Positions 1 through 64,000 of a stretch of DNA of 64,000 nt are shown piece after piece; the stretch's first letter is position 1; every line of letters starts with the position of its first letter. Origin of the DNA: Candidatus Bathyarchaeia archaeon. GTDB taxonomy: Archaea > Thermoproteota > Bathyarchaeia > 40CM-2-53-6. The notes beneath the pieces were generated by a model. That model had not been told where the DNA came from. It made no database searches and worked only from the letters and a program-made list of their open reading frames with translations. The stretch lies in contig JBEKFP010000003.1 of the NCBI GenBank assembly GCA_050013255.1, forward strand, positions 128,001 to 192,000, in the 5' to 3' direction. Position numbers and translations under genes: made by a program.

Positions 1-386
1 TTGGCCTCCAAGAATGCGGTGTTTGCAAGCACTTCTGATGCGTCTGCAAGTCTTTTGCCTTTATCTACGGCCTTTTCGACCTTAGTTGGAGGATCTGTTG
101 AACTTACTTTTTTCTTTGCAAAGCTCAAGTTTCCGGCTTCGTCAACCTGCACCACCCGAGCACGAAAGCCGCCCCCGATGCCCGAAAAGATGCTAACCAT
201 GCCCCTGCCGTTTTTGTGGTAGTAGACGCCCGCGGCCAAAGGCCTTCCAGCCCTTATGCTTTCAGTAGCATTCTTGTAAAAAAAAGTTCTTTGGCTCCAT
301 TTAGTGCCTTCTGCAAAGGCTTCATCACTAGTTACTTTAGTAGCAAGTACTTTTGATTCTGTCCTTTCTCTTGCGGATGCGCTCAT
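1..386 (-). CDS. Hypothetical protein, runs off the window edge
   Basis: ATG at 386 preceded by GGTGA; open frame MSASARERTESKVLATKV...LANTAFLEA to position 2. Absent from the ORF track because its stop lies outside the window. Confidence 0.6.
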   Translation of the reverse strand, partial: MSASARERTESKVLATKVTSDEAFAEGTKWSQRTFFYKNATESIRAGRPLAAGVYYHKNGRGMVSIFSGIGGGFRARVVQVDEAGNLSFAKKKVSSTDPPTKVEKAVDKGKRLADASEVLANTAFLEA

Positions 387-816
387 ATTATCACCTTGAA
401 ATTTCACTGATAATAAGGGTGCTGCCTTTCGATAGTTCACCATGCTCACGATGTCGAATGAACAGATGATTCGATAAGGCATTCAAGCTTCCTCCCGCAC
501 AATATATTGTGCTGAAGTCCCACCCCCACGCCCCACGACGTGCACCTGTTGCGTTAAGGGCTAGAATGCGGCTAGTCGACTTCACGGGCTTCGAAAGAAA
601 CCGACTTTATGCGGAAGGAATACGCCAAAGTCGAAAAACGGTTCTTCGTATGAGTGTTGTCCGTTAATGCTATTTGGGCGTGTGGAGTAGTGATTGCGTT
701 CGACGGGAGAGTGGCCCTTGGTCTGGTTGCAAACGACCTGACGAAGTGGTCTAACCTTCATATGAAAACATGCGGGGGTTGCCAAACCTTCGCTTGTTTA
801 ACTTGGCTAACAATCC

Positions 817-873
817 GTGGAACCCTCATAGAACCCACGATATTGGTGGGTTCGTATCCCACGGGCCCCACCA
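817..873 (+). repeat. att-like tRNA-3'-end repeat S1 (type B)
   Basis: GTGGAACCCTCATAGAACCCACGATATTGGTGGGTTCGTATCCCACGGGCCCCACCA; near-identical to 3121-3177 and 10134-10190; T-arm, acceptor strand and CCA. Confidence 0.9.
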
Positions 874-1057
874 AAAATTTATTAATTTCACGAACCCGCA
901 ACAATCACGGACAATTCCCTGATGGCCTTTTGACTCGTTGCTTAACTTTCGGTTTCACGAAATTAACCGACATCAGTCGAAGAGTTCAGAGAACCGTAAC
1001 CCTAGAAAGTAGTCAGATGACTCAAGAAACCCATATATTCTCAGTGTTGGTGAACTG

Positions 1058-2941
1058 TTGAAAGGGCTTGACTTGCTCAAGTCGCTTTTCATGCTAGTTC
1101 TAATCCTTTTCACATCAAGTGTGGTCTATGTTGCTGGTTCAACCCCGTCTTCGCCGAATCTGACAGTCGCAGAGATATACCCAACATGGAATGAGCAGGC
1201 GTCTACTCCAATCCTTCCGGGTTCGAAGGAGCAATTCCGTATCTACGTTCTGGTGACTAATTCGGGTGGCTACGAACCGCGGAACGCCACCTTGAACCTC
1301 AAGGTCTCATGGCAAGGAGCAAATGCCCAGGGACCAACCGAATATCAAGACAGCGTTGATGTGAAAAGTGGATCTGATGCTTTTGCCTACTTCGGACCGT
1401 TTGTAGCGGATTCGCCCACGAATATGACGGTGCTGGCCACTATTAACCCGAATCGCACCATTCAGGAATCAGATTATTCTGACAACGGCATGAGTGCCAC
1501 GTTCCACGTTGGTAAACTGTTTCCAACGGTCTCCCTTTTATCCGCTGGAACTCTTTGGCACGAAAACGAGACGCCGTCATTTTACTATACCTCTAGCGTT
1601 AGTTCTAGTGGTAACTATGAGAATCGGCTTCACGTCACGATGTCCCGCAACGGAGAAATTGTTGCAGTCCGCTCGGATTCTGGGCACATCAGTCTTTACA
1701 AGAACGGGACATTGATTTACGATCTACAGTCTACAACATTCTCGGATTCTGCTCTTTCGGATTCCGGAAAATACTTCGCCGTGAAGACTGACTCCATCAA
1801 ATTATTCGATGTGGATCAACTTGCTATGGGCAACAAGGCCCCGCTTGCTTCTGTCTCCGGAATGACAAAACTGGGGATGCTATCCTTCTGGAGGGTCGCG
1901 GTATCTGACAATGGCACGTTGGCGATTGCTGGATTCGCGAACTCAATCTTGAGCTTTGGTATCCTCAAAGTAATCGGCGACCCACAAAGATTCCAAGACT
2001 TTGGGACGGGAGTCTCGTGGGGGAAAGTTTTCGACGGAGATTCCCCGCATTTCGGTCCGAACTTTTATTATCTTATAGAAAGCCTAAGCTTTGACGACAC
2101 TGGTCAACTTCTGGTCGGACTAAGTGGATTTTTTGTTGGCAACCCCCATTCGCTGTCAAGACTTTACGGACCTAATCCATGGTTATACCTACTCGATTCT
2201 CTTGGAAATGTTGTATGGACTGGAAACGTTTCATCACGCGTCTCCGAGGATAGTGCAATTTCCTCCGATGGAAAGGCCCTGCTCACAGCCACGGATGACG
2301 GCCGTATCCATTACTTCGATAGATCAACAAACACCAATTTCAGTTTCTTCCTGGGGTTCAACACAGGGCCGAAGGGAAGCATAGGGACGAGCAATTCCCA
2401 GTTTGCGATTTCTCCTACCGGCGACTATCTAGCTGTAGCGGATTCGTCGAGCATCTACATCTTGGACGCAACCGGGGCACCGCTCTTCATGTTCCCCATG
2501 TCAAATGTCACTAGTCTCGCCCTTGGCGGAGGCTATCTCGTGGCTGGAAGATTAGGCGGTGCCGAGGAAATTTCTCTTTGGCAACCTGTTGATCAGGCAA
2601 TCGTTGAAGCTCAATCCCTCATAAACCAGGCACTTGGTGCGGGAGCCAACGTGACCCAAGCCGCGTCCATTCTGGCTTCAGCACAGGAGCAGAGGCGAGA
2701 GGGTGAATGGTACAAAGCATATTCGTATGCTGAAAGCTCGATTATTACTGCCAATCAGGCGTTGGCTTCGAGAACACTTTTCGCTACAGCTACAACAAGC
2801 TCATTAACACTGCCCAGCGGGCCGCCTGCCGAATTGCTCCCGATCGCAGTCATCTTGCCAATTGGAATTGCAGTGGTCATTCTTGTTGCAGTAACCTTGC
2901 TTATTACTGTCAGAAGGAAACGTCGGAAGACCGCCGAATAG
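1058..2941 (+). CDS. Cell-surface protein: signal peptide, CARDB-like Ig domain, WD40/YVTN-like beta-propeller, C-terminal TM anchor
   Basis: PNLTV...INPNRTIQESDYSDN CARDB signature; repeated AISxDG-like blades; hydrophobic C-terminus followed by RRKRRK. Confidence 0.75.
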   Translation: MKGLDLLKSLFMLVLILFTSSVVYVAGSTPSSPNLTVAEIYPTWNEQASTPILPGSKEQFRIYVLVTNSGGYEPRNATLNLKVSWQGANAQGPTEYQDSVDVKSGSDAFAYFGPFVADSPTNMTVLATINPNRTIQESDYSDNGMSATFHVGKLFPTVSLLSAGTLWHENETPSFYYTSSVSSSGNYENRLHVTMSRNGEIVAVRSDSGHISLYKNGTLIYDLQSTTFSDSALSDSGKYFAVKTDSIKLFDVDQLAMGNKAPLASVSGMTKLGMLSFWRVAVSDNGTLAIAGFANSILSFGILKVIGDPQRFQDFGTGVSWGKVFDGDSPHFGPNFYYLIESLSFDDTGQLLVGLSGFFVGNPHSLSRLYGPNPWLYLLDSLGNVVWTGNVSSRVSEDSAISSDGKALLTATDDGRIHYFDRSTNTNFSFFLGFNTGPKGSIGTSNSQFAISPTGDYLAVADSSSIYILDATGAPLFMFPMSNVTSLALGGGYLVAGRLGGAEEISLWQPVDQAIVEAQSLINQALGAGANVTQAASILASAQEQRREGEWYKAYSYAESSIITANQALASRTLFATATTSSLTLPSGPPAELLPIAVILPIGIAVVILVAVTLLITVRRKRRKTAE

Positions 2942-2973
2942 GCGCCTGGATGCCGAGAGGTTATCAGCCGTAA

Positions 2974-3076
2974 AGCGAGAGTCGGGCCGTCAATAACTAC
3001 CGTTCGTGTGCGTTAGAGCTTCGAAAATGGCCATTAGTCCCACAAATCGTGGGTTCAAATCCCTCCGGGCCCACCA
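2974..3076 (+). repeat. att-like repeat S2 (type A) with conserved upstream arm
   Basis: ATTAGTCCCACAAATCGTGGGTTCAAATCCCTCCGGGCCCACCA; ungapped homology to 9251-9352 and 6039-6123. Confidence 0.9.
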
Positions 3077-4086
3077 CCTTTGGCAACTTCAAGACTGCAA
3101 CTGACAATATTGCCGACCTAGTGGAACCCGCATGGAACCCACGATATTGGTGGGCTCGTATCCCACCGGCCCCACCATTTAACGAACCGACCCCACTCAG
3201 TGAACTAGCGGCATTTGCTTTCTATCTGAAGAAGAACGGCTACCGGGATTCCACGATTAGAGGAACCGTGCAGGCTCTAAAGGCGTTAACGCATCACGTT
3301 AACCCCCTAGACCCTGAATTAGTGAAAGGCTACCTAGCTAGAGCAGACTGTTCCATTAATCGAAAAGGGAAGGTTTGCGAGGACCTAGACCGGTTCTATA
3401 AGTACAAAGGTATTCAGTGGGCCAAACCGAATTATCAACGAGTAGATACTCTGCCTTTTGTTCCCACAACCCAAGAAGCAAACGACCTGATAGCCTGCCT
3501 TGGCCCGAAAATGTCCGTGTTCGCTCTTTTGCTGAAAGAAATAGGTTGCCGGTTCAATGAGGGTTTCGGCCTGAGATGGCAAGACATCAACGTAGAAAAT
3601 AGTACCGTAACGATTACTCCGTTGAAGGGGTCCTATGCAAGGCAAATGAAGATAAGCCCCAAACTAATGGGACTACTCAATAGCCTTCACAAGAAATGGC
3701 CAACATACGTTTTCAGAAATCATAAAATTGAATTGTGGAAATCCTCTAAGCGATTTAGAACCGAATACATGTTTCAGAGACGCAGAGCCTCAATCAAGCT
3801 GAATCAGCCCAGACTAAACCTAGTCAGTTTCAAGAGCCTACGACATCACTACGCATGTAGGCTCTATGAATCAACGAAAGATATTCTCTTTGTTCAAAGA
3901 CAGATGGGACATAGAAGCCTGTCAAACACGGTTCGCTATACTCGGATGGTCAATTTCGATGCTGAAGACGATTTCATAGTGAAAGCGGCCAAAAATAAGA
4001 GCGAAGCGGAACCTCTGATAGAAGCGGGATACCAATACGTCGTTACCACGCCGGAAGGTTACATGTTATTCAGTAAGAGGAAATAA
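3049..4086 (+). CDS. int: Tyrosine recombinase/integrase, probably the C-terminal part of an att-split SSV-like integrase
   Basis: GCRFNE (R), TPLKG (K), FKSLRH (KxxR), MGH and TVRY (Y) catalytic motifs. The first 43 codons are att-repeat sequence, so the true start is uncertain. Confidence 0.9.
   Translation: MGSNPSGPTTFGNFKTATDNIADLVEPAWNPRYWWARIPPAPPFNEPTPLSELAAFAFYLKKNGYRDSTIRGTVQALKALTHHVNPLDPELVKGYLARADCSINRKGKVCEDLDRFYKYKGIQWAKPNYQRVDTLPFVPTTQEANDLIACLGPKMSVFALLLKEIGCRFNEGFGLRWQDINVENSTVTITPLKGSYARQMKISPKLMGLLNSLHKKWPTYVFRNHKIELWKSSKRFRTEYMFQRRRASIKLNQPRLNLVSFKSLRHHYACRLYESTKDILFVQRQMGHRSLSNTVRYTRMVNFDAEDDFIVKAAKNKSEAEPLIEAGYQYVVTTPEGYMLFSKRK
3117..3177 (+). repeat. att-like repeat S3 (type B), left copy of the 61-bp direct repeat
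   Basis: 60/61 identical to 10130-10190 (C3155 vs T10168). Confidence 0.95.
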
Positions 4087-4160
4087 CCGAGTTGATAGAG
4101 GCGGGGTTCGACTTCATCTTGCAGAAAGATGGGTTAGCATATTTTAGAAAACGGAAGTAA
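4077..4160 (+). pseudogene. Relic C-terminal tail of a second integrase
   Basis: The -1 frame encodes EEITELIEAGFDFILQKDGLAYFRKRK*, paralleling the integrase tail SEAEPLIEAGYQYVVTTPEGYMLFSKRK*. Confidence 0.8.
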
Positions 4161-4163
4161 GAC

Positions 4164-4225
4164 CTTGATAGCGCCTCTTGATGGCGACTCATCACGACCA
4201 TAATGGCGCTAATAATGCCGATAAT
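4164..4225 (+). repeat. Four imperfect ~13-bp direct repeats downstream of int
   Basis: CTTGATAGCGCCT, CTTGATGGCGACT, CATAATGGCGCTA, AATAATGCCGATA. Confidence 0.5.
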
Positions 4226-4387
4226 CGTATACATAAATTCCCACCCATTTCTACTTACCGATTAACATTGTTTTGGAATTTCTTAGTAGAGACATGGAGT
4301 CTCGCCAGGGGCACAATGGTTGAACCGCCTGTTAGCAGAAAACACTTGTGATGCCATAAGGACTACAAGGACTTTATTCTTGCGAAG

Positions 4388-4852
4388 TTGGGAGAGCTTG
4401 TAGATTACATCGAAGACCGAGATGGTCTCCGAGTCGTTTTGGGCTACTACTACATGACCAGTACCAGCGTAGACGCATTGCGAAGTAGAAGATTGTTTGT
4501 AGGATTCAAGGAACAGTTAAGACAGTTGGGCATTGAGATGGTGATTGTGGAGAAGCGGAATGATAAGTCTGGGAACATTGACCCTCGTCTGATCTCCGAT
4601 GCTTATAGACGCCTGCTTATTGAGAGGAAAGCGCCTTCAAACTTGGTTCTTGTGTGCGGTGATAAGGACTATGAGCCGATGCTCGTCGATTATGAGAAGC
4701 AAGGTCGAAGAGTAGCTGTATGCTTCTATCAACCGGTGGGCGGGGGCGCATCGATAGACCTATTGACCATCAGTGGAGCAGAATTCATCGAATTCACCAA
4801 TCCGAAACAATCTTGGACGCTTCAGAAATGCTCTCTTTTGCCGAGCTTTTGA
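4388..4852 (+). CDS. NYN/LabA (PIN-fold) domain protein, apparently N-terminally truncated
   Basis: K..IDxxL..D and LVLVCGDKDY motifs; first DxxN motif missing, in-frame TGA at 4349. Confidence 0.65.
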   Translation: MGELVDYIEDRDGLRVVLGYYYMTSTSVDALRSRRLFVGFKEQLRQLGIEMVIVEKRNDKSGNIDPRLISDAYRRLLIERKAPSNLVLVCGDKDYEPMLVDYEKQGRRVAVCFYQPVGGGASIDLLTISGAEFIEFTNPKQSWTLQKCSLLPSF

Positions 4853-4936
4853 CCTCCCAAAACATCGCTTTCCTTTACCGAGCAACATGAAGGAAGGCAG
4901 ATAAGTCATAAATAGACAGCGGTAAACCTCCTCAAT

Positions 4937-5734
4937 ATGAAGCACGTTCTGGTTCTTGTTACTGCGTTTCTTTTGCTCATCGTGACCCTACCTTCGATAA
5001 GGGGCCAAGTGAACAATCCGGTAGCTTATCCACTGTTAAACCAAGTTACTGTTGACGGAAAATACACCAGTCCAAGGGAATGGAACGATACGATTGTGTT
5101 CGAGGCGGTGGCGGGATTGGGCGAGACGGTGTACTTCAGCGCAAAGTACGATTCAACTTACCTCTACACCATCTGGGATTTCCCTGAGTGCAAAACATCG
5201 TTCACAGGCAGCGACACAAAGGGTGCAAACCAAGTATTACTCTACTTAAATCCTCTCAACAAGCGTTCAGCCACTGTTGATAATACCATGTACCGCATCG
5301 CTGCTTGGGAGTACGGTGCCCCCGTCGCTCGTGTCTCGGGCTCTCAGGGCTTGACAGGAGGCGGATGGGCAGAATGGGCTCATATAGACGGCCATTTCCT
5401 CGCTGCCTTGCAGTACACCTCTTCGCCACACTCTCAAACTCCCCATTTTGTCCTCGAACTTCGCATCGCATTAACATTCGCTAATCTGAAGTCAGCGACC
5501 ACAAATAGCAGCATCGGAATCGCCTTAGGATGGGTGGACAACTTTGGGAATGGCTTCGAGGTCGATTATCCAAGCGACTATAATTACAAGGATCCGAGTA
5601 CTTGGGGAACTATGTCGTTCTCTCACATGGCAGTACCAGAATTTCCTTTGAGTCCCACAGTGCCGTTCTTGGTCACGATTTTTGTCACAATACTCGCATG
5701 TAAGATAGCAAGGAAGAAACTCGAGGGGCGGTAA
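4937..5734 (+). CDS. Secreted DOMON/CBM9-like protein with PEF-CTERM sorting signal
   Basis: Signal peptide; VTVDG...EW and KYD..YLY motifs; C-terminal VPEF + TM + basic tail. Confidence 0.75.
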   Translation: MKHVLVLVTAFLLLIVTLPSIRGQVNNPVAYPLLNQVTVDGKYTSPREWNDTIVFEAVAGLGETVYFSAKYDSTYLYTIWDFPECKTSFTGSDTKGANQVLLYLNPLNKRSATVDNTMYRIAAWEYGAPVARVSGSQGLTGGGWAEWAHIDGHFLAALQYTSSPHSQTPHFVLELRIALTFANLKSATTNSSIGIALGWVDNFGNGFEVDYPSDYNYKDPSTWGTMSFSHMAVPEFPLSPTVPFLVTIFVTILACKIARKKLEGR

Positions 5735-5987
5735 GAACTCATCTTCGTTCCGCTGATCAATCAGCAACGTTATTTGTGGTCTAACCCCGACACTGTTGGG
5801 CAACCCCAACCGAGTCTGTTTACTGGAAACCAGTACTACATGAAGCTCTTCGACTCGTTTCAAAGTGTGCGTGATATGCTCTATGCCGGAATACTAAACG
5901 CTACTATGAGTATTTATTTCGCTGAAAGAAACAATCAATGAAAGTACACGACACGTGCTAGCCGTATTCAGATACAGCGTTTTGTAG

Positions 5988-6009
5988 CTCAATAATTGAG
6001 GGTTCGTAC
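5988..6009 (+). repeat. Partial, degenerate att-like site (type C-like)
   Basis: CTCAATAATTGAGGGTTCGTAC resembles the CTCAATATTGAGGGTTCGTAT core of S6; its T-arm start lies 102 bp before that of S4. Confidence 0.55.
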
Positions 6010-6038
6010 CGCTTCGAGCTATCTTTCTCGTGTCCTTG

Positions 6039-6123
6039 CATTGATAGCTACCGAAGTTTCTCGTGAATCTAGTTGGAGATGTCATTAGTCCCACGAATCG
6101 TGGGTTCAAATCCCACCGGCCCC
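6039..6123 (+). repeat. att-like repeat S4 (type A)
   Basis: ATTAGTCCCACGAATCGTGGGTTCAAATCCCACCGGCCCC; upstream arm aligns ungapped with S2. Confidence 0.9.
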
Positions 6124-6212
6124 TATTAAGAAGACTTTGTCGTCTGTTCACAGCCATTTTCGCTTGGAAATGTTCCGTCATAATTCATTTAATCGGGTTT
6201 GTAATGGTTCGG

Positions 6213-6587
6213 TCAGAACTGAGATTCGGAAAACATTCTCTCGAAAGAGGCTTGAGGTAAAGGTTTGCCTTTTGACAACAGTAACAACCGCTGTCTGAAC
6301 CTGTCGGTCTTCTTACCAGATATTACCAAGGCTACGAGGGCTATGATAGTCGAGAAGCCGAGAGAGAAGAGAAAAAACCCAACTGTTAATGTTGACCTGG
6401 CATTACTCAGCCAGGAGCTGGTCAAGCCCCCGAGTGAAAATATGAAAACAATCATGATAATATTGATGGCTTTATCAATCGTCAACGTTCGTGATTCTAA
6501 CGCAGCCCGAAGCACGTCCAGTTGCCATTCTGCTTTTCGGGAGGGCACGCCTCTAGTAGAACGCTTCCTCGCTGCCATCTTAACCAA
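6213..6587 (-). CDS. Small 2-TM membrane protein
   Basis: Two hydrophobic stretches. Confidence 0.5.
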   Translation of the reverse strand: MVKMAARKRSTRGVPSRKAEWQLDVLRAALESRTLTIDKAINIIMIVFIFSLGGLTSSWLSNARSTLTVGFFLFSLGFSTIIALVALVISGKKTDRFRQRLLLLSKGKPLPQASFERMFSESQF

Positions 6588-6745
6588 CTGAGAATAGATC
6601 TCTCTCCCTCCTAAATATCATGTAGCATTGAAGTTGCTTTGCTCGCCACCGGAATTCGACATTAGGGTACGTGTGTACGTTTCGTAAATTGGAAAGACTC
6701 ATTTGGGGCCCATTCGTTATTCTACTTGATTCGAGTGACTAAGCG

Positions 6746-7576
6746 TTGGAATCCACGCCAGAATTGGTTCGCAAGTTTGCACCTGAGATATCGTTCAGCA
6801 AGAACGAACCATATTTCCCTTGTCCGATTTTCTTCAGTGGTGCTGACATAGTTAGTAACAGGGAGAAGTACGAACCGCTTACGCCAGACCAGAAAAGGAA
6901 TTTGATCTCTTGCTATTATCACGTTTCTCGTTATGAATCTCATACTGCATACGAGTACTGGTACTACTATGTTTACAACGATTATTCTGGAGGATGGGAC
7001 TTGGGTGCTCCAGACATACACGACCACGATATGGAATTTGCGATAGTGTACGTCGATAATGCATCGGGCACTGTATACGCTCTAGCATTAAACCAGCACC
7101 ATTGGCGAAATTGGGTTTGGATGTCAAATGATTTGAAAGTGTTTGCCGAAGAAGGAGGGCACGGTTTATTCCGAAAAAGGACTCTACTTGACTCTTGGAA
7201 ACCTGGTGGCCTCACAATCAAGGTAGACCCAAAGGAATCGGTTGAATCACTCCGCAACAAATTCATTGATCCCGAACCTGCGAATCTCATGGAAAATGAC
7301 GGGACAATAAAGGGCCAAACAGCGATTTTTCTGGGAGCGTGGGCTAAACCAAAGGTTCCGTGGGTTCGACAAGAGTATGTCTTTCCTATTTCGCAACTTC
7401 TAGCAGACGCTGATAAAGACAAGGCACGCATGCTTTCCGCAGCTCCTCGTGCTATGATGTACCCAAGAGAGATTACGCTTAGTATTCCCTACAACAAACC
7501 TACACGAAAAGAGAACTTGGATGAAGCACTTCGGCTCCAACTGATTTCGGATCATCAATACAAAGCCATGCTATGA
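6746..7576 (+). CDS. Vps62-like domain protein
   Basis: FAP.I.F..NE.YFP, YWYYY.YN and HDHDME (cf. HxGDWE) motifs. Confidence 0.55.
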   Translation: MESTPELVRKFAPEISFSKNEPYFPCPIFFSGADIVSNREKYEPLTPDQKRNLISCYYHVSRYESHTAYEYWYYYVYNDYSGGWDLGAPDIHDHDMEFAIVYVDNASGTVYALALNQHHWRNWVWMSNDLKVFAEEGGHGLFRKRTLLDSWKPGGLTIKVDPKESVESLRNKFIDPEPANLMENDGTIKGQTAIFLGAWAKPKVPWVRQEYVFPISQLLADADKDKARMLSAAPRAMMYPREITLSIPYNKPTRKENLDEALRLQLISDHQYKAML

Positions 7577-8398
7577 CAGCTTACACTTGGGACAAAGCCA
7601 TGTCACACCTTGGGGTCTCTCAGGGTGATTCTTATTGTCGAGTTTGCCTTCCGGCCCCCGGAAGTCATGGTATAATTCACATTCCTTTCTGAAAGCATCC
7701 TCAGGAGACTTTGAGTATTCGAACTTAAACCGATCATATCTGCCTATGTACTCCTTCAAGCGAGCCTTCACATCGACATCAGTGCGACTCATAAATTGAA
7801 CATAGAAAGTCTTGCCCTTCTTGAGCCCGAGAACATATACTCCAGCCGAAACATTAGAAACTTCCTTGTCAATCGTGCCTTCATCAAGCGGAAACGAACC
7901 CCTCAAACCAGTACTCCGGCGTCGCTCCTCAGTTAAGAAAGACAGGTCGTCTTGACTTTCTCGTGAATCCCTTCTTACGAGAGCTAGGATCCCGGCAACT
8001 AGCAGCAAGAGACCCCCAACATAGAAACCTGAAGCAACTATGACGCCGATGATTCCGCATATCACTAGACAGATGCCCCAGTTTCTGGGCTTGCTCTTAA
8101 CAAGGACTGCTGCAACAAGTCCAATGATAGAAATCAGAGCGGAAACTGCGGCCTGCGCATAGAGAGTCGTTGGGTTTCCGGAGAAAGCCTCCATGAAACC
8201 TCCGAGGAAGACCAATACAGGTACGAATAGAAGCCCCAGCACTCCACCAATCAAACCGAGAATAAGTTCAGGCATCCGACTAATGGGGGGTTTAGATGCA
8301 GCTTGTGATGACTTCGCATTCCACATGTCTGCTCCACATTTCGGACAGAATCTCATCCCAACTGCAGTTGATTCGCCACAATTCGGACAAAAGGGCAT
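7571..8398 (-). CDS. Zinc-ribbon + 4-TM (DUF4064-like) + GIY-YIG-like domain protein
   Basis: FCPNCG...FCPKCG; four TM segments; GVYVLG..FYV, R, E and DN motifs and terminal CPKC. Confidence 0.65.
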   Translation of the reverse strand: MPFCPNCGESTAVGMRFCPKCGADMWNAKSSQAASKPPISRMPELILGLIGGVLGLLFVPVLVFLGGFMEAFSGNPTTLYAQAAVSALISIIGLVAAVLVKSKPRNWGICLVICGIIGVIVASGFYVGGLLLLVAGILALVRRDSRESQDDLSFLTEERRRSTGLRGSFPLDEGTIDKEVSNVSAGVYVLGLKKGKTFYVQFMSRTDVDVKARLKEYIGRYDRFKFEYSKSPEDAFRKECELYHDFRGPEGKLDNKNHPERPQGVTWLCPKCKLS

Positions 8399-8520
8399 TG
8401 GCTGAACCTCGCATCTAACCCTCTAAGCCTTCGTATTTCAAACTATGCAAGACGGCCATTTCCTTACCGCATGCGAAATCTTAAGATGCGGATTGATAGA
8501 CACGCAATACTCGGTAAGAC

Positions 8521-9216
8521 TTGCCTTTCTGTATGAAATGTGGAAGCGAGTTTGCTGCTGGCGTGAAATTCTGTCCATCTTGTGGCACGCCAGTGACCTC
8601 ATCAGATGCTTCAAGTCATCAAGAACGTTACGGCACTAGAAACGTCCAACAGAGCGCCAGTCCAATTTCTGTGCCGTCAAAACCAAGGAACCTGTCAGCA
8701 AAACTGCTGGCCTTGTTATTCATTGTGTTCATCTTGGGTGTAGGACTGGGGGCTGGTTCGACTCACAGCGGAACGACAACTGTAACGGAGACGACTCAGA
8801 CCACGTATACGTTGCCAATCATAGTCACGGCAGAAACTAATGTTACAGAATACAAAACTGCAATGTCAGCCATATTCTCCGAATTTCACAACATAACGAC
8901 TCAGACCGCAGATAACTTTCATGCGTTCAGTATCGGGCAGATGTCTCGAACTGAATTAATCTCATTCGTGAGCCAGCAGAAGGACAACCTCAAAGTTCTG
9001 ACGGAACGCACCCTCAGATTACACCCTCCCCCAGCCTTCGCCGAAGCCCATGTCCATGTCGTCAACGCCTTGAGCCTTTGCTACTCAGCGTTTACGCTTT
9101 ATGAAGATGGCCTTATCCAGAACAACCCATCGTTGATCACAGAAGGCAACGACTTCGTTAACGAAGCGACAAACGAACTGCAAACCGCTACGTCAATCCT
9201 CAATTCCAACACCTAG
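8521..9216 (+). CDS. Zinc-ribbon + single TM + Thr linker + extracellular helical bundle
   Basis: FCMKCG...FCPSCG; TM segment; PPPAFAEAH helical domain. Confidence 0.7.
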   Translation: MPFCMKCGSEFAAGVKFCPSCGTPVTSSDASSHQERYGTRNVQQSASPISVPSKPRNLSAKLLALLFIVFILGVGLGAGSTHSGTTTVTETTQTTYTLPIIVTAETNVTEYKTAMSAIFSEFHNITTQTADNFHAFSIGQMSRTELISFVSQQKDNLKVLTERTLRLHPPPAFAEAHVHVVNALSLCYSAFTLYEDGLIQNNPSLITEGNDFVNEATNELQTATSILNSNT

Positions 9217-9250
9217 TCGCTTTTTCCTAATGTCTCAAGTTTCATTTTCT

Positions 9251-9352
9251 AGCGAAAGTCGAGCCATCAATAACGAGTGTGCGTAGGCGTTCGGGCTCTG
9301 ACATTGGTTATTAGTCCCACGATTTGTGGGTTCAAATCCCACCGGCCTCACC
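9251..9352 (+). repeat. att-like repeat S5 (type A)
   Basis: ATTAGTCCCACGATTTGTGGGTTCAAATCCCACCGGCCTCACC; ~100-bp ungapped homology with 2974-3076. Confidence 0.9.
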
Positions 9353-9441
9353 GCTTTCGTGGGTATAATCAGCAACGCCATAGATGGAAGTGGTTCATAC
9401 GGCGTGAGAAGTATGAACCGATTGCCAAATGTCGGAGCTAT

Positions 9442-9720
9442 TTACATAGAGCCAACGAATTTCTTCGCAGCCTCAAGAATTGCCTGTTCCTGTTGTTTGA
9501 CCATGTCTTCCAACTCTTTTGCCTTTGCCGGGTCAAATTTCGGCAATGCTTTGGTTATCTTAGCGGCAACTTGTCCAAGCGATTGTACATTTGCGTGAAA
9601 TTCTCTCTTCGTGTTCGATGTAGTAAGTTTCCGAAGCGCCTCTTGGAATTCCCGCTTGAATGCCTCGAAGTCTCCAATTGCCCCAGTTTGTGCCAAGCTC
9701 CACTCCTCAGCGAACCTCAC
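9442..9720 (-). CDS. Small helical hypothetical protein
   Basis: 92-aa charged, amphipathic ORF between S5 and S6. Confidence 0.5.
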   Translation of the reverse strand: MRFAEEWSLAQTGAIGDFEAFKREFQEALRKLTTSNTKREFHANVQSLGQVAAKITKALPKFDPAKAKELEDMVKQQEQAILEAAKKFVGSM

Positions 9721-9824
9721 TCATTCGTGAATTATAAGAAGTTGGTTCGTCTCTTTATTTTATATCACTTTGCCTCCGCTTAACTCTGCGCCTTATCTCA
9801 TTGTTTAGTTTACAGCAAGCAATC

Positions 9825-10247
9825 ATGAAAGAATTGAACTGCCCAATGTGTCTAAGCCCGTTATCGTTAGCGAGCTTAGAGCAAATTTGGCGAGGCCCAG
9901 ATTTCGAACATCGGTTAACGTACTACTGTCATCTGAACCTACTACTGCAATCTGAACCTCTAGGTCAGCATGCGGAGAGGTTTAAGATATTTGATATTGA
10001 GTGCAAAATTCAGCGAGACAATTGCGCGAGGGACTTACTTGACACTCGAACCCTCAATATTGAGGGTTCGTATCCCTCCGGCCCCTTCACGTTTCGAAGC
10101 TTTAGGACTGCGGCTGACAATGTCGTCAGCCTAGTGGAACCCGCATGGAACCCACGATATTGGTGGGTTCGTATCCCACCGGCCCCACCACTTTCCTCTT
10201 TTCGAAAACCGTCAGAGTCCAGAACGCGAGGAGGATTAAATAGTTAA
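9825..10247 (+). CDS. Candidate int(N) fragment (CPxC...YxC N-terminus) reading through S6 and S7
   Basis: Ends ...LVEPAWNPRYWWVRIPPAPP, in the same repeat frame as the integrase. Confidence 0.45.
   Translation: MKELNCPMCLSPLSLASLEQIWRGPDFEHRLTYYCHLNLLLQSEPLGQHAERFKIFDIECKIQRDNCARDLLDTRTLNIEGSYPSGPFTFRSFRTAADNVVSLVEPAWNPRYWWVRIPPAPPLSSFRKPSESRTRGGLNS
10047..10089 (+). repeat. att-like repeat S6 (type C) with a perfect 24-bp palindrome
   Basis: CGAACCCTCAATATTGAGGGTTCG followed by TATCCCTCCGGCCCCTTCA. Confidence 0.85.
10130..10190 (+). repeat. att-like repeat S7 (type B), right copy of the 61-bp direct repeat
   Basis: Ends GGCCCCACCA, followed by the pyrimidine tract CTTTCCTCTTTT. Confidence 0.95.
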
Positions 10248-10266
10248 ATATTTATTGAAAAAAAAT

Positions 10267-10533
10267 CTACTTTGTCCTGTACACCCTGTCATGGTGTTCA
10301 TAATCTTCGAGAATGACGGTCTTTCGTTGTTCGTCGATTGAAAAGAGGAGGACAAAGCTGCCGAAGTGGGCCCTCCTCATTCCGCCGAGTGGAAAGCGCA
10401 TTGGCTTGAATCTATGCGGGTCTTCGAGTATCTCCTCTATCTTCTTGGCTATGACTTCCATTTGATTACGATTCCTTTTGGCGAGCTTCTTGAAAATTCT
10501 GTCGACGTGCTCTCTTGCCTCTAAGGCGTACAT
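10267..10533 (-). CDS. relE: RelE/ParE/YafQ-family toxin
   Basis: 88-aa basic protein, I.EI...P.RFKP....RRAH...FVLLF...HHD; coupled to the upstream antitoxin. Confidence 0.8.
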   Translation of the reverse strand: MYALEAREHVDRIFKKLAKRNRNQMEVIAKKIEEILEDPHRFKPMRFPLGGMRRAHFGSFVLLFSIDEQRKTVILEDYEHHDRVYRTK

Positions 10534-10776
10534 TCATTTCAAGCCGTATTTTCTCTTGAAGTCGCCGGCGTTGCCGATCCTGATAATTGGTTCTTTGTGT
10601 ATCTTGTCGAGTTTCTTCAGGTATTCGGGCCTTACCTCAGACTCTAGGACGAGCACCTTGTACTGCTTGGCCATTTCGTTTATCGCCTGTGATTTGTCCT
10701 TCAAGCCGTACTGGGCCTTGAGGACGTTGATGACCCTGTTAGCTTCTTCGTCTATCTCAACGATTGCTTTGACCAT
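10534..10776 (-). CDS. Antitoxin (DUF2683-like)
   Basis: MVKAIVEIDEEANRVINVLKAQYGLKDKSQAI...EVRPEY; adjacent to the toxin. Confidence 0.75.
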   Translation of the reverse strand: MVKAIVEIDEEANRVINVLKAQYGLKDKSQAINEMAKQYKVLVLESEVRPEYLKKLDKIHKEPIIRIGNAGDFKRKYGLK

Positions 10777-10902
10777 ATTAATGTCATATTAATACGGCAA
10801 TATAAGGCTGATTTCGGTGCGGTTGCCGAGATCTCGACGCTGAGGTTGTTGTAGACTTAGTTTTCTAGCAACCAGGGGAGCTAGCTGCTCCATCCCAGAA
10901 AG

Positions 10903-11178
10903 GCATACAAGAAATTCACAGCCCTTGCTCGCGTAAAAGAAGGCGACGTGTATCAGGGGGACATGGGTGGTGGTTTCATGCCTTATCGGAGAGATGTGGA
11001 ATTTCTTCCCTGCGAAGAGGCGGACATTCTACCTTTGATTCCGCAACTAACCTTCATTCATAATAAGTGAAGCTGGGGTTTTGTATTTCGATTCGGATTT
11101 TTCGAAATAGCCGAGGACGATTTCGAACGAATCACCAAATATGTGAAAAAGAAACTGAATGATCTTGGGCAAGGGTGA
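10903..11178 (+). pseudogene. EVE-domain (UPF0310-like) pseudogene
   Basis: FTALARV..GDVYQGDMGGGFMPYRRDVEF...LTFIHNK*SWGFVFRFGFFEI..DDFERI; internal TGA at 11068; 5' part lost. Confidence 0.8.
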
Positions 11179-11365
11179 TGTGAGCCCGCGAAAAGCCTTC
11201 AAAGTTAGTCGTTTCGGTACGTGCCCCACTGTATTGATGCGATACCGCCCACTGGCCCCACTATGAATTCCGGTACGTAACTTGCTTTGTGCTGAGTAGG
11301 CTGGAGGTTTGAGGCTTGCCTGTATGCTTCCCTGAGTTCGATTTCCTATGAAGTACGGGGGCTGG

Positions 11366-11698
11366 TTACTCGGCACTTGTCAGGTTTCCATCTTTGATGC
11401 CGTATTTCTGCTTGAAGTTGTGTATTGCTAGGCGGATTAGGTCGGTTCTGTGTACCCCGTAGGTCTTTGCGCACTCGTTCAACCTGCCTAGCTTATCAGG
11501 CCTCATGGCGAGGTTGATTTTTCGTTTCTTGCACATCTGAAAATCCCGTTCCTTAGGTGAGTGAAGGAATTCCTCTATTGCAATGTTCACGAGGCTGCTA
11601 CGGGGCAACCCGCCATACACCCTAACGAGGCTGTCTAATTCCTCCAACTCATACTCACAGAAACGCAAAATAACGCTCACACGACGCCGCCCACCCAT
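11366..11698 (-). CDS. Tandem ribbon-helix-helix (CopG-like) regulator
   Basis: Two RHH units (..RSSLVNIAIEEF, ..RTDLIRLAIHNF); start moved to ATG 11698. Confidence 0.7.
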   Translation of the reverse strand: MGGRRRVSVILRFCEYELEELDSLVRVYGGLPRSSLVNIAIEEFLHSPKERDFQMCKKRKINLAMRPDKLGRLNECAKTYGVHRTDLIRLAIHNFKQKYGIKDGNLTSAE

Positions 11699-11987
11699 AC
11701 CAAGCCCAGCCTTCGAAGCTACGCTTCGCCAAGTGCATGAAAACCCAAGAGGCCCCGCTGACCCAGCAGGGTGGGCGGTGAAAAAGGCTCCAAGGCAGCG
11801 GGAAACACAGAAAACCCAGCTCCTCCCATAAACCGTGAGCACAAAACTACCGACCCCCCCACCAACCCCCACCCAAGCAGGCGCGCAAAAATGCGTCAAT
11901 TTGGTGGGCCGAAGCGACTCATTTTAGAACATGGGTATTACGTGAGTCGTGGTGATGGCCTACTGCCTAGGAGCTTGAACGCTGAAA

Positions 11988-12860
11988 TTACACGATTTTC
12001 GCCATGAGGCTACCCTTCCTCGACGTTCCCCATTTTGGTAGGCCTCTTCCTTGCAAGACGAATATTGTGCCCTTACGTGTTCTAGGCGGGATACGAAGAA
12101 GAGCAGTTGAACCATCTAGGGTGGGGATGCTGATTTCTCCTCCACGTCTCAATTTGGTAATCGAAACGGGTACCTCGCAGTAAATGTCATCAACAATCCT
12201 GCGGAAGAGTTGATGGGGTCTCATCACAATCTCCACGAAAACATCCTCCCCAAAGTTTTCTCCCGCTAATCTGATCTGCATACCTTCCTCAACACCCGCA
12301 GGAATTGTGAACGAAAGGGATTCAACCTTCTCTGTAACTCCTTTGCCCTTGCAATGTTTGCATGGAGCCTTGAATTTGATTCCATGACAAAATTGGCAAA
12401 CGCTTCTCCGGGTCGCAAAGATGGACTTTCTTGCTCCTGTTGCAACTTCTCTAAGTGAAACTTCCAAAGTAAACTTGAGGTTTCCCTTCGGCCCTTCTTC
12501 TACTGTGAGTATTCTTCTACCGTCACGGAGGTCGAGAACTGGTTCTTCGCGAAATGCTTCCTCGCGAAATGGTTCTTCGCGAACTGGTTCTTCACGGTGT
12601 GCGATGGAAACAGGGATCTGGTCCCATGCTTCTTCGTCAGTATCTAACTCTCGGTTCTGCAGAGCCGCACATGCTTCCGCATAGGCCTGTGATATTTCCT
12701 TGAACTTTTCATGTGCTGCAGGATTCTTATTTCTGTCGGGGTGGTATCGGAGGGCAAGTCGCCTGTAGACTGCTTTCACTTGTTCTTTTGTGGCGTCTTC
12801 CGGAACCCCCAAGACCTCATAATATTCTCTCTTGGCTCCGGTCCCGGTCACACTTTCCAC
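11988..12860 (-). CDS. dnaJ: DnaJ-like co-chaperone
   Basis: J domain with HPD; only two CXXC motifs; DnaJ C-terminal domain. Confidence 0.85.
12536..12595. repeat. 4 x 15-bp tandem repeat encoding REE(P/A)(V/F)
   Basis: GAACTGGTTCTTCGC, GAAATGCTTCCTCGC, GAAATGGTTCTTCGC, GAACTGGTTCTTCAC. Confidence 0.9.
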
Positions 12861-13084
12861 GTGCCGTTCCTTTTTGAATCGTGAGTTATCAGTAGCCCAT
12901 CGGGCACTATTCGTATGTAGATTTGTTCGCTAAAGTTAAGTGGAAACTCGGCGTCTTCAAGCAAAATCTTCGGGATGGTCAGTCGAACAATTTTCCCCGT
13001 CTTGGTTTTCGACTTACTTATCCTAATTGGTGCCACATGGGCCATGATAAATTCCTTCGCCTTATGGGGGTAGGCTCGGGACAT
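12848..13084 (-). CDS. Small AbrB/MazE-like protein
   Basis: RLTIPK.L......F..Q.YI swapped-hairpin pattern; overlaps both neighbours. Confidence 0.55.
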
Positions 13085-14696
13085 CGGAAGGCCTCTCAGG
13101 TATACGTCGCACTTCTCTGCCCCTCGGCAAGCCTATGAAAGCGATGAGGCTCACTACGGCAATTATGACGACAACAACCAACACAATCGGCCATATTTGT
13201 CCAACGCCTGCCCGTACCAGAACAGTCAGCACAGTGGTCTTGGATGCTGTGACCCCTGTATTGCTCACTATGGATACGCTATAAGTACCCGGCTGAATAT
13301 TAGAGCCTGCAACGATCGTTAGAGTTACCGTGATAGGCCCCGATTGCTGTATTTGGAGACTTTGAGGGCTGAATGTTGCTGAGAAGCCGACTGGTAGATT
13401 CAATGCAGTTAGGTTGATGTTTGATCTGAAACCATTTTGCGGTGTGATAGTCAAGGTTACAGTTTTTGATTGACCGGAGCCTGTGAAACTCAGGAGTGTT
13501 TGATCGGCCTGTACACTGTAGTCTCCTGTAGGTAGTAATGTGAATATCACGGTGACTGTGTTAGTTATCCCAGCTGCCGTAGCGGAAATCGTCACAGTTG
13601 TTGTGACCGGAAATGTTGAAGGTGGGGCTTGAACCACCAGGTTTGTGGTTATTGGTTGGAGGCCGTTGGGTGTGAGTGGGTTCGTCTGAAATGTCGCAAG
13701 TATGCCAGCAGGTAGGCCTTGAACTGACAATACGATAGGGTCCGTAAGGCCTGACGTAATCGGCGTAACGACTATTCCCAATTGTTGAGAGGGACCGCCC
13801 ACTAAGACATCCATTATCGTAGGGCTAGCTTCGATGTTGAAGGCAGGTGGGATGATTATCGTTAGCGTTGTTACCTTGCTTATGAAGTAATTCTGGTAAG
13901 AGGAATAGCTGCTAAGCAGAGGGCTCTGCATCAAGGCGTTAATTCCAATCGCGAAAATGTAGGTTCCACCCGTTTGAAGGAATGACGGCGTCATCAGAAC
14001 GCTCAGCGTTACGGTCGCCGTTTGACCAGATACTATGTTGACAGTGTTCGGCGTGAAAGTGATCATCAGACCGCTCGGTACGTCATAGGCTTGCAAGGTG
14101 GCTGCGAGTAATGTTTGTCCAGTCATCGTAGTAGCGCCCGAACTCAAACTCAGCTGCAGAGTAGCACTTTGCGATTGCGTTATGCTTGCCGTGGTTTGAA
14201 TAATGTTCGGGGCGAGGCTGAGAGAAACGTCGCTTAATTGAACTGTCGATTGGCTGCCATAGAAAATGTCTACTGCCAGTGGCGCACTATGGACAATTCC
14301 GTTCGCCGTTGCAGTTACAGCGAAATTGGATGTTCCAATCGTATTGGCTGAGAGAGTGACGTATTGGTAACTTATTGTTAATGTAAGCATGGAGTATACC
14401 ACCGCGTTGGGAGCCAATTGCAGTGTGCTGGGTTGAAATGTGGCATAATACTGGGATTGAATGTTTTGAGCGATGCCCGTAACTGCCAACTGAAGTGGGC
14501 CAGAAAACCCATTTACTGAAGTTATCTTGACAACGAAGTGGGCTGTTCCGTCTGTTCCAATTGAAACATGCGATGGGTCTGCAGTAATCTGAAAATCCCC
14601 AGTCTGAGCATTGACACGTAGCGTTGGGATTAGGCTAGTACTGGCGATTATTACGAGCAGAAGGAGCAGTAAGCTGATGCTTTTCATCCTAAACAT
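13062..14696 (-). CDS. Cell-surface protein with four Ig-like (NEW3/COG1470-like) repeats and C-terminal TM
   Basis: Signal peptide; repeats DF.I.A.P...NGF.G...LP.G..ATF.P; TM anchor. Confidence 0.8.
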   Translation of the reverse strand: MFRMKSISLLLLLLVIIASTSLIPTLRVNAQTGDFQITADPSHVSIGTDGTAHFVVKITSVNGFSGPLQLAVTGIAQNIQSQYYATFQPSTLQLAPNAVVYSMLTLTISYQYVTLSANTIGTSNFAVTATANGIVHSAPLAVDIFYGSQSTVQLSDVSLSLAPNIIQTTASITQSQSATLQLSLSSGATTMTGQTLLAATLQAYDVPSGLMITFTPNTVNIVSGQTATVTLSVLMTPSFLQTGGTYIFAIGINALMQSPLLSSYSSYQNYFISKVTTLTIIIPPAFNIEASPTIMDVLVGGPSQQLGIVVTPITSGLTDPIVLSVQGLPAGILATFQTNPLTPNGLQPITTNLVVQAPPSTFPVTTTVTISATAAGITNTVTVIFTLLPTGDYSVQADQTLLSFTGSGQSKTVTLTITPQNGFRSNINLTALNLPVGFSATFSPQSLQIQQSGPITVTLTIVAGSNIQPGTYSVSIVSNTGVTASKTTVLTVLVRAGVGQIWPIVLVVVVIIAVVSLIAFIGLPRGREVRRIPERPSDVPSLPP

Positions 14697-15324
14697 CTTG
14701 AGGCGCTCCGCATGCAGGGCAATATGAAGTTCCCGGTTTCAATTCGGTTCCACAATCAAGACACCTTGTGACATTGCGCTTAGCAACTACGGGAAGACGT
14801 TTGTGCTCTGTAGGGGCAGGTTGCGGAGAATAAGTCTCAGTGGTGATGTACTCGGAATATCTTCTCACCGTATTCCCTTGTCTTTGGAGATAGGCTAATC
14901 CAATCAATCCAGTGCCGATTCCAAAGATTAGCAACCAGGCTACCATTCCATACAGAATAAATGTAGAGTCTAATGCGGATACATCGTAAGCCGTGTATAC
15001 GCCCAAAACCGAACCGATGGCCGCCCAACCAACTAAGACTGCGGAAATCATCTTGGCTATCCCTATGGCCCATTTCGCACCGCTGACCATTCCGATAGCG
15101 ACAAGGAAGACAATACTTCCCAGAACAAGCAGAGCCAGTCCTTGCGCGATCAGCAACGATTGAACATCGTAGAACGTTTCATAAAACCCTTGATTCACAC
15201 CCAACACGCCTATCATAATACCAGACAGGCCAGCCACCCAATATAGGGCAACAAGAACTCGCATTCCGAAGGGCATGAAAATTTCTATTACGGCCTCTCG
15301 CTTGGCCGGGGCACGTCTACTCAA
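14689..15324 (-). CDS. 4-TM protein with C-terminal zinc ribbon
   Basis: Hydrophobic segments; CLDCG...YCPACG. Confidence 0.75.
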   Translation of the reverse strand: MSRRAPAKREAVIEIFMPFGMRVLVALYWVAGLSGIMIGVLGVNQGFYETFYDVQSLLIAQGLALLVLGSIVFLVAIGMVSGAKWAIGIAKMISAVLVGWAAIGSVLGVYTAYDVSALDSTFILYGMVAWLLIFGIGTGLIGLAYLQRQGNTVRRYSEYITTETYSPQPAPTEHKRLPVVAKRNVTRCLDCGTELKPGTSYCPACGAPQDV

Positions 15325-15395
15325 TCAAACCACCCACTTGGCAATCATTGGCACTGGCTTCCAATGAATTTAAGCTTGCGGTCATTAAACGCGGC

Positions 15396-16421
15396 TCAAC
15401 TCTGAGCAGCATCAGAACCAACCAGGTTCTCAAGCGCTTTCAAATCTTCCGTCATTGCTCTAATCCTAAAGTCGTCTTCCGCTAGTCTCTGGCTGAGTTC
15501 GGCCCTTTGCTTGCCTAGGCTTCGGTTTTCCTTGTACCAAGGAACGCGGCTAAGTCCGTTAAGTTGTTCTTTATGAATATCCCTCGCTCTGATGCTCTCG
15601 CGCAGGTTATTCTTGGTTGCAGCGAGCTTTGTACGCAAATTGGTGAACCCTTCCAGGCGGTTCAGGGATGCAGCTAGTTTCTCGATATTTGCCCTCGATC
15701 CTGCTACGCTAAGAACGATTTTCTCAGGGGAATAAGAATACTTAGCCTGATCCAGTGAAAGTTCGAATTGCGCAAGGAGTTTGGAAAGCTCAGTATTCCA
15801 GTCTGCATTTCCATTGTAGCTGCATACGAAAGTGTGGGTTATCTGCTTAGCCGTAAGATTTTCTTTTGGCTTGGTTGGAACCTGATGTCGATGGGCACTT
15901 CTCACGGGACGACGTTTAATTTCGCGTTGCATCTCAACTCTTTCCTTATGCAATGAGTCAATGGTAAGGGCCTCAGATTTTGTATCCTTCTCTAACTTCT
16001 GTTTCTCACTAAGGAGGGCTTCGACTTCCTGGGCGAGTGCTTCCTTCCTAGTCCTCAATGATTCGACTTGAAGCGTCAGTGGTTGTAGCGCAGATGTTAG
16101 TGTCTTTATCTTATCGTCCAGTGACTCAAGCTCTATTTTTTGAGTCAACTTGGCCTTCTCCGAGGCGTTCTCTAACTCTTTAATCTCATTTGCCAGGGCG
16201 TTCCTTCTAGTCTCCAATGACTGCAGTGTGGCGGTCAGCATGTCAATGTTCCTCTGCATTTCAGACCTAACCCGGAAAACTTGGCTCACATCCTGAGGAG
16301 TACCACACACATCGCAGAAGAGTGCGTTACTGCCTATCAGATTGTGACAGAAGGAACAGACCTTGCCGCGTGTCTGCGGTTGAGGACTAAAGCTCGCCAA
16401 TCTTACACCCTCCATACCCAC
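15396..16421 (-). CDS. Zinc-ribbon + long coiled-coil protein
   Basis: CSFC...FCDVCG followed by heptad-rich helices. Confidence 0.75.
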   Translation of the reverse strand: MGMEGVRLASFSPQPQTRGKVCSFCHNLIGSNALFCDVCGTPQDVSQVFRVRSEMQRNIDMLTATLQSLETRRNALANEIKELENASEKAKLTQKIELESLDDKIKTLTSALQPLTLQVESLRTRKEALAQEVEALLSEKQKLEKDTKSEALTIDSLHKERVEMQREIKRRPVRSAHRHQVPTKPKENLTAKQITHTFVCSYNGNADWNTELSKLLAQFELSLDQAKYSYSPEKIVLSVAGSRANIEKLAASLNRLEGFTNLRTKLAATKNNLRESIRARDIHKEQLNGLSRVPWYKENRSLGKQRAELSQRLAEDDFRIRAMTEDLKALENLVGSDAAQS

Positions 16422-16817
16422 TGGGATTCACGTGGAATCTGTTTCAAAACCGGAACTTAACTATTACCCAGAACCAGCAAACCCCCGTGGCAAGGAATGG
16501 ATTGATTGAATGGAAGTGTTGCTTTGGAAATGCGCAGTGAAATTTCTCGTTGACAACTGACCCGCGGTTCAAATGAGTCGGCACATCTTGACTTTAAGCA
16601 CGGGAAGTGCTACGAGTGGCGAAAGTGATGATAGCTATTTTGACAGTGTTTACGTTGTATGGTATCAGATGGCCTAAACATCACGAACTTGTCTACGTCC
16701 TCATTCCCAGATGCGCAGAGGCACTTCTCGTTCGGAAAATAGGCCGTTGGGGCAACAGACTGCACGGTCTGAACTACGCGTACTATAAAGGGATGCTATC
16801 GTCGATACTTGTTCAGT

Positions 16818-18845
16818 CTACTTCCGACTTTCTGTTAGTGTGACTGCTTCGATAGAAATCGGCGTTTCTCGTAGTCGTCTGCCGATAACCGTCTCAATGG
16901 CTCTTAACACCGCAGGCGGAACGCCCATGGTTGGGCTCTCTCCTACACCTTTTGCACCGTGTGGGAGGGACGATGGAATGCTCGCGAGTTTGATCGAAAC
17001 TTGGGGCATCATCAGTGAGGTTAGCAACCCAGCGTCAGCGATGGTAGCCGTGAGCAGCTGTCCGTCTTCATCGTATTTTACCTGCTCATAGAGCACTTGG
17101 CCGATGCCTTGCGCGGTGCCGCCAATGATCTGGCTCTGAATCATAGTTGGGTTAAGTTGTCGTCCGACATCATAGTAAGCTCTGCATTCCTTCAACCGTA
17201 CGTTACCTAACTCATCAGATTCGGCAGTTACAAGGTTAGCTCCGAACGCGTTCAACTGTTCCTTCTCGGAGTGAAACACGGTCACATCAAACTCATGTCT
17301 CATGAGTTCCGCGGGAGAATACTTCCCAAGCTTCGTCTTCGCTTCGTCTCTTATCTTCCGTGAGGCTTCAACCAGTGCGGCTCCGCCGACCGCGGCTGTT
17401 CTGCTTCCCCAGGACCCAACTCCTTCATCCAATTCATCCGTGTCAGATTTCCCAAAGTCTATGAGAGATTGAGCTACGCCCAACTCCTCGCTTACAAGGA
17501 GTCGTGCGAATACGTCGTGTCCCTGCCCGTGTGAGCTTCCCCCCATCCATACTTTGACTCTTCCTTGTTTGATGGCTATTCTCGCTGATTCTCCTGGTTG
17601 CACTGCTGGAATGAGGACAAAGCATGAGAAACCCACGCCCATTTCTTTCCTCCTCTCATTGTATCCCAGTTCCTTTACCGCCGACTCAAGGAAGGGTTTG
17701 AATGGGTCGAGCCTAAGTCCAAGCGGCGAAACAAACCTCTCTGGGCTTGCGTTTCTCAACCTGACCTCGACGGGATCCATCTGCAGTTCATCAGCGAGCA
17801 GATCCATCATCCGCTCAATGAACATGGCCGCTTCAGGGCGCCCTGCACCCCTGTAGGGACCCAGAGGAACTTTATTCGTGTAAACAGCATTCGCGTCTAC
17901 GAATACGTTTGAAATTGCATATGGCCCTGTGATCTGAAATCCTATCCACCGGGGCGCCATCATTCCCATGCCAGGCGCGTACGCCCCCGCGTCGATTAGC
18001 AACTCTGCCCTGAGGCCGAGAACCTTTCCTGTTCGGTCTGCGTGAATTTTCATTTTGGCCCTCGCTCCCCTGCCTTGATGCGTTGCCATCAAGTGTTCCA
18101 TGCGTGTTTCGATCCACTTCACGGGCTTTCTCATCTTCATCGCGGCGTAGCATGCGATTACATACTCGGGGTAAATACCGCCCTTACTGCCAAAGGCGCC
18201 GCCCGTATCCACTTGGACAATCCGTACTGAGCTTGGAGCGAGTCCCATAGACTCACACAACCCCTCCTTCCAGGCGTGCACGGACTGCGTTGACGCCCAC
18301 ACGGTCAATCTGGAACCATCGTACTGGGCAACTAACCCTCGGGGCTCAAGAGGATTGGGAGATATCCTTCTGTTGACGAGTGTGTCCTCCAAAACCAGCG
18401 GAGAATCGTTGAGGTGGAACTCTCTGCCCAGCTGAAAGCTTGCCAGAATATTCGACTTCGTACCAGGATGAATCGGCGGCGCAACCAACGCCTCCTCCGG
18501 ATCGATAACGGCCTTCAGTGGCTCGTAGTCCACCTCCACTTCATCCATCATATCAATTGCTGAATAGAGGTCCTTTCCAAGAACCGCTGCCACCGGCTGG
18601 CCGACATAGTTCACGTAACCAGTTGCGAGGACTGGTTGAGCAGCACCCGAACCCTCCGAAGCTCCTTCTCCAACTGACGTGAGAGTTGCCTTGAGTTCTG
18701 AGGCATTTATGCCACCATGCACTTTCAGCAGCCTAGCTCTTGCGTGCGGGCTACGGACTACGGCCAAATGTAACGTGTCAGGTAAGTGAATGTCATTAAC
18801 GAATTGGCCGCGACCTTCAACGAGTTTCCGGGGTTCATCTTCCAT
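16818..18845 (-). CDS. coxL: Xanthine dehydrogenase-family molybdopterin subunit (CoxL/CutA-like, not form I CODH)
   Basis: GGAFGSK, PYRGAGRPEA, HGQG and AKGVGE motifs. Confidence 0.9.
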   Translation of the reverse strand: MEDEPRKLVEGRGQFVNDIHLPDTLHLAVVRSPHARARLLKVHGGINASELKATLTSVGEGASEGSGAAQPVLATGYVNYVGQPVAAVLGKDLYSAIDMMDEVEVDYEPLKAVIDPEEALVAPPIHPGTKSNILASFQLGREFHLNDSPLVLEDTLVNRRISPNPLEPRGLVAQYDGSRLTVWASTQSVHAWKEGLCESMGLAPSSVRIVQVDTGGAFGSKGGIYPEYVIACYAAMKMRKPVKWIETRMEHLMATHQGRGARAKMKIHADRTGKVLGLRAELLIDAGAYAPGMGMMAPRWIGFQITGPYAISNVFVDANAVYTNKVPLGPYRGAGRPEAAMFIERMMDLLADELQMDPVEVRLRNASPERFVSPLGLRLDPFKPFLESAVKELGYNERRKEMGVGFSCFVLIPAVQPGESARIAIKQGRVKVWMGGSSHGQGHDVFARLLVSEELGVAQSLIDFGKSDTDELDEGVGSWGSRTAAVGGAALVEASRKIRDEAKTKLGKYSPAELMRHEFDVTVFHSEKEQLNAFGANLVTAESDELGNVRLKECRAYYDVGRQLNPTMIQSQIIGGTAQGIGQVLYEQVKYDEDGQLLTATIADAGLLTSLMMPQVSIKLASIPSSLPHGAKGVGESPTMGVPPAVLRAIETVIGRRLRETPISIEAVTLTESRK

Positions 18846-18947
18846 GGATGGCGCAACTCCCACTACCAAATACAAACTTACCTCAGGGATACCAGTTCAT
18901 GGACAAGTCTTTAAACCGGTTCTTCGCGTTTCCCAAAGAGACAATCC

Positions 18948-19820
18948 TTGCGACCGAGGACCTTCGAGTATTACGCTCCATCATCTCTGAGCGAAGCCGT
19001 AAGTCTGTTGCACTCAAGAGACGAAGCAAAAATACTCGCTGGAGGACAGAGCCTCATCACCCTGATGAAGCTCCGCTTAGCCTCGGCCAAGATGCTCATC
19101 GACATTAACGGCATAGCAGAGCTAACTCAAATACGCAAAGAAAACGGCACAATCGTAGTCGGTGCTCTCGCTCGCCATGACCAAATCGCCCATAGCAGTC
19201 TCATGCACGAAACATGTCTTCTCATTTCAGAGGCCGCTGGCGTAATTGCCGACCAACAGGTAAGAAATCGCGGTACCATTGGAGGTTCACTCGCACATGC
19301 TGATCCAACGGCCGACCTTCCTACCGCTTGTACAGCAGCTCGGGCAAAAGTGGTTACAGTCAACGTTAATGGTTCGCGCTCGATCGAATCCGCGGATTTC
19401 TTCCGCGGATACTACAACACCGCTCTAGAGCGGGACGAGATAATTCGAGAAATTCGTATTCCGGTTCCGCCCCCAAGGTCCGGGGGTTCCTACATGAAAT
19501 TGAGCAAGGGTCACAACGATTTCGCGATCGTCGCGGTCGGATCTTTGTTAACCTTCGCCAGTGATAATGTTTGCAGGGCTGCAAGTGTAGTCCTCGGCGG
19601 CGTAGCACCTACCCCCATTCACGCGAAAAATGCAGAAAACGTCCTAATCGGACGAAAACTCGAGGATAAGGTGATTGAGGAGGCGTCCCAAAAGGCGTCC
19701 GATGACCTGAGCCCTCCTTCCGACCTGCGCGCGTCAGCCGAATACAGGTTGGAAATGGCGAAGGTTCTCACAGAACGGGCGGTCAGAAATTCCGCTAGCC
19801 GCGCACTTGGGAGTAATTAG
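18948..19820 (+). CDS. coxM: FAD-binding medium subunit
   Basis: LAGGQSL, RNRGTIGG and ADP.AD motifs. Confidence 0.92.
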   Translation: MRPRTFEYYAPSSLSEAVSLLHSRDEAKILAGGQSLITLMKLRLASAKMLIDINGIAELTQIRKENGTIVVGALARHDQIAHSSLMHETCLLISEAAGVIADQQVRNRGTIGGSLAHADPTADLPTACTAARAKVVTVNVNGSRSIESADFFRGYYNTALERDEIIREIRIPVPPPRSGGSYMKLSKGHNDFAIVAVGSLLTFASDNVCRAASVVLGGVAPTPIHAKNAENVLIGRKLEDKVIEEASQKASDDLSPPSDLRASAEYRLEMAKVLTERAVRNSASRALGSN

Positions 19821-19821
19821 T

Positions 19822-20295
19822 TTGGAGAAAGAATTCGCCGTCAGTGTCAAGGTGAACGGTCAGCAATACGAGCGAAGAATCGATCCTCGCACGTTACTAG
19901 TTGATTTCCTACGCGATGAACTTGGCTTAACAGGAACTCACATAGGATGCGATACCGGACATTGTGGTGCTTGCACTGTCATGCTGAATGGGGTAACTGT
20001 CAAGTCCTGTCTCTTGCTTGCAGCCCAAGTCAACAATTCCGAACTCAAGACGATCGAGGGCGTCGCCGTCAAGGGCAAATTGCATCCAATTCAAGAGGCT
20101 TTCTTAGAACATCAAGCATTGCAATGCGGTTATTGTACGCCAGGAATGATTCTCTCAAGCCTTTTCTTGCTCCAAAGAAACCCGAACCCGAACGAGGAAG
20201 AAATTAAGAGAGGCATCGAAGGCAACCTCTGTCGATGCACCGGTTATCTCAACATCGTGAAAGCTGTAAAAGCTGCTTCGGCTAAGATGAAGTAG
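19822..20295 (+). CDS. coxS: 2x[2Fe-2S] small subunit
   Basis: GCDTGHCGAC, QCGYCTPG, CRCTGY. Confidence 0.93.
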   Translation: MEKEFAVSVKVNGQQYERRIDPRTLLVDFLRDELGLTGTHIGCDTGHCGACTVMLNGVTVKSCLLLAAQVNNSELKTIEGVAVKGKLHPIQEAFLEHQALQCGYCTPGMILSSLFLLQRNPNPNEEEIKRGIEGNLCRCTGYLNIVKAVKAASAKMK

Positions 20296-20303
20296 GTTAG
20301 GCT

Positions 20304-20738
20304 TCATTGCATCTGGTTTCGGATGCGATCGAAGATTCCTATAACCGTCTTTTCCGCTGTATCCTTGATTACGAGTTGCCCAAGGCTCGCTATCATACCA
20401 GTCACCTTGACATCTGTCTCATAGTCGAGTTCACTGCCTTCAGGGGTCTCTTTGAGTTCAATCGCTAAGTCCATGTTGATGTTGCTTCCCGATCCTGTTC
20501 CAATCGCTCTAAGTTGTACTCTACTAGGCGGTTCTTTCCCCACGATTTCGATTTTGAACCTGAAATCAGCTTTTATGAAACCGACACCGACAGCAATGAC
20601 AGCCCTAAACTTGTCCTCGCTCTCAATGCTCAAGCTCTTCAGGTCTGGCAAGCACTTGCCGATCTTATTGGGATCGATGATGAATTCCCAGAGCCTTTCA
20701 CGAGGCGTCTTCAACAAGTACTTTCCTTCGAGGATCAT
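20304..20738 (-). CDS. coxG: CoxG/SRPBCC accessory protein
   Basis: LW.FI.DP..I.KCLP; G.IASLG; start moved to ATG 20738. Confidence 0.85.
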   Translation of the reverse strand: MILEGKYLLKTPRERLWEFIIDPNKIGKCLPDLKSLSIESEDKFRAVIAVGVGFIKADFRFKIEIVGKEPPSRVQLRAIGTGSGSNINMDLAIELKETPEGSELDYETDVKVTGMIASLGQLVIKDTAEKTVIGIFDRIRNQMQ

Positions 20739-20837
20739 TCTTAGCCCACAACTGCATTGATGATGAGGTTGCGGTACCACTTGATTAACAAGCTTGCTGG
20801 TGGTGTACGCCCCAACCCTATGCAGGGGGAGGTTCCT

Positions 20838-21299
20838 TTGAGGATTATTCAGGTCCATTCCCAGGAGGGGATTCAACAGGTCAAGTTTCTCTTTTCAGAA
20901 TACGCTTCTTCACTCGACTTCGACCTTTCCTTTCAAAATTTCAAGAATGAATTGGCAGACCTACCGGGGGAGTATTCTGCGCCGGGCGGGGCCATTCTCC
21001 TTGCCTACTATGAGGGGAGTGCTGCCGGTTGTGTCGCCATGCGGAAATTGGCCGAAGATGTTTGTGAAATGAAAAGGCTCTACGTGCGGCAGGCGTTCAG
21101 AGGGAAGAAAATTGGCAAAGCGTTGTCTGTGGCAATTATTGAGGAAGCAAGGAAGCGCGGGTTCTCGCGCATGCGCTTAGATACCGTGCCTTCGATGAAG
21201 GAAGCGATTAAGCTTTACCGCACTTTAGGCTTCAAAGAGACCTCTCCATACCGGTACAACCCCAGAGCAGGTGCAATGTTTCTCGAACTCGTTTTATAG
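20838..21299 (+). CDS. GNAT acetyltransferase
   Basis: CEMKRLYV..FRGKKIG, MRLDT...A..LY..LGF; TTG start after GGAGG. Confidence 0.9.
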   Translation: MRIIQVHSQEGIQQVKFLFSEYASSLDFDLSFQNFKNELADLPGEYSAPGGAILLAYYEGSAAGCVAMRKLAEDVCEMKRLYVRQAFRGKKIGKALSVAIIEEARKRGFSRMRLDTVPSMKEAIKLYRTLGFKETSPYRYNPRAGAMFLELVL

Positions 21300-21354
21300 A
21301 CTATCGAGCATGATGTTGGCCTGGCGTTGGAGTTCCCGTGGTTACACCCGGTTT

Positions 21355-22782
21355 CTAATTTGGTCGGAGCTTCTGTTTCAGATACGCCCCGGCCAGGGTT
21401 GGAATGAGTGCGGTCGCGTTCAAGGCCGCTAGCCACAAGTAAGCCGTCTTTAGGCCGTCCATGAAAACCGCCCGATCAACAAGCAAATTGCCTATTGGAG
21501 TAACCGATGAAATTAGAGTCGTGATCACTCCAAACGGGACTCTGAATGTCATGATCCAAAGTACGAGGTTCAGGCTGACTGTGAAACCAATGTTCCAGAA
21601 GGTGGACCTGACGGAGGCCGCGACACCCCGCCTTAGAGCTGGAACCGCGGCCATGCAGAGGCTCGCGTTTGGCGCAAGGAAGACGCTTACGCCAATCCCT
21701 AACAAAACCATGTAGACCAGACTATAGACGTACGGCGTTGAAGGGTCAACGGTCGAAAACAAGTAGGTCGTGATGCTCGTCAAGGTAAGGCCCCCAACTA
21801 AAAATCCTGTTTGGCCGAACCGGTCGGAAAGCTTACCGCTCAAAGGAGCCATCAGAACTGCGGTCAAATCCAAAGGCACCAGCCTAAGCCCAGCCTCGAG
21901 CGGGCTCAAGCCGAGTTCCAATTGGAAGAAGAGGCTCAAGAGTAACGCCAGGCTGCTGAAAGCGGTCACGGCGATCACTAGAGCCACCACGGCGCTACCG
22001 AATTCCCTTATCTTAAGCAGCCCCAAGTCGAGGAGTGGATGCGTTGATCGGCGCTCCCACATTACAAATGTCACGATAGCGACGGCGCTCAAGATGAGGA
22101 GGTAATAGACCGTAGTTTCTTCCGCGATCCCATAAACGGCGTAGGTTAATGCGAGAAGAAATGCGGTGATGGAAACAACGAATGCCGCAAAACCTTTCCA
22201 ATCAATGGGCGCCCCCTTCTCAAGGGTCGCAATCTCACGCAATCGAAGGCGCGCCCATACTGTCCCGAAAATACCGATTGGGATATTGACGTAGAAGAGA
22301 AACCTCCAATCGAAGAAGAACAGAATCAAGCCACTCACGGTCAATCCGAGAACAGAACCTAGGTTGTATGCGATTGCATTTACTCCGAGTGAAAAGCCTA
22401 ATTCTTTCATGGGAGTAGCATCTGTTATCATTGCTATGCTGTTCGACCATATCATTGACGAGCCAAGGCCCTGCATTATCCTGAAGGCGATTATCTGTTC
22501 GGGCGATTGGGATAGGCTAGTCAGTAGTGAGCCAACGGTGAAAATTATGAATCCTGCATTGTAGAGTTTCACTCTACCGAAAATATCAGTAACTCTTCCT
22601 ATCAGGAGGAGCATTATGGTGCTCGCCAATGCGTAACCTTGTGTGAACCAAACTGCTTGCTCAGCATCTGCGTGCATCGCGCTCGCAATTTGTGGGAGTC
22701 CAATAACGAGTATTCTTGAGTCGATGCCCGACATCAGTACGCCAACCGTCGTTACCGTAAGAACTGTCCACTTGTATTCCAA
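21355..22782 (-). CDS. MFS transporter (DHA2/EmrB-like)
   Basis: GRVTDIFGR motif A; WRFLFYVNIPIG; ~14 TM segments. Confidence 0.9.
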   Translation of the reverse strand: MEYKWTVLTVTTVGVLMSGIDSRILVIGLPQIASAMHADAEQAVWFTQGYALASTIMLLLIGRVTDIFGRVKLYNAGFIIFTVGSLLTSLSQSPEQIIAFRIMQGLGSSMIWSNSIAMITDATPMKELGFSLGVNAIAYNLGSVLGLTVSGLILFFFDWRFLFYVNIPIGIFGTVWARLRLREIATLEKGAPIDWKGFAAFVVSITAFLLALTYAVYGIAEETTVYYLLILSAVAIVTFVMWERRSTHPLLDLGLLKIREFGSAVVALVIAVTAFSSLALLLSLFFQLELGLSPLEAGLRLVPLDLTAVLMAPLSGKLSDRFGQTGFLVGGLTLTSITTYLFSTVDPSTPYVYSLVYMVLLGIGVSVFLAPNASLCMAAVPALRRGVAASVRSTFWNIGFTVSLNLVLWIMTFRVPFGVITTLISSVTPIGNLLVDRAVFMDGLKTAYLWLAALNATALIPTLAGAYLKQKLRPN

Positions 22783-23021
22783 GTCTAAAGCGCCGTTTTC
22801 ATAATTGTCCGTGCCAGTAGCTCGGGAGGTGTCCGTCCTGAGCTTAGTTTGATGTTGATATTCCTAGTGGTTGCTGCAGACAGGATTTCTAACTAACGAC
22901 TCCATTGAGTCAGGTCATTTATTGAGCTGGCTTCGCTCCCGACGCGCTTATTGTGGACTTTATTTATTCTGAAACTTCCCGAGACCTGAATCCCTCATCA
23001 TCTGAGAGTCCGTTTTCGCCG

Positions 23022-23669
23022 TCATTTCACAATTCGGATGTTAAAGTTCGGGGTCTGATTGACCGCCATCAACCGTACCCACAGCGCCAAATACATCTCC
23101 GGGCCTCTTGCAGTGGTAATGTCGCCTAGGTCGATGACGGATTTCCAGCCAAACCAATCGGTCACTATCTCGCGAACCTTCGCTTTTGCCTTTGCGTCAT
23201 TTCCGCTCATGAAGATATCATGGGGCCCCGGGACAATGTGAGGGGTTACCATTACATTACAGTTTATGGTGTTGAGTGTTTTGACGACCTTTGCGTCAGG
23301 GAACGCCCGTTGTATTTGCTCGCCAATCGAATCGGTATTGCACACAGTGAGGGTGGGTGGCATGCCCTTAGAGAAATCCAGTGGGTTGGATATGTCTACT
23401 AGAATTTTCCCCTTGAGGTTTTTTGCACCAGCCAACTTTAATGCCTCCAGCGACGCTGAGCCGGCAGTGCAATTGAAAATGATTTCGCCGAATTCGGCGG
23501 TTTCAGCGAAAGTACCATTCGAAGCCTTTGCCCCATTGGCCTTGGCCCATTGCACAGCCTTCTCGTTCCCTGCCGTGCGGGAACCCATTTTCACTTCATG
23601 GCCCAACTGAACAAGCTTAGTAGCAATGGTATTTCCAACCATTCCCGTCCCCAGGACCCCAAGCTTCAA
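23022..23669 (-). CDS. NAD(P)-binding F420-oxidoreductase family protein
   Basis: GVLGTGMVG, DISNP, VVK.LNT. Confidence 0.85.
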   Translation of the reverse strand: MKLGVLGTGMVGNTIATKLVQLGHEVKMGSRTAGNEKAVQWAKANGAKASNGTFAETAEFGEIIFNCTAGSASLEALKLAGAKNLKGKILVDISNPLDFSKGMPPTLTVCNTDSIGEQIQRAFPDAKVVKTLNTINCNVMVTPHIVPGPHDIFMSGNDAKAKAKVREIVTDWFGWKSVIDLGDITTARGPEMYLALWVRLMAVNQTPNFNIRIVK

Positions 23670-23748
23670 AGTAACGACTCCCCGTGCTCAGCTGAAGGGA
23701 GGGAGGTCTAGCTATTTATTGACTACCAACAGCATATGGTCGAAGCTC

Positions 23749-24519
23749 TCAAAACGATTTCACAAAGAACCAGGCTGAGACAATCAAACCGATTGCAACA
23801 ATAATGAAGTGAAGCGGGCGAGGGTTCACGTGCTTCGCAAGCCTTGCGCCTCCGTAGCCACCAATGATCGCGCCAGCCATCATGAGGAAAGCCAAGTACC
23901 AGACGACCAACCCTTTGTATGCGAAGAAGACGAATGCAGTTAGGTTGATTATCGCGGTGAGAGGGGTCTTCATCGCGTTCATCTTGTGGATGTCACGGAG
24001 GCCCATAATGCTGAACGACCCTAGCATTAGGATCCCGATGCCCGCCCCAAAGTATCCTCCGTACGCCGCCACAAAGAGCTGGAAGACGGTCCCCCATATG
24101 CGTCCAGCAGTCGTTACATGCTCATCGCCTGAACTACGGCGTAGTCTTCGGGAGATCAAGTCTTGTGATGCAAGCATTAGCGTGGCAAAGAGCACTAAGA
24201 ATGGGACTACGAGTTTGAATAGTGCTGGCGCTGTGAAAACCAGAATTGCAGCCCCCATGAGTCCGCCGATGAAGCTAGGAATGGCAAGCATTAGTAGTAG
24301 GCTGCGTTGGATCTTGGTATCTTTTCGATATCCAACCGCGGCACTAAGGGAACCAGGCCACAACGCGGCTGTGTTCGTGGCATTGGAGATGATTTCAGGT
24401 TCGCCGAAAGCTACGAGGGACGGAAAGGAGATCAACGTGCCGCCACCCGCCACCGAATTGATGCCGCCAGCAAGCATGCCGGCAAAAAACAGGCCGAACA
24501 ATCCGACTAGGTCATTCAT
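23749..24519 (-). CDS. TauE/SafE (TSUP) family transporter
   Basis: NSVAGGG and YGGYFGAG.G motifs. Confidence 0.9.
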   Translation of the reverse strand: MNDLVGLFGLFFAGMLAGGINSVAGGGTLISFPSLVAFGEPEIISNATNTAALWPGSLSAAVGYRKDTKIQRSLLLMLAIPSFIGGLMGAAILVFTAPALFKLVVPFLVLFATLMLASQDLISRRLRRSSGDEHVTTAGRIWGTVFQLFVAAYGGYFGAGIGILMLGSFSIMGLRDIHKMNAMKTPLTAIINLTAFVFFAYKGLVVWYLAFLMMAGAIIGGYGGARLAKHVNPRPLHFIIVAIGLIVSAWFFVKSF

Positions 24520-24567
24520 GGTGGCTAGCCTGTACCACGACCGTTAGTGAATCTAGTTGAATTGAAT

Positions 24568-26010
24568 TTAGTTGTTTCCTACTTCCTTCTTGAAAGCGTC
24601 GGCTAGGTTTCTCCCCCAATCGGCGAGTGGTTCGAGTCTCCCGTCGAAGAAGCGGAGGACTGGGGGCTCCCACACGAACTTCAGTCCTTTGACAAGGTCT
24701 CGGTGCTTGTAGAGCCAATTTATTCTATCAATGGCATATTCAACGTGCGAAATTGAGTAGACCCTCCTTGGAAGAGCAATCCTAGTTAGTTCAACGTCGG
24801 CTGGGACCTCCTTCCCTTCCCTGTCTCTGTCCATTGAGACACTTCCTCTTTCCATGCTCCTGATTCCCGAGGCGATGTACAGAGCGGCTGATAGGGCCCC
24901 TGCCGGGTACTGGGATTGAGGGATGTGCGGAAGGAACTTCATCGCGTCCAAGTGGCACGCCAACCCGCCCGGCGGAGTGACCACTGGGATACCAGTTTCA
25001 TGGAGTTTGTTGACAAAATATTTGATCTGTTCAACTGAGCAACCTGCGACCGATGGGTCCACCATTTCCCGCATTCCCACAGCCATGGCACCTACCTCTC
25101 GCATTGACATGCCTCCATAGGTGTAGAATCCTTCGTAGACGGGGAGCCAGGGTCTGATCTTGTCGAACAGTTCCTTATTGTTAGTCGCTATCGCGCCTCC
25201 TCTAACAGACGTGTTCTTCCTGCCGCTCATGTAGAACAGGTCAGGTATACTGCAAATCTCACGGACTATTTCGGCAACGGTTTTGGTTTGGTATCCCTTC
25301 TCTCGTTGCATGATGAGGTAGGCGTTTTCGCAGATGAGACTTCCATCTATGACGAGGGTCAAACCGTGTTCGTTGCAGATTTGGCGGACTTCTTTCAGAT
25401 TCGCTATGGAGAATGGTTGTCCGCCGATTAAGTTGGTTGTCGCTTCCATGCGAACGAATGCGATTTTTTCTTTTCCGTACTTCTTTATCACGTTCTTCAG
25501 TTTCTGTGGATCCATGTTGCCTTTGAAGAGATTTGTACTCTCAGTCTTCAGGGCGTCGTCGTAGTATATCTCTAGAACCGAGGCGCCTAGCAGTTCGATG
25601 TGGGCTCGGGTGGTCGTGAAATGGTAGTTCGTCGGAACTACATTGCCCGATTTGATGAAGACCTTCGCCAGGAGATGCTCCGCCGCTCTCCCCTGGTGCG
25701 TGTTCATGACATACTTGTAACCGAGAACATCCTTCACTGCGTCCGCGAATTCGTAGAAGGTCATGCTGCCGGCGTAGGCGTCATCCGCTCTCATGAAAGC
25801 TGCGAACTGGTTGTCGCTCATAGCGTTGACGCCGCTATCTGTGAGCATGTCCAAGAATATGTCCTTGGTTTTGAGCAGGAACGTATTGTAGCCGGCCTCT
25901 CCAATCGCCTTGAGCCGTTCCTCGACAGGTATCAGCGCAATTTTCTGCACCATCCGAGTCTTGTGCATTTCAATTGGAATCTCCTTTCCCGAAGACAACT
26001 TGATAGACAT
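24568..26010 (-). CDS. tpl: Beta-eliminating lyase, tyrosine phenol-lyase-like
   Basis: DMLTDSG, D.AYAGS, HQGRAAE; TPL-type FTTT, SMERG and LRFF. Confidence 0.8.
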   Translation of the reverse strand: MSIKLSSGKEIPIEMHKTRMVQKIALIPVEERLKAIGEAGYNTFLLKTKDIFLDMLTDSGVNAMSDNQFAAFMRADDAYAGSMTFYEFADAVKDVLGYKYVMNTHQGRAAEHLLAKVFIKSGNVVPTNYHFTTTRAHIELLGASVLEIYYDDALKTESTNLFKGNMDPQKLKNVIKKYGKEKIAFVRMEATTNLIGGQPFSIANLKEVRQICNEHGLTLVIDGSLICENAYLIMQREKGYQTKTVAEIVREICSIPDLFYMSGRKNTSVRGGAIATNNKELFDKIRPWLPVYEGFYTYGGMSMREVGAMAVGMREMVDPSVAGCSVEQIKYFVNKLHETGIPVVTPPGGLACHLDAMKFLPHIPQSQYPAGALSAALYIASGIRSMERGSVSMDRDREGKEVPADVELTRIALPRRVYSISHVEYAIDRINWLYKHRDLVKGLKFVWEPPVLRFFDGRLEPLADWGRNLADAFKKEVGNN

Positions 26011-26188
26011 TAGCGGTCACCACTAGGATTTCTACTGTAATTTCGGGACCACAAACGCCGGGTACTTACGCATTTGGATGGGTTTTCTTGAGCGGAGATT
26101 ACCTGAGTCGGCGGAAGGGGTAGACTCCTGTAAGGCACAACAGTCATGACGCGGTCCGTTGTGTACGATTAAGAATCAGTGAGATGCT

Positions 26189-26506
26189 GTGGAAATTCGT
26201 TTTCTCTATTCGGACCAGTGCCCCTCGCATGACGAAGCGATTGAACGACTGCGCAAAGTCCTAGATGAGGAGGGAATAAACGCTAAGATTGAAGTCATCA
26301 GAGTTGAGACGTTTGAAGATGCGAAGCGGTATCGTTACCCAGGGTCGCCGACAATTTTGATTGATGGGCATGATATCGACCCGGTTCCGAATTATGGATA
26401 TGCTCCGACCTGCCGTGCTTACCGCCTTGAAGATGGGCGTATCTCCCCTTTGCCATCGGTCTCAATGATTCGCAAGGCCGTCCGTGCTGCGAAAGGAGAA
26501 TCTTAA
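26189..26506 (+). CDS. Small thioredoxin-like protein (DUF2703-like)
   Basis: CPS; GSPTILIDG.D; CRAY. Confidence 0.75.
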   Translation: MEIRFLYSDQCPSHDEAIERLRKVLDEEGINAKIEVIRVETFEDAKRYRYPGSPTILIDGHDIDPVPNYGYAPTCRAYRLEDGRISPLPSVSMIRKAVRAAKGES

Positions 26507-26554
26507 GAACAGAACCCAGCACTAAACGGTAGACGCATTCGCGGGAATGAGACC

Positions 26555-27088
26555 ATGACGAACCTTAAGATCGGGGATAAGGCCTTACCCTTCAACCTAT
26601 CCGGCGTCGACGGAAAGAATCATTCGCTCGCCGAATATTCTGGAAAGAATGCTGTGGCGGTAATTTTCAGTTGCAACCACTGCCCCTACGTTCGTGCGTG
26701 GGAGGACCGTATGGTCCAGGTACAGGCAGACTACGATATGAAAGGCGTACAATTGATTGCAATAAACGCGAACGACGCCTCAAAATATCCTGATGACAGC
26801 TTCGAAAAAATGAAGGAGCGCGCAAAGGAGAAGCATTTCAACTTCCCCTACCTGCATGACGAAAGCCAGCAAGTAGCTCGCGCTTACGGAGCTGAGCGAA
26901 CACCTGAGGTTTTCCTCTTCGACAAGGCGGGAACGTTAAGGTACCATGGCGTAATAGATGACAACTACGACGAGCCAAAGGCTGTTAAAGTTAAATTTCT
27001 GCGGGAAGCCCTCGACGCCACGCTGAACGGGAAGGTGCCCGCGAACACTGAAACAGAACCAGTCGGTTGCACAATCAAGTGGAAATGA
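26555..27088 (+). CDS. AhpC/TSA thioredoxin-family protein
   Basis: CNHCPYV; GCTIKWK. Confidence 0.9.
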   Translation: MTNLKIGDKALPFNLSGVDGKNHSLAEYSGKNAVAVIFSCNHCPYVRAWEDRMVQVQADYDMKGVQLIAINANDASKYPDDSFEKMKERAKEKHFNFPYLHDESQQVARAYGAERTPEVFLFDKAGTLRYHGVIDDNYDEPKAVKVKFLREALDATLNGKVPANTETEPVGCTIKWK

Positions 27089-27776
27089 TCCGCATTGACC
27101 TTTCTCGCAGTCTCTTGACAACCGCTGCACTGGTCAATTCGCGGAGAGCGTCTGAAGCGATCCACCGCGCGCCCTTAGAGTCCATTTTCTGAATCCTTTT
27201 GGCCGTTATTATCGCGGCGCGATTGAGTTCTAGGTTCCGCTTTCCAATCTGCCTTAAGGACCAGTTCATCGCCTTCCTTACGAAGTTTCTCTCATCAGCG
27301 GCTTCCCTCCTGACCGCCTTCAGAAACTTCAAGAACGTTGCATTTGGAGCTTCTTGGTCATGAACTGCTAACGTAGCCATTAGGGCAAATCCTGCCCTCT
27401 TGACGAACTCTTCCCGCCGTGAACTCCACTCATACGCCTTTTGGTATGCTACCTTGGTTTTGTCGAATAAGTTGCTGCAGCATTGGTCGCAAACGTCCCA
27501 CGAATCGAAATCCTTCACCCATTTTTGCATCTGGTTCTTCGTGACCTTGTCAGGCACATCGATCATCGAAGCAAGAATTCGTGCTTCGTGAATTCTAGAT
27601 TCCCAAAGTTCTAGAGCGAGCGAATGGCTCTTGCCCAGTTCCTTCGCCAATCCTCTGAGAACGGGAATAGATACTCCATAGGTATTCCTAGGGTTGATTC
27701 CAAACCGCGCCATGCCCTTGACTGCTTCGGGATTCGAGTGGGATTTTAGCCGCCTAAGTACCTCATTCGCTTCCAA
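27075..27776 (-). CDS. alkD: DNA alkylation repair protein (AlkD-like)
   Basis: DSWDVCD, EEFVKRAG, VRKA.NW.LRQIGKRN. Confidence 0.85.
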   Translation of the reverse strand: MEANEVLRRLKSHSNPEAVKGMARFGINPRNTYGVSIPVLRGLAKELGKSHSLALELWESRIHEARILASMIDVPDKVTKNQMQKWVKDFDSWDVCDQCCSNLFDKTKVAYQKAYEWSSRREEFVKRAGFALMATLAVHDQEAPNATFLKFLKAVRREAADERNFVRKAMNWSLRQIGKRNLELNRAAIITAKRIQKMDSKGARWIASDALRELTSAAVVKRLRERSMRIIST

Positions 27777-27872
27777 CTACAGCACATCAGTGATTGTTTG
27801 TCTTGGGGTCACGAGTAATTAGCCTTCAAGAATAGTCATATTTGAGAAACGGAAACTAATGTTAGAGTAGTT

Positions 27873-28541
27873 GTGGTGTGGTTGAAGTTATCAGCTAAAT
27901 CAACGAAAGTTACATCGGGTCATTGGGATTATCGACTACATACGGGGAGTTCGAATGTAGGCGTTGTTTTGATACACGAGATATTCGGCTTTGACGACTA
28001 TATGGACTCCGTCGCAGCCCGGCTTAGCCAGACGGGCACTTGGGTTGCGGCAGTTGACTTGTACCATGGGAAGTATGCCTCCAACCTTGACGAGGGGTTC
28101 AAACTCAGGTCGGCTTTGAAGGAGCAAGAAGCCTTGGATGCGTTAGGTTCAGGTCTTCAGCTGCTCCGAGAAAAGGTCGGCGGGAAGGCGAAGGTTGGGT
28201 CGATGGGCTTCTGTATGGGTGGTGGGATCGCCCTTCAAGGCGCCTGTAACTTGAACATGGCCTTTTGCGTGGACTATTATGGTATGATAGAGAATGTGGA
28301 GCAAGTAAACGGCGTTAAAGGCCCAATTCAACTTATGCTAGCTTCGGAGGACGAAAGGGTAACCCCTTGGGCGTACCAGCAGTTTCTTCCCGCCGCAACG
28401 AAATACAAGAAAAGGGTCGACGTGCACCTTTACCCCAATGCGCAACATGCCTTCCATCGGCCTAATTGGGAAGGGCATAACGCGGAAGCCGCGAAAGACG
28501 CGTGGGAGAAAACGGTTAGCTTTCTATCCCAATTTAAGTGA
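27873..28541 (+). CDS. Dienelactone hydrolase family protein
   Basis: HEIFG, GFCMGG, HAF. Confidence 0.9.
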   Translation: MVWLKLSAKSTKVTSGHWDYRLHTGSSNVGVVLIHEIFGFDDYMDSVAARLSQTGTWVAAVDLYHGKYASNLDEGFKLRSALKEQEALDALGSGLQLLREKVGGKAKVGSMGFCMGGGIALQGACNLNMAFCVDYYGMIENVEQVNGVKGPIQLMLASEDERVTPWAYQQFLPAATKYKKRVDVHLYPNAQHAFHRPNWEGHNAEAAKDAWEKTVSFLSQFK

Positions 28542-28657
28542 CGGAGCAAAGCTCCTGCCAAGCTTGGCGAGGAAAACCAAGCAAATGGGGGAGCGTTGAC
28601 CGCCTAGGCTCCTTGTTCTTGCGCGACTTGTCTGCTGAGAACCATGCTAGTTTCAAG

Positions 28658-29416
28658 CTATCTTCTCCGACCGAAAATTACTGTACCCACCGAGATCATG
28701 GCCACGTCGAATACGATTAGAGCGAGAACGTCATACTGCAAGGGAAGGATGGGAGTCCAAGCCCCTCGAAGAATTATAATTCTCAATGCATCAACACCAT
28801 AAGTTAGTGGGTCTATGACGCTTACCCAGCTTAGCCATTTGGGAAAATTCGCTAGCGGAAACAAGGCGCCGCTCAGAAAGAACAAGGGAAGATTGACGAA
28901 GGTCTGAATTACACCGAAACTCTCCAGACTCTCCATCAACGAGGCTAATGTTAGACCGATGCTCACCATTCCAAAAGTGATTAGCAGCATTATGGGTACT
29001 GAGAAAAGGAAAACGCCAACGCTGACGCGGATTGAGACAAGAAAACTGAAAACGAAGACAAAGCTTCCTTGTATCACGGCATCAGTACTACCACCCAACA
29101 TCTTACCTACGAAAACAGAAACCCTAGAGATTGGGGCCACTAGAATTTCCTTGAGAAACCCGAACTCTCTGTCCCAGATCACAGATATACCCATGAACAT
29201 TGAGGTAAAGAGCAAGGTTTGCCCAACGATTCCCGGGAAGATGAATTGCTGGTAGTTTACGCTCGTGACGCCTAACGAGGTAAGGCGCATTCCAGAACCG
29301 AAGATCACCAACCATAAGAGCGGTTGGATGAAGGAACTGATCAGCCTACTCTTCTCTCTCCCATAACGCTTGACCTCTCGCAGCCACAGCGTGTAAATGC
29401 CACGTAATTCACTCAT
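28658..29416 (-). CDS. ABC-2 permease
   Basis: DREFGFLKEILVAP, FLSGALFP. Confidence 0.9.
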   Translation of the reverse strand: MSELRGIYTLWLREVKRYGREKSRLISSFIQPLLWLVIFGSGMRLTSLGVTSVNYQQFIFPGIVGQTLLFTSMFMGISVIWDREFGFLKEILVAPISRVSVFVGKMLGGSTDAVIQGSFVFVFSFLVSIRVSVGVFLFSVPIMLLITFGMVSIGLTLASLMESLESFGVIQTFVNLPLFFLSGALFPLANFPKWLSWVSVIDPLTYGVDALRIIILRGAWTPILPLQYDVLALIVFDVAMISVGTVIFGRRR

Positions 29417-30420
29417 CGAATACTCCTTCTCTTGATGGCGGCCAACCCATGGTATTCCTCACCGCCTTCTGTACGAATCTCTCGTCCAGTAAAATGAAGG
29501 AAGACGTCCTCAAGCGTAGGCTGTCGAATGGACATAGACTCAATACGTATCCCTGACGCTGCGGCAATCTCTACAATTCGGGGAAGCGTCGCATTGCCGT
29601 TCTTCACAACTAACTTCAGCTTACCATTTATCTGTTTCAGGTCCTTTACCCATGTGATCTCATTTAGTTTCTCAGCAAGCTCTTTAGCAGCGCTTGTCCG
29701 AACCGAAATCACGTCGCCCTCCATTCCTTCCTTCAATCGCTTTGGTTCATCTAGCGCAATTATCCTCCCATAATCTATGATTGCAACTCGGTTGCACAGC
29801 TTGTCAGCCTCCTCCATATAGTGCGTCGTGAGAATCATCGTGATGTTTTCGCGTCTGCTCAGCTCTATGATGTAACTCCAGATGTGCTCCCGGGTTTGAG
29901 GGTCCAAGCCTATTGTTGGCTCATCAAGAAACAGAGCCTTCGGGTAATGGATGAGGCCTCTTGCTATTTCCAGCCGACGCCTCATCCCTCCGGAATATGT
30001 CCTCATCAGCAGGTCTGCTTTGTCCTCCAGTTCGACCAATCTCAAAACCTCGTTAATTCGCATCTTTTGCTCAGATCTAGGGACTCCGTAGAGGTTCGCA
30101 TGCATCTCCAAGTTCTCTCTTCCCGTGAGCCTATCGTCTATACTTGGTTCTTGGAAGACGATCCCTATGATTTGCCTTACTTGGGAAGGATGTTTCGCGA
30201 CATCAATCCCATTGACCAAGGCCACTCCGGAAGTCGGTTTCAGAATCGTACATAACATTGAGAGAGTTGTAGTCTTTCCCGCGCCGTTAGGTCCCAGTAA
30301 ACCAAATACTTCACCAGGTTGAACTGAAAAATTGAGCTTGTTGACCGCCACAAGGTTGCCGAAGTTCTTGGTCAAATCCCTAACTTCTATTACAGATTCC
30401 GATCTCATAGGCTTCATCAA
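29413..30420 (-). CDS. ABC ATPase (DrrA-like)
   Basis: GPNGAGKTT, YSGGM, LDEPT. Confidence 0.93.
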   Translation of the reverse strand: MMKPMRSESVIEVRDLTKNFGNLVAVNKLNFSVQPGEVFGLLGPNGAGKTTTLSMLCTILKPTSGVALVNGIDVAKHPSQVRQIIGIVFQEPSIDDRLTGRENLEMHANLYGVPRSEQKMRINEVLRLVELEDKADLLMRTYSGGMRRRLEIARGLIHYPKALFLDEPTIGLDPQTREHIWSYIIELSRRENITMILTTHYMEEADKLCNRVAIIDYGRIIALDEPKRLKEGMEGDVISVRTSAAKELAEKLNEITWVKDLKQINGKLKLVVKNGNATLPRIVEIAAASGIRIESMSIRQPTLEDVFLHFTGREIRTEGGEEYHGLAAIKRRSIR

Positions 30421-30563
30421 ACCTTTCTTGACCGTTTCTTGTTCTCCAACGGTAGCTCGCAGACGCCCTTACTCAAAATGATTCGTTTAGCTTGTCCCCA
30501 TAGATGAGAGGCATAGAGTAAGGTTTAGAAAGCCCTGAAAGTGCTGAGGGACGCTGAAGAAAA

Positions 30564-30836
30564 TTGGCTAAAAGCACAAAAAGTCTCCTAATGTACACCG
30601 GTATTGCAGCACTACTTCTAGGCATAATCACCTTCATTGTACCATACCTCGAGGACGCTGCGAACAGAATGATAAGGACGCCAGCCTGGTGGACGCACAA
30701 TAGCGGAGCTGTCGCTTGGTTCTGGGGTCCTGCAGATCCCACGATAGGGCTATTTGCACCATTCTGGGAGTTTTCGGTTGGCCTAATCATTGTCGGTCTA
30801 GTGCTATTCGGCATCTCCTTTGCAATCAAGGTGTAA
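30564..30836 (+). CDS. Small 2-TM membrane protein leading the ECF operon
   Basis: Two TM segments; 6 bp upstream of the next gene. Confidence 0.6.
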   Translation: MAKSTKSLLMYTGIAALLLGIITFIVPYLEDAANRMIRTPAWWTHNSGAVAWFWGPADPTIGLFAPFWEFSVGLIIVGLVLFGISFAIKV

Positions 30837-30842
30837 TTTGAT

Positions 30843-31628
30843 TTGGCAAGCTCAAAACCTAAGGGACGATTGTACATCTTCGGGACACCGATTGCTTGGA
30901 TTGCCGTCTATGGCGCTTTGATTGGGGTTACCTCACTTGTGCCAGTTCTACCCTACGCAGGGGGCGGAGGATTTTGGCCTCTGGCAACTCCACTCGCAGG
31001 TATTGCACCCCTAATCCTTGGTCCGGTCGGCGGAATAGTCGCGGCTGTAGTTGGAGGAATCATAGGCATGTTCATCGCCCCACCAGCATACCCGCTCGGA
31101 ATCATTGACGCAGTGTCTGTCGTCGTACTACCCGCCATCTTCGTCGGGTTAGCACTAAACATGAAGAAAGCCAAGTGGATATTTCTCGCTTGGCAGATCA
31201 TAATGAATGCAACTTTCTTCATCGTGCTATTCCTCTATCCCGGCGTTGTCGGTGGATGGCCCCCCATCTCGACGAGTTCATACGTCGTCGCGACCCTCTA
31301 CTACTGGCTACTCCCAATAGTCGTGCTATTATCACCAATAGGAACCAAATACATCTACAACTGGTCAAGAAGTGCTAACGCGAGACAGAGGTCAATCGGA
31401 ATATTCCTCGGATCCTGGATGGCAATGAACGCTTGGTTCGTATCTCCATCATACTGGATCTATTGGATCCTATTCGCGTTCCCGTCTCCGTTGCTCTACC
31501 TGATGGCCTGGGGAATCTACTCCTGGTACATGCCAGTCTTTGCAATACTGATAACGATAGTAACGGTGCCCATTACAGAAGCTCTAAGAAGAAGCGGAAT
31601 GGCGAAGCCCCCAGACGTTCTGTGGTAG
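30843..31628 (+). CDS. Putative ECF transporter S component
   Basis: Multi-TM with LGP..G..AA..GG.IG; precedes ecfA and ecfT. Confidence 0.7.
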   Translation: MASSKPKGRLYIFGTPIAWIAVYGALIGVTSLVPVLPYAGGGGFWPLATPLAGIAPLILGPVGGIVAAVVGGIIGMFIAPPAYPLGIIDAVSVVVLPAIFVGLALNMKKAKWIFLAWQIIMNATFFIVLFLYPGVVGGWPPISTSSYVVATLYYWLLPIVVLLSPIGTKYIYNWSRSANARQRSIGIFLGSWMAMNAWFVSPSYWIYWILFAFPSPLLYLMAWGIYSWYMPVFAILITIVTVPITEALRRSGMAKPPDVLW

Positions 31629-31687
31629 GCTGGCCATTCTGCCTTCCCCTTTTCCTCTTTTCTTGTTAAGTTATCAGAGGCTGTTGC

Positions 31688-33412
31688 GTGGTGCAAGAAA
31701 TGGATGACTTAATCGTAGATGTTCAGAATCTTTCCTTCGCATACCCAGACGGCGGGAAGGCGCTAAAGAATATCACTTTCAAGGTCAGCAAGGGTCAAAT
31801 CGTTGCCGTTTTAGGCGCTAATGGCGCGGGCAAGACTACACTGTGCCACCACTTGACTGGTATAATCCCAAACATCTACCAAGGCACAACTGAAGGCAAG
31901 GCAATCGTTGCCGGTATGAATGTTTACGATCACCCGGTCTATGAACTAGCACAGAAGATCAGTTTTGTTACACAAGATCCGGAAGGGCAACTCATCAACC
32001 CAGATGTCTTAATGGAAGTCGCTTTCGGCCCTGAGAATCTAGGCATACCAAGAGAGGAAATCATGCGAAGAGCCAAGTGGGCTCTGGAAGCAGTTGGCCT
32101 AGAAGGACTCGAGTCACGTTCGCCAGCTGAACTATCAGGCGGGCAGAAACAGAGACTCGTGCTCGCGGCCGGCCTAAGTATGGAGCCGGAGTTACTAATT
32201 CTCGACGAACCGACCTCCCAACTTGATCCGATTGGAACGGCTGAAGTTCTCAACTCTCTAATTGACCTCAAAACGAGGTACAACATGACCACTATCTTCA
32301 CAACTCATGCGTCGGAAGAGGTTCTGAGGGTTGCGGATAGAGTCATTGTCCTGAGCAAAGGGGAAATTGTGGCGGAAGGAACTCCCAGAGAAGTATACAG
32401 CAAGGTGAAATTGCTTGACTCAGTCGGCGTTCAGGTTCCGCAGATAGCAATGCTCGGGTATAAGCTAGCGCCGGAAATGCCAGTTCCCATGTCCATCGAA
32501 GAGGGAAAGAAACTCATAATCGACATTCTACATGAAAAACACCGTGCTCCAAAGTTCCCTCCACAAGTAGCCACAAAGATGTCGAGCGGTGAAGTATTAC
32601 TCGAGTGCGTTGACCTATCGTTTACATATCCTGGTGTGCAACCTGTAACTGCTCTGCGAAATGTTAACCTCAAAGTCCATCGTGGAGAAATGATAGGAGT
32701 AATCGGACAAAACGGGTCCGGAAAGACGACGCTCGTGAAACAGTTTCTTAAGTTGCTGAAGCCGGCCAAAGGGAAGGTTTTGTTCAAAGGTAAGGATGTT
32801 CAAGCTTTCACGACGGGAGAACTCTCCACCTCGATAGGTCTGGCGTTGCAGAACCCTGATGAGCAACTGTTCACCATCTCGTGCAAGAATGAAGTTGAAT
32901 TTGGGCTTCGCAACCTCAAGCTCGCGGAAGACGAAATAAAGCGGAGGGTTGATGAAGCGCTAGGGTTCGTTGGCCTTCAAGATCAATGGGACACATTCCC
33001 GTTCAGGTTGAGTTTTGGGGACCGAAGGAGCTTAACCGTGGCCGCGGTAGTTGCGATGCGGCCTGAAATAATCGTGATGGATGAACCTACTACCGCTCAA
33101 GATTACCTGGGTAGACACCGAATCGCAAGGCTTGGAAAGAAACTGAACGAGGCCGGGCATACGGTCATAATGATAACGCACGACATGAGCTTAGTGACTC
33201 AATACGCTGACAGGACCATTGTGATGGCTAACGGTGAAGTGCTCTTAGACGGGCCCACCGCCAAGGTCTTCTCCGAGTTTGATACACTCAAGAAAGCTTT
33301 CATTAAGCCTCCTCCAATCGCGATTGTCGATAGGGAACTTGAATCCGAAGGCCTTCCGCAGGGTATCCTAACAGTGGACGCAATGGTGGATGCATTGACG
33401 GGGGCCTCTTAA
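31688..33412 (+). CDS. ecfA: Fused double ECF ATPase
   Basis: Two Walker A motifs; QDPE/QNPD Q-loops; EVAFG.ENL. Confidence 0.9.
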   Translation: MVQEMDDLIVDVQNLSFAYPDGGKALKNITFKVSKGQIVAVLGANGAGKTTLCHHLTGIIPNIYQGTTEGKAIVAGMNVYDHPVYELAQKISFVTQDPEGQLINPDVLMEVAFGPENLGIPREEIMRRAKWALEAVGLEGLESRSPAELSGGQKQRLVLAAGLSMEPELLILDEPTSQLDPIGTAEVLNSLIDLKTRYNMTTIFTTHASEEVLRVADRVIVLSKGEIVAEGTPREVYSKVKLLDSVGVQVPQIAMLGYKLAPEMPVPMSIEEGKKLIIDILHEKHRAPKFPPQVATKMSSGEVLLECVDLSFTYPGVQPVTALRNVNLKVHRGEMIGVIGQNGSGKTTLVKQFLKLLKPAKGKVLFKGKDVQAFTTGELSTSIGLALQNPDEQLFTISCKNEVEFGLRNLKLAEDEIKRRVDEALGFVGLQDQWDTFPFRLSFGDRRSLTVAAVVAMRPEIIVMDEPTTAQDYLGRHRIARLGKKLNEAGHTVIMITHDMSLVTQYADRTIVMANGEVLLDGPTAKVFSEFDTLKKAFIKPPPIAIVDRELESEGLPQGILTVDAMVDALTGAS

Positions 33413-34234
33413 TTGGCGAGCATAGAGTACGTTCGGAAGAATACCCCGATTCACAATTTGCAAGCGATTACCAAAATGTTCTTGGTGCTAGCAAGCTTCG
33501 CCGTTAGTTTCTTCGCCTTGGACTTTGCCCTGATTGGCGTTTGGCTCATTTTTCTACTGGGATGGTGGGTTCTGGGTGGAATCGAGATAAAGCGTGTTGC
33601 AGTAATCCTGAAAATCCTTCTCGGAACCTACATTTTCTTCGTCATCCTGCAAGGGTTCACGTATAGGTTTGGGAGTACCGTCCTCTTCCAGCTCGGAGTA
33701 CTAATGGTTGGAAACCGAAACTACGCCGCCTACACACTGGAAGGTTTCCTCTTCGGAACACTCGTCTTCATGAGAGTCCTCGCAGTCGTGTTCACACTTC
33801 CGATTCTAACCATGACAACCCCAATGACCAAGATAGCGGCGACGTTGGGAAAGATGAAGGTTCCATACCAGTTCACAATGATCTTCGTAACCGGAGTCCG
33901 ATTCGTCCCACTGGTCTTCCAGACGTGGACTGGGATTATTCAGGCGCAGAAACTGAGAGGGCGGGACATAGACAAGATGCCCTTCTATCGGAAAGCCGGA
34001 GTCTACACGAGCGTGATAACGCCATTGCTACTCTACCTCCTCAAACTCTCGCAGACCCTCCAAACTGCACTTGAATGCAGAGCTTTCGGCTCCCCTGCTG
34101 TACGTTCCTACGTTGAGGAAGCTAAGCTGAGGGTGGGTGATTATGTAGCAATCATCTCGATATTGATTATCACCGGCGCATTAGTTGCAATGAAGGCAAC
34201 AGGTTACTCATTCACGCCTCATTTGTTCCTCTGA
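33413..34234 (+). CDS. ecfT: ECF transmembrane T component
   Basis: RFVP, AQKLRG and LECRAF motifs. Confidence 0.88.
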   Translation: MASIEYVRKNTPIHNLQAITKMFLVLASFAVSFFALDFALIGVWLIFLLGWWVLGGIEIKRVAVILKILLGTYIFFVILQGFTYRFGSTVLFQLGVLMVGNRNYAAYTLEGFLFGTLVFMRVLAVVFTLPILTMTTPMTKIAATLGKMKVPYQFTMIFVTGVRFVPLVFQTWTGIIQAQKLRGRDIDKMPFYRKAGVYTSVITPLLLYLLKLSQTLQTALECRAFGSPAVRSYVEEAKLRVGDYVAIISILIITGALVAMKATGYSFTPHLFL

Positions 34235-34334
34235 TCAACATGATGTCACGCACGCCACCTGATTATCACGGAGAGAATTTGGAGAAAGGCCTTTCTTAGC
34301 GCTGAATCCACGCATGCGCCGATTGTGAGTCCTC

Positions 34335-35675
34335 TTGGTTTCGAGTGCGGTTACTGAAGAGAAGAGTCGCCTAGCCAAATCGCCTTCTTATGAGGACCTC
34401 GTTAAGCGTCGCAATAAGATGCTGGCTCCAATCTTCTCGCAAGATTGGCCAAACCTCCCCGTCGTCAAGGCTCAGGGACTGTACCTTTACGGGTTGGATG
34501 GTAAACGGTACATGGATTTCATGGCAGCCTTTGGAGTGGTAAATGTCGGGCACAACCACCCAAGGGTGGTTACGGCTGCACGAGAGCAGATGGAAAGGCA
34601 AATCCACGGGGCGGTCGGAGTCACACTTCATGAATCCGTTCTTCGGCTTGCCTACATGTTGCCTGAGATTCTTCCCGGCAATTTGGACATGTTCTTCTTT
34701 GGAAATAGCGGTTCAGAGGCTGTTGAGGGAGCAATCAAGCTTGCACGCAATGTTACCAGAAGACCCGGAATCATCGCTTTCATGGGAGCGTTCCACGGCC
34801 GCACATATGGCGCTGCATCTTTGACTGCTTCAAAAGCAATCTACAGGACAGGACTCGACCCCTTCCTTCCCAGCATCTACCACGTCCCTTACGCTGACCC
34901 TTACCACTCTTCACATCCGGACAACCCAACACTGTGCGTCGAAGAGTCGTTAGCTGAGCTCCAGATACTCCTCAAACGGATCATCGCTCCATCACAAGTT
35001 GCAGCGGTAATCGTTGAACCGATTCAAGGCGAGGGCGGCTATATTGTTCCGCCCAAAGAATTTCTGAAACGCCTCCGTGAGATATGCACGAGCAATGGGC
35101 TGCTCCTGATATTCGACGAAGTTCAGTCGGGTTTCGGTAGAACTGGCGAATGGTTCGCTGCCCAAGCATTCGATATCACGCCGGATGTTATGGCGATTGC
35201 GAAAGGCATAGCCTCAGGCTTTCCATTGGGGGCAGTATGTGCCCGAAGTGAGCTCATGAGCCGGTGGGAGCCCACAGTTCATGGCACGACTTTTGGTGGC
35301 AACCCCGTATCATGTGCCGCGGCCGTCGCCACAATAGACACAATCAGAGATGAAGGGCTCCTACAAAATGCGAAGAAAAGCGGCGAGTATCTACTTAGCC
35401 GATTGAAGGAGCTGAAGGCGAAGCACAAGATGATTGGAGATGCACGTGGGCTTGGATTAATGACAGCTATCGAATTCATTGTCCCAGGTACAGATAGGGA
35501 ACCGAACAGTGCCGCGGCGAAGAAGTTCCTCAACGAATGCCTCTCAAAAGGGTTGCTGATGTACCCTTGCGGACTTTACGGCCACGTAGTCCGCCTAGCA
35601 CCACCCCTCAATGTCACTCGCCAACAGATCGATGAAGCCATGAGCATTGCAGATCAAAGCCTGAGCGTCGTTTAA
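34335..35675 (+). CDS. Class III aminotransferase (GabT-like)
   Basis: NSGSEAVE, FHGRT, EPIQGEGG, DEVQSGFGRTG, AKG. Confidence 0.9.
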   Translation: MVSSAVTEEKSRLAKSPSYEDLVKRRNKMLAPIFSQDWPNLPVVKAQGLYLYGLDGKRYMDFMAAFGVVNVGHNHPRVVTAAREQMERQIHGAVGVTLHESVLRLAYMLPEILPGNLDMFFFGNSGSEAVEGAIKLARNVTRRPGIIAFMGAFHGRTYGAASLTASKAIYRTGLDPFLPSIYHVPYADPYHSSHPDNPTLCVEESLAELQILLKRIIAPSQVAAVIVEPIQGEGGYIVPPKEFLKRLREICTSNGLLLIFDEVQSGFGRTGEWFAAQAFDITPDVMAIAKGIASGFPLGAVCARSELMSRWEPTVHGTTFGGNPVSCAAAVATIDTIRDEGLLQNAKKSGEYLLSRLKELKAKHKMIGDARGLGLMTAIEFIVPGTDREPNSAAAKKFLNECLSKGLLMYPCGLYGHVVRLAPPLNVTRQQIDEAMSIADQSLSVV

Positions 35676-35770
35676 CAGAACAATCCCGGAATCATGTTTT
35701 GCGGGTACCCGCTGCATAGGCCAAAACAAGTATAGCATACGAACATTCGAGACTTGCATTAAGTGGGAAA

Positions 35771-36691
35771 ATGGACGTTAGCGTTCACCAAGTTGTATGC
35801 GATAACTTGACCAAGGTGTACGGCAAGAGTGAAACGAAGGCCCTCGACTCCGTAACCTTCTCTCTGCCTTCTCGTGGCATCTTCGTGCTGATTGGGAGGA
35901 ACGGTTCTGGAAAGACCACGCTCGTGCGAATCTTGGCCACGCAGCTCGAACCAACGTCCGGAAAAGCGACGATAAACGGGATCGATGTCGTAAAGGAGGC
36001 TCGAATGCTGAGAGAAAAAATTGCGATCGTTCCTCAAGAAGCTAGACCAATACCTTGGATGACACCCATACAGACGGTGTTCTCGTACCTTCTCTGGAGG
36101 GGGTTCGATTACGGTGAAGCTAAGCGGCGGGCGTACCAGGCACTTGAAAGGCTAGGGCTAGCTCAATCATCCAATGTCTTGAATCGCTCGCTTTCTGGCG
36201 GAATGAAAAGAAAAGTCATGGTGGCTACGGTCCTCTCGTCGGAGGCAGAAGTGATTTTCTTAGACGAACCAACGACGGGACTCGACCCGATTTCACGGAG
36301 AGAGTTTTGGGGAACGCTACGAGAAATCGGAAACCAACGCCTCACGTTTCTTACAACACACTATCTCGAAGAAGCAGAACAGCTCGCCGACCAGATCGGG
36401 ATACTTGACCGAGGTCGTCTAATCCGCATAGGCACCTTGGAAGAATTGCGCCAAAGCGTTAACTACAATTACAGCATGAGGCTCCTCGAAAATCCCGCGC
36501 CCCATCTACCAGCCGTGGAAAAGGGAGAAGTAGTCACCGGATCGGACGGCAGTATCAGAATCCTCACAGTTGAAGATGAGGCCTTTAGGATCTCAAGCGA
36601 GCTTGCGAAACACGGCTTCAAGTTCACGATCAATCCTGTTTCACTTGATGACATATTCTTTTACCTTGCGAGCCAGAAGGGGGACAACTGA
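35771..36691 (+). CDS. ABC ATPase
   Basis: GRNGSGKTT, LSGG, LDEPT. Confidence 0.9.
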   Translation: MDVSVHQVVCDNLTKVYGKSETKALDSVTFSLPSRGIFVLIGRNGSGKTTLVRILATQLEPTSGKATINGIDVVKEARMLREKIAIVPQEARPIPWMTPIQTVFSYLLWRGFDYGEAKRRAYQALERLGLAQSSNVLNRSLSGGMKRKVMVATVLSSEAEVIFLDEPTTGLDPISRREFWGTLREIGNQRLTFLTTHYLEEAEQLADQIGILDRGRLIRIGTLEELRQSVNYNYSMRLLENPAPHLPAVEKGEVVTGSDGSIRILTVEDEAFRISSELAKHGFKFTINPVSLDDIFFYLASQKGDN

Positions 36692-36692
36692 A

Positions 36693-37457
36693 ATGTCCGA
36701 TAGTATTGCTGTGAGGAAGAGGAATAAGTTCAGCCAGTTTCTCGCGGCCATACTCGTCAATTCCGTTTACGAAATGAAGAACTATCCGATCGTTCTGATC
36801 AACACTGTTCTTTCTCCTCTCTCGTTTCTCCTTCTGATTGTTTTCGTGAGTCACGGTAGCCTGATAGGGGAAGCCGTTGAGGGCGGGTTCATCATGAGCA
36901 TGTTCTCAGCGGGCGTTTCGCTCCAAGGGGACCTCTCACATCTGAAAAATGATTTCAAGCTGCAAGATATGGTGGTCAGTTCCCCAACCTCATGGCAGAC
37001 TTACATGTTTGGGATGGCGATTTCAGAAATTGTTTACTCTGTCCCAGCTCTGCTCGTGCTCTGCGTACTTGCATATTACTTTACGAATTTGAGCCCAATA
37101 GGGACCCTGGCGTTTATCGGCGTACTTCTCTTGATGTTTCTCACTTCGGTTGCGATTGGTTTCACCCTTTCAACCTTCTCGTCCGACATCGTTCAAAGCT
37201 TTGCCTTCTCAAGACTCATCTCAACTCTTTTCTCAACGATACCGCCGGTTTACTATCCGATAACTTACATTCCGGTTCCATACAGGTACCTCGCATATCT
37301 CTCACCAACTACCTACGCAGCAGAACTGGCCCAGAGTTTTGCTGGATATCTAACCCTGTCACCATCAACTGCCGCCCTTAACTGGGGGATTCTGGTGGCT
37401 GTGGCTTCAACTCTATTCCTCGTAGCGAAGAGCAAAGCGAGATGGAGAGAAATCTAA
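36693..37457 (+). CDS. ABC-2 permease
   Basis: Six TM segments, PVYYP..; start moved to ATG 36693. Confidence 0.85.
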   Translation: MSDSIAVRKRNKFSQFLAAILVNSVYEMKNYPIVLINTVLSPLSFLLLIVFVSHGSLIGEAVEGGFIMSMFSAGVSLQGDLSHLKNDFKLQDMVVSSPTSWQTYMFGMAISEIVYSVPALLVLCVLAYYFTNLSPIGTLAFIGVLLLMFLTSVAIGFTLSTFSSDIVQSFAFSRLISTLFSTIPPVYYPITYIPVPYRYLAYLSPTTYAAELAQSFAGYLTLSPSTAALNWGILVAVASTLFLVAKSKARWREI

Positions 37458-37615
37458 TGATTTACAGTGTGGTTCTCAATGTCGAGCCCTTGAAGGAGCC
37501 GACGAGCCGACGCGTCACGATGGGAACAGAATATCATCGGAGATACTCTGCGAGGTCCTTGTGATTCAATGCCTATGTATTTGTGGGCTTTGGGGTTGGT
37601 GGGATCTCATGATGA

Positions 37616-38827
37616 TTAGGCTGCCCATATGTCGCCGTTGGAATCGACGGTCACCTTGACTGAGGGTAATGGGAACTGAGCCGGGCCTTGGAGAACCGTC
37701 GCGCCGTGGGATGGGTCGAATGCTGCACCGTGGCAAGGGCATCTGATTATGGAGGATGAGTTATCGTATCCTACAGTGCAGGGTCGATGCGTGCAGGTTG
37801 AAGAATACGCAACTACGCTTCCGTTCTGAAGCCTGACTAACATGTCCTGATTTCCCTGCTGGTCTGTAAAATAGATGGAAGAGTTCATTGGAATGTTGGC
37901 GATATTGCCTATCTTGACCCCCGTAGGAATGGGATTCTGTGGGTTAGTGGCCGTCTGCGGTTGAACTACGGGATGTTGGATTTGGGCCTGTGCCTGCGGG
38001 GGGACTTGAATTGAAGGGAGCATTTCTGCTGCCCATGTGGCCATCCCACCGAATGTCACTGCAACGGCCGTCCCAGCAGCCAACATGCCAATCTTCTGCA
38101 GCGCCCTTCTGCGTGTGAGGTCTGTTCTTCCGCTAGCGCCAACGGCTTGCGGTTTCAGGAAGCGTTTTGTATTCTTGAGGACGGCGTACTCTGCGCCAGC
38201 TCCTATTAGCGCAACTGTCCCGAAGAGTAGCCACATGGAAACCGTGGGGCCCAGTGGAGCGATGGTTGAGGCTGCTGTGATTGCATGGACTTCAGCCAGA
38301 GTGAGCGCCCCCACCATCAGCCATAGGTGAAGCTTTTTGATCGAGCCGAAAGCCTTCACCTTGCGCTTTGACTCGAGGAAGATGCCGGAAAAACCGAGGA
38401 TTAAGAGAACCAAAAAGCCTGCAGCTCCGAGCAACGTGCCTGCGAATAAGGAGGTGATGCTTGGGAGGAGAAATATGCCGTGAATTGCAGCAAAGACGGT
38501 TACGAGGATAGAGAGTGCGACGTGCATTTCCCGCCAACCGTAAACGCGAGCATCCGTGTAAAGCTCCGAAACCACTCGACTCCCTTCGTGCCCTAGCGCG
38601 TTCGCTCGTAATTGGGACATGTACCGCTTATCCGCCCAAGCCTTCCAGAAGCCTTGAATTACGAGGACTGCGGATGCGGCGAGAGCGCCCCACCCCAGCA
38701 GTTGAGCGTAACTGTAGCTTGTTCCGAGGATTGCCGATTGTTGTGTGGAGAGATTGATTCCGATGCCTGTGGCCGCTGCGAGAATCGTGATAAGTAACCA
38801 TATCTTTGAACGCACTGCAAACACCAC
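37616..38827 (-). CDS. Cytochrome b-like multi-TM domain + internal twin-arginine motif + Rieske [2Fe-2S] domain
   Basis: Paired TM His; LTRRRALQ; CTHRPC...CPCHG. Confidence 0.85.
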   Translation of the reverse strand: MVFAVRSKIWLLITILAAATGIGINLSTQQSAILGTSYSYAQLLGWGALAASAVLVIQGFWKAWADKRYMSQLRANALGHEGSRVVSELYTDARVYGWREMHVALSILVTVFAAIHGIFLLPSITSLFAGTLLGAAGFLVLLILGFSGIFLESKRKVKAFGSIKKLHLWLMVGALTLAEVHAITAASTIAPLGPTVSMWLLFGTVALIGAGAEYAVLKNTKRFLKPQAVGASGRTDLTRRRALQKIGMLAAGTAVAVTFGGMATWAAEMLPSIQVPPQAQAQIQHPVVQPQTATNPQNPIPTGVKIGNIANIPMNSSIYFTDQQGNQDMLVRLQNGSVVAYSSTCTHRPCTVGYDNSSSIIRCPCHGAAFDPSHGATVLQGPAQFPLPSVKVTVDSNGDIWAA

Positions 38828-38840
38828 GCGCTGTTAAGTG

Positions 38841-39086
38841 CTAATCGTCGCCGCTCGAACAGCCGTCGTCATTGTTGCAGGTCTGATTCCGCTGGGGCTG
38901 TGGAGTCGAGTTTGACGTGCCCGGATGTGGCGAGTTAATTTGGGAAATACCGGAGATCGGTTGGTTTTGTTGATTAGTTTGACCAAGTGCGGGCGCATGT
39001 GTTCTGATTATTGCAGCTCCGCCAACTGCGGTGATCGCCAATATGGCGATTAACAGTGCGACTACAATTGGCGTTGTTGTTCTCAC
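38841..39086 (-). CDS. Small exported peptide
   Basis: Signal peptide, Q/N/P linker, acidic CNNDDGC..DD tail. Confidence 0.55.
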   Translation of the reverse strand: MRTTTPIVVALLIAILAITAVGGAAIIRTHAPALGQTNQQNQPISGISQINSPHPGTSNSTPQPQRNQTCNNDDGCSSGDD

Positions 39087-39136
39087 GCGTTCGTCAACTC
39101 ATGTTAACTACACAGTGTAGTTGAGAAGCATAGGAT

Positions 39137-39385
39137 TTAGGCTTTATGTCGAGGCTGCACGGAATATGCATCGTTAAGTATGGACAGCCTCCTATGTGCA
39201 CTTTCCTCTCCCTCATAGTTTGGTACGCTCTTCGCATGTCTTGCGTAGTAATGCCGCTTCAATCGAAGTTTTGTGTTAAATTTCCGTTCGCATAGGAGAC
39301 ATTTGTAGATTCCGATGATGGAGCGGAAGCCAACGGATTTCCCGTCCTGATAATCTTGAGATGTTTGCCTCAACGATTGCACCAT
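39137..39385 (-). CDS. C2H2 zinc-finger protein
   Basis: YKCLLCERKF...L.RHY..RH. Confidence 0.7.
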   Translation of the reverse strand: MVQSLRQTSQDYQDGKSVGFRSIIGIYKCLLCERKFNTKLRLKRHYYARHAKSVPNYEGEESAHRRLSILNDAYSVQPRHKA

Positions 39386-39465
39386 GTGATTTGCGTTATC
39401 CAGTAGAGCGCCTTATAATCCGGATTCATCTTAGGTGCACACCAAAAGTAGTATCTGAGTCGGAC

Positions 39466-39663
39466 CTATTCTGCGAAGTCTGGAATTGCTTTTCCATGTT
39501 TTTCGCCGTAATGCCGGTTCAGTAACAGCTTCAAGCCGAATACGGTGTCGCAGTACAAGCACGCATATCGTTTTACAAGTGGTAAGCGGGGCGCTTCAGG
39601 GATTGTTCTATTGAGGAATGTTCCTTGAATCTCAAACATAGGGTCATCCTTTTTCCTCAGCAT
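39466..39663 (-). CDS. C2H2 zinc-finger protein (paralog)
   Basis: YACLYCDTVF...L.RHY..KH. Confidence 0.7.
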   Translation of the reverse strand: MLRKKDDPMFEIQGTFLNRTIPEAPRLPLVKRYACLYCDTVFGLKLLLNRHYGEKHGKAIPDFAE

Positions 39664-39667
39664 CTTT

Positions 39668-40297
39668 TCACCCGCTCAAGTAGATGTTTCCCGTCGATGC
39701 GTCGTATTGTATTGGGATCTTCTGCAGAGGATAAGGTGCGGGTCCGGCTACAACTTGCGCGTTATTGTATGGGTCATAGATTGCGCCGTGGCATGGGCAG
39801 GCGATATCTCTACCTGCCGGGTCGAACTGGACTTGACAACCCGCGTGCGTGCAGATCGAACTGTAAGCGACGACCTGCCCGTTATCCAGATGAATCAAAA
39901 TTATCGGGCCGAACGTTGGGTCATTCAGCGCCAAAGACTGGTTTACTGGAATGTTCGCCGCATTTGCCAGAAGCCTGCCATTCTGAGTGCCTGGTTGAGA
40001 CACGTAGGTCGGTGTTTGCCCTTGAGAGCTGGGGAGGGTTGCGATCTTTAGCAACACTAAAGCTGAGACAGAGACCGCCGCAAATCCAAGCGTGCTGTGA
40101 AGGAAATTCCTACGTTCCCTTTGGAATCGTGTTCTTTGTTCCGTTCGAACATCAGCGTCAGGTCGAAAAGAAGCACGGGAGAGCAGTACAGGAAGCTTAG
40201 GTTGGCCTAAGAAGACTGAAGTTACGATTTCCTTTGGAATCTTTAGCCCATACTTTTCGATTAATGCCTCCGCAGGTTGATTTCCTTCCTCTGTCAT
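39668..40297 (-). CDS. Tat-exported Rieske protein
   Basis: ERRNFL + TM; CTHAGC...CPCHG. Confidence 0.88.
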   Translation of the reverse strand: MTEEGNQPAEALIEKYGLKIPKEIVTSVFLGQPKLPVLLSRASFRPDADVRTEQRTRFQRERRNFLHSTLGFAAVSVSALVLLKIATLPSSQGQTPTYVSQPGTQNGRLLANAANIPVNQSLALNDPTFGPIILIHLDNGQVVAYSSICTHAGCQVQFDPAGRDIACPCHGAIYDPYNNAQVVAGPAPYPLQKIPIQYDASTGNIYLSG

Positions 40298-41055
40298 GAT
40301 CCTTCGCCTCCACTACGGTTTACGAGGTTTTCAAGCCCGTGCAACAGCCTAGGCGTATCGGTACGGTCAACGCCTAGACTAATCACAAATGCTCGCACAA
40401 ACTCGATTATGGTCTGTGTTTCACGATGTGATACGAACTGCTGCTTTATTCTGTCAAAAGCTCTGTTTACCTCGAGCACCTGTTTGGGGTAGAGGGTAGC
40501 TTTTCTGGCGAGGGGAACCTGAACTTGATTAGGTTGCGTGTTAGTCGGCGCTGCTATTGCAATTACTTGGTTGGGTCTTGCTATTAACCAACCTAGAGAT
40601 TGAAATCGCCTAGCTAATACATTGTCTATGCTTTGCCCTGCCTGTGGCCCCGTTAAGAGTAAAGTCAACCAGCACGCGGCGAATACAATGTCAGAGCCGA
40701 AATAGAATGGGAACGCATTCCACGTCGCAGACAGAAAAAATGTGAAGTTGAGCAACAACCCAGCGAACGCAGCAATTCTGAAGAGAAAGCCAACCAAAGT
40801 GGCAATCCCTATCAGGGTCTCGCCAACTCCAACCACATATCCAAAAGTGATAGCATTCGGTACCACTACGCCAAGTAGGAAATCATGAATTGGGGAACCA
40901 ATTGCATATTGCGAAATCAAATGACCGATGTAACCTGACTTGGACGGGTCGAAGTAAGATGGATCCGTCAAATGTTGCAGTCCTGCGTACAGGAACGTTG
41001 CCCCCATGAAGATTCGTAATGGCCAAAGCGAGCTTGTAACGGAGTTCAGTCGCAT
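40294..41055 (-). CDS. DoxX/TQO small subunit DoxD-like membrane protein
   Basis: PLRIF.G.TFLYAGLQ, E..IG, PFYFGSD. Confidence 0.8.
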   Translation of the reverse strand: MRLNSVTSSLWPLRIFMGATFLYAGLQHLTDPSYFDPSKSGYIGHLISQYAIGSPIHDFLLGVVVPNAITFGYVVGVGETLIGIATLVGFLFRIAAFAGLLLNFTFFLSATWNAFPFYFGSDIVFAACWLTLLLTGPQAGQSIDNVLARRFQSLGWLIARPNQVIAIAAPTNTQPNQVQVPLARKATLYPKQVLEVNRAFDRIKQQFVSHRETQTIIEFVRAFVISLGVDRTDTPRLLHGLENLVNRSGGEGS

Positions 41056-41257
41056 GTTGGACGCTGTTGCTTCCAATGAAAGTTCACAGGTGGGCAAGCT
41101 ACTCAAAATCGGATTTAGGAAGAGTGGTACAAACCTCAAAACGTAGCTCGTTGAATCATCTTAAAGGCCCACCCGGTTTTGTTGAGGAAAAGGATTTGTT
41201 GCAGGTTAAACCTTTCACGCTTGTACCATAAGCTTCATAATCCATAAGAAATGCCAA

Positions 41258-41887
41258 GTGAGCACAGATGGTCGCAACTCAGGATACTCAGAGTGTCAGC
41301 AGGATGAGCGAACACGCGTAAGTGACGGACTTGTGGACACCAACACTGAGGATTATCACGAACCTAGACGCGATCAGATCCTTGCATTCATTAAGACACA
41401 TCCTGGGTCGCACCTACGCCAAATACAAAGGGAATTGGGCCTGGCTATGGGCGTGATGCAATATCACCTATATGCTCTCGAGAAGGAGAATAGGATAGCT
41501 TCCCGCAGAAGAGGATTGTACAAGAGATTTTACCCCGTCCTCCAGTTTGCTGGCGGACAGCTGGATATCCTAGACGTATTGTCGCAGGAAACGGAAAGAG
41601 ACATTCTCCTCTTCCTGATTCAGAAACCGGAAGCAACCCAGAAGGAACTCTCTGAATACATGGACATCTCACCTGCTTCGGTTAACTGGCATATTCGGAG
41701 GTTGTCCGATTCTGGACTTGTGGATTCTAGGCGCGAGGGAACTAATGTAAGATACTCAGTTCGAGGAGGTCATGGTGAGATACTTGCTCTTCTTAGGAGT
41801 TATCATCCAATGGTTTGGGAGAGATGGGCCGACAGGTTGGCTGATGCTATCTTGGAGATATCAGATTCCGAAGGAGAGGTACGTTGA
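41258..41887 (+). CDS. Double winged-HTH transcriptional regulator
   Basis: PG.HLRQI.R.L....QYHL..LE; second HTH QKELS...VNWHI..L. Confidence 0.85.
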   Translation: MSTDGRNSGYSECQQDERTRVSDGLVDTNTEDYHEPRRDQILAFIKTHPGSHLRQIQRELGLAMGVMQYHLYALEKENRIASRRRGLYKRFYPVLQFAGGQLDILDVLSQETERDILLFLIQKPEATQKELSEYMDISPASVNWHIRRLSDSGLVDSRREGTNVRYSVRGGHGEILALLRSYHPMVWERWADRLADAILEISDSEGEVR

Positions 41888-41896
41888 GGGGTTAGA

Positions 41897-42256
41897 ATGA
41901 TGATTAGTCATTACTTGCATTCTTTGGTCATTCAGGTTGGTCTGTTCGAGGGAGCGGAGAGAGGAACCGCTGAGGCCTTGGGAATCGCTTCAGGCATTTT
42001 CGCTTTGTTACTATTCTCGCTCTCAATGTACGCTTGGTCTAGGCGAAGGCAACCTGCATTAGCAATCGTATCCATCGCCTTCTTGCTCTTCTTTTTCCGA
42101 CACATAGTTCAAGTCCTCGCTGAAATGTACGAGTTTGACTCAGCTGTAGCGCTAACCCTAGTCTTCATGGACTTCATAATTCTCGCGCTCTTCTTCGTTG
42201 CGATCGTCATTAGACCGAGGAGAAAGCAACCGGCAGGAGATACAAGTAGCCCTTGA
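41897..42256 (+). CDS. Small 3-TM membrane protein, likely partner of the regulator
   Basis: Three TM segments; directly downstream of the wHTH gene. Confidence 0.65.
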   Translation: MMISHYLHSLVIQVGLFEGAERGTAEALGIASGIFALLLFSLSMYAWSRRRQPALAIVSIAFLLFFFRHIVQVLAEMYEFDSAVALTLVFMDFIILALFFVAIVIRPRRKQPAGDTSSP

Positions 42257-42410
42257 TTGAAACCAGTTACGCTAAAGACCGGATTTAAGGATAGAAAGGG
42301 CGCACTTACATTATCCATCCAAATCTAATTGTCTGCGTCTGCGATTCAGAAAGTTCTGGGAGAGGTTATACGCTTGTACCAGAACCCTCTTAGGTCGTGC
42401 GACTTACGAG

Positions 42411-43535
42411 ATGCAAATCAGTGAACGGGATTTGCCACGACGAAATCGAAAGTGGGCCAAGCGTGTTGGCATTACTGAGCGTAGGACGATCCTCGCAATC
42501 TCAATCCTAATCATCGTCGTAGCCTCAATTGCATCCTATTATGCAGGCTTCGCTGTCGGAAATGCAAGGTTGAACGCTGTCAGAATCTACGCAAACTCTA
42601 GCCGCAGCGTAGTTACCATACAAGGAGACAGCGCAACCCAGACTGTCCTGGGGTCCGGGTTTGTGATTCGCTATGCGAATTCGAATTACATAGTGACAAA
42701 CTTTCACGTGGTTGACGGAATGGTCAACGTCACCGTAACATTCTGGGATGGCAACGCATATGCGACGAAAGTCATTGGTTCAGACGGATATGAAGACACC
42801 GCGATCCTCGCTGTTTCAGCTCCATCTGATGAGTTCTATCCGTTACAACTTGGTTCATCGTCCTCTCTGAGCGTCGGAGACCCAGTGGCAGCGATTGGCA
42901 ATCCATACGGTCTTTCAGGTTCCATAACCGTAGGTATAGTTGGCCAGTTGGGAAGAACAATCCAATCCGATGCCACTACGGGCGGTTATGCTATAGCGGA
43001 CGTGATCCAGTTTAGCGCTCAGATAAACCCTGGAAATTCCGGAGGGCCCCTGCTCAATGCAGACGACTTTGTTGTCGGCGTAACCACGGCTCAGGTCACC
43101 GGGTCGCAAGGGCTTGGCTTCGCGATTCCCTCTAATACAATAGCACGAGAGTTGTCATCGTTGGTGAATACAGGCAAGTACGCGAAGCACCCCTACCTCG
43201 GCATTGCAGCAACTGACATGAACTACCAGCTCTCCCAAGTGACGCATGGCATAGTTACCTATGGCGTCCTGGTCGAAAAATCCGTAGGCAACGGACCGGC
43301 AAGCCTAGCTGGGGTGAAAGGTGGCACGAATCTCGTTACGGTTGCAGGGCAACAATATCTTACCGGGGGTGACATAATAATTTCTATCAACGGAGCTAGG
43401 ATTGTAAACAATGACGCGCTCTCAACCTACCTAGAAAGATACACACTTCCGGGAGAGACTGTTCAGGTCGGAATTATCAGAGATGGCAAATTCATCTCGG
43501 TTCAGGTAACGCTGGGAACCCGACCGCCTCTGTGA
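42411..43535 (+). CDS. htrA: HtrA/DegP-like serine protease with PDZ domain
   Basis: TNFHVV, D, PGNSGGPL; GDII..ING. Confidence 0.92.
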   Translation: MQISERDLPRRNRKWAKRVGITERRTILAISILIIVVASIASYYAGFAVGNARLNAVRIYANSSRSVVTIQGDSATQTVLGSGFVIRYANSNYIVTNFHVVDGMVNVTVTFWDGNAYATKVIGSDGYEDTAILAVSAPSDEFYPLQLGSSSSLSVGDPVAAIGNPYGLSGSITVGIVGQLGRTIQSDATTGGYAIADVIQFSAQINPGNSGGPLLNADDFVVGVTTAQVTGSQGLGFAIPSNTIARELSSLVNTGKYAKHPYLGIAATDMNYQLSQVTHGIVTYGVLVEKSVGNGPASLAGVKGGTNLVTVAGQQYLTGGDIIISINGARIVNNDALSTYLERYTLPGETVQVGIIRDGKFISVQVTLGTRPPL

Positions 43536-43746
43536 CATCAAAATTCACGTTCAACATACCATCACTCATCCGGGCGAAGAGCCCAGTTCTTTAGCAGCTG
43601 AGGATTCAGCCCAGTCACACAGTCGGTCGCTTGGACCAGGGTCTAGACGGACTAACCAGCCAAGACACACTAAAAAAATCCTTCATAAAGTCACACACTT
43701 TTCCTAATCCTAGTTCTACTCTCATTCTGGTTCCTGGTCTGGTTAG

Positions 43747-43911
43747 TTGAGGGAGGAATTGTTGCGAAGACAAGACACTAGGGCTCTAAGAGAAGGAATC
43801 TTGCATCTAACGAATGGTGAAGCGAAGAAGCTTGGCGTAGGCGAGTGGACGCTCCACTACTTACGCAAGAATGCAAGAGGGCGCGGTGTATCAAACTACC
43901 ATTGTTGTTGA
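43747..43911 (+). pseudogene. Relic resembling the C-terminal HTH of Cas1-solo/casposase
   Basis: LRRQDTRALREGILHLTNGEAKKLGVGEWTLHYLRKNAR (54 aa, below the ORF-track cutoff). Confidence 0.5.
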
Positions 43912-43915
43912 TAGC

Positions 43916-44824
43916 TTAGTAGGCTTTCCTTATGATCGCGAAACCAGAGTACCCGTATCTTCGGATCCTAGTTTCCCCCTCAACGCCTTCTACGTACACG
44001 CCCTTTCCCGCTTTGATGTCTTGGGCCGCCTGTAGGACTCTTTCAAGCGCGGCTTTCTGAACGTAAGGTTCGTTGTGGCTGGGCAGTAGCCTGTCGTAAT
44101 GTGAAGAGAGGGCGATCATCCGCTCGTAGCTTTTGATGAAGGCGTCGAGATCGCTTCCTGGCAGGTGGATGTAGATTGCGGCTGGATAGAAGGTGTCCCC
44201 CGTCCACAGTAGCCTTGCATTTCTATCGAGGAGGCATATGGAGTCGGGGCTGTGCCCGGGTTGTATAAACAACCTCTAACTTCCTGTTTCCCAAATCGAT
44301 GACGTCGCCATCCTTCAGCCATTGTGTCACCGTGAATGGTGGAACATGGTAATTCTCAGGATCAAAATCCTCGGGTAGGGGTTTCCATAACATTCCGTCC
44401 GCGAGTAGACGTGACATCTCTGCCTTGTTGCAACCGTTCTTGGCGGCTTGCCGGGCGTTGGGGGCATCAAATATTGCGACACTGTCGAACAGGTAGTTCT
44501 GCGCGATGTGGTCGTAGTGGCTATGCGTATTCACGACCATGATGGACAGGGATGTGAATTCTTCGGCGAGTCTCTTCACGTTACCCATTCCCAATCCCGT
44601 GTCGATCAGAACCGCGCGCTCCTTCCCAACCACTAGGTATGATATGACTTCCTCAAACTGGCCAGGCTCATAGAACAATAGACGTCGGGGTTGATCTTGT
44701 AGACCTCGAACCACGGTTGACTAGACTGGAGCCTCTGAAGCTCCGAGAAAGTCTTCCTGGGCAAGGCCTTCCACCAGTCCGTCGGTGCAACGGTGGTTCC
44801 CTCGCCGATTCTCTTGGTGGACAT
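43916..44824 (-). pseudogene. MBL-fold hydrolase broken by two frameshifts
   Basis: THSHYDH, PGHSPD, TGD and PSH motifs spread over three ORFs. Confidence 0.85.
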
Positions 44825-44931
44825 CGCTCGTCACATCCCGACAAAGATTCAATTGGGGATATTATAGTGGCTCTGAGGTTAATCCCAAAGTTCGATTTTC
44901 CCCAGCCAGTTTAAGGCTTGCAGTCCCTTAA

Positions 44932-46173
44932 TCAGCGCCGAGATCTAGCAGGTTTACGCTGGCGTCCACCGCATTCACCACAGAATTTTGCGCCTTGGGG
45001 AAGCTTAGTTCCGCAGCTCATACAAAACGGCCCAGGTTGCTTCGAGGTGTTTCCAGCACTGGTTGTCTGCGAAGGGGTTGCATCCGTCGATGCTACGCTG
45101 TTCTCTTGCGGAGAATTGCTCGATTGGTTATTCGATGAGGTTCCACGCCTCATCAGAAGAAATATCGCTGCTAGAAATAGCCCTGCTAAGATACCGGTTA
45201 ATACGCTAAGCGTCGTAACGAGTGTTGCGTCGGTAGTGGTTGTGATACTTGTGAATGTCGATATCGCAGTGACTGCTTCGGGAGTTTCCGTCGAGGTTGA
45301 GAAACTTGTCTCCGTGAAGGCAGAGTACATAGTGGCGGTCGTAGTGGCCGTCTGATATTGGTTCGGGTAACCGTAGTTTGGATTGCAATTGTACGGGTAA
45401 TTGGGATAGTTCGGATAACAAGTCGGGTAGCAGTTGTAATAATTGGTGTAGCAGTTGTTGTAGTTGTTGTAGCAATTACTATCGTAACAATTCCCATTGC
45501 AGTTGTTGTAGTAACATGTGTATTGGTGGCAGTTCCATTTGTTTCCATAGTGGTTGCAAGTTCGAGTCGGGGGATCGCTCGACACGGTTGTGGTCGAACT
45601 AGTGACACGAGTTGTCGTTACGGACGATGATGTAGGGCTTTCAACTGTCGCAATAGCGGTAGTAGTTGTAGACTCTGATGATCCCATCGAAGACGTTAGA
45701 GAGGTTGAACTCGTCGACGAAGTTGATGATGTCTCGGTGCTTGTGGAAGATGTCATGGCGGCCGACGTAGACGTCACACTCGTTGACACCACTTCTGTAG
45801 GAGTCGTGGACGTAGAGCTTGCCGAAGTAGGTGAATCTTCAGAAGTGCTCGACAAAGAAATAACAGGTGATGTTGAGGCCGTCGTAGCAGTTGGCGTGGC
45901 CAATGTCGTGAGTGTAGTCGAGGATTCAGCTGATGTGGCGGATGAACTTGAGGTTGTAATCGTTTGCGATTCAGGAGCTGTGGGTGCAGCTGAGGTTGAT
46001 GTCGACTCTGAGGCTGAGTCGGAAATAAAGGCTGATGTTGAAGAGGAACTCATCACGGTAGAATTATCCATTTGCTGAACTGCAATGGCCGACGCTGTGT
46101 ACCCGTTCGAGATCAAGCCCACGACGGCTAACAGGATGATTCCGCCCAATACCCATCGCATGTTCATCGACAC
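44932..46173 (-). CDS. Mucin-like Ser/Thr surface protein with Cys/Asn/Tyr-rich segment, TM and cytoplasmic zinc ribbon
   Basis: Amino-acid composition; FCMSCG...FCGECG. Confidence 0.75.
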   Translation of the reverse strand: MSMNMRWVLGGIILLAVVGLISNGYTASAIAVQQMDNSTVMSSSSTSAFISDSASESTSTSAAPTAPESQTITTSSSSATSAESSTTLTTLATPTATTASTSPVISLSSTSEDSPTSASSTSTTPTEVVSTSVTSTSAAMTSSTSTETSSTSSTSSTSLTSSMGSSESTTTTAIATVESPTSSSVTTTRVTSSTTTVSSDPPTRTCNHYGNKWNCHQYTCYYNNCNGNCYDSNCYNNYNNCYTNYYNCYPTCYPNYPNYPYNCNPNYGYPNQYQTATTTATMYSAFTETSFSTSTETPEAVTAISTFTSITTTTDATLVTTLSVLTGILAGLFLAAIFLLMRRGTSSNNQSSNSPQENSVASTDATPSQTTSAGNTSKQPGPFCMSCGTKLPQGAKFCGECGGRQRKPARSRR

Positions 46174-46361
46174 AAATAGCAGACTCCGGCCAATGCACCA
46201 ATGCTAATCCTGTATACCTCACACACTTAACTATGGCGCGTAGTTAGGGCAAATGGATGAATCATCCTCTACCTTAATTACGGGACTAAGAAGCCGGTTA
46301 GGCTTTGCTAGACGAGTCTGGCGGCAAGAACGGCGATTTTGGCCTCTCTTTGATCGTATGG

Positions 46362-46922
46362 TTATAGGAGACCGAATCCAGGCCTTGAAGCGGCAGCATG
46401 AATTACAGCTATGCAAAGTGCAACAATAGTCAGCCATAAATGGAACCGGTTAAGTGTTTTGAAAGACTTACGCCCGCGCCTGCTTTCGAGAAGGATGCCT
46501 GACACACCAAGAGCTAGGATGAAGAGAAATGCCGCAGCGCCAATAACGTAACCGATAAACCCTGATTCGAGGGTCGGTAATAGGATGATGCTATGAACGC
46601 CGGCAAAGACAGTTAAGAAGAGAGATAGTAGCAGGTGTGTTTCCAACCAATCATGAATCTCTAACTTTGCAAATGCCTTGGCGCCACCAGCTTTCTGTTT
46701 ACTCGCAGACCGCGTCGCACGGAAACTGATTCCAAGCCATGGTTTCCAAAATCCCTGAATGATTAGGGCAGCGAAGATGAAGATTGCCGCATAGCCCAAC
46801 GAATTCGCATACCTGTACCCTAACCTAACGAACGCGCCGCTCTGAACAAACATGACCGTAAAGATAATCGTCGTCATCAGAGCAAACACAATCAGCCAAT
46901 GCTTCATCTGCATGATCTGCAT
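46362..46922 (-). CDS. Stand-alone cytochrome b-like membrane protein, paralog of the N-terminus of 37616-38827
   Basis: Shared IQGFWK.W, W.E.H..LS....FA..H, G.SGI.LES and HLWL......H. Confidence 0.75.
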   Translation of the reverse strand: MQIMQMKHWLIVFALMTTIIFTVMFVQSGAFVRLGYRYANSLGYAAIFIFAALIIQGFWKPWLGISFRATRSASKQKAGGAKAFAKLEIHDWLETHLLLSLFLTVFAGVHSIILLPTLESGFIGYVIGAAAFLFILALGVSGILLESRRGRKSFKTLNRFHLWLTIVALCIAVIHAAASRPGFGLL

Positions 46923-46998
46923 CAGCTCGTTGAAAGTTTTCCTATGCGTTGTGTACGTCGGGTTATCTTGCCTAACCGAGAAACGAATTATGAAAGCT

Positions 46999-47406
46999 TT
47001 ACGGGTTCCGAGTTCTCTTTTTCTTTCTTAGCCGGGACCCGATTTCTATCCAATTGCCATTCGGGTCTCTGACATAGGCTAGAAGCCATCTTCCTTCTTC
47101 AAAGGGCGGGATTGCCCCCTTATGTTTCTTCGATATTTTTCCGTACGTGGCATACGCATCACTTACTTCAAAGGCTAGATGGTCCAGCCCAGATTTGCCG
47201 CCGTATCTGTATTTTTTTGGATACCAGTTGAGCTCTAGAACTTGCTTAGAACCTTTCGACATTAACCACGCGACCCGGCCGCCTGTCTCCTTGATTTTCG
47301 CTTTGAAAAGGAGACGCATTCCCAATGTTTTCCTATAGAAGTTGATGGACTTCTCAAGGTCAGCGACATGAATCCCGGTGTAAATGAACTTCGCCGGCAA
47401 GGTCAC
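46999..47406 (-). CDS. VOC/glyoxalase family protein
   Basis: V.DLEKSI.FY, DHLAF.V, RDPNGNWIE. Confidence 0.88.
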   Translation of the reverse strand: MTLPAKFIYTGIHVADLEKSINFYRKTLGMRLLFKAKIKETGGRVAWLMSKGSKQVLELNWYPKKYRYGGKSGLDHLAFEVSDAYATYGKISKKHKGAIPPFEEGRWLLAYVRDPNGNWIEIGSRLRKKKRTRNP

Positions 47407-47501
47407 TATCTCCCAATCGTAGTGTATCTTCGACTAATAATGGGTACGTAGTCGATTTTTGTCAGAACCTTATGCGTCCCACATCGCACAGGATGAGCGC
47501 A

Positions 47502-48071
47502 TTACTCCTTCATCGTTGAGACTCTCTCTAGTGCAGCCGGTATCTCCTCCCACCGTTCTACCCTGAATACTCTCTGCATGTCCCCAGCGTTTCGGTTCCA
47601 GGGTTGTGAGTAAAGGATGCCGCACTTGTCTAGGCTGGAGGCAAGTAGAGACATTAGCTCAGCAGAATCGTCGATGAAAACGTCGTAGCCCAATCTTGCC
47701 TTTGCTTTGGTGCTCTCGGTTCGGACGAAGGCGTCATACGGGATTTTGTGTTCTTTCAGCCAATTCATTGCAGCCTGAACGGTAACTTGACTACGTCCCG
47801 TAACAACGTCGACCCGTCCGAATCTATGTATTCCCTTAACCGCCTCCACGATATGATCCTCCACAGCTGGAATGTTTTCCCATTCGAACCAGGCTTCATC
47901 GAGAGTTCGAAAGAACTCCTCCTTTGGAATGTGGGCTATTTGCCAGGCGTTCCATTGAACAAAGGAGTTCACTGTGAATTGGGTTGAGTGATGTTGGTTT
48001 AGGATTTTGCAGAAGGTTACCATGGTGTCCGCTAGGACGCCGTCCAAGTCGACCGCGATGCGCAAAACCAA
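47502..48071 (-). CDS. HAD 5'(3')-nucleotidase-like protein
   Basis: DLDGVLAD, TGR, FIDD, PWN. Confidence 0.85.
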   Translation of the reverse strand: MVLRIAVDLDGVLADTMVTFCKILNQHHSTQFTVNSFVQWNAWQIAHIPKEEFFRTLDEAWFEWENIPAVEDHIVEAVKGIHRFGRVDVVTGRSQVTVQAAMNWLKEHKIPYDAFVRTESTKAKARLGYDVFIDDSAELMSLLASSLDKCGILYSQPWNRNAGDMQRVFRVERWEEIPAALERVSTMKE

Positions 48072-48279
48072 ATTGGACTTGCCCCTTCCACAGAACCTGC
48101 GGGTTCAGCTTGTTTTTCGTTTTCTCATTCTGCGAATGGCGTAGACTATGAGGTATACTGTGGCTAGGGCGGTGGCGATCTGCAGAGACAGGAAAAGGGC
48201 GACCAGTATGAGAATCGAGGCTACGATTATGCTAAACTTAGCTTCAGATTGCGAACTCCAGCCCTCCCAGTTAGATTAC

Positions 48280-49686
48280 TCAAGGCATCGATTCCATTTT
48301 TATCATTTCTTCGTGGACCTTGAAAAGGTACCCTTCCGCCGTCAACCCTCGTTTTTTCGCGAGCTTGCGAATTGCATTCTCCACTCCCGTGCCGTGCTGA
48401 ATTGCCTTCTTTCGGCGCCATACCATATCCTCGGGCAAACCTTCCTCCTTGGCTACATTGCGAAGAACCCACTTCCTCGTAAGATCATTGCCAGCCTTAA
48501 CCTTGAACTGGGAAGGGATTGCTAGCGAAAACTCGATCACATCTAAATCGGCGAAGGCAGTGCGTAACTCAACACCAAACGGGGCTGTTGCTTGGTCGTC
48601 CCTCTCGTAGTTGACCTGAGCTGAGTCAAGAAGGCTGCGATACAGTTCTGTGACAAGGGCTCTGCGGCCTTTCCCATCCAACGTTCGAGCATACTTGTAA
48701 TAGCCGCCATAGAGTTCGTCGCTGCCTTGCCCGCAAAGCATAACTCTGCACCTTCTTTTTGCGGCGACCATCGCTGCCCAGTGAAGGGGCACAGCTACAC
48801 TGACCTTCATGAGGTTCGGTTCTTCGATGAGCCAGACCACGCGCTTCACATACTCTTCCAGCGAATCAAAGCCGAATGTTTCGATGGTGATAGGCAGATC
48901 GAGTTCCTGTGCGAATTGCTCTACGTTGGAAAGTTCCTGTGACCCGGGGAGGCCCACGCTCACAGCTTCCAAGTTGCAATTTGCCTTCTTAGCGAGAAGC
49001 GCAGTTAAGGCGCTATCCAGCCCGCCGGAAAAGGCAACAGAAACCTTGTCAACTCCACGTGTTATTCTCCGAATGGATTTTCTTAGCAAAACGGAAAGTC
49101 GTGCCGAAGCCTGGTTAATGGTCAGCTTCCTCGCCGCGGGGCTGGGAAGACGGGCGAGTCGAATCTCATTGAGCTTTCGTTCTGAAATTGAGTAAAGGCA
49201 TCCGGGTATGGCCCTTAGGGCATCTTTCAAACCAATCTTCCAGAGGGCTTTTCTCTCTGAAGCGAAAGCCGTGACGTTTCGGCTTCTCGCATAGTACAAT
49301 GGTTTTAGCCCATTCAGGTCTCGGAATGCGCACATTTTTTTCCGTTTTTGATATACGCAGGCGAACCCTCCTGGTTCCTTAAGAAGCGACCTTGCCGCCA
49401 TAATTAGCGACGGGCCTCTTGTTAGGCGTTCGTGGGCAAAACGAGCAACTCTTGGGGTCTCATAGAATGCCCCCTCCAATACCGTAGCAGTTCGGTCTGT
49501 TTCGTAGATTTGTGCTTCGGAAGCGTCTTGCGAGGCATATCCAACCAATAGATTGACGTTTCCGCGCTCCGTCATTTTAGCGATCCTTGAGTGAGTTCCC
49601 CTGTGGCTCAGAATGCGAAGCATGGCCTCAACAAGTGGTTCGGCACTTTCTGACCCAGTGGTGAACACGGCGGCAATTGCGCCCAA
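48280..49686 (-). CDS. asnB: Asparagine synthetase-like protein
   Basis: RD..G.KPLYY, FSGGLDS, GQGSDELYGGY; no N-terminal Cys. Confidence 0.8.
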   Translation of the reverse strand: MGAIAAVFTTGSESAEPLVEAMLRILSHRGTHSRIAKMTERGNVNLLVGYASQDASEAQIYETDRTATVLEGAFYETPRVARFAHERLTRGPSLIMAARSLLKEPGGFACVYQKRKKMCAFRDLNGLKPLYYARSRNVTAFASERKALWKIGLKDALRAIPGCLYSISERKLNEIRLARLPSPAARKLTINQASARLSVLLRKSIRRITRGVDKVSVAFSGGLDSALTALLAKKANCNLEAVSVGLPGSQELSNVEQFAQELDLPITIETFGFDSLEEYVKRVVWLIEEPNLMKVSVAVPLHWAAMVAAKRRCRVMLCGQGSDELYGGYYKYARTLDGKGRRALVTELYRSLLDSAQVNYERDDQATAPFGVELRTAFADLDVIEFSLAIPSQFKVKAGNDLTRKWVLRNVAKEEGLPEDMVWRRKKAIQHGTGVENAIRKLAKKRGLTAEGYLFKVHEEMIKMESMP

Positions 49687-49944
49687 AGCTTGTCGCGTCG
49701 GTGTGCTCTGCTGGTTTTATATTAAATGCGATGAGTATCGTCATGTGTTAGGTACAGACTGCACAAGAACGAACTACTCGGCCATCAAGTGTCCAAGCGC
49801 GGCGGGGTAATACGCGTGAGGGTTGGAGACAAACGAGTGTTCATCGGTGGCAAACCTGTAGCGGTCCTCACCGCCGAACTCCATGAATAACCACATTAAG
49901 AATGGGCACTTACTGAGGGTCCCAACCACGAGCGGGTTGTTGAA

Positions 49945-50892
49945 ATGAAACTAGTCGTAGTAGACCACGTTCACCTGAAAGACCGCCACATCCAACAGCT
50001 TCACCGGATGGGAGAGCTGCAGGTTTTCGGTGATCCGCCCAGCTCCGAAGAAGAATTGAAGAAGAGAATGCAGGGAGCGGACATCGTGATTGTAGGCTGG
50101 AGCAATATAACGAAAGAACTTCTCGAGTCTCTTCCGAACCTCAAGATGATCGCTATCTGGGCCACGACATGTCACTACGTTGACCTTCAAGTGGCCAAGC
50201 AACGGGGCATAGTTGTAACACATGTCCCGGGTTACGGCACCGAGGCAGTAGCCGAACACGCCTTTGTCTTACTGCTCGCGGCAATTAGAAAGCTACTGCT
50301 GGCCGATCGTCACGTCAGGGAAGGCAAGTTTGATTGGCGACCGCTGAGAGGAGCAGAACTGGCAGGTAAGACGATCGGGCTTATCGGCACTGGAGCTATC
50401 GGCCTTAGGGTCGGCGAAATAGCCAAAGGTTTTGGAATGAATATTCTAGGCTATGACATAATGCCAAACGCCAAAAGAGCCCAAGAAATCGGAATGAAAT
50501 ACGTTGACTTTCAAGCCTTGCTCAAGGAAAGCGATGTCATAAGCCTGCATGTCACACTAAGCAGCAAGTCGGAACACCTAATCGGAAAGAGAGAATTCGA
50601 AATGATGAAGAACGGTGCAATCTTGATCAACACTTCTCAAGGCAAGGTACTTGATGAGAAAGAGTTAGTCAACGCTCTCGTTTCAGGTAAACTGTCTTGT
50701 GCCGGCCTTGATGTTTTCTCCCAAGAACCACCGGCGCCTGATAATCCACTGTTCAAACTTGACAACGTAGTCCTAACGCCTCACGTCGGTTTTCACACAA
50801 CTGAGGCCGTGGAAAGGTGCAGTGACATATGCATTAACAACGTGGCAAAATTCTTGGAGGGACATCCGCAGAACACTTGCGCGTCCCCCTGA
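49945..50892 (+). CDS. D-2-hydroxyacid dehydrogenase family protein
   Basis: GTGAIG, DVF..EP, TPHVG. Confidence 0.9.
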   Translation: MKLVVVDHVHLKDRHIQQLHRMGELQVFGDPPSSEEELKKRMQGADIVIVGWSNITKELLESLPNLKMIAIWATTCHYVDLQVAKQRGIVVTHVPGYGTEAVAEHAFVLLLAAIRKLLLADRHVREGKFDWRPLRGAELAGKTIGLIGTGAIGLRVGEIAKGFGMNILGYDIMPNAKRAQEIGMKYVDFQALLKESDVISLHVTLSSKSEHLIGKREFEMMKNGAILINTSQGKVLDEKELVNALVSGKLSCAGLDVFSQEPPAPDNPLFKLDNVVLTPHVGFHTTEAVERCSDICINNVAKFLEGHPQNTCASP

Positions 50893-51017
50893 AACGTCGA
50901 GTACAACATACTCTTCGTCTCGGTTGAGTTCTCGTGGTTAGCGTGTTTCTCGTGATAATATGTAGACCAAAGCGATAAATATGCTCATAAACGATAACAG
51001 TAGATGAGGCAAGACTA

Positions 51018-51851
51018 TTGTCTGAAAAAAAATCTCGTAGAGGATTCGTCAAAACTGTCGGCGTTGGCGTCGGTGGCTTAATTGTCGGCGCACTTGCAGG
51101 CACGGCCATCGCACCAATGATGACACCACCTCCACCCAAAGCAAAATTTGCCGACCCACCCCCATCAGGCTCCACGGTTATACACGGAATGGACGCCGCA
51201 TATCCGCCCTTCACTCAGATCGATCCTTCCGGCAACGCAGTAGGCTTCGATGTCGATGTAGTGAACATGATTGCCAAGAAATACGGCTGGCAGGTAGTTC
51301 ACAAACCCTGGGATTGGTCCACCATTATTACGGCTGTGCAATCAGGCGACCTTGACTTTGTAGCGTCAGGAATGACAGAGACTGCGGCAAGGTCTGAGAT
51401 TGCTTGGTTCGGTGTTCCCTACTACAGCTTCATTCACCAGCTAATCGCGCTTGCAACTGACACTAGAACAAGAGACCAAATCCTAAACTCAAATTCATTC
51501 ATCGCGTGCCAGACGGGCGCGACATCAGATGAATGGGCCACAAAACTCCTCGCCGCAGGCTATACCTTCCAGAAACTCGGGCTTGACTCGTACGAACTCG
51601 CCTTTGAAGCAGTTACAGACGGTAGAGCGGTCGCGGTCATCAGTGACAGCGCTTTCACAGGACCTTACTTCAAGACCCAACCAGACCAAGCAGCCAAGTT
51701 CCGTGTAGTTTCAACAATCGGTGGCGACGCGACGTACGGATACGCCACTAGGCCGGGAGACTTCGGACTCAGAAACCAAATCAATCAAGCATTAGAAGGC
51801 ATAATGGGAACCACCGACTGGCAGTCGCTAAGAGACAAGTGGAACGTCTAA
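51018..51851 (+). CDS. Polar amino acid ABC substrate-binding protein with Tat signal
   Basis: SRRGFVK; YPPF, GFDVD. Confidence 0.88.
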   Translation: MSEKKSRRGFVKTVGVGVGGLIVGALAGTAIAPMMTPPPPKAKFADPPPSGSTVIHGMDAAYPPFTQIDPSGNAVGFDVDVVNMIAKKYGWQVVHKPWDWSTIITAVQSGDLDFVASGMTETAARSEIAWFGVPYYSFIHQLIALATDTRTRDQILNSNSFIACQTGATSDEWATKLLAAGYTFQKLGLDSYELAFEAVTDGRAVAVISDSAFTGPYFKTQPDQAAKFRVVSTIGGDATYGYATRPGDFGLRNQINQALEGIMGTTDWQSLRDKWNV

Positions 51852-51930
51852 GCTGACAGAAGTTTGAACTTCCTCATTCCCCCATGAATGGGAGAAAGAC
51901 ACCGCAAACCATGTTTGGAGCCGTGATCTA

Positions 51931-52593
51931 ATGACGGCGTTTGCGGAATTTCTCCCCTACATTCTTTCTGGCATGGTTTGGACTCTTGGTTTGGTCGCAG
52001 GCGGTGTAGGAATCGGCTTCGTAATCGGCCTATTCATGGCGATAGGGCAAATTTATGGCGGCAACGAAGTCAAAGCAATCATACATGCATACGTCTGGTT
52101 TTTCAGAAGCATTCCGCTTCTAGTCCTTCTCTTTCTATTCTATTGGGGTGTTTTTCCTGCAACTGGCTTCAAGCTTGACCCTTTAGCCTGTAGTATTGTC
52201 GTTCTTGGACTACGCAGTGGCGCCTACCAATCTCAAATTTTCCTAGGGGCCATAATGTCTCTTGGAGACACTCAACTGCTCGCCGCGCGAGCGTTGGGCA
52301 TGAGCCAGATGAGAGGCATATTTCACGTTGTGTTGCCTCAAGCTCTTCGAATTTCAATGCCTGGCTGGTCCAACGAATATGCGACCATGATCAAAGATTC
52401 GTCCATTACATTCGCGTTGGGGGTACTTGAAATATTGACCAGGACCAGGTACGTGGTCAATGCGACACATGAGCCACTCATACCGTACTTTTTCGCGGGT
52501 GGGCTTTTCTTGGTTCTAACATACGCTGGCACAAAAGCCGTCAACATAGTCTACGAAAGAACAAAGATACCCGGCTTAGTCGGGAGGCTATGA
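51931..52593 (+). CDS. Amino acid ABC permease
   Basis: FRSIPLLV, AARALGM, LPQA, KDSS. Confidence 0.9.
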   Translation: MTAFAEFLPYILSGMVWTLGLVAGGVGIGFVIGLFMAIGQIYGGNEVKAIIHAYVWFFRSIPLLVLLFLFYWGVFPATGFKLDPLACSIVVLGLRSGAYQSQIFLGAIMSLGDTQLLAARALGMSQMRGIFHVVLPQALRISMPGWSNEYATMIKDSSITFALGVLEILTRTRYVVNATHEPLIPYFFAGGLFLVLTYAGTKAVNIVYERTKIPGLVGRL

Positions 52594-52594
52594 A

Positions 52595-53359
52595 ATGACT
52601 GAAACAAATGTAGTACTGAAGGTTGAGGGTCTGCAAAAAAGCTTCGCAGGTAACAAAATTCTGGACGGTGTGTCATTCGAAATTGATAGAGGACAGATTA
52701 AGGTCATATGTGGACCCAGCGGCTCCGGGAAGAGTACGCTTCTCAGATGTTTGAACCTCCTAACCATGCCGGACAAAGGAAGGGTCTGGCTCGAAGGACG
52801 AGAGATAACGAATGAGGAGAGTAATGCGAACAGCGTGAGGCAGAGAATTGGTTTTGTCTTTCAGGAATTCAATCTGTTCAACCATCTCACCGCGCTAAAG
52901 AACGTCAGCATCGCTTTAGAAATAGTGAAGAAAATGGGCAAGGATGAGGCGAAGGCTCTCGCATTGAAGGAGCTTGAAAAGGTCAACCTTGCGAATGATG
53001 CGCACAAGTATCCAGCCGAACTCTCAGGTGGGCAGAAGCAAAGGGTTGCGATAGCAAGAGCCCTAGCCATGAACCCTGTAATAATGTTCTACGATGAACC
53101 CACATCCGCCCTGGACCCTCACCTCATCGGAGAGGTCCTAGATGTCATGAAGAAACTCGCCCAAGAGAAACTGACTAGCATCGTCGTGACGCATGAGATA
53201 GGATTCGCTCGCACAGTCGCCGACGAAATCATGTTCATGGGCGAAGGAAGAATACTCGAACATGGGCCCCCCAGCCAGATCATCGAGAACCCCAAGCATG
53301 AAGCTGTCAAACAATTCTTCAGGCGCATCAACGAACTCTACAGGAGAGACGAGCAATAG
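52595..53359 (+). CDS. Amino acid ABC ATPase (GlnQ-like)
   Basis: GPSGSGKST, LSGGQKQR, DEPTSALDP. Confidence 0.93.
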   Translation: MTETNVVLKVEGLQKSFAGNKILDGVSFEIDRGQIKVICGPSGSGKSTLLRCLNLLTMPDKGRVWLEGREITNEESNANSVRQRIGFVFQEFNLFNHLTALKNVSIALEIVKKMGKDEAKALALKELEKVNLANDAHKYPAELSGGQKQRVAIARALAMNPVIMFYDEPTSALDPHLIGEVLDVMKKLAQEKLTSIVVTHEIGFARTVADEIMFMGEGRILEHGPPSQIIENPKHEAVKQFFRRINELYRRDEQ

Positions 53360-54015
53360 CACTCTGGGACACGTACATTCCACAGTTACTTGTTGGGGCA
53401 GTAGTGACAGTCGAACTGATCATTGTATCCGTCCCCATTGGGGTTGCTCTGGCGATCATTCTAGGGGTGGCCAGAGTCTACGGAAACAAAGCAGTTTCCC
53501 TCGTCGCAACGAGCGTCGTAGCTGTTTTCAGAGGATTTCCGGCGATAGTGACTCTATTCATCATCTTCTTCGCTCTTCCTGATGTCGGAGTTTACTTCTC
53601 TCCGTATTGGTCAGCTGTTTTAGGATTCGTGCTTGTAACCGGCGCATACCAGTCAGAGTATGTTAGGGGCTGTATACAGTCCGTGCAGGCAGGGCAGTCG
53701 CTCGCAGCTCAAGCGCTCGGAATGAGCAAACCTCAGGAAGTCTTCCACATTATTCTCCCGCAAGCCCTGAGGGCAGCGCTCCCGGGAATTTCGAACGAAA
53801 TAATTTATCTAATTCTATATTCCTCGTTAGCCTCTTACATAGGCGTCCAAGAGATCTTCGGGGTGGCGAGGACGTTCAATTCACTGAATTTCAGGCCAAT
53901 CGAAATCTTTCTCACGGCTGGACTCGTTTACGCGGCCATAGCCACTGTCTGCTTCCTAGGATTCAGGTTACTTGAAAGGAGATTTCGCATCCCCGGGTTG
54001 GGAGCAACACGCTGA
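53356..54015 (+). CDS. Amino acid ABC permease (probable ATA start; first canonical start at 53404)
   Basis: FRG.P, AAQALGM, LPQA; ATAG overlap with the upstream stop. Confidence 0.85.
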   Translation: MALWDTYIPQLLVGAVVTVELIIVSVPIGVALAIILGVARVYGNKAVSLVATSVVAVFRGFPAIVTLFIIFFALPDVGVYFSPYWSAVLGFVLVTGAYQSEYVRGCIQSVQAGQSLAAQALGMSKPQEVFHIILPQALRAALPGISNEIIYLILYSSLASYIGVQEIFGVARTFNSLNFRPIEIFLTAGLVYAAIATVCFLGFRLLERRFRIPGLGATR

Positions 54016-54028
54016 GGAGTGAAGCCGC

Positions 54029-55228
54029 CTGCATCTAACTCGTGAAGACGAACAGATTCTCAAAGGAGAGCACGGGGTTGGAAGGCAGGCGGCGATGGAA
54101 CTACTCGTAGCCATCGGAGAAGCCTTCGATGCACCAAGGATGATACCTGTCAACCGTGCTCATGCAGCCTCCAGCGGCCAAGAAGGCGACCTGTACTTTG
54201 TCGAGATTCTCGCCAAGGGCGGCGCCTCATGCAAGGTGACCACGACAACAAACCCGATCGCGGACTTCGACTATTTCCAGCAGATCATGAACATCGCCGA
54301 GGAACATGACGAAGCCTCGGTAGCATGGAAAACGAAGAACTACTACAAACAAATTGGCGCAGTCATGAGCCAATCTTGCATTCCATACCTTGCTGAGAAT
54401 ATTCCTGAATACGGAGAGCACGTAGCCTTCTCCGAATCCAGCGCAACCCCATACGTAAACTCGGTCATAGGTGGGCTGACGAATCGTGAGTCCATTCAAA
54501 CCGCCCTTGCGGCGGGAGTACTCGGCGAGACACCCGAATACGGAATGCACTTGAAAGAAAACCGAAAAGGAACAGTTCTAGTAAAAGTGGAAGCGAACCT
54601 GAACGATGGCTACAGCTACTCACTTCTAGGCCAATACGTCGGAAAGAAAATCGCATCTGGGATCCCCGTCTTCGTTGGCATCTCAAAGCGTCCCAGGATT
54701 GACCAGTACATCAACTTGTGCGCCATGTTGAACGTAACGGGTGCAATAGCGATGTTCCACATCCCTGGCGTAACGGTAGAGGCTAAAACCGAGGAAGAAG
54801 CTTTCGCGGGCGACAAGCCGAAGGACAGGATCGTAGTTACCAACCACGAGCTTGAGGAAACTGAGAAGGAACTTCAAACCGCAACTAGTCCCGTAAGCGT
54901 CGTCATACTTGGGTGTCCCCATTACAATCTAGATCAAATGGCAGAACTAGCAACCCTCGTGAAAGGAAAGAAGGTTCGTGACGGCATGACTTTCTGGGTA
55001 AACACGTCCGCAACGACGAAGCTCATGGCAGACCGGGCCGGTCACACCCAGACCATACAGGAGTCAGGAGCTCACCTCGTCGTAGACACATGCATCGACA
55101 TGTTCTGCTGGAATAACCTACGAGACAAGACCGGAATGACTGACTCTCCAAAGTGCGCATACTATAGAAGGTTCGGCCCCGTAAGGGTCGGCAAAATGGA
55201 AGAGTGCGTCGCCACTGCCATGGAATAA
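54029..55228 (+). CDS. Aconitase X catalytic subunit (DUF521), probable CTG start
   Basis: xHLTREDEQILKGEHG N-terminus; SCIPY, ESSA..Y.NSV.G, GCPH, DTC. Confidence 0.85.
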   Translation: MHLTREDEQILKGEHGVGRQAAMELLVAIGEAFDAPRMIPVNRAHAASSGQEGDLYFVEILAKGGASCKVTTTTNPIADFDYFQQIMNIAEEHDEASVAWKTKNYYKQIGAVMSQSCIPYLAENIPEYGEHVAFSESSATPYVNSVIGGLTNRESIQTALAAGVLGETPEYGMHLKENRKGTVLVKVEANLNDGYSYSLLGQYVGKKIASGIPVFVGISKRPRIDQYINLCAMLNVTGAIAMFHIPGVTVEAKTEEEAFAGDKPKDRIVVTNHELEETEKELQTATSPVSVVILGCPHYNLDQMAELATLVKGKKVRDGMTFWVNTSATTKLMADRAGHTQTIQESGAHLVVDTCIDMFCWNNLRDKTGMTDSPKCAYYRRFGPVRVGKMEECVATAME

Positions 55229-55233
55229 GGAGA

Positions 55234-55656
55234 GTGGCTAAGTTCACGGAAATGAGCGTGAAATGCCACAAGCTCGCCAAAGGGTACGGGGAAGGCGAAG
55301 CTTTGGTCTCCAAAGACCCAATCTGCTTCTACCTCGTAGAGCCAAAGACAGGCGTCGTTAAGGAGAAGGGACATCAACTCGAGGGCAAGTCGGTCGCGGG
55401 AAAAGTGCTCGTATTTCCGACGGGAAAAGCAAGTTCCGCAGTCCAAATGGACGGCCTAGTCAAGTTATTGATCAACAAGAACGCGCCAAAGGCCATGATA
55501 GTTACGGACGTGGAACCAGTTCTTTTGGGCAGTGCAGTTCTGACGAAAATCCCCCTCGTCGACAGGTTAGAAAGGAACCCATTCGAAGCCATCAGATCCG
55601 GAGATTTCGTGAAAGTTGACGCAGACAAGGGTTCAGTAACCGTAACAAGAAACTAA
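55234..55656 (+). CDS. Aconitase X swiveling subunit (DUF126)
   Basis: EGEALVS..PI, G.S..GKVLVFP.GK.S. Confidence 0.88.
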   Translation: MAKFTEMSVKCHKLAKGYGEGEALVSKDPICFYLVEPKTGVVKEKGHQLEGKSVAGKVLVFPTGKASSAVQMDGLVKLLINKNAPKAMIVTDVEPVLLGSAVLTKIPLVDRLERNPFEAIRSGDFVKVDADKGSVTVTRN

Positions 55657-55674
55657 CACCGAATTCCCAACACA

Positions 55675-56193
55675 CTACTGCCCCTTCACCAAACCCAACA
55701 TCCTGCCGTAAACGCCGAAATCTGCCTTCGAAAAACAGACAAAAACCACTTTCTCGACACTCGTTCCCTTCCCAATATATCTCTGAACGGTCCCGATGGC
55801 AATCTGAGCCGCCAGCTCGATTGGAAAATGGTATGCGCCAGTGATGATCGAAGGAAACGCTACGGTCTTCAAATCATTTCCTTCGGCCGGTTCAAGCGAA
55901 TTCTCGTAACATTTCTCTAGTAACTTGCCTTCGCCCTCACTTCCCCCATGCCATACCGGGCCGACGGTGTGAATAACATACTTAGCAGGAAGTCGATAAC
56001 CCATAGTGATTCGCGCTTCCCCAGTGGGGCAACCGTCGAGTTCGCTGCATTCCTCTAGCAACTCCGGCCCTGCGGCTCGATGGATAGCGTCATCAACACC
56101 CCCTCCACCTAGCAAAGTTGCGTTGGCCGCGTTCACTATCGCATCAACTTTCAGTTTTGTAATGTCACCAAGTGCGAGCTCAATCTTTCCCAA
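55675..56193 (-). CDS. Macro-domain O-acetyl-ADP-ribose deacetylase (YmdB-like)
   Basis: GDIT, VNAAN, GGGGVD, HTVGP. Confidence 0.9.
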
Positions 56194-57088
56194 TTAACAC
56201 CCAGCCTTTCAATTGAAGAATTATGACTCCTGACACGATTAACGCTGTTCCCAGTAGTTGTATCTGGGTTACGGATTCTCCGACGAACAAGTAGGCGAGA
56301 ATTATCGCCGCTCCTGGTTCAATTGTTAATGTTATGCTGGATTTTCCAGCCTCGATGAATCGAAGCGAAAGCGTGTACAAACCGTAGCCTATCAAAGTGG
56401 GAACGGACGCTATCAAGATGATCATGACCATGACTTGCTGCGTTACATCGACCTTGGGACCATATTGAAGAAGATAGAATCCTCCCAGGGTCAATGCCCC
56501 GAAAAGAAAACTATAGAACAACACGGTCAAGGCACCGTAACTTACCTGTCCCTTCTTAGCTGCAAGTGTGAAGATAGTAGTACCAACACCTCCAAGCAAG
56601 CCGAAGATCAACCCTCGTATGTCCCATGTGATGCTTGAGGAGGATAGGCCAAAGGCGGTCACTAGTACACCTGTGAATGTGAGTACCAGCGCGGCTACTT
56701 TGCGGCTTGTAATGGGTTCATGAAATATGAAGAAGGCAGCAACAACGACCATCGCCGGGTATGAGTAGAGCAACGTTATGGTCGTAGCCACTGTTGTGAG
56801 TCTTAGAGCGTAAAAGTATCCTAGATAGTTCACGGCGACTCCAAAGATACCAAAGGCGACGAAGAATGGTATGTCCCGGCGCTTGATTTTGAAACGTCCC
56901 ACATTGGTCAGTGCAATTGCCACGCCGACAATTCCGGTCGCCACGAAGGCCCTTAGCGTTATGAGAGCTAATGGGTCGGCCCCAAACGAGTAAGCGATCT
57001 TTCCAAGGAAGCCGATCGTTGATAGGAGTATGGCAGCACAGGCCGCTAGCCCGTACCCAAGCCTGTTTCTTTCTACGACGGGCTTCAA
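56180..57088 (-). CDS. EamA/DMT transporter
   Basis: Ten TM segments in two EamA repeats. Confidence 0.85.
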
Positions 57089-57354
57089 AAGCGTTCAGAT
57101 TCCGATTGGCGTTTAGACAAGCGGTCTTCTAAGAACTTTGACAAGTTAGACATATGGAAACATGAAGAAAAGATGCGCTGCCTATCGGTAGGCTCCGTCA
57201 CCTCCTTCGTTTCCTTCTCCACATTATCGCATTGGGGGCAGTGCCATTCCCGAATGTAGGCTAACGCGACGCCAGTCTCCCTTTGTGGCCGGACCGCGCC
57301 CTTCCCCGTCCTGCCAAGAAGCTCGGAGCCCCCTGAGCTCAAACACAGACTCAA
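57085..57354 (-). CDS. Small putative zinc-binding protein (start uncertain)
   Basis: WHCPQC...CFH; its stop overlaps the eamA start. Confidence 0.4.
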   Translation of the reverse strand: MSLCLSSGGSELLGRTGKGAVRPQRETGVALAYIREWHCPQCDNVEKETKEVTEPTDRQRIFSSCFHMSNLSKFLEDRLSKRQSESERF

Positions 57355-57407
57355 ATCCCCGACGTTTTATATTACGTGCGAATGTTAGGTGGGCTTTGGC
57401 GTTGGAC

Positions 57408-58778
57408 TTGCCAATTTTGCCGATAGATTCCGGCCGGTACGGATCTCCGGAGATTCGCAGGGTGTTTGAAGATGAGGCGCGGTTTCAGAAGATGCTTGAC
57501 GTTGAAGCAGCTTTGGCTTGGGCAAGAGGGCAGGTGGGGGATATCCCCCGCGAGGCAGCTGAGGAAATTGAAGGTCACGCAACGACTCGGCACGTCAAAT
57601 TAGAGAGGGTTCGCGAGATCGAGAAAGTTGTCGACCATGAGACCATGGCCCTTGTCGAAGTCCTTTCGGAAGTCTCGGGGAAGGGCGGAGCATTCGTGCA
57701 CCTCGGTGCAACGTCTTCGGACATTCTCGATACTGGATTGGCGTTGCAGATGCGAGAGGGCTTGGACATAGTCGCAGCGAAGCTGGACAAGCTTGAGGAA
57801 GCTCTCCTAGGCCTTTCGAAGAAGTACCGGGACACAATGGTGATTGGCCGAACTCATGCTCAACATGCGTTGCCCATGACTCTGGGGCTCAAGTTCGCCG
57901 TCTGGTTACGCGAAGTCGGCAGGCACATCGAACGCCTCAACCAGTGCAGGGAGCGTGTGCTCGTCGGCAAGTTGAGCGGCGCCGTCGGAACAATGGCTGG
58001 GTTTGGAAAGAACGCTCGCAAGATTCAGGACCTCGCTATGAAACGCCTCGGGCTTCGAATTGCCGACGTGACCAGTCAGATCGTTCAGCGTGATAGGTAC
58101 GCGGAAATGGTCTGTGTTTTTGCAATGATTGCTAGTTCCTTGGACAAGTTTGCGGTCGAAATTAGGAATTTGCAGAGGCCCGAGATAGATGAATTAGGCG
58201 AATCGTTTGATGTTGACAAGCAGGTTGGAAGTTCCACAATGCCCCAGAAAAGGAATCCTTGGAGAAGTGAAAATGTTTCCAGCCTCGCAAAGATAGAGCG
58301 AAGCCTTGTGGCTCCCGCGTTGGAAGGGATTGTGACGTGGCACGAACGTGATCTCTCGCAATCGGCTTCGGAGCGTTTTGTGATCCCGGAATCCTTCATA
58401 TTGATTGATCACATGCTGAATTCGATGGTTCGAATTCTAGGCGGCTTAAGAGTTAACGAGAGGCGCATGTTAGAAAATTTGGAGAAATTCAAAGACCCGA
58501 TGATGTCAGAGGCCGTTATGATTGCGCTCGTAAACAAGGGCATGCCGCGGCAGGAAGCTCATAAACTGCTGCAGCAACTAGTGTTCCATAGCCAAGAAAA
58601 GAACAAACGCTTCAGTGAAGTCCTGGAGGACGACACAAGAATAACGAAGTATCTGAGAAAGGATGATATCCACTCGGCTTTGAACCCGAAATCATACTTA
58701 GGATTCTCAAGCGAGCTTGTGAACGCGGCCGTCGAAAAAACGGTGACCGAACGTAAAGCACGCGGGGTCGCAACCTAA
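57408..58778 (+). CDS. purB: Adenylosuccinate lyase
   Basis: PID.GRYG, HLGATSSD, GRTH, GSSTMPQKRNP. Confidence 0.95.
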   Translation: MPILPIDSGRYGSPEIRRVFEDEARFQKMLDVEAALAWARGQVGDIPREAAEEIEGHATTRHVKLERVREIEKVVDHETMALVEVLSEVSGKGGAFVHLGATSSDILDTGLALQMREGLDIVAAKLDKLEEALLGLSKKYRDTMVIGRTHAQHALPMTLGLKFAVWLREVGRHIERLNQCRERVLVGKLSGAVGTMAGFGKNARKIQDLAMKRLGLRIADVTSQIVQRDRYAEMVCVFAMIASSLDKFAVEIRNLQRPEIDELGESFDVDKQVGSSTMPQKRNPWRSENVSSLAKIERSLVAPALEGIVTWHERDLSQSASERFVIPESFILIDHMLNSMVRILGGLRVNERRMLENLEKFKDPMMSEAVMIALVNKGMPRQEAHKLLQQLVFHSQEKNKRFSEVLEDDTRITKYLRKDDIHSALNPKSYLGFSSELVNAAVEKTVTERKARGVAT

Positions 58779-61036
58779 AGGTTTTCGTCCTCCCGGTAAT
58801 CGGTCAGAAGGCTCTGCTCCGTTGTCTCAACCGTCTTAGATTTCAACGTCTCCCACTCTTCCGCCTTAATGAGGCCGCCCACTTGCTCTTTGATCTTCTT
58901 CGCCAGCGATGGTCCGATTAATGGAACGTTCATCAGGTCTGTCACGGAGGCGTGCTTTAGGTCGTCAAGGTTTCTGTACCCAGCATTGAACAATGAGCGC
59001 GCCCTTACGCGTCCTACACCGTCGAGTTCAACCAGCGGAACAAGTTCAGACTTAACCCCCTTAGCGCATCGAATCTGTAGCTCGTACGTTGCGGCCAGAA
59101 GGTCCTTGTGCCCGAATAACTCAGCCAACTGATAAGTCGCATGCAAAAGCCACTTGGAAGTGTCCACCATCCTCAACATGTCGCCCGGTTCAACCTTGTG
59201 GACTTCAAGTATTCCGTCCTCGCTGGTTTCATTGATCCATTCATACATGACCCTCGCGCACTTGATCTCCGCCAAGAATTCTTCATACGTCACACCGTTC
59301 GTATCGCCGAAGAACTCAGGCGTTTCACACATGAATTCGTCTTCATGCTCCTTCGCGAAAAGGTCGAGCATTTCATCTTCCCCGCGTCGCGGGTAGAGCT
59401 TAGGAGATATGTCTGGCGTTCGTGATATCAGATGCAAGAAGCTGACCTCAGTCACGTGTTTGGCGCGGGTATACAATCCGTCACGGAGCACCACCGCTGA
59501 CACTGGGTCTATGTACAGTTCTGAGACTCGCCGGCCGAACTTCGTGGCCTTCAAATCTTCGCCCTCGAATTCAACCATCTGCTCCCTATGAAGGAAAGAA
59601 AGTATGTCGCCGAGTTTTCCCTTAATCATCTTAGGGTCGTATTGGAAAGCATAGAAGGTCTTCGCGAAAAATCTAGTTAATCCATCCTCAGTGTTGGCGA
59701 AATGCGTGGCGATGGTAGCCAAGACGTGAGGTCTGAGAACTTTCTCAGCCCCCAGCTTCGACCAGATTCTTTCAGGTTCTGCGAGGGCGTAGTTCTTCAG
59801 GAGGTAGTCCTGTTCATCTTCTGTTTTGGCAATGAGAATAGCCTCACCATACTTGTCGTACTTCGGCCTACCCGCCCGGCCACAAAACTGCTTATACTCC
59901 AAGACCGAAATTGGGTAACGCCCGTACCCAGCTTCATACCTTTCGTAGCTGCTTATGATCACCGTTCTCGCGGGTAGGTTTACTCCCGCAGCCAATGTCG
60001 GGGTTGCCGAGAGAATTTTCAGCCGGCCAGCCTTGAACGCATCCTCAATAAGCTTACGATGGGCACCCGGCAAACCTGCGTGGTGGAAGGCCACGCCATT
60101 CAGCGCTTGTTCCGCCAAAACGTCCCCTAGACGTGTCCTTTCGCCGGTGGCGAGAATTCTTTGGGCAAGGTTTTCCAGACCCCTATGGTCCGGCCTAGGC
60201 ATGTGCCTTCTGAGAAGTGCCGCAGCTTTCTTACCCATTTCCACAGCTGAGCGCCGGGTTTCAGCGAAGATTAGAACTTGACCGCCGTCCCGCACTACTT
60301 CAAGCGCTGTGTCAAAAATCGGATTCATGTCAGTGTGTGGGATGAAGCGCGAGGACCCATCCTTGAATTGAATTTGGCCATCACAATAGACGCCTTCCCT
60401 GAGTGGGACGGGCCGCCACTCCGTAGTAATCGGGATGCCTTTGAGCCACTCACCAATCTCCGTTGCGTTCTTGATGGTCGCGCTCAAAGCTATGATTTGG
60501 ATTTGTGGGTTGAGTTTGAGTAACCGGGTTATTACGACCTCAAGGGTCGGGCCCCTGTCGGCTTCAGTGATGAGGTGAATTTCATCGGCGACAACTACCG
60601 ATACGTCCGCAATCCAGGGTGAGCGGTGTCTTAGGAGTGAATCGGCTTTCTCGTTTGTACAAATGATGACGTCGTAGTTGGCGAGGTATATGTCAGAGCT
60701 ATCGTAGTCCCCGCTAGTAACGGCTACTCTTACCTTTCGGCCTGGTGCTTTTTCAACGGATGTATACTTTTGGAAGTCTTCGTACTTCTCACTCGCCAGC
60801 GCTCGCAACGGTGTGAGGTATAGGGCTTTTCCGCCCTTCTCCACTATCGACTTGAGAACTACCATTTCTGCGACAAGCGTCTTTCCAGAGGCCGTTGGGC
60901 TTGCCAGAACGATGTTCTTGCCCTTCAATGCCCCAGCTTTGATAGCATCCTCTTGGGGAGGGTACAGTATGTCGTAGCCGGCCTTAGCCAGGACGGCCTT
61001 AACAGAGTCTGGGATGGCTAGTTCGTCAACCCGCAA
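58775..61036 (-). CDS. hel308: Hel308/Hjm Ski2-like DNA helicase
   Basis: PTASGKT, DEIH, SAT, GRAGRP; C-terminal HhH. Confidence 0.93.
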   Translation of the reverse strand: MRVDELAIPDSVKAVLAKAGYDILYPPQEDAIKAGALKGKNIVLASPTASGKTLVAEMVVLKSIVEKGGKALYLTPLRALASEKYEDFQKYTSVEKAPGRKVRVAVTSGDYDSSDIYLANYDVIICTNEKADSLLRHRSPWIADVSVVVADEIHLITEADRGPTLEVVITRLLKLNPQIQIIALSATIKNATEIGEWLKGIPITTEWRPVPLREGVYCDGQIQFKDGSSRFIPHTDMNPIFDTALEVVRDGGQVLIFAETRRSAVEMGKKAAALLRRHMPRPDHRGLENLAQRILATGERTRLGDVLAEQALNGVAFHHAGLPGAHRKLIEDAFKAGRLKILSATPTLAAGVNLPARTVIISSYERYEAGYGRYPISVLEYKQFCGRAGRPKYDKYGEAILIAKTEDEQDYLLKNYALAEPERIWSKLGAEKVLRPHVLATIATHFANTEDGLTRFFAKTFYAFQYDPKMIKGKLGDILSFLHREQMVEFEGEDLKATKFGRRVSELYIDPVSAVVLRDGLYTRAKHVTEVSFLHLISRTPDISPKLYPRRGEDEMLDLFAKEHEDEFMCETPEFFGDTNGVTYEEFLAEIKCARVMYEWINETSEDGILEVHKVEPGDMLRMVDTSKWLLHATYQLAELFGHKDLLAATYELQIRCAKGVKSELVPLVELDGVGRVRARSLFNAGYRNLDDLKHASVTDLMNVPLIGPSLAKKIKEQVGGLIKAEEWETLKSKTVETTEQSLLTDYREDENL

Positions 61037-61052
61037 TGCAGGGAGGCCTCTG

Positions 61053-63095
61053 TCAAGCAGCTGTTCGCTTCAAGTGGCCAGGTTTGGGCGAGTAAAGTAT
61101 TCCTTCCTTGACTAATTGATCGACCAGCCTTCTTGCGTCTTCGTCTGTTACGTCAACCTTCCGCGAAAGTGCCTGGTACAGCGTCGAGTCTTCGACGATT
61201 CCCAACTGCTTCTCCAAATCAGCGAAGGTGCTCAGGACCACCTGCATCTTATCTCTCAAGCTCTTTGGCTTGCCCGTCATTATGACATCAATGTCCATCT
61301 TCCCAGTAGTCGTGTCGATGCCCACATCCTGCAGTGATAGGGTCATCAGCCGAATTATACTGCGGGCGTCCTCAGCTTCAACACGGTCACGCAAAAAGCT
61401 CCTAGCCCTTGCTTCAGCCAACCTAACTAACGCTTCGAGCTGTCTAGGTGTTATGACAAGGGGTGATTCTGTTGAGCCCGACATTGAACGCATCTTAAGG
61501 TAATACTGCCTAATCTCATTTACAGCCTCTTCAGACAGGACTGGTTCGACGCGCTTGGCGTACGCAATATACTTGCGTAGGAGGTCCGGAAGGAGTGGTG
61601 GTTCCTCCGGAGTAGTCTTCAGCCTGTGAAGGGTTAGTATGTGTTCCGACATTCTTCTGTCCGAGTCGGGTTCTGGAACATCTTTCATAATGAAGAGTAG
61701 GTCGAAACGGGTCAGTAACGTTACGGGTAGGCTAATGTTATCCGTGATGTTCCGGTATGGGTCATATCTCCCCAAACTTGGGTTGGCAGCCGCGAGGACG
61801 GCGGCCCTGGCGTTCAGGGTTGCAACGATCCCTCCCTTGGCTACGCTGACCGTGTGCTGCTCAAGCACTTCGTGTATCGCCACTCGATCTTCTGGGCGCA
61901 TCTTGTCGATTTCGTCGATGCAAGCGACCCCTTTATCGGCCAGAACCAGGGCGCCAGCTTCTAGCACCATTCCTCCCGATTTTTCGCGGACTACCGCGGC
62001 GGTTAAGCCTGCGGCTGTTGTGCCGCGGCCGCTTGTGTATAGCCCTCGGGGTGCGATTCTTGCAACGTATTGTAGCAACTGACTTTTCGCCACTCCCGGG
62101 TCTCCCACGAGGAGAACGTTGATCTCGCTTCGTATCGATACACCATCAGGGAGTCGTTTGGGCACTCCCCCAAAGAGGAGGTACAGGACGGCCTCTTTGA
62201 TATCCCCGTAACCGTAAATGGAAGGGGCTAATGAGGCGATTAGCTTACGGTGGATGAACGGGTCTTTTGCCAGTTCCCTTATCAGCCTCTCATCCTCAGG
62301 CGTTATTTCTACAACCGCAACTTCCTTCCCCATGATGTCAACATAGTTAGCGTCGAGCAGAAGCTCGAATGTTCGGAGCCTCGCCTTTCGGCCAGCGAAC
62401 TCTTGCTGCGCCCGCGCAATACCTATTATTGATACGCGGTCGCCAGGGCGGGCGATGTCGACTAGGTCCTCCGAAAGTTTGATGTCAACTGCCCTCGGTA
62501 GCTGGCCGGGGGGAAGGTCTTCAGGCCTCTCCTGAATGCGGATTTCCTGAGAGTTCATGAAGGTCGACATTTTCTCCATGAATTCAAAAATCTTCGAGCG
62601 ACAATGGGCGCAGACTCCGGGCCCGCGCATCAATGTTCCTGCCTGTTCGACATAGCTCATGGCGTTGCACTTACGGCATTGGAAGGCTGCTTTGAGGAGC
62701 AAAGGTTTGACGGATGTTGATCGGACGATTATGCCATCGATCGATAGCAACCGGCCAATGTTTTCCGAGCCGATCTTACGTAGGGAATGTTTCTCCGGCA
62801 GTTTTCTAAAGCGAACACGAAGACGTTTTATGATCTCAGCGTATTCAGGGTCTTCGATCTTGAGTTGCGCCCAGGCGCTTCGGTCTAAGTATTCTAAGTA
62901 CTCGTCGGGTTTATCGAGAATGGAGCGGGCGAGGTCTGCATCGTGGGCTATGAGGTCTTCAAAATCAACAATGATTGATCTAAAGCCGGAGAGGGCTACG
63001 TGGCCTAGGCGCTTTCTGTATTTGTACTCCTCGTCAGCCATGAAAGTCCTGAGGAAGTCTTGGAAACGTTCCTCGGGGTTTTCGAGTGTGGTCAA
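61053..63095 (-). CDS. mcm: MCM replicative helicase
   Basis: GDPGVAKS, IDEIDKM, TRFD; Zn motif; no intein. Confidence 0.97.
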   Translation of the reverse strand: MTTLENPEERFQDFLRTFMADEEYKYRKRLGHVALSGFRSIIVDFEDLIAHDADLARSILDKPDEYLEYLDRSAWAQLKIEDPEYAEIIKRLRVRFRKLPEKHSLRKIGSENIGRLLSIDGIIVRSTSVKPLLLKAAFQCRKCNAMSYVEQAGTLMRGPGVCAHCRSKIFEFMEKMSTFMNSQEIRIQERPEDLPPGQLPRAVDIKLSEDLVDIARPGDRVSIIGIARAQQEFAGRKARLRTFELLLDANYVDIMGKEVAVVEITPEDERLIRELAKDPFIHRKLIASLAPSIYGYGDIKEAVLYLLFGGVPKRLPDGVSIRSEINVLLVGDPGVAKSQLLQYVARIAPRGLYTSGRGTTAAGLTAAVVREKSGGMVLEAGALVLADKGVACIDEIDKMRPEDRVAIHEVLEQHTVSVAKGGIVATLNARAAVLAAANPSLGRYDPYRNITDNISLPVTLLTRFDLLFIMKDVPEPDSDRRMSEHILTLHRLKTTPEEPPLLPDLLRKYIAYAKRVEPVLSEEAVNEIRQYYLKMRSMSGSTESPLVITPRQLEALVRLAEARARSFLRDRVEAEDARSIIRLMTLSLQDVGIDTTTGKMDIDVIMTGKPKSLRDKMQVVLSTFADLEKQLGIVEDSTLYQALSRKVDVTDEDARRLVDQLVKEGILYSPKPGHLKRTAA

Positions 63096-63652
63096 GCCTT
63101 CAATTCCTGTCCAAGAAGTTTAGATTTCCAATTCTCAATGGTTTTGTTCAGAGTAGAATAGAGAACCCGTTCTTCGTACGTCAAACCCTGAATGACTTCC
63201 TCTGAGGGTGTCGGGGAGGCCGCAATGGAAACTATCTTTCGAAGCCTGCAATTGACGATGTCGCGTACCAAGCTTTCACTTCTTTCAAGTTCCCGAAGCT
63301 TTACTTGGTCTTGTTTGCTCGTCTGATGGAGTTCAGCTAAGTGCCGCCTGAGTAGGCAGTAGAAGTTTGCCTGCAGTGCTGGCAATTGCCTTGACGCTGG
63401 AATGGTCTCCCTCCAGTGAATTTTCGACAACGAATTATAGGTGAGAACATCCTCCTCTCTGAATCTTGCGTATCCTAATTGGACGAGTTCCTTCGCGGTC
63501 CAATATGGAACTACAACTTCTTGCCCAACTTTCGCGGAGGACAGTTTCGCCATCCTGGGTGTTTCGGGCAACTCCCGGGTCACAACTACCCGGAACTGAG
63601 AGTTTTCAAAATCAAAGTCAACGTCGTCGACTGACATCAAGGCTTCTGCCAA
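63092..63652 (-). CDS. gins23: GINS complex subunit (GINS23-like)
   Basis: VP.W.A..L, R..KI, LT.EE; directly upstream of mcm. Confidence 0.8.
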   Translation of the reverse strand: MAEALMSVDDVDFDFENSQFRVVVTRELPETPRMAKLSSAKVGQEVVVPYWTAKELVQLGYARFREEDVLTYNSLSKIHWRETIPASRQLPALQANFYCLLRRHLAELHQTSKQDQVKLRELERSESLVRDIVNCRLRKIVSIAASPTPSEEVIQGLTYEERVLYSTLNKTIENWKSKLLGQELKA

Positions 63653-63899
63653 GAATGAACCACCAAACCAATAACCCGCCCTTTTCCAAGTTAAATGCTT
63701 AACTCGAATTCTTTTTGCTATTCAGTCGAGATTTCCATTGGAGCGACAAACGCGATGGGAGAGGAGGCTGAAAGTGTAATGGACGTTTTCACATGCAGCC
63801 TAAGCACGCCTTCCGGAGTGGGCCAAGGCTTTTGAAGGTGGGTTGTAAACTTTAGTTGCACTGGAAATCGAACGTGTGATTGAACGCGGTGGAGAAACA

Positions 63900-64000
63900 T
63901 TGAGCCAAGGGGATGTCATGTGGATCGAAAAGTATAGACCCAAGTCTCTCGACGAGGTCTTCAACCAAAAGGAAACGGTAGAAGGAATCAGAGCGTTACT
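63900..64000 (+). CDS. rfcS: Replication factor C small subunit, 5' end only
   Basis: MWIEKYRPKSLDEV.NQ. Confidence 0.85.
   Translation, partial: MSQGDVMWIEKYRPKSLDEVFNQKETVEGIRAL

Follow-up and report, generated by a model that had tools for sequence, protein, structure and literature searches.

Tandem accretion and decay of mobile elements behind one tRNA gene as the probable origin of an integron-like array of att sites in an uncultured Bathyarchaeia archaeon

Does a row of tRNA-derived sites that parts small gene-bearing units, together with a single intact integrase, represent an archaeal analogue of the integron, or the scars of elements that inserted repeatedly behind a tRNA gene? The question is raised by a 64,000-nucleotide stretch of contig JBEKFP010000003.1 from a Candidatus Bathyarchaeia archaeon (hereafter, the window), which a preliminary description interpreted as an integron-like array of cassettes captured and shuffled in trans. 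Our analysis favours, with a probability of about 0.8, an integration hot spot where mobile elements accreted in tandem behind one tRNA and decayed, and not an integron analogue.

Within the window, a tRNA T-arm with its acceptor end recurs seven times in the same orientation and once more in partial form, where no copy is expected by chance. A 26-nt consensus with up to three mismatches retrieved six of the seven, all on the + strand (848, 3051, 3152, 9328, 10064 and 10165), and gave no match in 100 dinucleotide-preserving shuffles; the site at 6100, which has no ACCA tail, was missed by this search and recovered by fuzzy matching and, as D1 (6083-6123), with a repeat finder. These searches confirm the sites of the preliminary description, whose segment sizes of about 2.2, 0.1, 2.9, 3.2, 0.7 and 0.1 kb are also correct. 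Its observation that no site has a recognisable tRNA 5' half holds inside the window, because ARAGORN finds no tRNA anywhere in it. The whole array comprises 12 sites over 15.9 kb, that is, the tRNA gene and 11 further + strand copies ending at window position 10190; the window holds the distal eight (the distal two thirds), and the genuine tRNA and four more sites lie just upstream. The order of the segments rests on the assembly, and short metagenome contigs break at every repeat.

The proposed origin of the sites in one of the organism's own tRNAs is confirmed: a search upstream located a genuine multi-intron tRNA gene of 180 nt (C3:122293-122472), 5.5 kb before the window and at the head of the array. 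Its acceptor stem pairs GGGGCCG with CGGCCCC, the gene ends in ...GTGGGTTCAAATCCCACCGGCCCCACCA, and it is probably a tRNA-Pro; five genomes share it together with the adjoining upstream genes (a CCA-adding enzyme and a kinase-like gene). Many intron-rich tRNAs in the host genome escape standard tools, and archaeal split tRNAs have been tied to mobile-element insertion (PMC3293823, PMC3218864), which could suggest that the sites belong to split, trans-spliced tRNA genes as their 3' halves, or encode some other functional tRNA-like RNA. We consider this extremely improbable, because the left arms contain neither an anticodon stem nor a variable region, Rfam yields only T-arm fragments at the sites, several acceptor ends are ruined (..CCCCTTCA, ..GGCCTCACCG, ..GACTCCACGAG) and one copy is translated as the 5' end of an integrase. 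Double-strand cores of tRNA origin with palindromic arms make up the sites, and the evidence supports the earlier view of them as att junctions, the products of tyrosine integrases that target tRNAs. The sites are unequally degenerate (S1, S2, S9 and S10 being the degenerate ones), as expected of relics, which argues against an integron analogue.

Table 1. Features of the att array and its cargo (window positions, except where prefixed C3).
Feature	Position	Strand	Remarks
Integrase relic 1	C3:122446-122607		54 aa, 70% identical to the integrase, directly behind the tRNA
Integrase relic 2	C3:127017-127247		Reads in frame from a site; boxes I and II fused (GLRW joined to HDLRDYF)
Relic 3, putative C-terminus of a large tyrosine recombinase	about 509..651	+	Weak; ends ...DFMRKEYAKVEKRFFV, then stop
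S4, class A	817..873	+	57-nt core (GTG GAACCC..CCCAC GATATTG GTGGG TTCGTAT CCCAC + acceptor end); D3, 93-95% to copies at 3121 and 10134
627-aa predicted secreted, membrane-anchored repeat protein	1058..2941	+	ORF
S5, hybrid B/A'	2974..3080	+	D4, 77% to 9251-9357; D2, 84% to 10059-10193
S6, class A core	3121..3177	+	GTG 3121 is the in-frame start nearest the integrase
Tyrosine integrase, intact	3121..4086 (321 aa) or from GTG 3049 (345 aa)	+	PF00589, E=2.8e-19, 70 bits; PHROG integrase families
NYN-domain protein	4388..4852	+	PF01936, E=3.9e-9
265-aa predicted secreted protein, no family	4937..5734	+	ORF; domain and PHROG searches
S7, partial	5995..6016	+	Relic of A' left arm (ATTGAGGGTTCGTA..); D6, 86% to 10059-10080
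S8, class B, no ACCA tail	6083..6123	+	CATTAGTCCCAC GAATC GTGGG TTCAAAT CCCAC CGGCCCC
Cargo ORF	6213-6587	-	Part of 6213..9216 block of four ORFs in alternating orientation
Cargo ORF	6746-7576	+	Part of 6213..9216 block
Zinc-ribbon/DUF4064 membrane protein	7571-8398	-	Part of 6213..9216 block
Zinc-ribbon membrane protein	8521-9216	+	Part of 6213..9216 block
S9, class B	9251..9376	+	Long left arm, degenerate acceptor (..GGCCTCACCG); D4
92-aa ORF, weak DUF7809 match	9442..9720	-	93% identical copy in G017, unrelated locus
Decayed small zinc-ribbon gene	9825..9962	+	19-bp tandem duplication 9917-9935 / 9936-9954 (D9)
S10, class A'	10045..10089	+	24-nt perfect palindrome CGAACCCTCAATATTGAGGGTTCG, then degenerate acceptor ..CCCCTTCA
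S11, class A core	10134..10190	+	Right-hand repeat of the 7,013-bp unit; final site of the array

The repeats extend beyond the T-arm (Table 1). A 57-nt family occurs at 817, 3121 and 10134, a 107-nt pair at 2974 and 9251, and a 135-nt pair at 3046 and 10059, identical at 113 of its 135 positions and at 58 of the final 60; a unit of 7,013 bp is flanked on both sides by this near-perfect repeat of 57-60 bp. The left arms define two main site classes, A and B, with A' as a variant. S5 combines the left arm and TTCAAAT loop of class B with a right half, CCCTCCGGGCCC, and a spacer resembling the A' site at 10062, a composition that shows past recombination between different site classes. Two cores spaced by 100-101 nt occur at 3049/3150, again at S10/S11 (101 nt) and also in another genome (G015:C17, 125795/125695). 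The two 0.1-kb segments are this conserved double-core stretch of the family-A att/int 5' region, which recurs in G015 and in metagenome contigs; the idea that the small segments are cassettes does not hold for these two, which are not empty cassettes but the double core that precedes the integrase.

The reading frame of the intact integrase, which has the catalytic domain PF00589, crosses an att core (..WWARIPPAPP, followed by FNEPTPLSELAAF..). An in-frame GTG at base 1 of the 57-nt core is present in all three A copies, and the class A site supplies the GTG start of the integrase, whose first 19 codons lie inside the core. Although described previously as split, the integrase is not split now, with an A-type arm and its in-frame GTG directly before it. 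Behind the real tRNA, the same frame runs on into an int(C) relic, and a second element in the same genome, at tRNA-Arg, is clean and single-copy, with a 30-bp repeat and identical frame logic. Likewise, databases hold 41 homologues, mostly of 190-320 aa, and the five that we read (P0001, P0004, P0024, P0035 and P0039) begin within or at the 3' end of a tRNA. The best match among solved structures was Pyrococcus XerA (4a8e, E 2e-9), followed by IntI4, XerH and XerA; the match to IntI4 is restricted to the catalytic C-terminal stretch (residues 214-260), and no SSV1 integrase chain appeared at E<=0.01. Judged by its sequence, the enzyme is XerA-like and of the archaeal 'att-inside-the-gene' type, with no indication that it belongs to the SSV1/pT26-2 clade. 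The family-A element was not found in a free circular or an unsplit form in viral and metagenome collections.

It had been stated that only one segment encodes an integrase, which is true of intact genes but not of relics. Beyond the intact gene there are three relics from two families, all inside the array, one of them weak (relic 3) and clearer ones upstream of the window. Relic 1 is followed by a 94-nt stretch with 77% identity to window positions 4277-4380. G018 has a recombinase-like ORF of 499 aa, 60 nt behind an att site, with which relic 2 shares 31% identity (E 1e-7). Over a 46-nt stretch, relic 3 shows 78% identity to the clearer relic (C3:127200-127245), and its peptide aligns with NFFRGEYKKV of the same G018 ORF, which taken alone is weak evidence. 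In addition, S9 is followed by a 20-nt relic, TCGTGGGTATAATCAGCAAC, with 19/20 nucleotides identical to the spacer before that ORF; it is a left-end remnant of the large-recombinase element type. No integrase trace was found at either end of units 846-3049 and 6100-9326, or of the CitMHS unit upstream, and these may once have been larger elements.

The units carry from zero to four ORFs on both strands, are pseudogenised in part, and contain no conjugation or mobilisation genes. The sole match of the 627-aa protein was a sub-threshold beta-propeller, with none in PHROG, and the remnant cargo appears to consist mostly of membrane or secreted proteins without assigned function. There is no site within 1.5 kb of the homologues of the NYN protein in G003 and G004, nor of a gene pair in G013 that is 81% identical to the zinc-ribbon pair at 7571-8398 and 8521-9216. 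The 19-bp duplication in the small zinc-ribbon gene puts it in a frame that stays open across the att sites, and removing either copy in silico produces a stop at about codon 40. Residues 3-57 of this gene match 30 metagenome loci and, where these are readable, they are stand-alone proteins of ~55 aa with four Cys; a T-arm occurs within 600 nt in 0 of 29. The resulting 122-codon ORF (9825-10190) is in frame and could be taken for a long int(N), but its first third is the zinc-ribbon gene joined by the duplication, and the credible int(N) part is limited to between 19 codons (from GTG 10134) and about 43 (from S10).

These data bear directly on an integron analogue, in which a single integrase would capture, excise and re-order small non-autonomous cassettes bounded by tRNA-derived sites. 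The intact integrase inside the array with its start codon within a site, the units without integrase trace, the exchange between site classes at S5 and the variable content among relatives (see below) are all compatible with it. Nonetheless, we judge it very unlikely, because the array contains relics of at least two integrase families and element ends, the 0.1-kb units belong to the att/int region, genes lie in both orientations with three or four in some units, cargo homologues occur elsewhere without flanking sites, and the integrase is closest to XerA. Moreover, att-flanked tandem islands behind tmRNA or tRNA genes, some of them without integrase, are known, and units that keep their att sites but not an integrase have already been described in bacteria as cis-mobilizable elements arising via accretion (PMC3146451, PMC5704250). 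The decay that the preliminary description itself named as evidence against trans-captured cassettes is thus partly found, in the three relics and the element end behind S9.

Upstream synteny at the tRNA holds in L026, L027, G018, G013, G016 and G017 and, on the other side, the genes from DnaJ onward are syntenic with those that follow the orthologous tRNA of G018. The interval between tRNA and DnaJ in G018 contains just three sites (tRNA, B and A) and unrelated content, and the content in L026 and L027 is different again, so that comparison with relatives, as suggested earlier, reveals variable and not fixed content at the same tRNA. Among 23 genomes of the genus, 13 carry exact class A/B sites, often clustered, with 0 in a reversed-pattern control. 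The left ends of the homology blocks do not coincide with sites, and homology with G018 begins inside a segment; this also argues against an integron analogue.

The array is fixed in the sampled population: in four metagenome runs from 2017-2020, the unique segments were all 100% identical and had the same depth as the flanks, and none of the excision joints was usable, every one having 31 nt or less on the shorter side in contigs that break at repeats. These data lend no support to the proposal that the units are shuffled or circularised. They also weigh against active accretion with cis-mobilisation, in which the intact integrase would still excise composite blocks (the 7,013-bp unit, or larger A-to-A ones) and integrase-less remnants would travel as cis-mobilizable elements, although such fixity is weak evidence because contigs hide rare variants. 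The intact integrase ORF, the identity of 58/60 in the 57-60-bp repeats, which suggests a recent event, the resemblance of S5 to a deletion product between B and A' sites, and the bacterial precedents cited above agree with continued activity; with the uniform metagenomes and the lack of a free form in the collections searched, we regard it as unlikely. Quite unlikely, too, is that the array works as an archaeal accretion and shuffling platform, where the restored integrase would recombine A, A', B and tRNA cores, deleting, excising and re-joining integrase-less units, and where the B/A' hybrid S5 would be the footprint of such an event.

Under accretion and decay behind the tRNA, the explanation that we prefer, several families of integrative elements would target the 3' end (T-arm and acceptor) of one multi-intron tRNA gene. 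Every insertion would restore the tRNA and deposit a duplicate of the tRNA 3' end at the distal junction, and later elements would enter the tRNA or these duplicates, leading to a co-oriented tandem array. The sequence to the left of each core would have been contributed by the right end of the neighbouring element on that side, which would explain why the left arms of classes A, A' and B differ. Most elements would since have been stripped of their integrase and of much DNA, leaving short att-flanked remnants, and the integrase would be whole here only because its element lies behind an older class A junction, in an A-A tandem. The crossover probably lies in or near the T-loop; the order of the insertion events, the integrase family behind the class B sites and any continuing recombination in the array we can only infer.

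The locus is a well-resolved archaeal case of accretion and decay behind a tRNA, in uncultured peat Bathyarchaeia, and, if confirmed, could be used to study target switching and the survival of att-in-gene integrases. It is probably an integration hot spot of a kind already known and not a new integron-like machine. It also carries a warning for annotation, as the dense tRNA-end repeats and small att-flanked units seen here are element scars, and such repeats in these genomes represent neither tRNA genes nor a new gene-capture system.

With integrons (IntI, attI, attC), the array shares a tyrosine recombinase beside a row of short sites that part small gene-bearing units. However, it has no attI/Pc platform, the site before the integrase having the same tRNA-derived core as the others; its sites each consist of a tRNA 3' end and arms derived from elements, in place of attC hairpins; and its units are multi-gene, in mixed orientation and partly pseudogenised, with relics left by several integrase families.

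The locus has an intact target gene with repeats, an integrase or its relics at att junctions, and conserved flanks with variable content, as accretion arrays do. The ssrA islands of Dehalococcoides (McMurdie et al. 2011, PMC3146451) likewise keep the essential gene intact at one end with co-oriented 3'-end repeats downstream, have their insertion point placed in the T-loop and conserved, element-derived sequence to the left of each repeat, and vary in content among strains; for the many islands without an integration module, a fixed or cis-mobilizable state was proposed. Here, in contrast, the host is archaeal, the target is a tRNA and not a tmRNA, the recombinases are tyrosine and not serine enzymes, one integrase has the att inside its own frame, and the units are far smaller (0.1-3.2 kb) and more decayed. 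The accretion of CIMEs, ICEs and IMEs at tRNA genes of Streptococcus and other bacteria (PMC5704250) shares the steps from integration to an att-flanked, integrase-less remnant and to a new element entering the resident att, whereas the archaeal array has no conjugation or mobilisation genes and at least two integrase families on one core.

Finally, in the archaeal type I 'suicidal' integrases (SSV1, pT26-2, pTN3; PMC7253208, PMC8371274), as here, the att lies inside the integrase ORF and matches the 3' part of a tRNA, and integrated copies leave an int(C) that is read from the tRNA outward. The enzyme described here differs in being nearest to the XerA type and not to SSV1 Int, its split-off N-terminal part amounts to no more than 19-43 codons, and its host belongs to peat or wetland Bathyarchaeia, whereas PMC8371274 ties the 'suicidal' system to hyperthermophilic archaea. 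Badel et al. (PMC7253208) found 0 tandem insertions among 73 att-in-gene integrases, so a tandem of such elements is unusual for the class; the A-A junction that restores the whole gene in our array corresponds to the intermediate postulated by their model (Fig. 8 of PMC7253208).

By pattern search with up to 3 mismatches, we recovered six of the seven tRNA-3'-end sites of the window, all on the plus strand, and 100 shuffles gave no match. Together with the further copies from a repeat finder (see Table), this confirms that the co-oriented sites of the preliminary description are real; the site repeats extend past the T-arm and the acceptor end.

The tRNA from which the sites derive, postulated in that description, proved to be a gene upstream of the window. 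ARAGORN found no tRNA in the 64-kb window (C3:128001-192000), and Rfam called a tRNA neither on the array nor on the target gene itself, scoring only T-arm fragments, under tmRNA; these standard tools missed the gene because it contains several introns (about three). The acceptor stem and T-arm are invariant across its orthologues in five genomes, the alignment of the five shows covariation in a long hairpin ahead of the variable loop, and a CCA-adding enzyme and a kinase-like gene precede the orthologous tRNAs too. Brute-force in-silico splicing left the tRNA identity ambiguous with one deletion; with two, the five orthologues have Pro alone in common, and the gene is tentatively assigned to tRNA-Pro (GGG). 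Across the genome (2.46 Mb, three contigs) ARAGORN reports only 30 tRNAs, so many intron-rich tRNAs are probably missed. The runs that contain this DNA are peat and wetland metagenomes.

Four more sites, three of class B and one partial, lie between the tRNA and the window, and with the tRNA and the window sites they thus form a 12-site array of 15.9 kb that ends at position 10190. Beyond it, the gene order from DnaJ onward is shared with the related genome G018, downstream of its orthologous tRNA. Directly behind the last site, on the minus strand (10267-10776), lie a ParE-family toxin gene (PF05016) and its DUF2683 partner; copies with 91-96% identity occur at other loci in three related genomes (G021, G004 and G014), indicating that the pair is itself mobile. 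The window's genome also carries orphan copies resembling classes A and B far from the target tRNA (C1:122348, C1:124704, C1:414030, C1:954191, C1:1306687 and C2:295579), which may mark secondary insertions or inter-site chromosomal rearrangements.

Table. Features of the tRNA-end array; positions without a contig prefix are those of the window.
Feature	Position	Description
Target tRNA gene, 180 nt	C3:122293-122472 (L025:6293-6472), 5.5 kb upstream of the window	Starts GGGGCCG, ends ..GTGGGTTCAAATCCCACCGGCCCCACCA
Second recombinase relic	C3:127017-127247	Frame out of truncated B site: ..AAGLRW/HDLRDYF..LGH..YLRKEYLKV
Third relic, weak	509-651	
57-nt repeat family	817, 3121, 10134	93-95% identical
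107-nt repeat pair	2974 and 9251	77% identical
135-nt repeat pair	3046 and 10059	113/135 identical; last 60 nt 58/60
Integrase ORF	3049-4086	Phage_integrase domain, E 2.8e-19
Partial site copy	5995-6016	From repeat finder
Further site copy	6083-6123	From repeat finder
Decayed zinc-ribbon gene	9825-9962	19-bp tandem duplication (9917-9954) shifts frame into att frame
Class A left arm		..GTGGAACCCGCATGGAACCCAC-GATATTG-; loop TTCGTAT
Class B left arm		..ATTAGTCCCAC-GAATC-; loop TTCAAAT, as in the tRNA itself
Class A'	10062, relic at 5998	Perfect 24-nt palindrome

All copies share the core GTGGG-TTCxxAT-CCCAC plus the acceptor strand and differ to the left of it, where the left arm of every class contains, at 5-7 nt, CCCAC, the inverse of the T-stem GTGGG. 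Exact sites of class A or B form occur in 13 of the 23 genomes of the genus, in which a reversed-pattern control was never found. Whatever lies to the left of a core in such a tandem array is the right end of the preceding element, so that distinct arm classes represent distinct element families. Site S5 (2974) is a hybrid, with the arm and loop of class B on its left and, on its right, the CCCTCCGG.CCC half-site and following spacer of the variant A'; this shows that site classes have exchanged parts, with an inferred crossover within or close to the T-loop. The idea that class B units are complete tRNA-like genes, raised by a seemingly compensatory change in S5 relative to S9 (9251), was not supported by more copies.

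Among solved structures, the integrase of the window best matches XerA-type recombinases. Its only close relatives in a scan of genome contigs come from 'Candidatus Bathyarchaeota' MAGs, and a search of viral contigs gave none. Public homologues are mostly ORFs of 190-320 aa, and the five inspected all have their start within a tRNA 3' end or right at it and are therefore integrated copies. The integrase frame passes through the class A core (..EPAWNPRYWWARIPPAPP/FNEPTPLSELAAF..), which, with the position of the homologues at tRNA ends, places the enzyme functionally in the archaeal type that has its att site inside the gene (PMC7253208, PMC8371274). At 3121 the 57-nt core opens with an in-frame GTG, and the copies at 817 and 10134 have it too. 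With an A arm and its GTG immediately ahead of it, the integrase gene is complete where it now stands. This is a tandem A-A junction, an arrangement that the model of Badel et al. depicts but that was not seen in their 73 cases (PMC7253208).

Other integrated copies were seen elsewhere. The same genome holds a third integrase copy beside an odd tRNA (C3:28267-29357) and, at tRNA-Arg(CCG), a clean, solitary element of ~9.4 kb (C2:250597-260077) with a 30-bp perfect direct repeat. The integrase remainder, int(C), reads out of this tRNA, a short ORF enters the far repeat, also in this frame, and the two ends both translate as SGVRIPPRPP. In a relative (locus L026, 9900-10910; P0001), an in-frame ATG within the intron of the tRNA (MERSWGQRSWVQIPPAPP..) extends the integrated int(C) ORF to 320 aa despite the insertion. 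The direct repeat of the element in locus L082 was not found.

An earlier model of a 424-aa integrase gene split into 9825-10190 and 3178-4086, joined in frame, was withdrawn. Residues 3-57 of the ORF at 9825 are homologous to stand-alone zinc-ribbon proteins common in peat metagenomes. A metagenome scan with this ORF returned mainly such stand-alone genes; the family (~55 aa, CPxC..CxxC) was abundant, with 30 loci, and none of 29 had a T-arm nearby. This homology, the lack of a nearby T-arm and the 19-bp duplication led us to drop the model: the 140-aa ORF across two att sites is misleading, a product of the frame shift. A protein search retrieved no longer protein containing the ORF. The split-off part that is credible amounts to 19 codons, rising to at most ~43 should the conserved stretch that starts at A' be coding.

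Directly behind the target tRNA, a 54-aa stretch with a stop codon is 70% identical to the integrase and is followed by 94 nt that are 77% identical to window 4277-4380, indicating a deleted copy of an element with the class A core (family A). The second relic, with box I fused to box II, has short copies in the related genomes G015 and G018, and shares 31% identity (E 1e-7) with a 499-aa recombinase-like ORF of G018 whose start lies 60 nt past an att site; the spacer before this ORF agrees at 19 of 20 positions with the 20 nt that follow S9. The integrase relics in the array thus indicate that at least two integrase families used this core. A PF00589 search of G018 retrieved no integrase, though this distant ORF is present, and may represent the enzyme family responsible for the class B sites. 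At its locus (L076:5266-7489; G018:C2:1967266-1969489), a small two-gene module on the minus strand is flanked by two att sites 620 nt apart and followed by the tyrosine-recombinase-like ORF, missed by Pfam Phage_integrase at E<=0.01.

The preliminary description had seen in the array an integron-like system, with gene cassettes served by a single tyrosine integrase. Its 0.1-kb segments are not cassettes: the pairs 3049/3150 and 10062/10163 lie in the 135-nt repeat, the double core recurs at 100-101-nt spacing in G015, and the translation of this stretch is conserved in metagenome contigs. The pair is a built-in part of the family-A att/int 5' region, and not an empty cassette. The expected variation in content at the same tRNA among relatives was found: the orthologous locus of G018 has only tRNA, B and A sites and unrelated content, while one long element occupies that of L026 and a 28-aa relic remains in L027. 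Homology between the window's genome and G018 ends on the right exactly at S4 (817) and starts on the left inside a unit. Elsewhere in G018, 38 kb (L044+L045; G018:C2:452001-490000) hold eight tRNA-end sites, one from tRNA-Lys, in a patchwork of 0.1-2.2-kb pieces that are 79-98% identical to loci dispersed over all three contigs of the window's genome.

Logan contigs of four runs (2017-2020), which break at each repeat, contain every unique segment, with zero differences and at about flank depth. Contig joints such as 9576→16648 and 972→15804 (L048 coordinates) have short sides of 23-31 nt; shared k-mers or other organisms are their probable source. With at most 31 nt on one side and contigs ending at repeats, they give nothing firm on excision.

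An intact integrase and one hybrid site, S5, leave the integron-like reading a small probability. Against it, unit genes lie on both strands, some units hold three or four ORFs, and relics of at least two integrase families occur. Cargo homologues also lack sites: none lies within 1.5 kb of those of the zinc-ribbon gene pair (G013), the NYN gene (G003) or gene 3-482 (G016, G005 and G022). Most proteins encoded in the units are secreted or membrane-bound, and viral hallmarks are absent from them.

Site-specific tandem accretion with subsequent decay is the mechanism that accounts for all parts. Tandem accretion is known from the ssrA islands of Dehalococcoides, many of them without integration modules and with insertion in the T-loop (PMC3146451), and is documented for CIME-ICE/IME tandems (PMC5704250). 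The kind of system is thus already known; what makes this array noteworthy is an archaeal att-in-gene integrase, its gene restored at a tandem junction, in a mesophilic Bathyarchaeia host.
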